A stretch of 64,000 nucleotides of DNA from Trichosphaerium sp. ATCC 40318 (Eukaryota; Protista; Tubulinea): the NCBI GenBank assembly GCA_038496445.1, contig JALMLS010000123.1:21165-85164 (forward strand), read 5' to 3'. This document shows, piece by piece, positions 1-64,000 of the stretch. The position numbers were made by a program, and so were the translations under genes. Position 1 is the first letter of the stretch. The number at the start of each line of letters is the position of its first letter. The notes under the pieces were generated by a model. It worked only from the letters and a program-made list of their open reading frames with translations, was not told where the DNA came from and made no database searches.

Positions 1-426
1 CAGATCCAACGCCAACTGAAATACTGCCAAGGTACTCCAAAGTGGAAATACGCCACACCTACTATGTTTAGAGAAAATAAAAAGCAAAGCATTGTACTTT
101 GATGCAATTGTCACTTCCAGACGAATACAGATGGTCATTATAAACATACAGCGCTAAGACAGACCCATCGTGCGCATTTAGCGTTTTTTCCTCTCTACAC
201 CACTTCATATTCCACACTTTTATCGTACCATCCTCGGACGCGCTGAACAAGCGCTCTCCATGCATTTGCAAGCATAACACACTTTTTTCATGGCCAGAAA
301 GGCTCTGAGATGGCGCGTATACAGCAACTGACCACTGTCAGCCTTGTTTAATATTTTGACCGTGCCTTTTCGCTCCTGTACATCGTCTGCGTATACTTTT
401 ACGTGGAAACCGTATTCAGGGTTCAT
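1..426 (-). CDS. WD40-repeat protein (5' part; runs off the window edge)
   Basis: Spliced translation MNPEYG...ERK|VAVYAPSQSLSGHEKSVLCLQMHGERLFSASEDGTIKVWN...LNAHDGSVLALYVYNDHLYSSGSDNCIK|VWR shows GH...W(N/R) WD40 repeats. Needs a 38-nt GC-AG intron at 328-365. Confidence 0.85.
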
Positions 427-597
427 ACTAAAGCAATGTACACATTACACGTGGTCAGATGCACTATATGTGTGACGTCACTGACAGTCTTGTACGTTTA
501 AGTTATGAACAAGGAGTACAAAATACAATTCACAATTATGGAAAATGTAACAACAAAGGAAGTCAACGGATAAAAAGATAATTTTATTTTTTTGTAT

Positions 598-2640
<2,043 letters not shown>

Positions 2641-2706
2641 CTACCATATATAATACGCAACAAATAGTTATTTATGAGTTACATTAGCTACATGGTAAGT
2701 GGTTAT

Positions 2707-3119
2707 TTACTTTGCGGGTTTTGGGTGGTGTGGTGGAGGTGCGTCTCCGAGTGGGGTCTTGAGGGTGATAACTACGTCCTTGTGTACTGGCATCAACAAC
2801 ATTTGACCTTTGAAGTCAATCAAATCTCTTCTCTTTGCTGCCTTTAGGGAACCTACCTGAAGGAAATGGTTAGGCTGATTGTTTTGCTATTTTGACAAAA
2901 AAAAGAAAAAAGACTCCGTAGCGCACCAAGGATTCGAAAATCTGTTCGACCTCCTCATCGTAGAAGAATTTACCGAAAGTACAAGTCCATGTACCTGTCA
3001 ACAAGTCAGCCTGCTGTATTTCACCAGTTTTTAAGCGTACCGTCCGGTTGTTTGTCGCCCAAGCGCTCCAAGTGTACTTGTACAAGTTTTACTTCGTTAT
3101 CAACGTCGTAAAAGGACAT
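2707..3119 (-). CDS. ABRACL: Costars/ABRACL family actin regulator
   Basis: Spliced: MSFYDVDNEVKLVQVHLERLGDKQPDG|TWTCTFGKFFYDEEVEQIFESL|VGSLKAAKRRDLIDFKGQMLLMPVHKDVVITL, matching the Costars consensus (TFG.LF..D....FE.LVG.L.AAK..K...F.G..LL...H..V.I.L). Confidence 0.9.
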
Positions 3120-3450
3120 AACTTCGCAATGGTTAGTTACTGTTATTAATATCGTTGCGTAAGCGCGTGGTCATTGCGCTTGCTAATAAGCGGCATTTTC
3201 TGTGTGAAATGTATTGCTACAGATCGCCACACGATGCGAACAAATTTAGCGAATGCGCGCAATGACGCATAGGTCGCGAGCGAAAATGATAAAATCACAA
3301 AAATAGACGAGCGTCGTACCTGTTGTTGTTTACTAAGTTAAAAAAGTGATGGGGAAAATATTGAAATTTCGATGACTGTTTTTTTAACCTTTTATGCGCC
3401 GTTTAAAAAGTCAATAGCACATCCAAAAGGATAGAAACTGTTTTTAGGAC

Positions 3451-5247
3451 ATGTCATTTGTTACTAGAGGCATAATTACAATATTTTGCGCGTTTGTGGC
3501 CTCAACTTTGGCAAACGCTGACGCTGATACACCGTTGGTACACACAGCGCTCGAATTTGGCAAGGAGGTGTTTGGACACGCCAACCTATCAAACTATGTT
3601 TATTACACGTACAATACGACGCGTTGATGTTGTTTAACGAGACGTCATAGGTTAAACCACGCAAGCGAAAGGCCGTTTTGGATTATTTTACAACCCTGTG
3701 ATGGAAACCCTGATTTGATTGTCTCAAAACAAGATAAAACGCCTACGATTCATAAATACGAATACATGAGCATAAACGGTCACAGAAAAACCGACAAGGT
3801 AAATGTTGTTACAAGTTCGTTAACTAACGAGGTGCAGGTACAAATAGTACACTCTGAGGGTGTACTACACATTGGTATCTATGGTATGACGGCGTCAAAC
3901 TTTACCATAAAGGCGACCTATGATGGTAAGTGAATATTATGTCATGGACACGTGACTCATCAAAATGCAGGTGCAGCACCAAAGATGATACCAGGCAATA
4001 AAGGCTTGTTGAGAATGGCTACTATAACATCAAACAAAGCTGTGATCACTTGGAAGCCGTCACGTAATTATCCTTCGTTGTGACGCACTACTTACTCTAC
4101 GTAGGCTTCATTGGTAAAGTTATGAACTCTACAGAAGGTTTGATTTTTTTTCTTGCAATCAAGTTCCTGTATCTTATAGCGGTTAGTGGCGTATAAAGTA
4201 TACTACACTACAGATACAGAAGATAGTCTTACTTTCGGTTATAATCCGCGTAAAAAGACACTTGTGGATATGCCTTGTGGCATGAAATATTCAGGCGTTT
4301 TGGTAAAGATAATAAGTTTCAATTTATCTTATACTGTGAGTAGGCGCCAGGTGCATCCAAGATTTCCAAACAAGGAGGACAAATCACATACCAACATACG
4401 ATAAACAGGCTCAAACCTAATACAGTGTATTCTGTCAATGTATTGGCTATACAAAGTGATACAGAATTTGCTGCATACGAAGTAAAATCCTTCAAAACAA
4501 TAGGTACCAAAAGGGCTACAAAATATTTATCAACTAATAACACTTAGACTTTACTCCTTTGTCTGTTGGCCGTTGGTACAGAAATTCGTTGAAACCAGGT
4601 ATGTTGTTTGTGTAAATTGTGAAATAGGTAACGCGTGACGTGAAGGGATGTACAAGCATTACCGATTAGAGATTGGAAAGTTGTATACAAGTGATAGTAA
4701 AGACAACTATCATGTTCAAGCTCACTTAAAACTTAGAATTACATTGCATTCTACTTTAGGTAAATTCTTGTTCGTAACACTTTCTTTTTGACAAGTTCTA
4801 GGTGATGCTGATGTGTTGGTATCACGAGACGTTGGTCCACCTACAATCTATTCATCTGGTTAGTGTAGTAGTTGTTTAAGCTTTCTCTTAACACAAAGTA
4901 GATTATAGCTCTGAAGCTGTCACTATAGATGTAATAGACATAGATTATCCTCAGGGTATAAAAAAAACTTGTGACTTATACTAACAATAACTATCAGAGC
5001 ACACTGCCTACTATATCTCTGTGTATTCAAAAGATTCATCACAGTATGTACTCACGACATCAATTTCAGACGTACATGCAAGTATATCACGTGCGTACAA
5101 CAATGTTACTTGTCTTGTTTTCTTTTAATTACAAAAATAGAGACTCGACAAACAACCAAGAAAAAAACCGAGGAGAAGGAACTCCCTGAGTGGCTCAGTA
5201 CACTTTTACACGTTCTCTTTGAGATTTTGAAAGCTTTGTCTGATTAG
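3451..5247 (+). CDS. Secreted protein with beta-sandwich (PPC-like) domains and an FN3/NDNF-like domain
   Basis: Signal peptide MSFVTRGIITIFCAFVASTLANA; repeated G(N/D)(P/A)D(L/V).VS...PT module; FN3-like VITWKPS...YKVYY...TINRLKPNTVYSVNVLA. About 10 GT-AG introns keep the frame; last exon is approximate. Confidence 0.65.
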
Positions 5248-5951
5248 TATACATTTTAAAAAAAGCATGATACAAAAGTAAAAACAGGTTTTTAACTGCA
5301 CCTGCATCGACTGTGATATCTCAACGCATACTAACTATGTGATCAACGTGATTTAGAAAAAAAACAGTGTAACACGTGCTATTACAACAAAAGCTGTATT
5401 ATTACTTACTACACGTGAAAAAGTACAAAAATAACGTGGTGTGAAAACTAGGCAAGCTTTCGCCACGTAGGTGGGGTGCACTACACAACATAATTAGCCT
5501 ATACCTAGCTTTTTAGAGCAGATAGTTTTTTTGGGGTGCTAAGAACGAGAGATACAGTTTTTTAATACAAATCTAAAACTGAAGATTACTATGCCTCTAT
5601 CATGATCTTCATCTTCCAACTACTTTAAAGTGCACAGATATCTGTGGCTTTGAAAAAGATAGAGAAGTACCAAATAGCAATGTAACCAGTCATACACGCG
5701 AGCAAAATCCTAGTTTAATGCATCGGGGTATCTTCGGATAAACTCTAGTGATTGGTTTAGCACGGAAACTCCCGGAACACAAGTAATAAGTATTTGTTAA
5801 TGCACTAGAATACTATGTTACAGCTTCAAAGCACGCAAAAAGCGAAGAAAAGAAATCTCGTTTATCCTTTTGAGCAAAAGTTGTGCACACAACTTATGTG
5901 TCTCTAATTCAATTCTAACAAGCTGCATCCCTAGCAAGCACGTCGCAAATA

Positions 5952-6579
5952 ATGAAGCTTCTTATTCTCTCATTACTATTAACTGTACGTAAGATACAAC
6001 TGTAACATGAACAGTTATCTCACGTTTCTTCTAAAAATAGGTATGTTTGGCACAAACCTATCCTGCACGTAGGCGTAGCATGGACCCTGAAATTGATGAC
6101 TGTAAACCTCTAACGTATGATCTCAGGAGTATTCAAGGCAATTGGGCACTTTCTCTACAAGGTGCTTTTTTCGATGGTACGTGGTGACATTGAAGAAAAA
6201 AACACCTTGTGCTAAACAAATACAAGGTTCCAACCATTTCTTCTATGGTAACGGTATAATCTACTTTGATGGGTTGGGTGGATGTACAGGAAAGGACAAC
6301 GTCCTTGTGGCAAGTGCAGATGCCGCGATTACTGCTGAATTTATAGGATACACAACATGTTCGTATAGCGTCAATCCAGGTACTTTGACAGGTTTTTAGA
6401 CATCATGAACTTAACTTTCTTTTTTAGATGGCACAGCGATTTTGCAATTCACTAAAGCTGATGGTGGTAGTTTTAGTGACAACATCATCATTATTAACAA
6501 GAATTACATGACATCGTCCAGAAGAATGAGTTCCGACCCTGGAGATGCTTGGGTTGCAGAATTCAAACGCCGTGGATAA
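5952..6579 (+). CDS. Small secreted beta-rich protein of unknown function
   Basis: MKLLILSLLLT|VCLAQ signal peptide; SIQGNWALSLQG...GIIYFDGLGGCTGKD...CSYSVNP|DGTAILQF; 3 canonical introns. Confidence 0.75.
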
Positions 6580-6648
6580 TTGCGTTTTTGGTTACAAAAC
6601 TGTACCATACACAATCTCAATAAAATTGATATGTAGTGTTTTTCAGTT

Positions 6649-9384
6649 TTAAAAGTTTTCTTTATGATACACAAATTTTGCACCATTGGCTGAGTTGGTG
6701 TATTTACAACATTTGTTATATAGAGTTTTCGATAGTATAGGAGGTCCGCAAAAGAAACACCCTATTTTTGTGTTGTCATGAGATGCACCGATTCTCTTAA
6801 ACACCTAATAAAGTTTTAACAAAATACATCAAGTGTCCTCATCACGTGACGTGATGAGAACCGATACTTGTGATATTATTTTTCTAGGAAGAGGACGTAC
6901 TGCATCCCAATTTGGTCTGCCGTAAAGAGTACGTGCTTGAAGACCAGTCATAACATCAGGAGATTCTTAAAAAATATGTTTAGTCCGGTCGCCATATATA
7001 CTTTTTGTTTAAGTTGTTACCTTCATCTATTGCCTTCGCTTCTTTAACCATCAGACTCTTTACTTTATCAACTCTTAATTTAGCTGTTAGATGAATATGT
7101 AGCGATAACCAATTGCCAACATTAGCCTCCTCAAGATCTATTTTATTAAATAGTCAATGTCATTAAAAGAAATAAAGGATACCTGTTAGTAGCTGACCAA
7201 ACCATTCGAAACTTGTTGCGTCCCTCGCTATCCAATAAAAATACACTTTTTTGTGAGGTATCTGTTGGAAAAACAAGTTAAAAAAAGACGAAAAATGTAC
7301 TCAATAGGCTTAGTTTTTCCATTGCCAATTGATTATTTAAAGTCACAAAACTACTTTCTTACTCTGACAGAGTGACCTGTATTCAATGCTTGATCGATGG
7401 CGTGTTTTATACTTTGTAAAATCGATGCAAACGGTGTTACTTAACAAACAACAAATTAGCATTCATTTCACTACTTTTTTTGCATACCACCGATACCAGC
7501 ACCTAAAATAACAATGTAAGCAGTTATCTACTTTTCAAATTACGAAGTATATTTACCTATCAACATGACTGTATCATAGTTAAAAACTTCTTCGCTGGCA
7601 GCGCCATACGGTCCTAGGAATAGCAATAAACATCATTGTTTTTTTTTACTGAGGTGTACCATCTACCCTAAGTATCGCCTTTCCATTCGGTGCAGTGATG
7701 AGATTCCTTTGTATAACTCCATTTTCTACACCATCGGGGTTTAGAAGCTTTTGTAATTCCTTTGTCCAATCACCAGCAGCCTTAATTTCGAACGAATGAT
7801 TAATTAAAACGCAAACTCTCGCGTACAAAAAATTACCTTTATATGAACGCTTACATACTGCATCTCTGGCGCACTTGTAATTGTGAACGGATGATATTCA
7901 TGTCTTGCAATATAAGGGCAACTCAAAAACAAATACTAGAAAAGTTAACACTCCGTAAAGACAGCAACACCAACTACTTTAATTCGGTTTCGTTTTAAAT
8001 TACATGAAAAAGGTTGTACCTGGCCAACTTTGTAATTAAATTTCTCTTTTTGCAACCTCAACTCAAACACTTTTGAAGGATGCTGTCTTGCCTATTTTGT
8101 ATTTTTTTTCAGAAAAAATTTATCACGTGATCAATATCATTATTACCTCCACTATGATAGTACTCTGAGAACCTCTCAATATTCTTATGCCCCTCTCAAT
8201 AGCATACATTACAAGAGGCCCAATAGCATATTGCCAAAACTGTGGTGGCGCAAATAGCTTGGCAAATCCTAAGAACGTTTGAGCTCAAAAAATAAAACAA
8301 ACAAGAATAAGTCACGTACCATGGGCTATTCCCAAACCAAAAAATATAATAAAAAGATGGTGAGTGTACCAAAATACCTCAAATCCAGGCTTTCTGACAT
8401 GCTCATGAGCGGTGGTGTACATGAATACCATGACAATAACCAACACAACACCTTTTTCGATATTATTTTAAAGTGCGAAGAGTATTACTTGCCTGTTGCT
8501 CCAGGCAACGTTAAAAATAGCAGATACCAATCGCTTGGCACTGATTCAAATCCCAAGTGAGCAAGATTCGCTTCAGTCGTCTGAGAAACAACACGAAAAT
8601 TATAGTAATGAGCTCCTCTGCAGCTTTAGTTAATAACACCACAGATATATTTCTTAGTACACGTGAAGTGCTGTCATCCACGCAATTGTCCAAGCTACGA
8701 ATATTTAGCGATTGAACTAGAATAAAATGACCAAGATACGTATAAAACGCACCAATATAGCGGTGAAATATGATATTCTAAGCGAAGTGTCAAAAGGTAT
8801 TCAATCCCAAAATTTTGAGTTACAAAAAAAACGGAAAGAAACCTACCTTGTCTAGAGGAACCCACATACTTATCCAGCGTACTGATCGAAGCCACGTGAT
8901 AAAATTACGGCACACAGTTATAAGTACAAGTGCTATATTCAGTTTTATTACTGCTGCAGAAGCACGTGCAAGTATAAGACCCCATCCAAGTAACTCTACA
9001 CTTTTTCTTGTTCCGTTTGTTGGTGCAAAGTTTTTTTTTGCGTTTAGTAGATCTACAGGCACTTAGTGGATCACTGTTGTCACCTGGGATTACCAAATAT
9101 TGTTTTAACGAATAACACGAAGTTTGCAGCAAACCAAAGAATCATCCAAGCTAGTTTGACACCATCATTAACACAGTACTTTTTAACCTAATAACAGTGA
9201 ATTCCATCGAATTTGTACGCCGTTTAGCACCTTCCGCCATACTTTACGCCTTTTTGAGTTCTTAGTTTCTTGTTTTACGTCGTTGTCTACAAGGCGCTCG
9301 TATTCGTGTGTGTTGCTTGCGCTAGGAAACTAAGCATTTGTAAGAGCTCAAGAGGCATTAGTAAGCGGTTACAGAAGGATCCAT
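6649..9384 (-). CDS. NOX: NADPH oxidase, gp91phox/NoxA type (no EF-hands seen)
   Basis: LARASAAVIKLNIALVLITVCRNFITWLR, EYHPFTITSAP, AAGDWT, RVDGPYGAAS, GAGIGVTPFAS, VYFYWIAR, YGRPNW, FFCGP and terminal HKENF. Confidence 0.95.
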
Positions 9385-9644
9385 CACTTTGTAATCCTAC
9401 TAAGCTCCTCACGCGTTGTGGTTACCACTTTTAACAGACTCAAAAATGACTAACATGGCAAGTAATTCACTAAACGGTGAGTGACACTTATTAACGCTCA
9501 ACTGTTCGCTGCTGAGCCCAGTCAGCGCGTAGTCTATCATAACAGTGCACACGATTGTTTAATAACAGTTTGAAAAGCAGTAGAGGGCACGATTTTAGAA
9601 CAGTCTTTTTTGGTCAGAACTGCCAATCATCTGATTTAACAACC

Positions 9645-11861
9645 ATGAACGAGGAATACGACGTAATAGTACTTGGTACAGGATTAACTGAGTGCGTTCT
9701 CAGCGGTACGTAATTTTAATCTAGTCTTGTGGCAGGCCGTTAATCGTTATTGGCCATTTAATTGTACAGTGGTTCCAATGCTTACATTTTACATAGGTCT
9801 ACTATCCGTTGACGGCAAAAAAGTGTTTCACTTGGATCGCAATGACTACTACGGCACGCACGTTAGCTTGCCCTCTTTGCTTACAACGAATAGGAGCTGA
9901 GTGCGCTTCGCTCGATTTAACTCAATGCTTCAAACGTTTTTCAGGTACTTACTACCTCGGCCACAGGCTACGCTTCAATTTCTTCGCATTGTATGTTGTT
10001 AACAGCCAAAATTAAAATAGATGGCAAAGAACCACCAGAGAGCTACGGTCCGCCAAGAAAATACCTCATTGACCTTGTACCAAAGTTCTTGATGGCTGAA
10101 GGTACGAAAGCACTTTTTTTATCAACTTTGATCGTTTTCTCCATTACACCGTTTGCGCTGTTAATGTATTTATAAAGGAACACTCGTAAAGATTCTTGTG
10201 CACACAGACGTTACAAAATATCTCGAGTTCCAAAGCGTTGAAGGAAGTTACGTTTCAAAAGCAAGCAAGAAGGATAAAGCCCTAAAAATCCATAAAGTAC
10301 GTCCACTAAATGCCTCCTGATCTTGCTTCTCATGATCACGCTTTTAACCGTATTGTAATAACCCTTTCTAATGGCTATTTTAGGTACCTGCAACAGCAGG
10401 AGAGGCTACAAAATCTAAACTTATGGGCATGATTGAAAAAAAACGCTTCGCTGATTTTCTTAACTTTGCTGATTCTTTCGACCCTGAGAATCCTGAAAAG
10501 TCTAAAGGTACTTTAGTTACTTCCCGTACATCACCCTTTATTAATATTTTATTAAGGTATCAAGAAGGATACATTGACTAAGGACATGCTTAAAAAATAC
10601 AAATTTGATTCAAACACCATTGATTTCCTTGGACACGCACTTGCGCTGTACCGTGATGAGACGTAAGTGGTGTATTTTTTCTGACTGCAAAAAATTGGTT
10701 AACCTGTCATTTGGGCCAATAATGTGACGTTATGCTTACATCTTTTTAACTAGATGGATGGAGCTCCCTGCCACTGAGACTTTGGCACGTGTAAAGTTAT
10801 ATGGTGACTCTCTAGCTGCATACGGAAAATCTCCATACTTGTACCCATTGTACGGATTGGGTGACTTACCTCAAGCGTTTGCAAGGTACCAATTCTAAAC
10901 TTGGTTTGGTCTAAAAAAATTTCTTTATTTTTTAACACATTGTCTAGACTTTCTTCTGTTCATGGAGGTTTGTACTACTTGCCAAAGAAAGTTGACAAAC
11001 TTGTCTATGATGACAAGGGACGCGTTTGTGGTATAAGTTCCGATGGAGAGGTAAAACAATACAGAGATTTTTTTAATAGTTGGCTAAAATGATATTTAGA
11101 TTGCCAAGTGCAAAGCAGTTATTGGACATCCTTCATACTTTCCTGATAAAGTTAAAAAAGTAGGACAAGTTGTTAGATGTATATGTATACTCGATGGACC
11201 TGTACCTAACACCAAAGACGCCAATGGATGCCAAATTATTATCCCACAATCCCAAGTAGGACGTAAAAATGGTAAGAGGTCTGATTTTCTTACACAGAGC
11301 TAATCTATTGTCATAGATATCTATATATCATGCGTATGCTCCACTCACGGTGTTTGCCCTAAAGGAAAATGGATCGCAATCGTTGGTACGTTAGACCTTG
11401 GTCATGACGCGTTTTTTTGTCGACATTTGAGACTCTATCGCCTTACTATTGCTCTCTATTTTAGCAACTACTGTTGAGACTTCTGAACCAAATGCTGAAC
11501 TAGAACATGGTATTAACTTCCTTGGAAGCAATGTATTAGAGAAATTCTATTACACATCCGATCTATTCGAGGTAAACTTAGTTTTATTTTTATTAGGCTT
11601 ATTTATTTAAATGTACTAATCCTTTTTTTTTCAGCCAACCAACGACCCTTCAAAGGATGGTGTATTTATCACCAATTCTATTGATGCTACTACTCATTTT
11701 GAGACAATCTCTAAGGACGTTCTACGCGTGTACAAGGCCTACGCCGGAAAGGTACTAAGCAGCATCAAAAAAAAAATAGAAAATTTTTTTGCTATGGGTT
11801 GATAACAGGCTTATTTCTTGCTTAGGAACTCGTATTGAAACCAAAGAAACAAGAGAGTTAA
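9645..11861 (+). CDS. GDI1: Rab GDP-dissociation inhibitor
   Basis: [87 protein letters not shown]. Confidence 0.97.
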
Positions 11862-11988
11862 GATTATTATTTAATAATTACATACACTACCCATCCCTTC
11901 CGGTTGTATAACTTGCTCTTTATGTGTTGTGATTAAATGAAATTGTGCTTGCCCCTTTCAACATCTCTTTTTTTGTAGTTTGTTTTTT

Positions 11989-12807
11989 CTAATCTCTGTT
12001 TGCACGTGCTTCTTCTTCTGCTTCTTCTATCAATCTATGTTCATTGTATTGTCTATGTACCACTCTATTTGTGTACCTAATATAACCCAATTATCAGAAA
12101 CAAAGACAGTAAACAAACTCTTTCAAATCACGTTTTTTCCTAAATTATTCTTCAAAAAAACATGTTGCCCTACCAATGTCTGTATTTAAATTGAACCCAC
12201 AAAGCTAGTGGATTGAATAATATACGACCAAGTAATCCTGAAAGACCAGGCTTATATTGGTACTCAATAGAATCCCTGTCGATAAAACAATGAGCTCACT
12301 TTTCGAACAAACTCACAACAAAGAAACTTACAGTAAAATAGCTCCACCTGTAACTCTGTCGCGTTGCCAATGGTGAGAATGCTCCCAAAACAAGAGTGGC
12401 CCTAACGAAAATATGTCACGGAAATGTCATTTTGAATTTTGGGAAAAACCTTCTTGTAGTGTATCTGTGAAGCCACTTGAGCTACAATTTGAGTAACGAC
12501 CAGTCCACGTTAATCCCCATGTAGTGAAGCTAACTTTGTTGCCGTTTTTTACCGGGTCTGCCTGACATTTGGTAAATTCGTATTAACAATGGCGTATGTA
12601 TCAGCATAGCGTATATTAATCGTTTGGCGCTGTTTCTACGCGTACAATATTGAATTTAAAGTTCCATGTGATAAAAAACGGTAACATGTCCTGTAGAGCT
12701 AGAGGAGTGCTATGAAACCTTGCCACATACTCTACAGGAGCACTTAAGCTAGATTGGTGGCGAAAGTAATGTATATGTCGTTGTTCATCGATTTTCGAAC
12801 TTGACAT
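11989..12807 (-). CDS. SRPBCC (polyketide cyclase-like, SRPBCC_3-type) protein
   Basis: FRHQSSLSAPVEYVARFHSTP...FTDTLQEG|PLLFWEHSHHW...GGAILLDSIEY...GLLG...FKYRH matches the F.D....GP...W.H.H...D...Y...F.YRH pattern. Last exon inferred. Confidence 0.75.
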
Positions 12808-13016
12808 CGCGTTGTGACGCGCCCCGGCGAGTTTAAACTCAGTCTAAAATTTTGACTGCACAAGAAGAGTACTTGACACTCAAATATCGTACTACACAAT
12901 CGAAACAAGGTACGTGATACAGAAATTACAATCAGTTTCGCTATTGTCAAAAGGTCATTGCAAGAAATTGTAATGGTTTTTTCTATGCTTTTTTTTATTT
13001 TACAATTGATGCCTGT

Positions 13017-15018
13017 TCACGCTTCATTTCTATTTCCTTTAACATTTAGGCTATCGTTATTATCTTCATCTGAAGCTTTACTTTTGTTAGGCAACAATGG
13101 ATTCGCATCTCGGAAAGTAGGTTGCATTAGGCTGTCTGCGATCGATACTAAAAAAAAAACAATGAGAAAGTTGCGAACAAGCTACAGAAGTAAAAAAAAC
13201 GAACCTCTTCCATCGCCATTGAAATACGCCGTGGGTGTAACTAAAGGCTTAGCATCACAAGGTACAGACACAAAAGGTCTCACATCAGGTCTATAAATGA
13301 AATTAATACTGTGCCTTTTTGCACGTGATTATTTTTTGGGTACCTGTAGTGTAAAATTGTGGCAGCTAAAACAGCTGTATCTCCTGTGTTCCACCAATAC
13401 GGTATAGGTACAAGTGTTATACCTAATATTCATATTAGAGTTTTTGTGGTTTTTAATGTTGCTGGGGTTCAACCAGTGTAAACTTGCATTGGAGAAAAAA
13501 AGTTCTGACTTTTTATGTTACAAAATTAGCGTACCGTGTTGTTTGCACTTTGAAAGTTTATCAATATCAGAGGCTTCTTGCACATTAGCAGGAGCAAATT
13601 GTTGCGGAAAATCTGAATAGTGTTGGGCGCCTGAGGTGCACAATAGTTAATCGTGGTGCCTTTAAAAAAGTAACTAAATTAGTGCACCTTGGAACTCCAA
13701 AGCAATGTTCAAGCCATGAACGAATACATCAAAAGATGACTCTGCTATTTGCAAAGGAAACCCAGGTTCGTATTCTTCTACAACATCAAACATTGGAAGT
13801 ATTGATTTTGTACAAACAAACATATGCCTAAAACGAGAATTAAATGAGAAAGAAATTGTTTGGTTTTTTAGAAGTTTTTTCTTACCTTTGTGCTGCCTTC
13901 TTGTTGTACTCTCTCAGAGATGCCTCATGATTTTTTATTTCTGGGTATGTTTCTGTAATTACACCTGGCCAATAGTTTAATACGCTTGCTCCACCTACAT
14001 CTTTAATCTGTTGCTTTGAAATACGTAACCAATCCAAAGGCGATTTGATCTTAAGTGGTTTTTCAATACTCTTTAAAAACGCTGATGCGTTCTTCTGCTC
14101 TTGCCAGTACTTTAATGGCCTTCTCTTTAATAAGAGAGGGTCCCATTCACGTTCCGGATAAAAATAGCGTAACATTTCAATGACACTATCACAAAACATG
14201 CTAAAACAAAACTGTTAGCTTCAGAGCTAATCAACTTTTTTTTGTTTGCAAAGAAAAGTTGATATTGATCTCAGCTTCTTACGCATTCAAAAACTTTGCT
14301 CCCATTTCTGTGTTAGCTACCTCAACACGTGAATATTCATACCAATCATCAATTTTTTTAATATTAAGCTGTTCTTCAAGCTAAACACAATTACAAAAAA
14401 AAACACGTGCTACAATCAAAAAATAACATAAAAACAATTGTAAAAACGTACAGCTCTCATACCAATTAAAAGTCCATCAGGTGATCCCCAAAAGAATCGT
14501 GGTACTTGGCCTGATTTTGTAAGCTATTTGGTAGTTGCTGGCTGAAAGTACAAACGTACAAAAGTGCCATGCAACCCAATCGTAATCAGGATACATGTCC
14601 TTTAAAAACGCGTACAAAGAAAATCCATAGCGTCTGATAGTGGTTAGGCTTTTATACAAGATTGTCTAGAGGTTTAGTACTTGAAAAGGTTAGGCTGCAG
14701 CGCCACTGCTTTTTTACGCGATCTTGTGTACCTAGAGGCTCACTTAGTACGTGTTACAGACATACTGGCTCTACCAGTCGCGAATTTCAGTAATATTTAG
14801 TTTTTCTTCAAGCTAAGCGCATTAATTAGTTTGTTGTAAGCGAATGTCACGTAACTAATATACAAATACGGATTCTGTTAACTCTGAAACTCCAATAACC
14901 ATTAGGAACGCCTAATGGCAATTACTTACACTCATAGACCACAATACGCACTATAAAGCAATGCTTTCTTGTTTTCTCTTATTCTAGCCTCGTATCTGTA
15001 CGCAGATAACGCTCTCAT
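13017..15018 (-). CDS. Helical 'DW(Y)'-repeat protein with C-terminal PD-(D/E)XK/RAP-like nuclease-fold domain
   Basis: Repeats LEEKLNITEIRDW, LEEQLNIKKIDDWY, IEKPLKIKSPLDWL with YP...W segments; C-terminal FDVFVHGLNIALEFQGAQHY...DIDKLSKCKQHGITLVPIPYWW. 5' exons uncertain. Confidence 0.7.
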
Positions 15019-15169
15019 GGGCGCAATACAACGTCATTACCCATCTAGTGGCAATTACAGTGCTACGTCTAACTTGTAACCGATCACAAAGTCAAACTAC
15101 TTTCAAATCAAGCAAAATTTTTTGCAAGTCATTTTTAAGAACCGTTACTAGTTTGCTTTATTTAACAGC

Positions 15170-17987
15170 CTACTTCTTAATGGCAGCATACATTGCGTCA
15201 ATTTCTTCACGGCATTGTCTGTATACTTCATTACGGTTCAACTTCATGGCAGCTGTGAGCATTTGATTATCAGGAGTCCATTCAAATGGTACAATGTAAA
15301 CACCCTTAATGGTTTCGATGGAACGAAGCTTAACATTATGTTAGAGAAAAGACACTTTATGGCGGCTAAGAGTGTACGTACTTTTAATTTTTTACCAGTT
15401 TGTTGCAATTCCTTTAGGAGGAAGGCTCTAACTTTTTGGCTTGAGCAAAGACCTTCCCAGTCTTCAGGATCCTGATAAACACAATCAATGATATGAACAA
15501 ATATAACTCAACGTACAACACCGTTAGCTTTAGCCCAAATTGTTAACATAGGTTTGGAAGGTTGGACAATTGCAAGTGGATAGTAGTGCATACTATCAGC
15601 ATAACAACAAACAAGCTCAACGTAGCCGCTGTTACGGTAAACGGACTCAAGTTTCTCGAGACTAATTGCAAACAGGTAAGCAAAAAAAGAAAAAAAAAAC
15701 AAGTACAAAAGCAAACGTACGCGATGTATTCACCATGTGGAGGCTTGATCAAATTCTTAATTCTGTCGACAATAGATAAGGTACCCTCTTCGTTGATACG
15801 GCCAATATCGCCTGTAGCGAACCAACCACCTTCCAAGAAAGCTTCCTTTCTAAACGAAGTCGTAAGAAAACAATTAAAAAACAACCTACGCTCTACGTAC
15901 GTTTTCTCAGGGTTCTTGTAGTATCCTTTAGTTACAGAAGCAGAGCGAATCAAAATTTCTCCCTGGTTATCTTTGCTGAGGTAGTTCATCTTTGGTACAT
16001 CGCGAAGTTTGATTTCTAAACACAAATCAGCAAATGATAAAACCATAAATTAGTACGCACCAGTTGTTGTTAGAGGTCCACCAACACATGAAACGCGAAT
16101 ATCATCTTGCATTTGTGCGGTACCAGAAGAGCAAGTCTCAGTGAGACCGTAACCCTGGATAAGAGGACATCCAAAGCAACTAGTATGTAAATTTAGACTA
16201 AAACCCAACAGAATGTTGAAACTAAACCACGTACACACGAATAAAGTCATGGACTTCAGGTGAAAGAGGAGCACTTCCAGTGATCATACATCTAATACGT
16301 CCACCAACACGGTCTTTAAATTTATTAAAAATAAGCATGTTCCAGAATGGTGTGTCTACACCAGCGTAGTAAGCGTTCTTCTTTTGGGCAAATGCCATGC
16401 TGAACAAGGATTGCGTAATGAAGCCAGATTGCTTGATTTTTACCATAATACCCTTTCAAAAATATTAATTTCTCGATACAAAAGCTTTCAGGTACCTGAC
16501 GGATTTTTTCGTAAATAGTTGGGACAGCAAGGAGGAGAGTTGGGCTTAGCTCGCGCAAATCACCCTTACATTGACGAACACCAGTATCAGAAAGAGTACG
16601 AGGAGACTAGCGGAACATTAGCCAGAAATTCAAAAAAAGAATTCATACACCGTATCCAAATGGAAGACCATGGTACATTGCTACATTTTCAACAACGAAT
16701 GCCATAGAGTGAGCAAGAGGGAGGTAATGTAACATAACGTCGGTTGCTCTGAAATCGATGACGTCATCCATACCACATACGGAAGCGACAAGATTAGCAT
16801 GTGTAATCATAACACCCTTTTTAAAAAAAAAGTGAGTGCCACGTGTCTACGAACAAAAAAAGCGTACCTTTGGGTTACCAGTAGAGCCTGATGTGTACAT
16901 GATAGCTGCAAGATCTTCTGGCTCTGGTGGGTTTGGTTTAGTTTTGTTATTAGATCCTAATTCGAGCACGTCGTTGAAAGAAATTACTTTCACTCCAGAT
17001 TCTTCAAGACTTTTCTTTGCGGCAGCATTTGCCTTGTTTGGGGTATCATTGTAAATAATCACTTTGATTGAAGGCAATTTATCGTGAAGAGTGTTGAGTT
17101 GAGATAGAAGGGATGCATTTGTGAAAATATACTTGATTTCACCTTGATCGAGTGCGTAGAGCAAAGCTTCTTGTCCCAAATTGGCGTATACGGTGAAAAG
17201 AATAACTCTAATGGCGTAGGCGGCTCTACAAAAAAAAAAAGAAAACTTGAGCAAAAGTTCTTCTCAAGCGTTTTTAAGTACCTGGCAGCCATAGTCCATT
17301 CTGGTCTAGTGTTTTCGTACATGGCTAAGAAGTCTCCCTTTGCTTTGTTAGCGAAAAAATCAAAATCGTCACAGTACTTCTTTCATGCCGAGAGCTGCTA
17401 ATCCGCTGGTGAAGTTGGTTACTTTTACACGTATTTCGCCGTAAGTTTGCCATTCGTAAGGGCCAAGTTGAGGAAAGGTGAAAGTTTTTTTAACACCATC
17501 AATAACCTTTTTAATTGACATCAGATTATGCAGCATTGCGTAAATAAACATACCTTGACCTCAGAGAAAGTTTTGACCTCTTTTCTGATACCCATGCAAT
17601 TACGATCAGGATAAGATGTAGAGGCATGTCTGTGGTACTGTTAATAAAAAAAGAAACAATTTACCCGCTACGCACTCGAAAATGTCATAAACCGTTCTAA
17701 TATCCTCCAATCTTGTCTTTACCACGTCAGGAGACATGCTGTTACGGTATGGAACACCTTCAAAGAGTTAGAGTAGATCGCAAGCTGATTCCTTTGTCCA
17801 ACGGTTTTTATTTGGGGCATTCGAAAATAGAAGTTCTAGTGACTGTACCTTCTCCAGCAACTTTTGTGGCTCCTTTTGAAGGAACGCCGAACTTTTTGGT
17901 TCGTTTCTTTGGTGGCAATGGTCTATTGTACCACATAGCAGCACCAATGGCGGCTGTGAGACCAACAATTATGTAGAGAGGATCCAT
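15170..17987 (-). CDS. ACSL: Long-chain fatty acyl-CoA synthetase
   Basis: N-terminal TM anchor; IMYTSGSTGNPKG, YLPLAH, QGYGLTET, GWFATGDIG, IVDRIKNLIKPPHGEYIA. Confidence 0.95.
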
Positions 17988-18112
17988 TGTTACGTATGAG
18001 TAATACCAATTGTTGTGACTAAAATTTAACTCGCTTTTTTTTTCAGTGCAAGAATTTCGCCGATTAATAGAAAACTATTAACAGGTTATTCCTGCTTTTT
18101 GAGACAAGCAAC

Positions 18113-18828
18113 ATGTCGCGTAGAACTTACAAACGACAACGCCAGACAAGAGTCCGCCGTTCTTTTCAAGATTTTGACAATGAATGGAGAAATGACCATA
18201 AATTTAACAACCCACCAGACTATAAAAAAGAATTAAAGATGAAGAGCAGAATGAAACAATTTCTTGTTAACATAGGTAGAATTGAAACAAATGGTACGCA
18301 TATTCCATTAACACGCGTATATTTACTCATGTAGGGCGAATTAGAACGAGTGCTTCCAAAAAGCTCGAACAACAAGAGCAAACTAAAAAGCGAGCGAAGG
18401 AAAAGGAAGAATTAGAGTTGAAACAAGCGCAAGAAGCAAAAACATCAATGGTAACAGCTCAAGCAAAATCTGTACCACGGTCAACTGCAAGCAAAAAGCG
18501 TAGAAAGCGCAAGAGGCTGCGCGCAGAGGAAGCAAGGAAAGAAGCTGCCTACAGCCACACCAAAGACAAAGTGGAATTTGGTGAAATTGCTGATAGGCCA
18601 CCTACAATTTTAACAGCGCCCAGACTCGCCAAAAAGCTTGCTGTACATCGCAGTGACTTGCCAGAGTATGATGCTCAAGATTTAGCTAAAGAACGGTCTG
18701 AAGAGATGTACAGACAACGTATAGTTACAGCTTATCGCGTAGCTAAGAGACGCAAGAGGCAAGAAGCAAAACTAGAGAAACCAGATCCAGCAAATGAGGG
18801 AAAAATGGAACCAAGTTCGTACTTGTAG
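18113..18828 (+). CDS. CCDC137-like basic coiled-coil (nucleolar) protein
   Basis: K/R-rich; DKVEFGEIADRPP and RQRIVTAYR motifs typical of CCDC137; one intron (~18294-18334). Confidence 0.65.
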
Positions 18829-19108
18829 ATAGTAAAGATGTGTACATTAATAGTTTGACTAATGGTTTCTTTCTACTTTGAAATATGACCGCTCACAGGC
18901 TATAGCTAAGCCAATACACAGATATTTTTCTCATGTTTGACAATATGCTTTCCAGCGAGGTGTTGAGAATTTGTTTTTTGATAAGAAATGTGACATTGTT
19001 GCCTGACATTTTTCCAATTTTCATTTGGTCCTTAATAGTAACTCTCAATAACCCGTATATCAACTATCAGGCACTAGTATACGCGTATTTTCACCTTTTT
19101 GCGCCTGT

Positions 19109-21096
19109 ATGCTGCGTCTGAGTCGTAAATTACACCAGGTTCTTGGTGACCCTCATAAAAGGGTGTGGAGGGTGCCAAATACTCTATGGGGCCAAGTAGA
19201 AGGTGCAGAAGGTATAACTCCCTTCAAAAGCGAAGATGATGCCGTATCCGGTAATTTATTGCTTGACAAGAATACATATTCGCGTATGCAGGTTTGTCAT
19301 AAACTCACAGCCTCACAATCGGTAAAATGGTGTAATAGGTGATAAATTACGACTCTGAACCTGTAGATGGCACCTACGTATCAAAGTGCATTTCTTCTGC
19401 ACTTGAGAAACGACGTACAATGGGAAAACACTTTGATGTCAACAACGTTGCATCAGGGTTCAGGCTTATTAATCATACGTTCGATGGTCTACCAGGCGTT
19501 GAGGCACTACTACATCTGTCACCATTATAAAATAACAAAGTGTCAGGTTGACGTTTATGCTGGTCACGCAGTAATGCGCTTGTACAGTCACTATTGGCGT
19601 AAATTCGCACGTCCAATGGCAAGAACAATTTTGGGATTGAAAACAAGGCCAATCTCTGGTGTACGATTCAAATCTTTAGGCCGTTTGTTGTAACCTCTCT
19701 CGCAGGTATACCTCATTGATAACTCAAGAAGTGAAGATGACCGAACACCACCATCCAACAGTGTGTCGTTGCTTTTGGGTAAGAGGGCACCACGCGATAT
19801 GACAAACGTAGAGGAGAACGGTTTGTTGTTCCAAGTTGAGCTTGACAGACAATCAAATGGCGTATTTCTTGATCAAAGGCGAAACCGCCAGCGAGTTGTT
19901 GAGCTTATGGAAAAAGCTCCAATAGTAAATAACCCTGGGGTAGAGAAAACAAGAATTTGTTGGAAGTGGCCTAATAAGCGATTATTAAATGTGTTTTCAT
20001 TTTCTGGGACTTTTAGCGTATTTGTAGCGCAGAAGAATCATCTCAGTGTTAACGTTGATGTATCTAAATCAGCACATGCTATTGCAAAGAAGAATTTTTA
20101 CCTCAACAGACTTGACACTCAAGGTCATTGGTTCAATCCAAAGGTAATTTTGCTATTTTTTTTTTTACATTTTGACACTTGTTAACCTTACAAAAGGACG
20201 CTATGGATAAATTACCAAATCTTTGGAAAGAAAGGCATCAATTTCAAGTTGTTCTTTTAGATCCACCTACAGTCGGATTCTCAAGGACAAGTGAAGGAGT
20301 GTCAAGGTTTTCTACAAAAACACATTATAGACGATTGGTTGAGGTTGCAGCACCATTAGTAGCACCAGGGGGTACGACCCAGAGCCAAGAATATCATATT
20401 GATGGTATGTAGGCTATCTTGTTTGTTTTACAAATACAAGAACATTGAGCAAACTAAATTGGATGGGGAATATAGGTGAGTCCTTTGCTTTCGGCCTTCG
20501 TACTAAAACACAATTCTAGAGGACGGAATAAAGGATGCAAAGATAGCTATTAAGCCACAGTTAGAACAAGAAGCCTTTGAGGCAGAGAGACGAAGGCTTC
20601 GCTTGCGGCGTACGATTGAAACAAGTATGCATTGAAATAATACTTTTTAGTGAAACTCTCACCAAAAGAACGTGAACGTGCACTGCGTTCAACAAAGTGG
20701 GATATATCTGATAAAGAAATGGAACAGAGATATAACTTTAAGAAAGTTGATGAATGGACGCAGGATGAAGATTTTGGATGGCTTCCTGGTATGAAGAGAA
20801 TTACATGTTTAGTTTGATATTTTCATTGATTAACGTATGCAACAGGTGATGAAGATTACTCGAAGTACCTTATAGGTGTTGTATATAAACGAGAGTATGT
20901 ACATAAAATGCCAAAACGGAAGACAGATATGAGAGAGTTTAAGAAAAGAGAAGATAAACTGGAAGCAAAAAATAAACGTAAAAAACTAAAGAAGCCAAAG
21001 AGAACATTTATGGTTTCTAAAGAAGACTTGATGGCTGTTGACCTGTCACGTGTAAAAGATGTAGAGTTGGACGAAGGTGAAGCCTCAAAAGAATAA
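19109..21096 (+). CDS. RlmI/RlmK-family class I SAM-dependent rRNA methyltransferase, possibly mitochondrial
   Basis: FRLINHTFDGLPGVEVDVY, VEENGLLFQV, GVFLDQRRNR, LLNVFSFSGTFS, VNVDVS, NFYLN, FQVVLLDPPT; basic N-terminus MLRLSRKLH. Confidence 0.8.
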
Positions 21097-21269
21097 AAAA
21101 AATTGTATTTGTGTCATTGGTTGCAAGTCTAGAAGTGATCCTCACGTGACGTAAGTTGATTTTGTGAACAGAAATAATAATGTGATGACGTTCGTCGACA
21201 CGCTTTTTCGGTTAATAATAAGCTGATAGTCAAAGGGAGTACTTATAGGCGAAAAGGGAGACGGACTTG

Positions 21270-22898
21270 ATGGCAACGGATGATATGGACATAGATGAAC
21301 CGTTTGCGGAACCATTAACCTATAGATTACCAGGAGAACTACTATTACATGTGTTTTTGCTATTAGATACCTCTGCCGTACGTAGCGTGCGTGCTGTAAG
21401 CCAACGGTGGCTTAGTATTTCTGGTGAGGCAACAATTAGTTTCTATGTCTTATTTACGGGCGATTTACAGATTCTGACGCTATATGGAAGCAATTATGCT
21501 TTAACCACAAAAATTACGGATTTCCTGTGATTGGTAATGGAAGGCAGCTATCTAAGTTACAAAAACCGCCTTCTGATAGCTACAGAGAGTTTTTTTGTGA
21601 ACTTTGTCTGTACGAGCTAAAAAAACGTAAGTGGCATGTCAAGTAAGAGCTACCGCAGTAAAAAACCGTTAGGTACCATTTGCAGAGCATTATATGATTA
21701 CACAGCACAGGAAGATAACGAACTGTCATTCAAAGTACGTCTTTTTATTGAAACATTGTATAATGTTGCGCTAGGCAAGCGATTTAATTATTGTAATCAC
21801 TGAGTCAAGCGATTCTGAAAGCGGTTGGTGGACTGGGTATGCAAAGGGTCATGTAGGGTTGTTTCCAGCGGAATACGTTGAAACGTTAGAAGACACAAAC
21901 ACTCAAATACTTACACCAATAACGCTGAATGGCACGATAAAATCATTCTATAATCACTAATATTGCGTGTAGGTCCAAAGATAAAGTTTAAAGCAGTAAA
22001 CCTTGAAAGCACAATTCATTTGCTCAATGATGTTATGAAACCATACGACTGTCGTAAACATATAGCTAGATGTGAGCAACAAGGTTTCCAAACGGCATTG
22101 CATCATAATTCAGTACGTCAAAGTCCTTTTGCGGAAAACTCTTTGTCAAACCTTGTTCGTTTTCAGCATTTTCTTTTTTCTCAATATCAGAATTTGATGA
22201 TGTCATATACTTAACTTGGTAAAGGTTTGTCCGTATGCTTCCAAGTGCCTAAATAATACTCTTTGGCCTGGTATAAGCGATAAGATGCCGTATGTTACGT
22301 ACCAAAATAGGATATGGACGCCAATAGGTATGCAGATTTTCTCACTTTTCCAAAAATATTTTAATTTTCTGACTTTGTTGATGTTGTACCAACAGGCATA
22401 AACCCAGAAAGTAAGGTTTTCAAATATAAGGCAGGCGATTACTCCGCCATGCATATTGACGGTCCTTACACACGAGATTCTGAAACACGAAGCTTCCTGT
22501 CAATTATCATTTACATGAACTCCGATTTCATCGGTATGCCTTTCCCTCTCCTCCTTTTAGACTAACAAGATGCCATAGGTGGTAATACGACGTTCTTTTC
22601 TAGCCCTGTCAAGGTTTATCGTGTTGTGCGCCCAAGAGGAGGTAAAAACAGATATTTTATCTTATTGACGATGTTTTCTGATAATCTTCCATAGGTCTAG
22701 CTATTGTTTTTCCACACGTTATTTTACACGCATCCGAGAGTGTTTCTTCGGGTTTGAAGTATTTATATCGCTCAGATATTGTTTATAAATGTACTGATAT
22801 GTACGTTGAAAGTTTTTAGTTGTGACACTGATCAAGTTGATTTAAGGCTTGCTACTGGCGACTATTCGCATTTAGATAGGAAAGTAATACAGCTGTAA
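21270..22898 (+). CDS. F-box + SH3 + 2OG-Fe(II) dioxygenase (prolyl-4-hydroxylase-like) protein
   Basis: F-box LPGELLLHVFLLLD...VSQRW...IWKQLC; SH3 ALYDYTAQEDNELSFK...GWWTG...GLFPAEYV; dioxygenase KYKAGDYSAMHID...IYMNSDFIGGNTTF...LHASESVSSGLKY. Confidence 0.8.
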
Positions 22899-23093
22899 AT
22901 AAATAAAATAAAACAAAAACCGCGTAATACGAACAACAACACTGAGTAGAGGAGTTATACCTCAATACACAAAAAATAGTGTTTTCGCATTTTCTGTTTA
23001 TTGTCAATAGACTTCAATGCTAAAAACAACATCAGCTTGAGGTCGGCACCACACGCATGAATATATAGTAACTAGCATCTGTATACACAAAAG

Positions 23094-25965
23094 ATGGACC
23101 TAGAGTTCAAATTATCTGCGCTTACAAGCGATGATAGCGACCAGGGCAATAGCTTTGAAGACAGCGAAACCATGAGCGATGGAGGCCCTAAAATGCAAAT
23201 GGTGGCTTTCTGGAAGGATCTATACGGTATGAGCCCAAAGAATGCGGAATTTAATTAAAGCGCATGTTTAGATTCTTCACAACAACACTCCACAGTCGCG
23301 AAGAACATGCATGGTACGTAGCATTTATTGTTTTAGTCCTTTTTTGTGAAAGGGTTTCTTCATCATCGTAATTATCCGATTAGAGGAGTTAGAAAACGAG
23401 AGGAGAGTAAACAACGAGCTCTCCACAGCAAACCAGGAATTAGTAGCAACAATCGGAAAGATAGAAAAAGGCAATGAGCGTCTGCGCAATGAAAACAAGC
23501 AACTCAGAAAGGCGTTGGAATATTTTAAGGTATAGTTTAACGTTTTCGAATATTGCGGCCTAATAGTCCAACTAGACGCGATTCACCGAGTCTGAATCGT
23601 CGACGGATAGAACAGAAGTTTCGTCGCCTAGGCGTATTGCACATAAAAGTTTACGCCCTAGAACAGCGCGTGCGCCACCAGCGTCCTCAGACTATACACA
23701 AGACAAAAAGAAGAAGAAGAAAAAGAAACGGTATTTACAACATTTATAATTCCTCGTTTTTGATTGTTGCAATACTCAATTCCTTTTACCTTAGGCGCCA
23801 TTCCGATGAAGGTTCTGGACCTCAAGTTCCTCTACAAGTGCGACGGTCTTCTTCTTCAAGCCAGAATCGACCACCACCCAAATTACGCCGCAACATGCCA
23901 GGTAGTAAATCTAGCGATCATTTAGCAGTAAGTGCGACAACGGGGCGTTCGCGAAGATTCCAGTTGCTAAAGGGAAAGGTATGCTAAAACAGTTTTTTTG
24001 TGACAAAAAACTAAATACATTTCAGCCTTCTCAATCAACTTCTGGAATCGTTTTGGGACCTTTGCTCAGTAGAGCAAGAAGCGAGGGAAGAGTTAGAAAT
24101 AACAAGAGGGCGATAAAGACACCTAGAAAGGCTGATCGCTTCTTTAGAGATGAAGTAAGTGCTACAAAAACAGTCTAAAATTTTTGGCTTACACTGTTTT
24201 AGATACCTGTGGTAATTAGAGATGATAGTGACGAAGATGAGCTACAAGCAGATACACTGAAATCTCTAGTGCGTAGGTGCACGGATATAAGCCCTAAGTT
24301 TGACTTGCAACGCGCGTTCTTGTGTACATACAAGCGCTATATTACTGCTGAAAATTTACTTGAGCTGTTAAAGCAAAGGTACAGCTCAAAAGTGTTGATG
24401 CCGAGACTAAGTGTACTTATTTAGATTTGACGTGTCAAAGTATTTATTCAAAATCACAGCCAAAAAAAGGAATCTTGCGCGACAAAATAGCGCTGTTCAA
24501 CGTACAGCCAAAATAATACGATTGCGCGTTCTTGCCTTTCTACGTAAATGGATTACAGATTTCTGGTTCGACTTTGAAGAAGCTCCTCAAGTCATTGTAT
24601 TGTTGGAAGAATGGATCAATGATAAGATTAGAGCAGCACCGGTATTGTGTTTTTTTTGAAGTTTTCGAGAAGTTAAATAACTAACCTTAATTAGTCCATG
24701 GGTGATAAAGCTGACCATTTGTTAAAAAACGTTGCTGATATGGTTCGTGTTTGAATTTGAATACTAAAACATGCTTGGTTTCTGAGGTTGTGTTGTTGAT
24801 ATTCTTGTTTAGGTAGATATGATAAAACGAAAGTCTGCTGAACGCACTTTCGCGTCAATCAGTCCTGGAGGTCGTTCACCAAAAAACGAAATTGATTGGT
24901 TTGAATTACAGCCAAAAGAGGTTCACCAGGATTAATTAATACCATGTTCTCACACTCTGTATAGCTCGCACGTCAGCTCACATTGGTAGAGCACAAAATG
25001 TATAGTATGATAAAGCCGTCTGAGTTTGTTCACGAAGCGTGGAATCAACCCAATGCACAAGAATTGGCTCCTAATCTTATGAAGTTCATCGGGTGGTTTA
25101 ATAGGGTATCCGGTTGGGTGGCAACTTGTATTGTCCAGGAAAAGGAACAAAAACGCCGTGTAGATATGATCAAGTTTTTTGTCACTGTTGCTAGTGTACG
25201 TTAAGCTTCAAAGCGATCATTTGTTGTTTTATCTAATATTTGATAGCATTGTCTCGAGATCAACAACGGTAATTGTGCTTTGGAAATTGTCGCTGGAATT
25301 AGTCAAGGTACGCACTCTTACTAAATATTACTCAGAAGTTACTTGTATTTACGTGGTACCTAGGCCCTGTCCAAAGGCTAGAAAAGTCTATAACAGATGC
25401 TCTTGGCCGTAACGCACTTAAAGTCCCTACTGGGACGCCAAAGAAAAGCTTTAAATCCGGTATAACTGGAAAATGGCAAAAAATGTCAGTCTTGGCTCAT
25501 TATGCACAAAACTTTCACGCTATTCGTGACTATATGGACAATGTAATTCCACCTGCAGTGCCTTATATAGGCATATATCTGAAGGATCTTACAGCTCTTA
25601 ACGCAGTACGTTCGGTTATCGTTTTTGCTAAACACTGAGCTTATCATTTTGTAGAATACAACGGATTATGTTGAAGACGAAACAAACTCTGGAGAAACAC
25701 AGCGCAGAGGCAAGCCAGCTATTGGCAACTCTCGTAGACTCGTTAATTTTCAAAAGTGTAACGAAATAGCCAAGGTTTGTGAATGTTTTGAGCTACCTGC
25801 GTTATTAATGATTAAACTTAGATTGTGGAAGACGCCACCAAGTTCCAGGCGGTAAGATTCCCATTTGAAGAGCAGGATTGGATCGTACAACAGTTACTCG
25901 CTATCGGGGGAATGGATAGCGACCAAATGTACGAGGTTATAAAGGGCTACAACGAGAGGAAGTAA
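23094..25965 (+). CDS. Ras guanine-nucleotide exchange factor (coiled coil + REM + CDC25)
   Basis: FLCTYKRYIT, RLRVLAFLRKWITDFWFDF, LARQLTLVE, FNRVSGWVATCI, PPAVPYIGIYLKDLT, LVNFQK. Confidence 0.93.
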
Positions 25966-26098
25966 ACGGACTTTAAACTATTTTTTTTTAAAAACTACTG
26001 TAACATAACGAATGACGGCGCAATAAATATTAGTACTGAAACTATGAACAATACAGTTTATTGGTGCAACAACAAAATAGGCAATTGCGATAGATTGT

Positions 26099-26475
26099 TT
26101 AACTGAAGTACTCCGTTGGATCTTCTCTGGTCTTGTGTTCTTGAACACCGTGGAGAGAGAGCTTTGAAGTGTGGTCTCTGTATACGCGAATATGGATAAA
26201 CTCCTCATCACCGACTTGAATCTATGTAAATAGTTAAAAAGCAATCAATACTGTGAGTGGAACCTTGATAAAGATGTTCATGCCGGAAACTACTTGAGTA
26301 GCATAACGAGTTGGTTTGTACAGTGGAAGAGTCCTACCGAGCTCATGTTCAACATCTGCTTTTACAGCGAAAGCAACTGAATAGTCGTTAGTGTTTTGAG
26401 GTTTAAATAGTCCGTACTGTCAGTTGCGAACATGTCTGCGTCTTTTTCGTTTGATACACCCCCGGCTCTTTGCAT
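26099..26475 (-). CDS. Type 1 cystatin (stefin), cysteine protease inhibitor
   Basis: Spliced: MQRAGGVSNEKDAD...YATQVVSGMNIFIK|IQVGDEEFIHIRVY...KTREDPTEYFS; N-terminal GG and QVVxG motif; 2 introns. Absent from the ORF track. Confidence 0.92.
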
Positions 26476-26699
26476 TGTGGGTATTTGTTTGTTTTGAAAG
26501 AAAACGCTTGAATTCTGGTCGGTAAAAAAAAAATCGCCTTTGTAATCGCTGTGTTAGGTGCTGCTGTAGGCAGTACTTGTTGTATTCTATCAAAGTACAA
26601 CGTTTAAAAATAGACAACAGTAAAACGCGATTTTCGCACTTAATTAAGCGACACAGCTGTCAATTTAGTTATAAATACCTCAATACTGGTCTAGTTGGC

Positions 26700-29600
26700 A
26701 TGTCACAAAAGTCTGCGAAGAGACAGGCAAGACCAACGCGTAAAGTTGTCCCTGTAAGAAAAAAGCCGCAGTTTTCGTTTCAAACAGTGAGGGTGCGTGT
26801 AAATATATTTGGTGGTGATGTTAATAGCGTAACAGCCCGGAGTTGACTTCTCAAACAAAAATGCACATCGCGTGAGTCTATCGGCGCCAGGGATGCCTTC
26901 AGACAAAAATGAAAAGCGTTCTAAAAAAATAGCGCAAAGGCGTTTAAAAACAAAGGTAAGTATGCCTAGGCCCCTTTATAGTGATAAACACCCTAATAGA
27001 AAGAGCTACGGCACCAAAAGAAGAATGAATCAAAAGAACAACAGGTTGTACTGACAGTTGAAGAACTGGGCACACTAGCTAACACATACCATCTTATCAA
27101 TATGGCTAAAATAGGCGAAGAGGTGCGAGCAGGTTAGCTTTAACGGCTTTGTTGTCCTTATCGCTTAATAGGACATTTGGAATGGTAGTCCAGATGCCAT
27201 GTCTATAATACGTCATTTTGGAACAGAACTCAGCGTTATACGTACAAATTACGCCTAGTCTTAAAACTTCTGACACTTTAATAGCACGTTATCCAAGTCC
27301 AGCAGTTATAAATTTTTACTTTCCTCATTCTCCCCTTTTTAAAGTAAGCGTAGCAACTTACCAACATGACAACGCCTAATAAGTATTGCAGGACGCTCCA
27401 GATTTCACTAAAGCGTATCGATTGCCTAAGGACATGCGTATAGGCAGTGTACGTTTGTGTTTTTATCACATAAATGATGTTAATTGTAACCTTAGATATT
27501 GACTATGCTTGGAAAGAAGTTTGGATTCAAATCATCAATGTATGGTCTCAAGACTAGATGTAATTATGACATGGATGTCAACAGCACTTTGGCAGAGTTT
27601 GGGGTTGGTATGACGCTCATAGAAGTGGTTAGTTCCTTTTAACCAAGGATTTAGGTAGTCTATTGCAAATATGGCAGTTATATGTGTACAAAAGGCTTAG
27701 AAAATTGGTGTCAGCGAGAACAACAAAAAAACTTGAGAAAGAAGCAGCTCAAAAGGAGAAGGAAGCAGCTCAATTAACAGACTCTGATTCAGTAGCATCT
27801 CGTCGCTCTTCATCAGCCACTGGTGATCCTCCTTTATCTGACTCGACGTCACGACGCTCTATTTCAAGTGGTGACTTTACATACTCTTCAGAGAGTGGAT
27901 CGTCTAGGAGGTCTTCTTCAGCAAAAGAGAAGGAAGGAACTAGAGGTAAATCCATTCATGGTTTTTTTTTCTGACTTGTTGTTAAGGTAGTCGCTCAGAC
28001 TCGTTTAAGAAAGGCAAGAAAAAGGGCGATATAGATCAAATACAAGGAAGTGATGCTAAAGGAAAAGAATTGAAGCGTAAAACGAGGAAAAGCATTAGCT
28101 CACGTAAAAAACCATCATCCGACACAAAACGCTCCAAAGCTGAGAAACGACGAACAGATAAATCTCAGTCTGCTAGAGGTGATAAAGGAACTGGTATAGA
28201 TGATAGTGCTAAGAAGCAAAAGAGTAAGGATGATGTCAAAAAGAAGAAGGACAAAGTACGTTTTACCTAACTACAAGACAAACAACTAATGACACTTGCA
28301 TCAGAAAAAAAAGGGAAAAAATAGCAGTGTTCAAATAGACCCACAATATCCTGTGCTATTTATTCTTGACTCCAATTTTAAAGCTCGTTCTAGACGTGCT
28401 ATGGTCAGACCACAAACAACGTTATTAAAGGTGAACATATCACAGTTTTACTCAGTCATTCTTATATCTTCAGGTTCTTGAATCTTTATGTAGCCTTGAT
28501 GAAAATGATGCTGCGAACTTTAGGCTATATCGTGTATTTGATAAGGATACATTGACATCCGTTGAAGTGACACAAACATTTAGCAACTTGGGGCTAGGTG
28601 ACTCCTTTAAAGCAATGTACGATTATCTTGTTTGTTACTACGATACTGATGATGCTTTTAAAGGCACTTTGCTGTTGCTGCTAAACCAATAGCAGTAGAT
28701 TATAAATCATTGCGAATGAAGGCTAGTAAGTCTGCTGCAGCGTTACTGAAAACGCCAGATAAGACAATCAAGAAAGCAGATTTATCTAAATATGCTTCGT
28801 TTAGAAATAGCCATGGTATTGTTTTGGTGATTGAATAGTTTTTACATTCTTATATGCATTTAGGTGTTGTGGTATTGCCTAAGGCATCAACAGAATCTGA
28901 AACATCCGAATCAACCCAAGAAGGGAGTACGGATACAACTACTAAAGATTCAGAAGTACAAGATGTTAAAACAAAGTCAGAAGATGTTAGTCCACCTCCT
29001 CAGTTACCTGCTCCTCCATCAGCGCGGGGTACATTGCGTGGTAAAGAATCGCTTGCAAAATATACACAAATAGAGAAGTCTGTAGAAGATACAGCTCCTA
29101 AAGTAGACCCACCAATGACTGAGTCTAATGAGTCACCAAAAGAGTCATTGAATGATAAGAATGAGAAAGAAGGTGGTACACCTTGTATGATCCCTAGCCC
29201 TTCCAATGTTTCAGTTGGACCAGGGCCTATTCGCTCTCCTAGCGGTATGGATCCTCCTGCTGATGATCCACCTAAGCCAAAAGTCACTGACGAAGCACCT
29301 GCTATAACTACAACTGCTGCTACTTCATCTGCTAATGACGTTAAACTGCGCGAACTTACAAATGAGATTAACAAATTACGTGTAAGTGTGATTTTAGTTC
29401 TAGTAAGCTAGTATATGTAAGCTAATTGGATTTCTTAGATGGATTTGGACGAAGAGAGAAGCGAAAAGCAGCAAATACTTGCACAGCTTGAAGAACTTCA
29501 TGAACATACTACAAAACGTGAGGAACACTTCTCAAAGAATGTTGCTGATTTGAAAGAACAGTAAGTAGACAAATTTCTACTTTAGATTCAGACTTGACTG

Positions 29601-31066
29601 AACTGTTTAGATTGTCTAATGTTGAACCTACTGAGGATCCTGCTCCTGAGAATACCGTTATTAGTGAAGATTCAAGTGATACTAAAGAAGTTGATGTGCA
29701 ATCAAAAGATGGCAATGCAGAAGAGCTGGTTCGTCTGCGTGAAGTAGTTAATGCGTCCGAGGATGCTATGGTTCAAATGATGGCTGATAATCAAGAATTA
29801 CAAGAAGAACTTGAAGTATGCCTTTTCTTTCTCAAATTGAAGTACAGTATTGCTTACTTTTTGTAGCTTAGACGTGCAGCAGAAGATGAAAATAATAATA
29901 TCATTGACGGTCTTAAGAGTGAGCTTGCTGAAGTTGAAGTATGTCCATATTTGTACATTGTTTTACTTACAAATGCTTTGAAGGAAACTCTTGATACAAA
30001 GGTTGAAGAGTTTGAAAGTATTGTATTGTATATGTATGCTCAACGAGAAGAAATGCAAGCTAAAATAGCTACATTGAGTTCTGCACCACATACTCAACGT
30101 ACTGTGGGGAGTACTGAAGGTTCTGGATCTCATAGAGACCCTACTCAGTCTGGAAAGGGTGTAAACTCTACCAGTGGCACTGAAGGAGAGCCTAAAGATG
30201 CTAGCGACGTTGTAGCTGATAAAGAAGACACTAAGTCTTCATTACCTGAAGAAAAGGTTGCAGCGACATCAAGTGACAGTGTTCCTGAGGAACCTGTGGC
30301 ACTTGATACAAACGGCACTGAAACTAAAGGTGCTGAAGAAGCTAAAGTTTCTGAGGCTCACATTGAAGAACTTAATGCTTTAAAAGCATTGCTAGAGCAA
30401 CGAGAGAAAGAACTTAAACGAGCAACACAAGTACTTGATGGTACGCCTTTGTTTTGGTCAGCTGAGGTGATTTTATTAACGTGTGCTAGAAAATGGATTA
30501 TCTGTTGGATTGTATTACAGCGACAACGATGTACGGGTGGCTTTTTTCTTAACTTTTTTTGACTTTTCTCAGGAGCCGCTTCAAGTGGTTGATGCTCCAC
30601 CACCTCCTCCTATGATGCCGGTAGCTCCTGCTATGCCTGCTATACCTACATCAGCTTTAAAGCTAGGAGCGACACAACTAAGATCAGATGGTAGTTTGTC
30701 TAGTGTGGATGACAATGGTAATGATGTCGAAGAATCAGAAGATTTTAGGTAAGAGCCTTTCAACTATTTTAACTTTTGGTGCTAATACTGTTGTTTAGGT
30801 CTAATCTTCAATCGCTCATTGCTGGTATCCAACTAAAACATGCTAATGATCGCGTATTGGCGCCTAAACGAGAAGAAAACTTAGATATTGCTGATGCTTT
30901 GACTTCTGCTCTTCAGAGACGTTTCAAAGCTATGAATATTGGTGATATTGAAGAATTGGATGATTTAACTGATGACGAATCTTCTTCTGATGAAGACTAC
31001 TTTGAAGATGATTCTGAAGAATCTGATGATGAGAATATTTTTGTGGAACAATTTTTGAGTTTCTAA
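26700..31066 (+). CDS. Large protein: two ubiquitin-like domains, low-complexity/coiled-coil middle, poly-Pro, C-terminal WH2-central-acidic (VCA-like) tail
   Basis: Exons join in frame by hand; tail PPPPPMMP...LIAGIQLKHA...IADALTSALQRRFKAM...DDESSSDEDYFEDDSEESDDE. Confidence 0.7.
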
Positions 31067-31667
31067 GAAGTGAGGATAGTAAACGAAAGCTCTCAACTTA
31101 ATTTAATGTTGTCAGTGTAAGTGTAAAATAAAAAAATTCACGCTGTGATAAAATCTCGTTTCCCTTGACACCTACTCATTCAACTAGCAAATATTACTTC
31201 TAACTAGCCATGTAAGAAGTTGTAGCTAATACTATAGTCATGTACTTTTATTTGTTAAATAAGTCCGAGCGGAGCTGTACTTTATTTTTCACTAAAATTT
31301 TTACGGCATTTGGGAATATTATGATAAGGTATTGGAACTAAAGCGGTGACGAAATGGCGCCCTAAACGCTTCTGTTAGCAACCTAGCCTATTACAGAGTC
31401 TCAGTTTGGTCTTTGCTTTGATGTATCTGTGGAAGAAATATTTCCCCGAGAGATGGTCACCTTCCTTAAGCCACCTCACCTACAATGTCCCTGTTCCGAA
31501 AAAAAGAAAATAAATACAATGTTTTAAATTCACATGCTCACCAGAAGTAATACTCACAACGCTCTCTGAAAACGCGGCACAAAGATATAGAGACAATATG
31601 ATGCCTATAAAAGAAAAAAAAACTGTTTAAGGCGTTCCAAGGCTAAGGACTGTAGCCACTTCTCACC

Positions 31668-33110
31668 ATGAGTGTCTTGGCAACGACTCTGTCAAAGCGC
31701 TGTATCCTCATAACACTTTTCACATTATTTGTCCCATATCATTGTGTCAACTATGCAGACGCAAAAGAAGCGTGCGAAACTATGTGCGCGTATCACGTGA
31801 TTGAATAAGTATTAACTTTAATTTATGTCAGGGGCCAAATCATTGTTAGAACCTCAAACGTGGTTAGTTTCAACCTGTTTAAAGAGCAAGTAAATAAAAC
31901 TGCTACGAGAATATGGCTTGGCGCTGAACGTATTGGAGGACCCGACTACCCAGAAATGTCATGTGCGAGCTGTTTTGGTGAAGGCGACTGTGATTTATGT
32001 CGTGAAGCTTTCTCTTATATAGTTTGGCTACCAGATAATGTACCAATGCTATCAACCGATTTATTTATAAATGGTGCTCAAGGAAACCTGTCATTGTTTC
32101 TTTCAAAGTATTTTACTGGAACTGGCCCTAGCTTTTCTCATGAGGGCAAAGAAGAGAGGTGCATTCAAATGAACGAAAGGGGTATGAGTATACTACTTCA
32201 TTTTTTTCTTACCTTAGTTTCACAAGGACTAAATGATGTATTCTGTGGCAACTCGATAGGAGTGGAATGTGAGGATTATGAGCCAATCCCAACTCAAGCT
32301 CCAACAGGCCCGCCCACGAATCCGCCTACAGAGGGACCTACAAAAGCCCCTTCCGAGGCACCTACGGCCGCTCCAACAAGTGCGCCCACAAATCCGCCTA
32401 CTGCGGGACCTACAAATGCCCCTTCCACCCCGCCCACCGACGAACCTGTAGCAATTAATAGCACAATAGAGTTGAGTGGCATTGTATCGGTTATAGGAAA
32501 AGTGTTAGAGATAAACGGTGCGTGATTTTTATGCTTTGTATTTCAAATTTGAATTCGTTTCTTAGTATTGTAGGAAACTTAGTGCTTACGGAAAACACAA
32601 TCTTATCAGTTAATTCAAACTCATCAATTTCCGTCCTTGGATGCCCAGTTTTCAATAAAGATACGGTGATAGATGTTACAGAAGTTAATGTGAGTATTAA
32701 ATCAAACGCGTATTACAACACAAAGCTTATAATTTTATAAGCAAACAACTGAAATTGAATTGATTACATTTTCTGTAAGTTGCTTGATTAACTTACAAAA
32801 CGTCACAATTTCAGATCCAAACGCTTGCTTCAGCTCACGTACGTAGAAGTTTTTACATGCGTACCACGTCTAACACTTAAATTGAGGTGTTCCTGGAAAG
32901 TTATTAATACTGTTTGGAGAACCATGTTTGTTTAAAGAGACTGATGACAATACTTTGATAATTATAGGTGTAATACTCGGGTGTGTATTTATCTTGGGGG
33001 TTGTCTCGTTACTTGCAATACTGGCAGTACCATCATGGCGTAACGCTGTTTGTCCTTACCATTGCATAACGATATTCGAAAACAAATCTGACCTTGAGCT
33101 TTCAGAATAG
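31668..33110 (+). CDS. Single-pass membrane protein with C-type lectin-like domain and Pro/Thr mucin stalk
   Basis: Signal peptide; YADAKEACE, IWLGAE, ERCIQM...LNDVFC...CE; PTxAPT repeats; TM IIIGVILGCVFILGVVSLLAILAV. Confidence 0.8.
32288..32440 (+). repeat. Degenerate 12-bp coding tandem repeat (PTxA/PTxP tetrapeptides)
   Basis: PTQAPTGPPTNPPTEGPTKAPSEAPTAAPTSAPTNPPTAGPTNAPSTPPT. Confidence 0.9.
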
Positions 33111-33254
33111 ACACGTGACACGTGACTTTTACAGGAACACTTTCTTTACTTTGCAACATATTTGATTTGTGTTTGATTCAGCAGACTTGCAGCAATGGGC
33201 ACTTGTATATTTACTGTACTGCTTTTCATAAAAAATATATGTAATTAGAGCCTG

Positions 33255-33485
33255 TACCTAACTCTGAGTGCGCGCGTGAGCTGTGCTCCCATAGGTTCAG
33301 TCTGTAAGGTACGTCGTAGATATAGGTTAAAAGAATACTACAGATTTCTTTACGATTATGCGCTACCCATAAACTCTGCGCATTGTCTACCAGCTGGCCT
33401 ACTTGAGTTGTTGGGAGCTGTGCACGTGGCCATTAATGACCGAACCTATGTGAGTACAGTTTTCTAGCGCACAAAGAGTTAGGTA
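33255..33485 (+). ncRNA. Candidate structured RNA / long fold-back (pri-miRNA-like)
   Basis: Nested inverted repeats: 33255-33265/33475-33485 (11 bp perfect), 33268-33273/33467-33472, 33281-33302/33438-33459 (19 WC + 1 GU + 2 mismatches). Intergenic. Confidence 0.5.
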
Positions 33486-33636
33486 TTTCCATGAATGACG
33501 AACTGTGTCAAATTACAGTGTTTATTATTTTTGTTTTTCGTAAGTACACAACTTTGACAACAAACAAAGGTGTCAAAATTGTTGGTGGGCTGCCAGAACA
33601 TGAATTAAAAAAGTTTCATGATTTGCTTATTGGCTT

Positions 33637-36600
33637 TTAACCCCAGAACGTTGAACGCTTCTTCTTAACAGCTCTGCTTGATTTAGAGCGCGGTACAGAT
33701 TTACCCTTGCTTAAACTTGGACTACGACGTGATCTACGCATGTAAGTGGCTATTGCTTTAGCAATACGTGGTCGTGGGTTTTCTTTATCCTTTGCAAGAT
33801 CTAGAGGATACACAGGTACTTTTCCCGCCTAAAAATGCGAATAGTTAGTACACATTAAAACTACATGCTCGATGAAATATGTTAAAAAACCAAAACCGTA
33901 GGGTAAAAGTGAGAAAAAAGAAGGATTTTTTGTCAAGTAAGTTTTTTTTGGTGTTTGTTTCTTGAAGACAAATAGGGCTTGCGTCGATCTTTTGTCTGTT
34001 TGTTTTTTTTGAAAGTATCATTTTATAAGTTCTTCGTTATTGACTTGTTTTGTTACCTGTATGACATCAACTTGTTGTCCAATAAGAACATTTACAATCT
34101 CAATAGAACCGCCTAAAACGGCCCAATGTAATGGAGTCCACTCCAAGCGACCATCAATCCTGTTTATATCCGCACCAGCTTCAATTAACAATTTAACAAC
34201 ATGGAAATTACCAATTAGACAAGCAGCATGAATAGGAGGAAACTCATTATCATCGACGTCACCCTATGAGAAAAGTCAGAGTCAATAAAAGTATTATCTG
34301 ACGTTTTTTTCTTCTTGGCCTTTTTAGGAGGGTCGTGCTCCATTAAATGGAGTCTATCAAATAAAAACGTACTCTTTCTACATCAACACCATGGTCAATA
34401 AGACATTGTACCATTGCTACAGAGTCTTGTTTCTCTAACTGTTCAATAGCAATCAACAAAGGTGTTTGACCCAAAATATCAGTTGTTCGAAGTTTTGCGC
34501 CATGTTTTATCATTATACGAACTGCGTCGGTGCTAAAGGTAAGAAAATAAGTTAGCACACTAAAAGAGATAAATGATATGGTAGGTACCTTCCCCACAAG
34601 ACAGCGAAATGAAGAGGTGGAATAGCAAAGGCAGTTGTGTTTAAGTTTTCTTTGTTGTTTGACAACATCTTTTCAAGAGCTAGTGGGTTGCTATCTTTTA
34701 ATGTTGACCAAAACTGTCTGTCTTCATCAGTTACAACAATAACTTGTTGTGTTTTATATCTATAATCTGCAGACTTTCTACGTTCTCTACCTTCAGTCTG
34801 AACACTTAAGTGTTCAAGTTTCTTAAGTTGTCTATTCTCGTTTGCTAGCTCCAAGTTCTTTGCTTCGAGGTCTTTGTACTTTAACAGCGCTTCTTGTACC
34901 AGCTCTGTTACTTGTACTTCCTCTTTACCTTCTGAAAGTAGTAGCTTGAACTTCAACTCTTCCACTAGGTCGAACGAGTCAGAGACAGAAAAAGATCAAG
35001 ATTTTCATTTTTAAAGAAATGTACCTTCAAATTGTAGAGAAGAGTTTGTCTTTCTTAAACTAGCTAATTCTTTCGAATGAGCATCTGATAACTGTTGGTA
35101 TCTATCTCTTAGAGTTTCTGTAAACTGTGAAATCTCTGCAGCTTTCTTTTTTACACGCATTGTGACAAGTGAATCCAACTCCTCTTGTGATATTGTAATA
35201 CCATCTTTATTATTGTTATCCTCCTAAAAAACAATCAGCCAAAAAACGAAAAAACGGTCAAAGCTCCGGTATGTATATGATTAAAGTACGTACATGTGGT
35301 GCAATTAAGGTTCTTGAAATGGTTTTACCGTCCTCAGAAAACAAAGAGTCAAAAGTACCTCTTCTCTGAAAATTCTAGGGCAAGAGTAAATGTGATGATA
35401 ATAGGATCTTTAACTTACCACACTTCTACCACCGCTTCTCTCATGAGGAGAGGATGGCGTTGATCGTCCTCTCTGCTGTTTAAGCTGTGATTTTGCTAAC
35501 GCATGAGCACGTTTAATGCATTCTAGTTCAGCGATGACTGTTGCTAATTGCTCATCTTTTGTTTTAATAGTGAACTCTAACAAAGCATTTCTTTCCTTTA
35601 ATGATGCATTGTCGAGGTCAGGCAGTTCGCTTGTTAATTTCTCTATCTCCTGAAGTTGTCTTTGTAGTGCCGTGTTATCCGTGGGCGCCGCTATGGTAAT
35701 CGAAGGTACACTACTCTGGCTTGGTGAAGTTGAAATTTCAGTAGAGCTCTTCAAGTCTTGTATCTAATTTTTTTTTCGTTAACTTTCTTTCAAACAGTGT
35801 TTAGTTTGTACCTTCTTTGAGAGCTCTTTGGTCTTTGCTACCTCCTTATCATATAAAGATTTAAGTTCTTTGTAATCAGTATATACATCATCAGCACTGA
35901 TTGCTATAGCTGGTACAGGTGAAGCAGTAGTTTGACTGTTTTGAAGAGATTCTTCCAAGCTTTTGATTTTATCTTCAAGAGCTTTAACAACGCCTTCATG
36001 GTTAGCAGCCTCAGCTGCCTCAATCTGCTTAGCCTTTTCAGTTTCTAGAGACTCCTCAAGTGATTTGACTTGCATCTGAAGTGATGTCACATTTGCTTCA
36101 GCTTCAGAAGACTTAGCTTCTTCTTTAGCAAGAGATTCTCGAAGCTGATCAAGTTCAGTTTCTGTTTCATTGTTTACAGCTTCCTTAGCCTTTTCTTCTT
36201 CAAGAGATGCCTTTAATTGATTTATCGTTTCTTCTAGGCTAGATTTAAGTTCTTCAGATTCTGACTTGGTTTTCTGAAGCTCAGAAATAGTTTCTTCTTG
36301 AACAGTGTGTTTTTCTTTTAATTCTTTAATCTCATTAGTAAGCTCTAAGAACTTCTCCTCCTGTGAAGTTATTTTATCCTTTTCAGCTTGTAGTTGCTCT
36401 TCAAGTGTTAGAATAGACTGTTCGGCTTCCTTTTCTTTTGTTGTGTGGGCTTCAAGCTTTGTTTCCATGTCGTCCTTGATTGTTTTTAATTGCTCTTCAA
36501 GCGTTAGTATAGATTGCTCGGCTTCCTTTTCTTTCGTTGTGTGAGCTTCAATATTCGTTTCTAAGTCCTCCTTTACAGACTTAAGTTCTTCATTAATCTT

Positions 36601-39600
36601 TACTATCTCTGAACTTTTTGAAGCAATTTCTTTCTTGTACTCATCGACGTTTTCGTCTTGTAGTTTATCCTTTATGGCTGCATACTTAACTTGAAGCTCA
36701 GTAAGTTGAGTTTCAAATGCATCACGTTGGGCTTTTATGTTACTAACATCACGTGCTTCCATCTTGAGCTTTCTAAGCATTTTTCTATCCAAGAGGTCAG
36801 CATCGTATCTTTGCATACAATGTACCTGGCTAGTTTCCCTCTCCACATCGTTTGAGCCCAGAGAGCTCCTCTTTGAAGAGATTTAAAGTATTTATGTCCT
36901 ACTGAACCACGAATATATTTCTGTAGAACAGTGGCATGATGCTCTAAGTAACAAGTTAATATTGTTTTCCAATCAAAAATAAAAAGCTCCAAAAAGCGTT
37001 CAACTCACCTTTCTTTTTGTGCCAGAACTGTCTTCGAGCGATTTCAGCACGCAAAGCTATTACTATGTTAGCTATACGTCATAATAAAGAATTAGCTTAC
37101 CAGACTGGATAGTGACAACATCATAATGATCTGACAAGTATTTTGATCTACATAAATACATCCTTGCTACACGTTGTAATCGTGTAGCAGCACATGTTTC
37201 TCTCACTGCTTTTACGATAGCTTTTGCTTTAATCATGCGCCAAACTAAATTGTTATTAAATACACAACATTGACAAGAAGCATTCAAAGAAAAGGCAATC
37301 AAAAAAAGAAAAAAAGGGGCACGCACATGCTTGCATTTTGATGATTGCTTTACGCATTATAGCATACTTTTTAACAGCTTGAGATCTTTTGAAATGTTTC
37401 TGTATAGTAACAGCAGCATTGACACGTTTACGTCTTCTGAATTCCTCAAGATTTGCAAGAACGCCAACTTTTAGAAACAACTTTGTAACTCCAAATTGAA
37501 TTAACTTTTCTTCAATCTTTAAATGCTCAACAAGTCTTTCTGCAGCTTTTTTATAATCCCCATTAGGCTTGAATAGTTTTTTAGCTGGTAAGAGCATATT
37601 ATATCGTTCCCAAAAGTCAGAATATTTCTTTCTACTTGGAAATCCTGCTCGACAGATTCTTATTGCTTCCATAACACCTCCACACCGAAGTTGTTGTAAT
37701 ACCATTGACTTCCAAAACATCTCTGGGACCTTCTCCTCGTTCGGTTTTATACATCTAACATAGTGGGGTTTTGTACTACTAATTATACCCATAAGTTCAG
37801 CAAGAGACTCCTGTACAAGATTGTTAACAAATGGACAGCTATCCGCAAATGATTTTCGACACGTGCCTTAAACTGAGTTCCAATACTAATAAAGGTTGTT
37901 CCAGAGCCTGACTGAGATTTATTTCCTCTAGGAGATGCGGAACGTCCTCTTCGTTTTGGAGGTGCACTAAAAAATGTTAAAGGGTTTTTAAAAGTAGTTC
38001 AGAAATGTCTACCTCAGCCCACCCCTCTTTGTCTTACGTGGAGCTCTCCCTTTTGACTTTGGAGGTTCAAAAACCTCAGCCAGAAAAGCGTTAGAGGATG
38101 CACGTATGGTATGAAGCTGTTCAACGATGACAAAATCATTATTCTTCTCCAAGAAACCAGTTGCATTGTATTTGATTTTACCGGCATAATGTAGTATTTT
38201 AAATTCAATTTCTGATGTCTTCACAGTTTGAAAGAATGGATTACGCCCGCTTGCGCGTACCAGCTTCCTAACATAGTGTGATTTACTCTAAAAAGAATAT
38301 GTGGTAACTTACCGGCAGTATTGCTCATCAGAGCCACCAGGAAATTGACATTCTTCATCAAGTACAGATAGAATACCATTACGCTTTTCTATTAGATCTA
38401 AGCAAGGTTGATTGTCCTTAAAATCAATATACTCCCAGCTTATTTTTTCTTTTTTGTAAGCTGCTTGTTCAAGTTTGAACACGTGCTATGATAAAAAAAT
38501 TATACATCACGTGATACATAGAAAAAAAAGAAAAAAACGTACCTGATTAAATTGTTGTTGAAGTTTTTCATTTGCCTTTTGGATAAGTTAGTTGAGTGCG
38601 AAGAAATTAGTTTGGATAAATGGTACATACGTAGTTAATACAAAATTGTTCAAAACTGTTATACTCAAACGACTCAAACCCGTAGATATCAAGTACACCA
38701 ATAAATGCTTTCATTTTCTTTGTATTATCGATAGATACGTTAATACGATTAACAAGCCTTAATAAAAAGTTGGAATCATGCAATATGCAATCGTTTGTAG
38801 TACCATGTAAACACACGTGAATATATCAACATAGCCATAGAATCACGAGCTTGCTCAGCTTCTACTACTTGCAATGGTACTTCATAAAACTCTGAGCTAT
38901 TCTTTGAGCCTATTAAACGGTCAGCTACGCCTTAACACTCTTGGTAAAAAATATAATCATTGCACCTTTGACAGTAAGTTTTTTTGTCAACAAAGTTGAT
39001 AAGGCTGCATCTATATTAAGACCAAGGAGATTACACGATATGTCTAATGCTTTTACGCCCTAATACCTTAATAAGCAAAATAAGGAAGTAACAATCACGT
39101 ACTTCTTCATCAACGCCAGCTTTGGTGTCTCCACCTTCTGCCTCATCTTCGATAAATGTGATATTACCCAAAAATAATACACCGATAAGAACTCTGATTA
39201 TAACATTAGTTGACGTGTCAACGTAGTTTTATTGTACCTCCAAATTAGTACTTGCTCATCTTTGCTTATACCAACAGTAGCCAAAGCTTGAAGAGTCTCT
39301 TCAAAAACCTCAGCATCATCAACGTCCTCAATTACTGGGTCTGATTGAGCTAGGTAAAAGAAATCTTCTGCCTCTAGATCTGTCAAGCCTAATTCCTCTC
39401 GGACATCATCTTCAAGCCCAGCAAGAAGCTATTCAGTAATTAGAGCGTGATGTACTAAATACAACCGTACTTGGTAGAAAATATGATAATTTCTTTCACT
39501 TTCAGATTGACGAACAAGTCTAGATTTCTCAAGGAGATAAGTCCATATCTTAGCTCCGATAATGACACCTGCTTCATTGAATTGCACTTCAATAAATTTA

Positions 39601-40700
39601 CCAAACCGACTCGAATTATCGTTACGCGTTGTTTTAGCGTTACCGAAAGCCTACATTACATTAATTAGTAAATAGATTCCATTTTACAGACACGAAAATC
39701 AATACAGCTTTCAAATACTTTGGCATTTGTTTTATGACGCACCTCAAGTACAGGAGTGCTCGCTAGCACCTTATCCTCGATTGATTTTTGATCAGTAACA
39801 TGATCAGGATTCATAGCGGCAAAGTATTGGAGAATAAACTAGATAAAGGGGTAAGAAATTGCTATCTTACCATTTTTTTTTTGTATACCTTCGTTGTTTC
39901 AGTCTTTCCCGCGCCTGATTCACCACTAACTAATACTGACTGGTTTTCGCCTTTACATAACTGTCAGTATCCAGTAACAAAGACAAAAAATTATGAAATG
40001 ATTGAGTGAACATTCTCTGATTCACTTCGAAAATGGTGATGCTACTGAGCTAGTCCAGCATTACACGTACCGAAATCTACCATGGAGCGATATGCGTTCT
40101 CTGCTAGAGAGTATACATGAGGTTCTAGTTGATCTCGGTCAGCACCAACGAAACTCTTTATTATATCAGGGGAATAAATAGGTAAACGCTTGTATGGGTT
40201 CACCTACGCGTGGTGAGTTGAATAGCGAGCGTAAACTTTTAGCGTACAGCAACAAGAATTGTTCCTGAGAAAGTATAAATCTCATTTCTCTTGTAACGGT
40301 ACCCCAAGTTATGTAATACGCCTGGTTCGTGCTTGATAAAGTTAGAAGAGTTTCATTCAAAAAAAACGTTACCAATAATGACAAGTTTGTCAAATCAGCT
40401 ACTCCTTGTAGTATTGAGGGATTACACATCCAGACCTCACCGCTAGGTACGGATTTTTCCTTTTTAGATAAGCCTTGATTTTTAATGTGGTATTCTACGC
40501 TGTACCTCCTCCCCGTCATCTGTATCTATTGATACAACCGTCGTTGTAGCGTTTCTTGATTTTACGATGCCACTAATGTAAAATTCCTCCTGGTCCGTCA
40601 CCCAAACCTGGTTTTCAGTTTTAGTTTCTGTTTTGAACAACGAATGTTCTCAAAAACTTACTTTTGTTCCAACGCCTATTTCTTCATCTGTTGTAGCCAT
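33637..40700 (-). CDS. Unconventional myosin (class V/XI-like head, IQ neck, long coiled coil, C-terminal ankyrin repeats)
   Basis: [55 protein letters not shown]; IQxxxRG motifs; ankyrin [31 protein letters not shown]. Confidence 0.93.
36395..36550 (-). repeat. 84-bp (28-aa) direct duplication in the myosin coiled coil
   Basis: [21 protein letters not shown] occurs twice, 28 residues (four heptads) apart. Confidence 0.85.
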
Positions 40701-40992
40701 TTTAGTAGCCTCACGCCGTACAAACGCAACAGTAGTATACTAACTGCGTTTATGGTAGTACGCGTTACCAATTGTCCTAGCGATTGAACGATTGAACGCA
40801 AGTGTGTTATACCGTAATTATGTAGCACAAATACCAAAGCGGAATTTTATCCTTCCTCGTACTTAATGTAACGGAGCATTAAGCAACCCATCATCCCGAC
40901 TATTGCGTGAAGATACAGGTTCACGAGTGTGCGTACATCACGTGTGGGGTAATTGGTGTCGATTTGTCAAAACCAATACTTGATCACCTGTA

Positions 40993-43900
40993 ATGGAGGG
41001 TGAAACGAAGGTTCTAAAGTCGGGGGACTTTGTTCTATGCTTCTCTGAGGCAGCAGAAGAGGATGGATTTTTAGCGCCTGTAGGTTCAGCAAACAATACC
41101 TGCACAGTGCGAGCGACGAAGGAGAAAGGTGTGCGGGATCGCCAAAGCTTTACGGCTGTATTTAACTAACACAAACAGATTGCGTCTTCAAGCTTGTGCC
41201 TGCTGTTCAACTGTTTCTAAACAACGGAAAAGACGCTGGTGATAAACTCAAGGCAATAAACAAGCTAATCAAAACGTGTAACGTTTTTAGGTTTTACAAA
41301 ACGCTGCGAAGAAATCGCTTGAGACGCATCTAGAGGGTAAAGATATAGTTTACGGACAAATTCTACAGGTACGCTCTGATTATCGGATACGAACGTTGCC
41401 AACAATTTGTAGTTCATCCACAAGCGTACCAATCGCGTTTTATCCATAAGTTCTACGCCTGCGGGCTTGGACGACGGTAACAACCTAGTGTCACTTCAAA
41501 AAGAAGCAAGTGTTGATGCTTCATTTAAAATAGTACCACACATGATAGACAAATGCGATGGTGACCAGGTGCGCGGTTTTTAACAACAAAAAACATAAAC
41601 AATTTGTGTAGAAAAATAGCTATTTTGTGCTTATATATGTTCTACTAGGTCGAAAACGGCGACAAAGTGCGTCTAGAGCATGTACAGAGTGGTAAATTTT
41701 TACACCAAATGTCGACCACTGATGAGGAGGGATACTATCGTATCAACTTGGAAACGGACTTTACAATATGGAGTATGTTCCATTCTGATATTGGCGAGGG
41801 TCACAGGTGTGTTACAGTGGCGTATTCTCTGGAAAAACCGGTTCACCTTTAGCAATCGCTTATAAAATATAGGGCAGCATTAGTTACAGGAAGTGTGATT
41901 CACTTGAATCACCCTGTCAGTGGATATTTGCACGGAAGTAGCGATGAGCAAACAGGTAATGTTTTTCATTGTTGTATAATAAGCAGTCTATTTTAACTAT
42001 TAATAGCCAAGTGTAAACGATATCCAATGAGAAAGGGTATAACACGCTCAACCTATAGGTATCCTACAATGTGGGTGGTAGAAAAAGCAGTAGAATTCGT
42101 AGAGGAATCTGATATAAATCAAGGTGCCATTGTTAGTATGGTTGTAAACTAATTGTGGTATTCATAGCTGAAATAACATGGAACCAGCCGATAAAATTGA
42201 GATTGTTCGGTACACATCAGTACTTGGCTCTTAAGGAGGTTGAAAAACAACCTTCACGTATTATACTAGCGGATAAATCTGACGTGACAGTTCACACAGT
42301 GTTTTCTCTTTATTCTGCAATGAAAAAGGTTCGTGTCTAAAAATGGTATCTCAATTCTTGTTTCTTATTATGGTTAATAGGAACAAGATGAAGTTTCTTT
42401 TGGTGCGAAAGTGATTGTTCAATCTACGACAACAAAGAAATGGCTACATTGTATCGATGAAAACATGAGCTACAGAGGATCTGACTTTGAAGTAAGTCTT
42501 AGTTCATAAAGTGTTTCAGTTCACTGACTTTTTTATTCATAGCTTTTCACAAATAAAAAGTTTAATCTCAAGGACGCAGCTTCTCTTATTCAAGTACCAC
42601 AAGCAGAAATTGAAGACTATGAATTTGTTCAACAACGTGTAGAAGTTCTAAGAGAATACAATAGAGTGGTAATGCAACAAGCTTACTAAACTTTATCCGT
42701 TGATTTCTTTGTTAGGCTCATAGGTCCCAAGATGAAGAAGAATTACTAGCTGTTGCTATACGAACACCTGTTCGTAAAGCTTTACAAGAGCTGATATTCT
42801 TCTGTACTGTGAGTGACGAGGATGACCCGTTCCTACGTGAGGGTACCCCGCACCACCAACACCAGAAACTGCTAGGCAGACTAGAGGTAAGGCTTAGTAA
42901 ATCTGTTATTTATCATTAAAATATAATCACTAGGTGCTTCATTGTTTAAGTGACATTGTAGCCTGCACAAAACCACAGGCTGAGGATCCTGTCGTACTAG
43001 CATATAGATTACTAAAGCTCATTGTAAAAAGTAATCCAAAGAGTGGAGTTAAAGTTGCACAATTGATTGCCTTAAGGACCATAGCCAACTGCAGCAACGA
43101 TAGGGTAGGTCACAGAACTTTGTACAACTTAAAAGATCACCCTAAATTTTTTAGTTGAAATGGTACATGAAGCTGCCAATAGCTGAAATGTTTGCTGAAG
43201 TATACGAAAACAATGAAGATCTTTTGTTTTCTATAGCGCCCGAAAGTATAAAGTCCATTGTGAGACTTGGAGCACGTACTAAACGAGCAGGGTAAGGCTT
43301 GCTAATTTATTTGGTTTCTCATTATTAACCTCATCTTAGATGGCTCATATTGCTCACTAAGCTTACTGTGTTTCATGGTGAAGTCATTCACTATAACCAA
43401 AAGCTTATTTGTCAGGCAATACAAGCCAGCAAGGATTTTCTGATTGATGTACAGGTACGCAAATATTATACGTATTTGTAGTGTATGATCTTATGATTCT
43501 TTTAGCTTAAGAATAAGGAAAATTTTATAATGATGACAAATGGAAAATGGGAAAGCCTACTCAACGTAATGCACAACGATGGCACTTCCAAAATGAAGAA
43601 ATATCTTGATTTTTTCAGGAATGAATTAGAACTCCTTGCGTTTCTATGCAAAGTACGTTAATGAGTATCCCATTTTTGACAACAACAAAGAACACCTAAT
43701 AAAACAAACAATCAATTAATGTGTTTTTTTCTAGGATAGAAATTACTTTTGCATAAAGTTTGTCTCTAAGAAAGTATCTTTTGCTTGTGCATTTGCTGGT
43801 TTAGCTAGTCAATCAATGAATCCAAACATGCGTGTTGCTTTTTGTTTAATTGTACAACATGCTTACACAGAAGTGCATCCAAACTCGCCCTCCAGGACAG

Positions 43901-46900
43901 CTATGCAACGTATATGGGTACTAAAGGATGTTTTAGATTTTTCTCTGTATATTCCTTAATACTAACGTATTGGCAATAGTATAATCCTAGATCTAAAGGC
44001 ATAGATATAGCTGATCAGGAAATAACGAGTAAATACGATTACCTTGATGAAGAAGGACCTGATACTGAACATAAGACTAAATTCGATAATCCAAGCACTC
44101 TGCAGGATTTTCTTATAAACTATGTATTCGATAGGCATCATTTTCAGTTTGATTATAGGCAACAACAATCACTACAGCCGCATCTATTACTAAGAGTTAT
44201 GATGTTGATGCGTAAATCATTTTATTATGGATTCTTGAAACGAAAGGAAAAATTATTGATAAAAAGATTAATGGTTATTTTGGCAATCAAACCGGACTTT
44301 GATGTCAATGGAAACCCAAGAATGCTTCCTCCACAAATGCTCAGACTTATTACAGTACGTAAACACTGTCACTAATTAACCAAAACTTAAGTTGTTATTA
44401 ATACTATAAACAGGAAGTAAAAATAGAAGCATTAAAGATGGTTGATAGATACTATATTCTTAAGCTCAATCAAAATGTGGCTTATTTCGTTAATACTAAG
44501 TTACACAGTACTATCTTATCTACTGGTGAGGATAAAGTAAAAGCTGCACTTATTAAACTAATACGGGACGAACTTGATACTGATAGCCTGATTATAAATG
44601 ACTCTGTGCGTTGATTAAGATTAACTTCTCTCATCAGTCTAAACTTACATTGTAATAGGATGCACCTGAGTACAATACAGAGAGGGTAATCTTATCATTG
44701 CTACGTCAAGAGGATAGTGAGTTGTCTTCTAGAGCGCTACCAGTATTATTAAAGATGTTGCGCTTCAAGAGGTTCGTCTATTACCTGTTATACACCTGCC
44801 TTGCCTTCATACTTACGAAATCATTTTCAGCAAAGCTGCTTCTGTAGTGCCGTATGTACTTGAAGAACTACAGTTTGTGACATTGAGTGATATGAAAGCA
44901 ACAGTTCAAGGTCTTGATGCGCAGCTCTCAAGTATACAACATTTATCTACAAACGTTTTGTTGCGGTCTGGTGTTGATGAACTGGTGGACATTATCAACA
45001 CTTTAACCTTGGAATGCGGTAGACGTAAAGCTAACAAGCGAATGATGAGGCTTGCAGGCGTTCATGAGCATATCTTAAAACTCATCAAAAGGTAGTATTG
45101 TTCTCTCCTCTGTTAGCTTTTTATGTTGATTATCTTTAGGCCACTTGAAGTATCTAATCCTGCGTTTATTTCAGGGATACTAAGCGAGTCATTTTTGTTT
45201 TTCAATACTTTTGTTGAAGGAGATAGACAAAATCAAGCTGCTCTTTTCATTCATTTGGACTTTATTCTATTCCAATTAGTGCGACACATTGACCTAGTAG
45301 TACGTTATATAAACGTTTTTATCATTAATACATGTATATCCTTGTGCGGTGTGTACTTATACATATGATAGAACATTTGTAAGCTCATTATTGGAGTGAT
45401 AAATGGTATATTCAAAAGAAATGAGGCTATTTGTAAGAAAGTATCAGAAAGGCAGGTCGGCGCTCTTGTCAATGTGTTGCTTTATTATCCTGCTTATCAA
45501 GAGGAAATAACGGATGTATTCCGTACTCTGACACATCCTGTTGGACGAGACTTGAAGAGATTACAGAATATGGTGTTCAAGTCATTGTTGGGTAGAAATG
45601 TTACAAAACAATTGCTGGTAGGAAACAACAAAGAGAAGGTGATTAGGATGTTGGACAACAAGGGTCGCAGCCGATTTGCGTCATCTCTTATGATGCACAA
45701 GTCTTCTTCTGCGTCCATGTCTAGCAAGCCTCGAAAGAAGAAATCAAGGTTATTATCTGATGATAAAGAACCTTTAATCGATGTTTCTGAGCAAAGTTCT
45801 TATGGAGATTATGATGACGATGATGCTCGCATAATGCAAGCCAAGCTTGGTGTTATATATGTTCTAGCTGTGACAGCAAGGTAACCTGTTTACTGTGTAC
45901 CTCGTTTTATCTTGCTAACATCTCTGTCATAGAGGGAGAAACTATACAACCGAAACGGCAGCTCAAAAGTTATTGTCAGTACAAGAATGTGTTAAAGTTT
46001 CAGCGAAAAAGTCCAACTTGTCTAACATTAAGGTTTGTTCTTTTATCGTATTATCTTAGTTAACTCATATTGGTTGTTAGTTACGTGAAACATATGCGTA
46101 TTTCTTGGATGAGGTGTATTTAAATACAGAGAGTTCTGTACAGGTTCTACCATCTGTATTGGCTCTTCAATACGATGCTACCTTTTGGCGTCTACTTAAA
46201 ACCATAACAAAAGATATAAAGGTGGTTAACAAGAAGTACAAGTACGTCTATAATATGTAAATCGTAAGTATAATTCATTGGTCACTGACAGCAATAATAA
46301 TAGCTTGCTATTGAAGTATGAGTCGTACTTGGTGACTGTACTACCTTTAATAGCCAATTTTTTTACAAAGTACTTTTCTCCAGATAGAGCCACAACGTGC
46401 GTTATTTTTCTTAGTCTAAAGCGTTTATTTTTCGTTTCCGAGAGCTAATTAAGATATAGTGATGCTCCTCAATCTGCTACAAGCTTGCTAAGCGCATTGA
46501 ATACTCTTTTAAAGCATCTAAAATCTGATTCAACTGACCATCTTGTAATTTTGAAGCATACCTACAATGCTATAAAGTCTATCCAGAGTATAGATACCAT
46601 AGTAGATATTATACGAAAACCGGTACGTGCTTTTTTGGTTTATAAACCATAACACGACAAATCACATGTGAACCACTTACACAAAGTATTTGGATTATTT
46701 TTTTAATCGACTAACAACGACTTGCTGTAGGAGATTGAAAGGGGATTAAAAGACGTTTCAGCACAATTGAAAATATCAGAAGTAGTAAAAAATAAGGCAT
46801 ACAAAGAGGTTGTCAGTACTATATTATCTCCAGACTCTCCAGCGCTTAAATCTGTTAAGTCAATGGTTAACCAAGTGTACGACTTTTTTTTTTGGATTTA

Positions 46901-49900
46901 GTACAATTCAAAATATTTTCCTGATTTTTACTTACATGAACATCAAGGAGAACACTGGTAATTAAGAATATTGTAAAATTCCTTGTAGCTGCTGAGGATG
47001 TTATTGAAGATTTTGATATACCAAAGGTTCCAACCATAGATAGTATTCTCGTTGAGCTCACCAACCAAGACCATGACACATTACGCCGTATTTGCCTTGA
47101 AATTGTTCAAGAGTATGTGGCACGTGCTGAAAGTGCTCAGGTTAAGACTGCTGTATGTTCATCAAGCCATAATATCATCCATCCTCTAACCACCATTTTA
47201 ATAGTACCAGAAGCACCTAGCGAGCAGGAATGCACCTTTTGGTGTCATGTCAGCACTTGGCAGCACTAGTCTCAAAACTGTTGGTGCTGCCTTAGAGACT
47301 ATGCTTGTACGTCGTTTTCTGGCGGAGTCAAAGAGTTCTAATATCAATTAAATAGGTTCTTATTGAAACAGGCACTACTGAGGCTAATATTGCGGGCAAC
47401 GCAAGAGTTCGTGATATGATAATCAACTTCTTAAGCACACGAGAAAACCCAGAGTTCTTTATTGACATTGTGCGTATCTTGAATACTGAAAAGCATGTTT
47501 TGCGTGAAAGATTGCGCGCAACAAATGATAGCGTACCACGAGATGACTCTCGCTTACGTGGAGAAATGAATTCACAAAGGGCAGGCGAAGATAAGGTACA
47601 TTCTGATTGTAAGCTACGCATTCTAACTTTGTATCAGACAATCGCACCAAGTATCAGCGCCAATCTGGCACAAGTAGTTACAGCACAAACTGTTGATGCA
47701 GCTGGTTCTGCAGTAGCTGGAGGTACACTATTGAGTCAAAGACCAAAGCTAAATAGTTCATATTAGGTTTGATAATTGAAAGAGAAATCGCACCTTGTGC
47801 CTATCTAGCGTTTAGATTACTCCGTGTTCTAGCTACTGATGATGATACTGATAAATCTCAGTTAACTGGTAGAACGTTTAGGGTAAAGATAAAAGTGCCA
47901 CCAATATGTTTTAACTAAGCCTCTTTATAGTCATTGCTTTTAAGACCTGGAACAAATATTCTACGAAATGTTGTTGGATTCGTGAAGCTTTACGAAGGCC
48001 TTATCACACGTGATAATGTTGTAATGGCAACTCTAATGTTCAATACACTACGCAGTTTTGTTAAACAAGCACCAGAGAACCAGATCGTAGTGGTACGCAT
48101 TGACAAAAAAGTAACTGATTTTTTCTTTGCCTAACAAAAAAATTAGACCCAACTACAAATGTTTTCTGTTGTGGATACCGTTCTTGCCCTAGTAGGAGCT
48201 GTGCATCTCAAGGTACGTATCTCAATAGTGTGAGTTTGTTTGTATCTGAATCCATTGATAGGGAGCTGTTATAGAATTTTTACTGGCTTTGATTGAAGAT
48301 GCTGACACTCAAGTCATTGAAGCTGTATTAAATAACATGGATCTTAGTGCGCTGGTACTGCAATGCTATAGATTTTATGAAAACTCAAAAGGCTTTGTTT
48401 TTAGCAAACGAATTGCTCTTTACTTGGAAAGAACAGTCAAGGAGATGTGATTACCCTGGCAGCGGCATCTTACAGGCTTGTAAAGTCATTAGCTGATCAT
48501 TCCTACACAACAGGTGTAAACACTGATTCAGCAAAGAAATTGCAGAAAATACTTGTTCGTTGCGAAGAGTACTGTGAGCATCGTATTGCTAGCATAGAAG
48601 TAATTAAGAACAAAAAAATAGAAAAGGTAATCAATTTTGTTGCATTTCTTTTTTCCTTTTGTAGAAAACACATTTCAACTGCTGCTCTGACTTTGTCATT
48701 AGATCTACTTTCCAATATCAACAAAGGTTCTTAAAGGCGGATCCAGGCTCACACGTAAGAAACATGGAAAGCGTAAAGAGCGTGACTTAGCAGCAAAACT
48801 AAGTTCTGCCATTGAGGCGTCCGGAATAGATTGGTATGAAAGTTGTACTTTCTTACAACTTGTGTTTCAACAAATTCGTCTTTTTTTCTGAGTCTTTCCA
48901 TTCCAATGTTGGTAATTTTTTTAAATTATTTTTAGGCGTAAACCAGCTGAAAAAGTAGATGCTCTTATTGATTGGAGCGAAGATGTATTGGCAGAAATGG
49001 ATGTTACTGGAAGTTTCAAGAAGGGTTACTTTTATCCAGTATTTAAATACTCTGCGATATGGTGGTGGACATCATTGATACTAGCGATAATTATAAACTT
49101 TATAACATTAACAACTCGTTCAAGAATAGTATCATCAACGTAAGTTCTCTGCTTTTTTATAATTCCCTTTATTTTTTTTTGGTGTCATCACTAATACATG
49201 TTATAGTCCTTTTGTATGGCGTCTTACAGGAACAATACTTGGTGCTTGTGAAACTGTATCAACTATGCTTATGCTGCTGACATACTTACTGAAGCATGGT
49301 GCTGTTATTGTTCGTAGAAACTGGAGAAAGAGCGTTTATTTTCCGGAAAACGCTACTTTCTTATTATCAACTTGGAAACAAATCTCTGTACGTCTATCCC
49401 ACGTGTTTACTATCCTGAGCTTATATATTACTGACCTAGGCTACTATGAGTCGCAATAAGAAATTGTCTCCACTGTCATACGTACTGAGGGGTGCTGGGT
49501 ATTTACTAGTTGATCCGTTGACTATTTTTTATTTGCTTGCTGTTGTTTTTTCTTTGCTTGGGAACTTCCTATCAACGTTCTTCTTTGCGTTTCATCTATT
49601 CTTGTTCATCGTGAGATCAAAGCAAGTAAAAACTGTTCTAAAGGCTCTGTACGTCAATTGGAAGTTACTATTTATCTTGGTACGTATTAATGATTCATTG
49701 TTTACTTGGCTTAGCTGTATGCTAATATTTTTGTTTTACTAAATAGGTTGTTGTATTGATGGATGTTTTATTGGTTTTCTCTGTTTTTTCTATACTGTTC
49801 TTCCAGAGATACTACAATACAGATTCAGGGACTTACTGTGATACATTAGTACAGTGTCTCGTAACTAATTTGTTCTTTGGGTACGTGCCTGATATTGTAG

Positions 49901-50781
49901 ATGACGATGTTCTTACTTGGTTACTTTTTTTAGTGTACCAGCCGAAGGTGGCATTTTCGAGTTTTTAGAGCCATACCAATGGTTCCGAGGTAATGTTAAT
50001 AGATGGGCATATCTTGCATGGAACATGTTGTTTCATTTCACTATTGCCATTATCGTCCTTAATGTTATTCTTGCTGTTATTGTTGATACCTTTTCACGTG
50101 CGTTTTTTTGAATAGAATTGTTCCTTGCTTTGCTGACTTGTGTAGAATTTCGAGAGTCAACGCAAGAAACGAAAGAAGAGGCATATAATAGTTGTTTTAT
50201 ATGCTCAATTGATAGAGACGTTTTTGGTACAAAAGGCCGAGGTAAACAACTAGTAAACTTTTTTTTGTTTTGTATGGCTGATTTTCTTTTCTTTTAGACT
50301 TTAATCTCCACATTGAGAAAGAGCACAATCCTCTCCATTATTTATATTACTTTATCTACCTAAAAGATCTCGTACAACGTGCAAAAACAGATGAGAGGTT
50401 ATCACTAGTAGAAAGAGACATCTACAAAAAGGTAAACACGTGCTTGACAAACTTGCTTTCCCTTAACATTGTTGGTTTAAGATACAAGATCAACAGTACG
50501 CAAAGTTCTTTCCTATAGGGAGAGCGTCTATATTAGAAGCAGAAGAAGAGGAAGAAGAGAACGTAGGAACGCAGATGCAACAAAAAGTGGATCTACTTGA
50601 TGTTAAAACTGATGAGTTGCTATTAATGCAACAAAAGATAAACGATGTATCAAATAATGCTGCTCACGACCATGCTTCTATCCTAGAAGAAGTACGTTAG
50701 GATACTACCCTTTGTCTGTATTGTACTTACTCCTTGTAGATTGCCTCACTACGAAAACGATTGAAGGTAAAACAGAAGTGA
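40993..50781 (+). CDS. ITPR: Inositol 1,4,5-trisphosphate/ryanodine receptor-like Ca2+ release channel
   Basis: MIR-type motifs (VRLEHVQSGKFLH, RLFGTHQYL), RIH HQHQKLL, QKLICQ, 6-TM region, LNVILAVIVDTFS|QFRE, CFICSIDR...HIEKEHNPLHYLYYFIYL; many short introns. Confidence 0.92.
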
Positions 50782-50892
50782 GCTCCTTTTGTAGTTGTGA
50801 ATAAAGCTTGTAAATTATGTACACTTTAAGCCACCCCAAGTCTTATGTGCCTTAAATAGATTTTGTTTTTACACACTGTACTCTCTTTTACA

Positions 50893-53800
50893 ATGTCAAG
50901 TTCCAACGCAACTCTGAACGTTGGTATAATTGGATTTGGTACATTTGGACAATTCTTGGCTAGAAGATTTTCAAAATGTAGTAATGTAACACTGTACGCT
51001 ATGTCTAGAGGCGATTATACCAAAAAGGCAGCGGTACGACGTATTCACTACATTTACACGTAATTTTAATAACCCTCGACGTTATGACGCTAACACACGA
51101 TTAGGAGTGTGGTATTAAGCGCTATTATCGCTACGATGAGGCAAACAAGTTCTTTGAAGAGGTACGCGTATGTCAAATTACGAAATGCGCTCAAAACCCT
51201 CTCCTTAGAAAATAGATTGCGTCATACTGGCTGTCAGTATTCTATCATTTAAATCGGTTCTCTTAAGGTATGGCATTTAATGATCTTTGAAGCTGTTCAC
51301 TGGAAACGCCGCTAACGACTAGTCTATAGTCTCCCTTTGGATAAATTTGCAGACCGGTTAGTGGTCGACGTACTTTCTGTAAAATGTCATCCTAAAGGCA
51401 CGTGCACTAGCTGTTGATAGCTATAAATATAGTATTCACTTACAGTTTTCTTTTTCAGAGATCCTCACAGAACATCTTCCTTCTTCTGCTGATATGTACG
51501 TCGTTAAAGCTTCCATAATACTTTAAAATATCTCACATGGTACAAAGACTTTGCACACATCCCATGTTCGGTCCTGACTCAGGGAAGAATTCTTGGTAAG
51601 AAATAACATTTTCTTGATAACTTTCTTGCTTTTATTGACACTTCTCCCCACTAGGAAGGATCTCATATGTGTATATGAGAAAGTCCGTATTACAAATGAC
51701 GCAAGATGTTCCTCTTTTTTGGATTTGTTCTCTTCAGAAGGTTGTAAGATGGAAGTATTGACTTGTGAAGAACACGACAGATTTGTATGACAAAGAACTA
51801 GCTACCAAAACCAATCTAACAACTTTCATTTGTAGGGAGCTCAGAGCCAGTTTATTACCCATACCACGGGCCGTATGTTATCTGCATTGGTAAGTTTAAC
51901 TCATTGAAGATTGAATTTTTTTGACACGTGTTGTAGAACGTTGAGAAAACGCCTATAAACACAAAAGGTTTTGACATGTTACTTGGTCTTGTTGAGAATA
52001 CAATTCATGATAGTTTCGATCTATACTTTGGTCTTTACAAGTGCGTTTATTAGTACATTCCATTCTATTGTTCCTGAGTGACATAACTAGGTACAACCCA
52101 AATGCTCACCAAGTACTTGAAAACCTTAAAAAATCAGTCGAAATTGTTCATTCACAACTCCGTGCAAAAGAACGTGAAACTACAAACGACTTGGTTCATG
52201 AGTTTAGTAATGATGTAACATCAATACAGCCTTCGGCCACAATGGCAGTAAACCAACTAAGAATCGAGCTAGAACAACAAGGCAAGTCGAAAATAACTGA
52301 CACAGAATGGTTTTCTTATTTTTTTCCGAACAGGTCAAACCATTATTAAGTTCAATGTTGGAGAACCAGATTACCCAATGCCAAAAGCAGTACAAGAAGC
52401 GGTTGTAGAGGCAGTAGGAAAGGGAAAGACTTTATACACTGAGGTAAGAATCCAACTTCAAAACTCAGTGCACTTAATATTGATTAGAGCGCTGGTACCT
52501 TGGATTTACGCAATGCAATCCAAAAACACTTGCTCGAAAGAAAAGGATTGAATTACGGAACAAATGAGATTCTTGTAACAAGTGGTGGTAAACAGGCACT
52601 ATTTGAAGCTGTTAGGGCACTTGTAGGTCCAGGAGATGAAGTAGTCATACCAAAACCATACTATGTTAGTACTTTTTTACATTTGGTTTTAAAACAATTT
52701 GCTGATTGGATTGCTAGGTTAGCTACCCTGCTATGATACATTTCTCTAGGGGTATTCCTCGTTATATTGAATCAAGTGTTGAATCAGGATACAGGCTACC
52801 AGTCAAGGGTATTGAAGAAGCACTGAACAGTCAAACAAAGCTTATAATGTTCAGCAACCCTTGCAATCCAACAGGTACATCTACGTTACTGCTAGATCTT
52901 TACTATCACTTTGTTTTTTACAAACTTATACCAATCCAATATACTCACGGTTTGTTTAGGCACTGGTAAGTGTTAAGTTTTGAAGTGAAGTTAGTGGAAT
53001 ACAAGCGTCAAACTAACTTTTTGTTATTTCAGTGTTTTCTCGCGAAGATCTTGAAGCGCTAGCTGAAGTTTTAGAGCGACCTGAGTACCGACACATATAC
53101 GTTGTCAGGTACGCATGTTCTTTTATTCTTATTAATGTAATGATAGTGACGAGATTTATGAACGCATTCTATTCGATGACACAAAGCACGTTTCATTTGC
53201 AAAACTGAAAGGTAAACAATAAAACTTGCATTGTTTTTAATAACCTCTACAGGCATGAAGGAGCGTACCATTTCAATAAATGGTTTCAGTAAAGCATATG
53301 CTATGACTGGACTAAGATTAGGGTATGAGTTGGTTTGAGCCTTCATCTTTTAAAGTAATTTTTGAAATAATGTTTACGTTAAATGTTTCTTATTAGTTAC
53401 ATGGCGGCACCAGCAAAGATTGTTAAAATGTGCCTTAAGATCCAACAATTGATTACGTCATGTGCTTCGAGTATTGCACAACATGCTGGAATTTACGCAC
53501 TAGCACTCCCATACGACGTAAGATCTATCATTTACACCCTCGTTTTGGCTTTTTTGTTTAATTATTACTCTACAGGTGATTCAAGAAAACGTTCTAGAAA
53601 TGAAAGCAAGAAAGAATCTAATGATGGGTATTTTACGAACAATACCTGGGCTAGGATTATACGAACCTCGTGGTGCCTTCTACATTTTCCCTACAATAAC
53701 AGGTACATAAAAATCGCAAAGTGCTACGTTTTTTTTCTTGTTCGGAAATGAACTTCGGGCGCACGTGATACACGTGACGATAATATTTGATACAGTGTTT

Positions 53801-54046
53801 CTAAGTGTGATTTTATTCAATCTTACTTTGTTTGTAGACCTCTTGGGAAAGTCATACAAGGGAAAGAAAATTAACTCTGATATGGATTTCTGTTCCACCT
53901 TTCTTCAAGCGTATCAAGTAGCATTAGTACCTGGTACTGGATTTGGTTGCTCTAATGCGTTTCGTATTGCATATGTAACAAACCAAGAAACATTAAAGGA
54001 AGGATTGACACGCCTGAAGGCATTTGTCAACGAACTGACGGATTGA
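50893..54046 (+). CDS. Bifunctional arogenate/prephenate dehydrogenase (TyrA) + class I-beta aspartate/prephenate aminotransferase
   Basis: GIIGFGTFGQFLA, VDVLSVK, THPMFGPDSG, EEHD..GAQSQFITH, DSFDLY; then IQPSATMAV, VGEPDY, SGGKQAL, SNPCNPTG, SDEIY, NGFSKAYAMTGLRLG. The domain junction lies inside one exon. Confidence 0.9.
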
Positions 54047-54453
54047 CCAAAACAATAAACTTAGAGTTCCACAAAGTGGGTTGCACTGAACCTATGGTTA
54101 TTTTAGAAAATCACGTGTTTTGTCCCTCCATGAACATAAAAACTATCACTTCTTGTTACGACTATTCTTAGTGATGGCAATGATAATAGTTTCCCTACCC
54201 AAACTATTTGTACCGATGCAAATAGGCTCTTGAGATTATAGTATGAACAGGGGTTTTTGTGATTGATTGTAATGTTAAAGGACTAGCTAGTATATAATAC
54301 GTTTCAATTGCAGTCAACATGGTCCATACATGCACAAACAACTACTCTAGTACAACATAAAATCAGCTGGAATTGTCTAACGAGACGAGTAAACTTGTTG
54401 TGACTTTTTTTTTTTGTAAAGTGTTTGTACATCGCTTTGCTAATAACATTTCT

Positions 54454-57400
54454 TTAATTTTTTTTCTTTCGTACAGTAGAACATACAGGTAAGAATAGAT
54501 CTAAACTACCACTCCTTCTTGACTTATTAGAACAAAGATCAAGTCTCTTAGGAGGTTCAATATAGCCACTAGGATAAACCAACTTGATAAGTACACCAGC
54601 TCTTTTTGAAAACTGTGCAGCATCAGATAATATCTTCAGCCTTGATTTCAAGTTTGGATACTCTTGTATACTCTTTAATATATCTTCTTTACCACGATCA
54701 CGTGATCTACTACTCTTTATATATCTCTGTATAGATCGAACAATATTTATAAGAATCTCAATACCATTTTCTACGTTATCCAAGTTTTGTGAAGATAAAA
54801 AACTACACCATATCTTCCAGTGCCTTGCGAGCAAAGGTTGACTTTGTTCTATTAATAACCGTTAGGCAAAAAGAAAAATAGTGGAGAAAGAAGCAAGAGG
54901 ATAGTATATAAACAGAAACAAATAATAGTTAAAGGTGAAGGTTGCTGTTAGCAACCAACACAGAAATAAAAAAGTTTTTGAGATAATTCTGGGATTGTAC
55001 TTACGATTGAAGGCAGAGTACTGAAGTAGCGCCATGCCATGTACTTTAGCTGCATTATGATGATTTGAATTTGGTTTTACAATATCTACAAGTTTTTCCA
55101 AGCCACCACAAATACGTAAAGATACATGAAGAGAATCTAAACAACTTAGCATTTCACAAAAATAACATAAAACATTCAATTGTTAACAAAAACGGCGCAC
55201 AGTTGTATCTATAATATCTTTTACCTCTTATATTCTTCACTTGTCTAGTAGCTGCTGTTCTGGAGGTTTCAATTTGAAGCAGTGCCAATAAAACAGCAAC
55301 AGAACAAGGTATGCTTCCCAAATGTCTACAAAGTGCTGGGACCATTCCTGAACGTATCATTGCTTTATGCTTACTCGAAATTCCAGCTAAACAAAGAAAA
55401 CAAATTAGTTATGTGTTGAAAGAAAGCACACAAAGAAATTCATAGGTAGATAAAAAACAAGCAAAAATCACGTGATTTTCAGATAATGTTTGAATCATAA
55501 AGCAGTTCAAAAACTTTGTTTTAGCTCGAAAGTCAACCAATATAATTCAATTTCATGACTGCACTCATGACTATCGAAATACATTCACGATTGGTACGAG
55601 CAATATTGCAAATAGAAACAAGTTCAAGCATAATAGAACGTTGCAAGTATCTCATAAAATTCAAAAAGGTAATTCTAAAAAATTATGTACCGTACCTTTA
55701 CACAAAGATACTATAGCCATACAACACATATTTATCTCTTCTGGTGTGCTATCCTTGCTTTCAAGTGATATTTTAAAGTATCTTATAATATCTTCACCAA
55801 AAGGAACCCAATTATCCCAAGCAGTCTCAGCAATATACTGAAAGCCTTCTTTTCTTACGTCCCATTTTGAAGATCTTACAATCTCTAGTACATCAGCTGG
55901 ATACAGATGTGTATTATTTCTGTTCTGTGTTGTTGGTTCTTTTCTAGCTTGTTTACTAGAGTTAGGGTTTGTTGCTGAAGGTTCTACTTTGATATGTTGT
56001 TGCGGTTGTGGCTGAGGAGTCACTTTAGCCTTTTTTTTAGGAGGCAAATTTGGAGGGATTATTGGTCCGGTTCTGTGATCACCATACTTTCTCTTTGCTG
56101 TTTCTCTATCAATCCCGCGACTGGGCCGTTTGAGCTAAAGAAAGAGTAAGGAGAAGAGGTACATATAATAAAAAATAACTGGGTAAAAGAACGTACAGAA
56201 AGTATGGTATGAATAGGTGTTCTATCGTTAAGCTTTTTAGTGACACTTGGCTGCTGAGGTACAGATATATTCTTCAGACGTGATTGTTGCGGTAGAGGTA
56301 GAGATAATGATGATGGAGGCAGTGATAGTACGTCTGTCATGACTTTATCTTTAGCATCCGCATCTCCTGTCTTTTCAACATTTGATGGTAATGCTTCAGT
56401 CATTACTTGATCGCTATCCATACTTTTTGGAGCAACAGCGTCTTCAACAACGTTATTCTCTCCTACATCCATGGCATCAGGTTCAGGTACTTTTTCAGAC
56501 TTGTCATGCACATCAGAAGCCAAAACTTCGATTGTATTTTTCAACTCTGTGCGTTGGTTGGAAAAAACATTTTTAAGGTCTTCCAGCGTAGGCATGTCCC
56601 CAGGGTCGATATATGTTTTCAAATCAGGCACAGTCATAGAAGGCAGCGCTTTGGTGGGCTCTGTCTCTTTCTTGGCCTTAAGGGCTTTTGCTGCGATGAG
56701 CAATTGTTCGAGAGTAGTTGAAGGATGCTTTTTTTTAATATCTCCATCCTCTTCATGTCTTTCAAGTTCTGTTGAAACATGCCAAGCATTTGCCATGCTC
56801 ACCTACTCCAGTATAAATAAGAAATGTAAATCACGTAATACGTACAATATCCTTGAGTGTAAGAGAAAGATCCTTGTCATCTTGCCTGATTGTAATGATG
56901 CTCTAAGAGAAAATATGTTACGAAATTGTTGAGTTGGTTTTGTACCCCTTTTTTGCTAGCTTTAACGCGAAGGTGTTTGCAATTAGCCACAACTTCAAGT
57001 ACATCATCCAATAAAGGGTATTCGCTTATTAGTTTTGGTTCAGATACATTATCAACAGTTATCTCATCTAAGATAGCCTTGGCTCGCACTGTAAAAAGAT
57101 GAGTGCTTTGTGGAATGCTTGGTAAAAGATATCCGTACAGTTTCGTTTCACGTGTTCAACTAGAATCCTCTGATGTAGTTTACGAAGGAAAGCATGATCT
57201 ACTCCTTCCATCTCAGTCTGTAACCTAAAAATAGATATCAGTACAGGGCTTGAATTAAATAAAAAACCGTTGAGAAATTCAAAAGAAAATACTTACTTGT
57301 TACAGAACTGAAAGTACTTAGACAGGCGATTAAACAATCTCCGCATACTACTAGGTTCTAAATTAGCGATGACCTGGTGGATGTTCTCTTCTTTGACGCC

Positions 57401-60400
57401 TAATAATTACGTGAGAAGGGGAGTAGTACAAAAGCGAAATCTGGACGGCGAGCGCCAATCCAAACATGCCAATTTGTAATTACCTAGAACACCTATAATT
57501 TTCTGGAATAACTGTCGCATCTGTGGTTCGGCCTCACCATCACATAGGGACTTGAGAGTTGTTGAACCGTAATATTTAGCGAAAGTACTTGCTATTTGAG
57601 ATTTGGAGTTTGCAAAATCAACAACATGAACATGTCGTTTGCCCTTAAAAGATTTTGTTTAGAAGGCAAAAAAAAAGTATGGCAACTTCTGACGTTGAGT
57701 AGTACCTGACAAACTCTGCTGAGCCTACCAAGCGTCTGTACAACACTACATCCAGTAATTTTCTTATCAAGGTACATAAAAGCTAATGAAGGCTCATCAA
57801 AACCTGTCCGTAACTTTTCTGCAACAATGACCATTTTAATATTGGGTAACGCTCTAAAGGCTCTAACTGGATCCTTTGCATACGGACCTACAATACAAAA
57901 TAAATAAAGACGCACCATTAAAGTCTTCAAATATGTACTAACCATTTATCTTTACATCTCTTTCGGATAGTGCTTCTTCTTTGTAAATAAATGGGGTAAA
58001 GGCACAAACAATACCGAATCTCTAAAATAAGAAAAAAATCAGAAAGTCAAAGCACGAAAACAAGCGATCTCAGTGGAGGTTTTCGTTAAAGAACGGACCT
58101 GGTCTTCTGGTAGTGTTGCTATTAAGTCCTCAAACGCTTTTTTGTACAAAATAATCTGCGCTCTTCCACCAGTAACAACCATCGCTTTAGGTATGAACGT
58201 AGGAGTAGCCAGTTTGGTGTACTGCTCCAAATAATGCTCAAGCATAAATGAAGCCTTGGCGTTGATAGTGCCTTGGTCAAGTTTTGTATGCGCTAATAAT
58301 ACACGTGTTGCAGCAAGACCTTTGCATTATGGTTAAATGGATGGACAACAAAAAGCATTTTCAAAAGAACATACCAGCCTTGTAAACCTTGCTCTCTTCA
58401 CCATCAGATTTTAGCTTTAATTTTGTCAAAGAACCAACTGTAGCATAATGCGATAGAACATCCAGAATAACGCCATCTTTGATGGCATTCTATAAGGTTC
58501 ATGAGTTGTTCAACAACAAAATGTTTTCTGAAGGAAAATTGTCTCTTACCTCCATTGAGTACACGTAAAAAGGAGACACAGTCTTTTCTGGACCTTTATC
58601 AGGTACACCAAACATCTCCAGTGCGTTTTGCGAAGGTGTACAAGTAAAACTAAAGTAAGTGATCTGCTTAGACTGCCGTGTTTCTCCAGTAAGGAACTTG
58701 TGTAATTGCCTTGTAACAATCTTCCCCTAAACATTTTATACTTAACAACACGTCCAAACAAAATACAAAAAATACATACATGCGTTCTATGACACTCATC
58801 GGCAATGATAGCAATTCTGTGCTTAGAATCGAAGAAGGTAGGAATTGCCAAATGACCAAATTTTTGAATGGTAGTAACAACAACACTAAAACAAAAAAAA
58901 AGTCAAAGAATATTCATAGGTTAAAAATAGAGTTCTGTTACAAACAGTACTGACTAGAAAAAAAAAACTGGGTTAGTACCGCCATGATCCAGAGGTCAAA
59001 AGGAGTTGTAAGTGTCTTGCATTTGTTGCATGAGAAACATCGTATACGTTATGCATATGAAGGAAACTAGTAACAACTGTATTAAGTTGTTTGTCCAAAT
59101 GACGTCTGTCATTAAGAATGAGGATTGTGTGGAACATATTCTCACCACTCTCTGTCTGAAACAATACATTATCAATCATATCCCGGCGGGTTTTTTGAAA
59201 TTATGCATACCTGTAGCCGGTAGAGATTATAAGCCAGAGATGCTATAGTTATCGATTTTCCGCTACCTGCAATAAGAATTAATGGTTGTTCGTGTTTGTC
59301 TTGGCTTGCCTGCTGCATGTTGGATCAGGTAGTTACCCTTATCGCTAACTCTATCTCCAGGTAGCTTCATAACATCATCTAAGAGCCTGAATACCGTTTC
59401 CCATTGTTGTTTTCTGGGTGTAATATTCTTAAAGCTAGCCTTTACTTTTTCTTCAAGTTTGTCAATATCCTTCACAGTAATAACCTCCTCTAAAAACCGC
59501 ACGTGTCATTAATTGTTATCAAAGAAACCAATCAACGTACCACTACTGAGGTTTGACGGAGGTGCTTTGAGTTGAAGTTGGGCTACATCAGTGACATCCA
59601 TAGCCTACAGTGAAAGAACAAGGTCAAAAAAAAAACTTAGCAAGAAAAAAAACCAAAGTACATCTGCGACTTCTTCAACACTATCCTCATCATCTGAATC
59701 ATCGAAACTAACCGAAGAAGAATCAGATGCTACCAAAGAACGCCCTTGATCTGGTTTTAAAGCGTTATCTTCATCGTCCTTTGGTTCAACGATATCGCAG
59801 CTCAGTTTTCTGTGATCTAGTATAAAGTATTGCTCAGCGTCCTCACCCAAGTTTGTAACAAGGCTTGGCGTAACGTCCTAAGGGAAATTAAGTAAATAAA
59901 CGCTTCTAGCATTAAAACGAAACAATACGAACACGGTGAGGGTCGACAGAGGAACGTTCGAACCATAGTGGTGTTCTAGGCTTTTCTTTCTTTACGGACA
60001 CCTGTGATTCGGTTACGGCTGCTTTACAAGGCATTGAAGCGCTCTTAAACGGCGTTAATTTTTGCGCTTGACCGGAGGGTGTTCTTATTACCTGTCCTGT
60101 AGGAAAGCTTGATAGTTTGGGTGGTAAGGTGTTGTCTGGCTCTTTTTTTATGAGATTTTGAGATAGAACAGGCTCAGGTTGGGTGTCGGTTGATACACTT
60201 TGAGACTTTGTAACAGGAAGCGCGAGATTAGGGTCCAGCTGCTGTGTGATACTACGCGGGAGATGTACAGAGTTACTGACTGGTTGATTCTGTTGTACTT
60301 TATTTCTGGATGGCGCCATCTTCAGAATACGTATACGGTGGCCTAGAAAAGGGTTTGTAACTAATTGGACTGTTAACTGTAAATACCGATCTTCTTAACC

Positions 60401-60537
60401 CCCAACTCCTTCAGTAACTCGTGATTAAGCTCATCCAACTCATTAATGGTGATATCGTGCTCTTCGAACAATTCTACATACTGAAGAGCATCTTTTTCAG
60501 TAAATCCTACTGAATCAAATAGTTTACGCAAGGACAT
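54454..60537 (-). CDS. SAM domain + type I restriction enzyme HsdR-like SF2 translocase + NLS + ARM-like C-terminus
   Basis: SAM: YVELFEEHDITINELDELNHELLKELGVKKIGHRIRIL. HsdR motifs: PRKQQ, YLIQHAAGSGKS, DRRHLDKQL, TTIQKF, IIADECHRTHG, FTCTP, KAMVVT, VAEKLRTGFDEP..MYLDK, QTLGRLSR..GK..VVDF. Confidence 0.85.
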
Positions 60538-61096
60538 CGTATATCAAAGGTTTGTAAATGAAGTTTTGCTTTTTGTTCAGAATTCCAATGCTGAACAGTG
60601 CCGTCGCCTACAAATCATCGAGAAAGAGCGCTTGGCTGTTTCTACTTGCTTTTGGAACTGTTTTAAAATGTAAAGCTGTGGAATTTTCAGCCACTTAATG
60701 TACAATCTTTAAGCCAGGCACAACCGAAAGTTGGAGTGCAACTGTCAAAAAAACTTATGTTCCTTTGCAAGTACGTACAACAAAATAAGAATATGAGCGC
60801 CACCGACAAACATAATAAAGTAAGCATTTTGTTACAATTACAACTCATCCATTCTACAACCAAGCCACGTACAATTGTTGCTGCCACCAGCGTACACAAC
60901 AAGTATATAAAAGCTACAATCTAAATTGTAAAACAAAGAAAGTTCGAATTCAACCAAATGCCATAATTGATGACCTCATTTAGTTGGTAGTAGAAGTTGA
61001 TTTCTTAGCTGTAGTCGACTAAAATCAAATTTTGTTTTATTTTTCCATAATGTTTTATTGAAGAGGTCCTCTTCATTTCGTTGTATGATTACAAAG

Positions 61097-62174
61097 TTAT
61101 TCTGCTTGTTGCTTTTTTTTTGTTGTCTCTTCAGTTTTTTGAGCTGCACTGTAAGTGTTGGCATGTTTTTTCACATCTTCCATTGTTAATTTAACTCCTG
61201 GCCTCCATACAGGCGTTGCCTCTTCCTTAACTCCTTCAGTTTCCTTTTTATCACCCGTTTTATCAAGCAAGCTTGTATCTACCGCTTTCACCTGAGTTGA
61301 TGTTGTAGCTGTTGTAGGATAATAAGCACTTGGATAACCAGGAGAAGGTTGCATTTGAACACCATAATAGCTACTAGAGACAAAAAGTATCAGCGAAAAA
61401 AATCACGTGTTCTAAAAAAAACTCGAGAAATCTTGGTACCTGTAGACACCAACATACGAATTACGATATGGGCCGATAGGATAAGTTCTCTTCTGCGTAG
61501 AAGCGGACGTAGGTGATGTAGCAGAATAAGCAGTGCCATCTTGTGATTGTCCGTAGTAATAAGCGTAATAACCCTGTCTAACTGCTTCTGATGAAGCAGT
61601 ATTAGCGGCATGTGGTAGTCCTGTAGCGTATGGTTGCTGTTGTGGGAAAGGAGAAACAAAATAAGGCCATCCTCCCTTTATCTGCTTCTTACCGCGTTGT
61701 ATCTTTTGAAAGTTTTGTAATTCTTGGCTAGATAGCATATCCTTCTTTAATATATGTGTATAAGGGCAGCTTGGGTTTGTACATCTTCCCTGAAAGTTAA
61801 AAAAGCAATGTTTCTGTGTCACGACAAGAAGCTTATGTGTTAGTTCCGCGAAGTTTATAGAAGGTCTTATATGATTTGAGTGTAGTTCGTGATCAAATTT
61901 ACACGTGACACCATTTTTACAACCACCAAATAAGTTAAAATAACAAAGAGCTCTTGTTTTATCTAAAGAAAATAGTGTTATCACGTGGATTGTTTATTTT
62001 GGCGGCTGATAAAAAAATTAACTATTTATACCTTTTGACACGTGCGTAGTACGTTGGACAGATGTAGGTTGCCATGGTGGCGTTGTTTGAGTTGTTGGCA
62101 CTTCTAGTTTGTTTTGTTAGAATCTCCGAGTATATGATAAAATAAAATGTACTGGTGGGGTTGTATGGACGCAT
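61097..62174 (-). CDS. Tandem CCCH zinc-finger protein
   Basis: CYFNLFGGCKNGVTCKFDH and CFFNFQGRCTNPSCPYTH, then a Y/Q/P-rich tail. Ends approximate. Confidence 0.8.
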
Positions 62175-62300
62175 CGTAATGTAATTCAACAGTGATTGGG
62201 AATTAGTAGTATGATTTTATCTCGCGAGACTCTGTTTACCCTGTGTGACTGTAGCTTTACTTTAACGTTTGTTTTTAGCGTTATGGTAGCAGTAACTAGT

Positions 62301-64000
62301 TCATTGAGTGGCTAGGGTTGTACAAAGACTTACAGTAGTGCACGTATCATTCAAGCTAACTATTGACTTTTGGGCCAGAAAACAAATAAGTACGTGCATT
62401 TTGACCGTACTGTAAAATTGGAATGATACGAATAGCATGGTATTGATTGATTTTTTTTTTCTACATTAATTTTACAAGGATCAACCCAAATTGGTGTTGC
62501 GTTTTTGAATTTTTTAAGTACAATAAGGAACAATGGGTACAAAACTAAACTACCTCATATTCTTCCACCCTTTTTTAACACGATCATAAAACTCATTCTT
62601 GGTCGCAATGTCCTGGAACGTAAAAGTCACATCAATGGATCCCATTGTATTCTGAACTATAACTGCAGAGGCTACGAGAAAGTTAACAAGTGAAACACTT
62701 GCACGTTTTCTTGGTTTTTTTTTCAACAAAACATACCATTCGTTGGACAGATGTCAACTTTTCTGGTGTACTTTACAGGTATCAACCCTGCCAACCTTTC
62801 TCTCTCTTTTCTTAAAAACTTAGTATACATGACACTATCATTGAAAAGGACAACACGACCGGTGGAAGGCACAGATGATGTCTTATCTACCCATCTAAAA
62901 AAACCATCAGTACTAAAAAGCGGAAAGGATTCTGGTGTTTACCCAGCATTCCATGTGCCTATGAGCCTTCTATCTGGTCTAAGTATAGACTAAAATAGTG
63001 TTAGTTGTAAACCGAAGGTTCTAATCTCCTTAGAGGATCAGAGGAGAAGCCATACATCAATGTTGCCTTCAAGATTCTTCAAAACTTCAATGATTTGTAC
63101 TACGCCTGTAAAATGTTCTTTTTGACTATTTAGGAACTGGTTCACTTCTTTTACTTTTCCTAACGCTTTGACGAGATTATCATAATCAGAGTGATCAGGG
63201 TCAGTGTTTTTAATCAAAGTCTAGGACAAAACAAAAAGTTAGTAAAACAAAAACCATACGAGCACGTGCTTGAAGCAATAACTGGTATCGAGGTGGTCTC
63301 TGAATGGGAGTAATTAGGTAATTCTCAATCCCTATTCCTGGTGGAGGGTTGCCTTTAGCAACTACTTTCGATGAACTGACATTCTAGAAGGGTAAATGAG
63401 ATCTCAATAGAACCAAATGTTTGGTTTTACCAGCATGAATTTTTGAAATTTAGCGTTATTGCTAGCGCATTTAACAAGCGTTCTTTGGCTATGATCATAG
63501 TTGTTTACATATACGGTATAGGCCTTTAGAAAGTCGGTCTACATAAACAGTGTTAAAAGTAAAGTTTTTATAAAAGACACGTGCTGCAAAGTCTGACTTA
63601 CCATATAAAGGAATATATCGCCTATTTTAGTTGTTGTTGTCCAACGTGACATACGACTGTTGAGACCTGTTAATAACATCATGTTGTAGCTGTGCAATAT
63701 TTCCACATTAGAGAATATGTTATTAATATCCTTATCATTGACAAACGTTTTACTCATCTTAGACGCTTGCAGTAAAGGTTGCATGAATTTCTAAAAAATT
63801 ATTACTGGCAGCCAAAAGTGTTCTTCTTACTTTGATTATTATATCCAAGTCTTTGACATAGTTTCCTTCTGTCTTTAATAGCTCTTGAGCTATCTTTGTA
63901 CGCTTAAAATGCCTCTTCGCTAAATACAAAATAAATAACATGACTACAAAAAAATTTCAAAAACAAACCTCGTTCAAGCTTCGCTTTATCAACATCAGCT
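62301..64000 (-). CDS. Rho GEF (DH-PH), 3' part; start lies beyond the window, last exon uncertain
   Basis: RTKIAQELLKTEGNYVKDL, IFSNVEIL, IGDIF, FLKAYTVYVNNY, YLITPIQRPPRYQLLL, TDPDHSDY, then a PH-like region. Confidence 0.9.

Follow-up and report, generated by a model that had tools for sequence, protein, structure and literature searches.

The minus strand of the window (the whole stretch of 64,000 nucleotides analysed here, from Trichosphaerium sp. ATCC 40318) carries a spliced gene that starts with an ATG at 60537 and ends with a stop codon at 54454-54456, identical to the boundaries of the original prediction. In the splice model, 24 exons form one open frame of 1446 amino acids (aa). 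The 23 introns are 43-309 nt long (median 57); 22 are GT-AG and one is GC-AG. More than ten spliceosomal introns, one of them splitting Walker A, had been claimed, and both points hold. The encoded protein consists of a SAM domain, a disordered linker of ~205 aa, an HsdR-type motor, a short helical region, a second disordered linker of ~270 aa and a helical tail of ~300 aa. The features, all on the minus strand, are:

54454..60537, minus strand: complete coding region, one open frame in the splice model; 10 introns appear as junctions in X1 and X2 RNA contigs
60314..60537, minus strand: SAM domain (aa 1-60), interrupted by the RNA-confirmed intron 60343-60386; from Pfam and alignment with kin
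59488..60313, minus strand: linker 1 (aa 61-265), low-complexity and acidic by composition, with four introns (60044-60091 seen in RNA), in the place of the nuclease
57362..59487, minus strand: HsdR-type SF2 motor with both RecA-like lobes (aa 266-752), 11 exons; from profile, Pfam, TIGR00348 and kin
59253..59316, minus strand: Walker A, AAG/SGKS (aa 323-329), split at the slash by a 43-nt GC-AG intron, 59267-59309; RNA joint 59265-59309 in run X2
58789..58800, minus strand: motif II, DECH (aa 431-434), at the aligned position of DEAH in the family consensus and of DECH in EcoR124I
57718..57741, minus strand: motif VI region, VQTLGRLS (aa 675-682) of VQTLGRLSR; Q, T and both R invariant in a 19-sequence alignment
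56800..57361, minus strand: post-motor helical region (aa 753-870), where HsdR homology fades; introns 57400-57483, 56903-56945 and 56803-56845 in RNA
55928..56799, minus strand: linker 2 (aa 871-1140), disordered by composition, with basic clusters; RNA contigs run to the exons on either side
56021..56044, minus strand: PPKKKAKV (aa 1102-1109), a basic motif like a classical NLS, its putative role suggested by the motif itself
54457..55927, minus strand: C-terminal helical tail (aa 1141-1446), four exons; from an RNA contig, Atlas look-alikes and a low-confidence model
Minus strand, RNA-confirmed introns: 60343-60386, 60044-60091, 59267-59309, 57400-57483, 56903-56945, 56803-56845, 56135-56196, 55387-55695, 55137-55224 and 54849-55004

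For 10 of the 23 introns, the GC-AG one within Walker A among them, RNA contigs from runs X1 and X2 that match at 99+% identity show the junction as a CT..AC skip on the plus strand, which confirms these introns. The other 13 are placed from sequence and homology. Contig coverage skips 57646-59264 and 59412-59931. RNA connects SAM exon 1 with linker exon 2, and linker 2 with the post-motor exons and with the tail; a 1392-nt contig includes all four tail exons and linker 2, and a second contig overlaps it and extends further upstream. One transcript reaching from the SAM domain to the ARM-like region had been envisaged: several adjoining parts are linked, but none of the contigs of the two runs covers the whole span. 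Six variants were seen in RNA, three synonymous and three changing amino acids, the latter all in a disordered linker. An intron-split aminotransferase lies on one side of the gene and a CCCH zinc-finger gene on the other. The locus is a real, spliced, expressed eukaryotic gene; the introns, the RNA and these neighbours bear out the earlier view that contamination is unlikely.

The motor is complete here and in the family: both RecA-like lobes are present, and none of the ATPase and translocase motifs is missing. A profile built from 45 full-length HsdR sequences of bacteria matches aa 272-752 with E 1.7e-94, which chance cannot explain, over profile positions 257-752 of 982. Pfam PF22679 and PF18766 match the motor exons, and the exon encoding motifs V-VI matches T1R_D3-like (Pfam, E 1e-8) and TIGR00348 hsdR (E 7e-10). 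In a PDB search with the family profile, only EcoR124I HsdR chains were matched (chain residues 268-734), and for a modelled kin protein (pLDDT 79.9) the 14 best matches by fold are again EcoR124I HsdR. These results uphold the assignment to HsdR rather than to SF2 enzymes in general. The spliced protein has FTCTP at aa 464-468, TGFDEP at aa 653-658 and QTLGRLSR at aa 676-683, and the invariant columns of the 19-sequence family alignment take in Walker A as well as D-E (motif II), T-P (motif III) and Q-T-R-R (motif VI). All the motifs quoted in the original prediction are found in the spliced protein, but one was given with a wrong letter (it reads PFYVYSMENAIKDGVILDVL, not PFHVYS). An established eukaryotic helicase family was considered as the identity of the protein and rejected; homology searches return HsdR-type matches, with which no such family competes.

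Lacking is the HsdR nuclease domain: positions 1-256 of the bacterial HsdR profile are unmatched in the protein, and this absence follows from an alignment confined to positions 257-752. Most of the C-terminal domain is missing as well (positions 753-982 unmatched). Work on EcoR124I established that the C-terminal domain of bacterial HsdR docks onto the methylase. A tblastn search of the window with HsdM, HsdS and the HsdR nuclease domain from a bacterial operon gave only matches with E > 0.5, in line with the expectation that hsdM and hsdS would be absent from it. The nuclease was also expected to be replaced by a SAM domain and a disordered linker, and this agrees with the unmatched profile positions and with linker ORFs that lack any Pfam family.

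Exon 1 matches Pfam SAM_2 (E 4.5e-6, passing the curated cut-off) and SAM_1 (E 8.8e-5), and the N-terminus aligns with the SAM-containing N-termini of two Echinamoeba proteins (P0156, E 1.5e-11; P0028, E 1.6e-10). The closest solved domains, matched weakly (E 7e-4 to 0.06), are those of DGK-delta, Caskin, Tankyrase and ANKS3, all of which self-associate. Disorder-promoting residues make up 65% of linker 1 and 64% of linker 2, and no Pfam family matches either linker. Between them, the bacterial HsdR profile envelope extends past the motor and stops at aa 794. The motif PPKKKAKV lies in linker 2 precisely where it had been reported. The claim of an ARM/HEAT-like tail, the weakest of the original prediction, survives as a lead. 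A single-sequence model of the last exon (low confidence, pLDDT 43.5) has four helices followed by an unstructured end, and a language model (Atlas) finds look-alikes among the ARM, HEAT, TOG and PSMD5 alpha-solenoid families, but the Pfam search of this region gave no hit, neither Arm nor HEAT. Comparison with the C-terminal ends of kin proteins gave no significant match for the tail, which is possibly an alpha-solenoid.

The closest kin, nuclease-less and 37-43% identical over the motor, occur in Balamuthia (KAL6056802.1), dictyostelids (Tieghemostelium KYQ93880.1 and KYQ90843.1, Cavenderia XP_004355786.1, Polysphondylium KAF2069682.1), Echinamoeba (EP01122_P016117), Thecamoeba, Pyxidicula, Mastigella, Pelomyxa and Entamoeba. 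PF04313 is absent from the amoebozoan kin and present in almost all bacterial matches. Eukaryotic members score 462-747 bits against the family profile, bacterial proteins at most 362 bits. The SAM-linker-motor order recurs in Echinamoeba P0156, a complete ORF from a transcript that aligns over residues 3 to 872; P0028 also has an N-terminal SAM domain, and a gene on a Logan contig has SAM and motor in a single ORF. Other accessory modules vary: Surp and ARM in dictyostelids (Surp in three paralogues), Arm/ARMC5 in Balamuthia, TFIIS-N plus TFIIS-M in an alga-like clade and none in Entamoeba. The ARM-type tail is in the same gene as the motor in Balamuthia and dictyostelids. Tails and linkers are unalignable between family lineages.

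In trees built by a quick method, with the deep branching order inside the eukaryotic clade left loose, all eukaryotic members form one clade relative to bacterial HsdR (SH-aLRT 100). The sister clade of the amoebozoan family includes a green alga, and the adjacent bacterial HsdR genes sit in hsdM-hsdS-hsdR operons. A bacterial origin of the family fits this tree. The intron positions point to an old acquisition because they are common to separate lineages: one position and phase is shared by the Trichosphaerium gene and Balamuthia, and Balamuthia also shares with Tieghemostelium. The gene is a member of an uncharacterised Amoebozoa-wide family and, since that family occurs across amoebae, an old recruitment, not an organism-specific transfer. 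The original proposal of horizontal acquisition agrees with the tree, but the acquisition is not peculiar to this organism.

We consider it likely (probability about 0.72) that this expressed eukaryotic gene belongs to a family derived from HsdR, the R subunit of type I restriction enzymes in bacteria, in which the motor was kept and the nuclease lost, and that its product is a nuclear translocase of double-stranded DNA. The PD-(D/E)XK nuclease was lost from the family and most of the C-terminal domain from this protein, with gain in this gene of the N-terminal SAM domain, the two long linkers, the basic NLS-like motif and the helical tail. ATPase activity, a DNA (not RNA) substrate, nuclear location and SAM self-association are predicted for the family. 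The enzyme would be driven by ATP and unable to cut DNA. In bacteria, HsdR becomes active only once the M2S1 methylase has loaded and anchored it, so the new modules would have to take over these roles: the SAM domain may couple two or more motors by self-association or recruitment, and the helical tail may bind a partner that places the motor on DNA or chromatin. Because kin carry Surp, ARM or TFIIS-N/TFIIS-M, a probable job is the remodelling or clearing of protein-DNA or transcription complexes.

Alternatively, and as the original prediction preferred, the protein could be a nuclear or cytoplasmic sensor and effector against foreign DNA, with a motor that scans bacterial or giant-virus DNA and a SAM polymer that signals or sequesters, the ancestral defence carried on without cutting. 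Descent from a defence system, the weak resemblance to polymerising SAM domains and the constant encounter of amoebae with bacterial and viral DNA speak for this. We consider it unlikely, however, given a protein without nuclease or other effector domain, the lack of a nearby methylase or specificity subunit that could distinguish self from foreign DNA, and modules in kin that are of a housekeeping nuclear type (Surp, TFIIS-N, TFIIS-M) rather than immune. Relatives on viral contigs are distant (26-32% identity, similar to phage and bacterial HsdR), with no close ones, and deep sharing across Amoebozoa with common introns is unlike immune genes of fast turnover.

Less probable again is retargeting of the motor to RNA, RNA-DNA hybrids or RNPs, with an RNA-binding SAM domain of the Smaug/Vts1 kind. 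Some SAM domains do bind RNA, and Surp, found in the dictyostelid paralogues, is a splicing-factor interaction domain. Against this, the motor agrees in motifs and lobes with a family of dsDNA translocases without a known RNA-acting member, and the nearest solved SAM relatives are not of the RNA-binding type. Erroneous fusion of two or three adjacent genes (SAM, helicase, helical-repeat) would be compatible with the two uncovered stretches, the lack of a whole-gene RNA contig and long linkers that could hide gene boundaries. It is very improbable, given a frame open across 24 exons with no in-frame stop, the RNA ties at both ends of the gene, SAM and motor in one ORF in the Echinamoeba transcript and the Logan contig gene, and motor and ARM tail in one gene in Balamuthia and dictyostelids. 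A functionless decaying transfer relic or bacterial contaminant, for which only bacterial ancestry speaks, is already contradicted by the 23 spliceosomal introns, expression, eukaryotic neighbours, catalytic motifs invariant in the sampled amoebozoan lineages, and RNA variants that are synonymous (3/6) or confined to a disordered linker.

A nuclear, nuclease-less motor would have parallels. Strawberry Notch, HARP/SMARCAL1 and MORC are nuclear ATPases said to derive from bacterial systems of the restriction-modification type (Aravind et al., 2012; PMC3417536), a review that does not list HsdR-type recruitment. They share the theme of an ATP motor from prokaryotic conflict reused in the eukaryotic nucleus but belong to other motor families (SWI2/SNF2 proper, GHKL), and the HsdR-like family, unlike them, is limited to Amoebozoa and some green algae. 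Kin sequences are already public as hypothetical or helicase proteins, that of Balamuthia as 'Type I restriction endonuclease subunit R'; the product of the Trichosphaerium gene was not found in the protein collections searched. In the literature found, no paper describes an amoebozoan nuclease-less HsdR-like family.

The protein shares with type I HsdR (EcoR124I, PDB 2W00; TIGR00348) the SF2 motor with its PF18766 and PF22679 lobes and the motifs PRxxQ (Q-motif-like), GSGKS/T, DExH, FTxTP, TGFDxP and QxxGRxxR, and HsdR is the one family of solved structure that the sequence profile matches as well as the best match by fold. Unlike HsdR, it has no PD-(D/E)XK nuclease, little C-terminal domain and no hsdM/hsdS neighbours, and its gene has 23 introns and encodes a SAM domain, linkers, an NLS-like motif and a helical tail. 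The second-best fold match is to the type ISP enzymes (LlaBIII/LlaGI, PDB 4XQK), in which an HsdR-like motor functions in a single chain without separate subunits; that chain also has a nuclease, a methylase and a target-recognition domain, all three absent from the Trichosphaerium protein.

The minus strand of 54454-60537 carries numerous short open frames, which we linked across GT-AG sites. The spliced model runs from an ATG at 60537 to a stop at 54454-54456, and its 24 exons form a single open frame of 1446 aa; the gene limits of the original prediction are the exact ends of this frame. The 23 introns measure 43-309 nt (median 57). Four of them are 43-44 nt long, which looks like the minimum intron size of this genome. 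The encoded protein is laid out as follows:

aa 1-60: SAM domain
aa 61-265: low-complexity acidic linker
aa 266-752: SF2 motor
aa 753-870: helical region
aa 871-1140: second disordered linker, containing KRPSRGIDRETAKRK and PPKKKAKV
aa 1102-1109 (56021-56044, minus strand): PPKKKAKV, the basic motif in the second linker
aa 1141-1446: helical tail, with the C-terminal end VRKKKN

The motifs quoted in the original prediction, among them the nuclear localization-like PPKKKAKV at its predicted position, were all found in the spliced protein, with one letter wrong (PFYVYS rather than PFHVYS).

The gene sequence is present in two public RNA runs (X1 and X2) at 99+% identity, and 10 of the 23 introns are spliced out in the assembled RNA contigs, with CT..AC ends on the plus strand (GT..AG on the gene strand). 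Thus, the locus is spliced and expressed. One RNA contig of 1392 nt carries all four tail exons and the long linker exon, and a second overlaps it and extends upstream through two further introns. In other contigs SAM exon 1 is spliced to exon 2, an intron of the first linker is removed, and so is the 43-nt intron (59267-59309) that splits Walker A. The latter is an RNA-confirmed GC-AG intron, for which no shift of the joint yields GT-AG. The other 13 of the 23 introns, mainly within the motor, are placed by sequence, frame and homology alone. A transcript running from SAM to tail had been predicted; the SAM-linker and linker 2-tail joins are found in RNA contigs, but no single contig spans the gene end to end because 57646-59264 and 59412-59931 lie outside the contigs compared. 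A second X1 contig over 56388-56902 differs at 56419 (C>T, M997I), 56439 (C>T, A991T) and 56466 (C>A, V982L), and apparently represents another allele or haplotype. The six RNA variants (three synonymous, three conservative changes in the disordered linker) are too few to gauge selection.

The motor is of the HsdR type rather than a generic SF2 helicase, as predicted. The exon encoding motifs V-VI matches both the NCBIfam hsdR model TIGR00348 (E 7e-10) and the Pfam T1R_D3-like family PF22679 (E 1e-8), and a match of the exons to the SWI2_SNF2 ATPase family PF18766 is weak (E 0.002, under the curated cut-off). Against a bacterial HsdR profile of 982 positions, made from 45 full-length sequences, the spliced protein scores E 1.7e-94, with only positions 257-752 matched, on aa 272-752. 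When a profile of 19 eukaryotic relatives was searched against all PDB sequences, it retrieved EcoR124I HsdR chains only (E about 3e-31), over residues 268-734 of the 1038-residue chain; the N-terminal part of that chain is thus left out. For the core of the Echinamoeba relative (AlphaFold pLDDT 79.9), the best 14 fold matches are all EcoR124I HsdR, followed by the type ISP enzyme LlaBIII, RadD and Rad54. The motor is complete, and its catalytic columns are invariant across the family.

An established eukaryotic helicase family is excluded as the source of these matches, with HsdR alone passing the PDB profile search. SNF2 chains were absent from that search at E <0.001, and the SNF2 family PF00176 had no match on the window exons and was detected in only one relative (P0109, 19.6 bits, below the 24.9 cut-off); in the fold comparison Rad54 and ISWI occur only at lower ranks. 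Since the best matches name no eukaryotic helicase family, the HsdR reading stands, and we assign the HsdR identity and ancestry of this protein a probability of about 0.9.

Lacking is the N-terminal PD-(D/E)XK nuclease of HsdR (PF04313, HSDR_N), in agreement with the original prediction: positions 1-256 of the bacterial profile are unmatched, the N-terminal ORFs match no Pfam family, and tblastn with a bacterial nuclease domain against the 64-kb window gave E >1. The queries came from the bacterial relative P0271, which is encoded in an hsdM-hsdS-hsdR operon. Unlike P0271, the gene has no such neighbours within the 64 kb, where tblastn with HsdM and HsdS found no similarity (E >0.5). In HsdR a C-terminal helical domain docks on the methylase. 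The alignment of the window protein stops at profile position 752 of 982 (envelope to aa 794). Some relatives reach positions 830-907, and the window protein has a helical stretch after aa 752. The genes on either side are:

52500-54046, plus strand: class I/II aminotransferase encoded by several exons; it converges on the 3' end of the HsdR-like gene
61412-61984, minus strand: ORF with CCCH zinc fingers, upstream of the HsdR-like gene

The predicted N-terminal SAM domain is borne out by exon 1 alone, which exceeds the curated cut-offs (tested with PF07647/PF00536) for SAM_2 (27.2 bits against 20.5) and SAM_1 (23.2 bits against 23). The SAM motif (...GVKKIG/HRIRIL, the slash marking the joint) runs on across an RNA-confirmed intron. 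Among solved structures, its nearest relatives are found, at weak E-values, in DGK-delta, Caskin, Tankyrase and ANKS3, whose SAM domains are known to self-associate. The linkers and tail pieces match no Pfam family. For the ARM/HEAT-like tail that had been proposed, two separate tail pieces have Atlas look-alikes among ARM, HEAT, TOG, PSMD5, UNC45 and V-ATPase-H families (scores 0.87-0.96, lead-level), but the tail has no Arm/HEAT match in Pfam at E <=1, and phmmer and BLAST searches of tail and linkers against all retrieved relatives detected nothing significant for the tail (best E 0.036, Echinamoeba). A single-sequence AlphaFold model of the last exon has four helices and then an unstructured end, and is unreliable (pLDDT 43.5) and too poor for a fold search. 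An alpha-solenoid tail is thus only a lead.

Over the motor, the closest full-length proteins share 37-43% identity with the window protein, and those with a species name are almost all from Amoebozoa. The Balamuthia mandrillaris protein (1700 aa) carries an Arm/ARMC5 tail, and the long forms of Tieghemostelium, Polysphondylium and Dictyostelium purpureum carry a Surp module. Cavenderia, Acytostelium, Synstelium and Heterostelium make up a second dictyostelid group, of shorter proteins. Further relatives occur in Echinamoeba, Thecamoeba, Pyxidicula, Mastigella, Pelomyxa and three Entamoeba species. PF04313 is absent from all amoebozoan relatives and present in almost all bacterial matches. Family profile scores separate eukaryotic members (462-747 bits) from the best bacterial HsdR (362 bits). 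An N-terminal SAM domain is also encoded by the complete transcript ORF of Echinamoeba (P0156) and by a related gene on a Logan contig (P0028); both align with the window protein from residue 3 on, so the SAM-first layout is common to them. A Logan contig of an Echinamoeba-like organism (L001:10001-14142) carries an intron-less SAM-HsdR gene (742 aa) and, directly after it with a 4-nt overlap, a 638-aa ORF. The latter is probably the tail of this gene, split off by a frameshift or by an intron that went unrecognised. We rejected as a member P0468, a 729-aa protein without PF04313 that groups with bacterial HsdR and is 57% identical to P0391, and is thus a truncated bacterial protein.

In a second eukaryotic nuclease-less clade (P0186, P0161, P0170, P0220 and P0262), the motor of several proteins is followed by TFIIS-N (PF08711) and TFIIS-M (PF07500), and that of P0170 by TFIIS-N only. 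This clade takes in Cymbomonas tetramitiformis as well as intron-poor contigs on which the adjacent genes (peroxidase, DIRP/Myb) are eukaryotic. Its domain content suggests that the motor may be tethered to RNA polymerase II.

In three quick maximum likelihood trees of the motor (67, 73 and 90 rows), the window protein falls among the amoebozoan sequences (SH-aLRT 96-99). A branch with support 100 separates the 31 eukaryotic rows, as a single clade, from bacterial HsdR; within this clade these trees give no settled deep branching order. With the root on a distant bacterial HsdR, ordinary bacterial HsdR make up the nearest rows, the operon-encoded P0271 among them. The Balamuthia and Tieghemostelium genes, with 13 introns and 1 intron respectively, have eukaryotic neighbours. 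The window gene and the Balamuthia gene have one intron position and phase in common (about 0.06 chance coincidences expected), and Balamuthia and Tieghemostelium share another (about 0.004 expected). The common intron positions and the distribution point to an old acquisition of the HsdR motor, preceding the split of amoebozoan lineages. A transfer into the source organism itself is disfavoured by the same two observations. The 23 introns, the RNA and the adjoining eukaryotic genes identify this as a eukaryotic gene, as had been argued, and rule out contamination or a recent transfer. A giant-virus route is unsupported: the relatives that a family-profile scan of IMG/VR found lie on contigs of 10-98 kb and are only 26-32% identical, no closer than bacterial HsdR.

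HsdR translocates along dsDNA with high processivity, hydrolysing ATP, and starts to move only once the M2S1 methylase has loaded it; two HsdR motors per methylase draw in DNA loops from both sides. In the window protein, loading and coupling would be supplied by the added parts. The SAM domain could couple motors or recruit them, and the helical tail, judging by its alpha-solenoid look-alikes, could hold a partner. The basic motifs, together with the Surp, ARM and TFIIS modules of relatives, argue for a nuclear site and ties to transcription or RNA processing. We therefore favour a predicted role in the nucleus as a dsDNA translocase or remodeller that does not cut; the mechanism proposed for it is tentative, at slightly under even odds. 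A less likely rival is a defence sensor, with which the descent from a restriction system is in keeping; against it stand the missing nuclease and the nuclear modules of relatives. An RNA or R-loop enzyme, also unlikely, would accord with the Surp-bearing relatives, but the motor is that of a dsDNA translocase family. A mis-joined gene model, unlikely too, would have room in the long disordered linkers and in the two stretches outside the RNA contigs, and is opposed by the RNA joins at both ends and by the SAM-first layout of P0156 and P0028. A dead relic, very unlikely, would agree with the bacterial ancestry, and is disfavoured by the introns, the eukaryotic neighbours, the invariant catalytic columns and expression. 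Beyond the favoured translocase or remodeller, a broader scenario seems rather unlikely as a whole: a single recruitment of the HsdR motor early in eukaryotes (at least before the Amoebozoa radiation) into nuclear DNA transactions, with SAM as a motor-coupling hub replacing M2S1, yielding a methylase-independent, non-cutting machine that would pull DNA loops or clear polymerases and whose variable tails (ARM, Surp, TFIIS-N/M) would read out partners.

Type I restriction enzymes are viewed as exclusively prokaryotic machines of several subunits, and a full-text search of the accessible literature retrieved no account of HsdR-type proteins in eukaryotes; one apparent text match (PMC13547706) was to 'HsDrosha'. 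A review sets out the general principle that restriction-modification-type systems gave rise to nuclear ATPases of eukaryotes (SWI2/SNF2, Strawberry Notch, HARP, MORC), and HsdR is not among the recruitments it lists (Aravind et al., 2012, PMC3417536). The family would be a new case of nuclear ATPases taken from prokaryotic conflict systems and, were the early single recruitment true, a further independent restriction-modification-to-chromatin event beside those four. A conserved, expressed nuclease-less motor in Amoebozoa and a green-alga-containing sister clade, with SAM, Surp, ARM or TFIIS modules attached according to lineage, shows that eukaryotes retained it for a non-restriction purpose, and raises the question of how an orphan HsdR is loaded and switched on. 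Dictyostelids with two paralogue groups, and genetically manipulable social amoebae, make tractable test beds. The window protein has a well-supported anatomy and a predicted function, and belongs to a wider, unstudied family.

The product of the window gene itself is absent from the protein collections covered by HMMER and word-indexed searches; the best HMMER match of the motif V-VI exon among 1.84 billion representatives has only 61% identity. Family proteins are already in public databases under uninformative names, one of them annotated as type I R subunit. The locust Schistocerca gregaria has a protein (XP_049848085.1, P0008) annotated as 'type I restriction enzyme HindI endonuclease subunit-like'. 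It shares 41% identity with the window protein, and its score of 462 bits puts it with the amoebozoan family; its source could be a contaminant contig of an amoeba-like organism, or a transfer.
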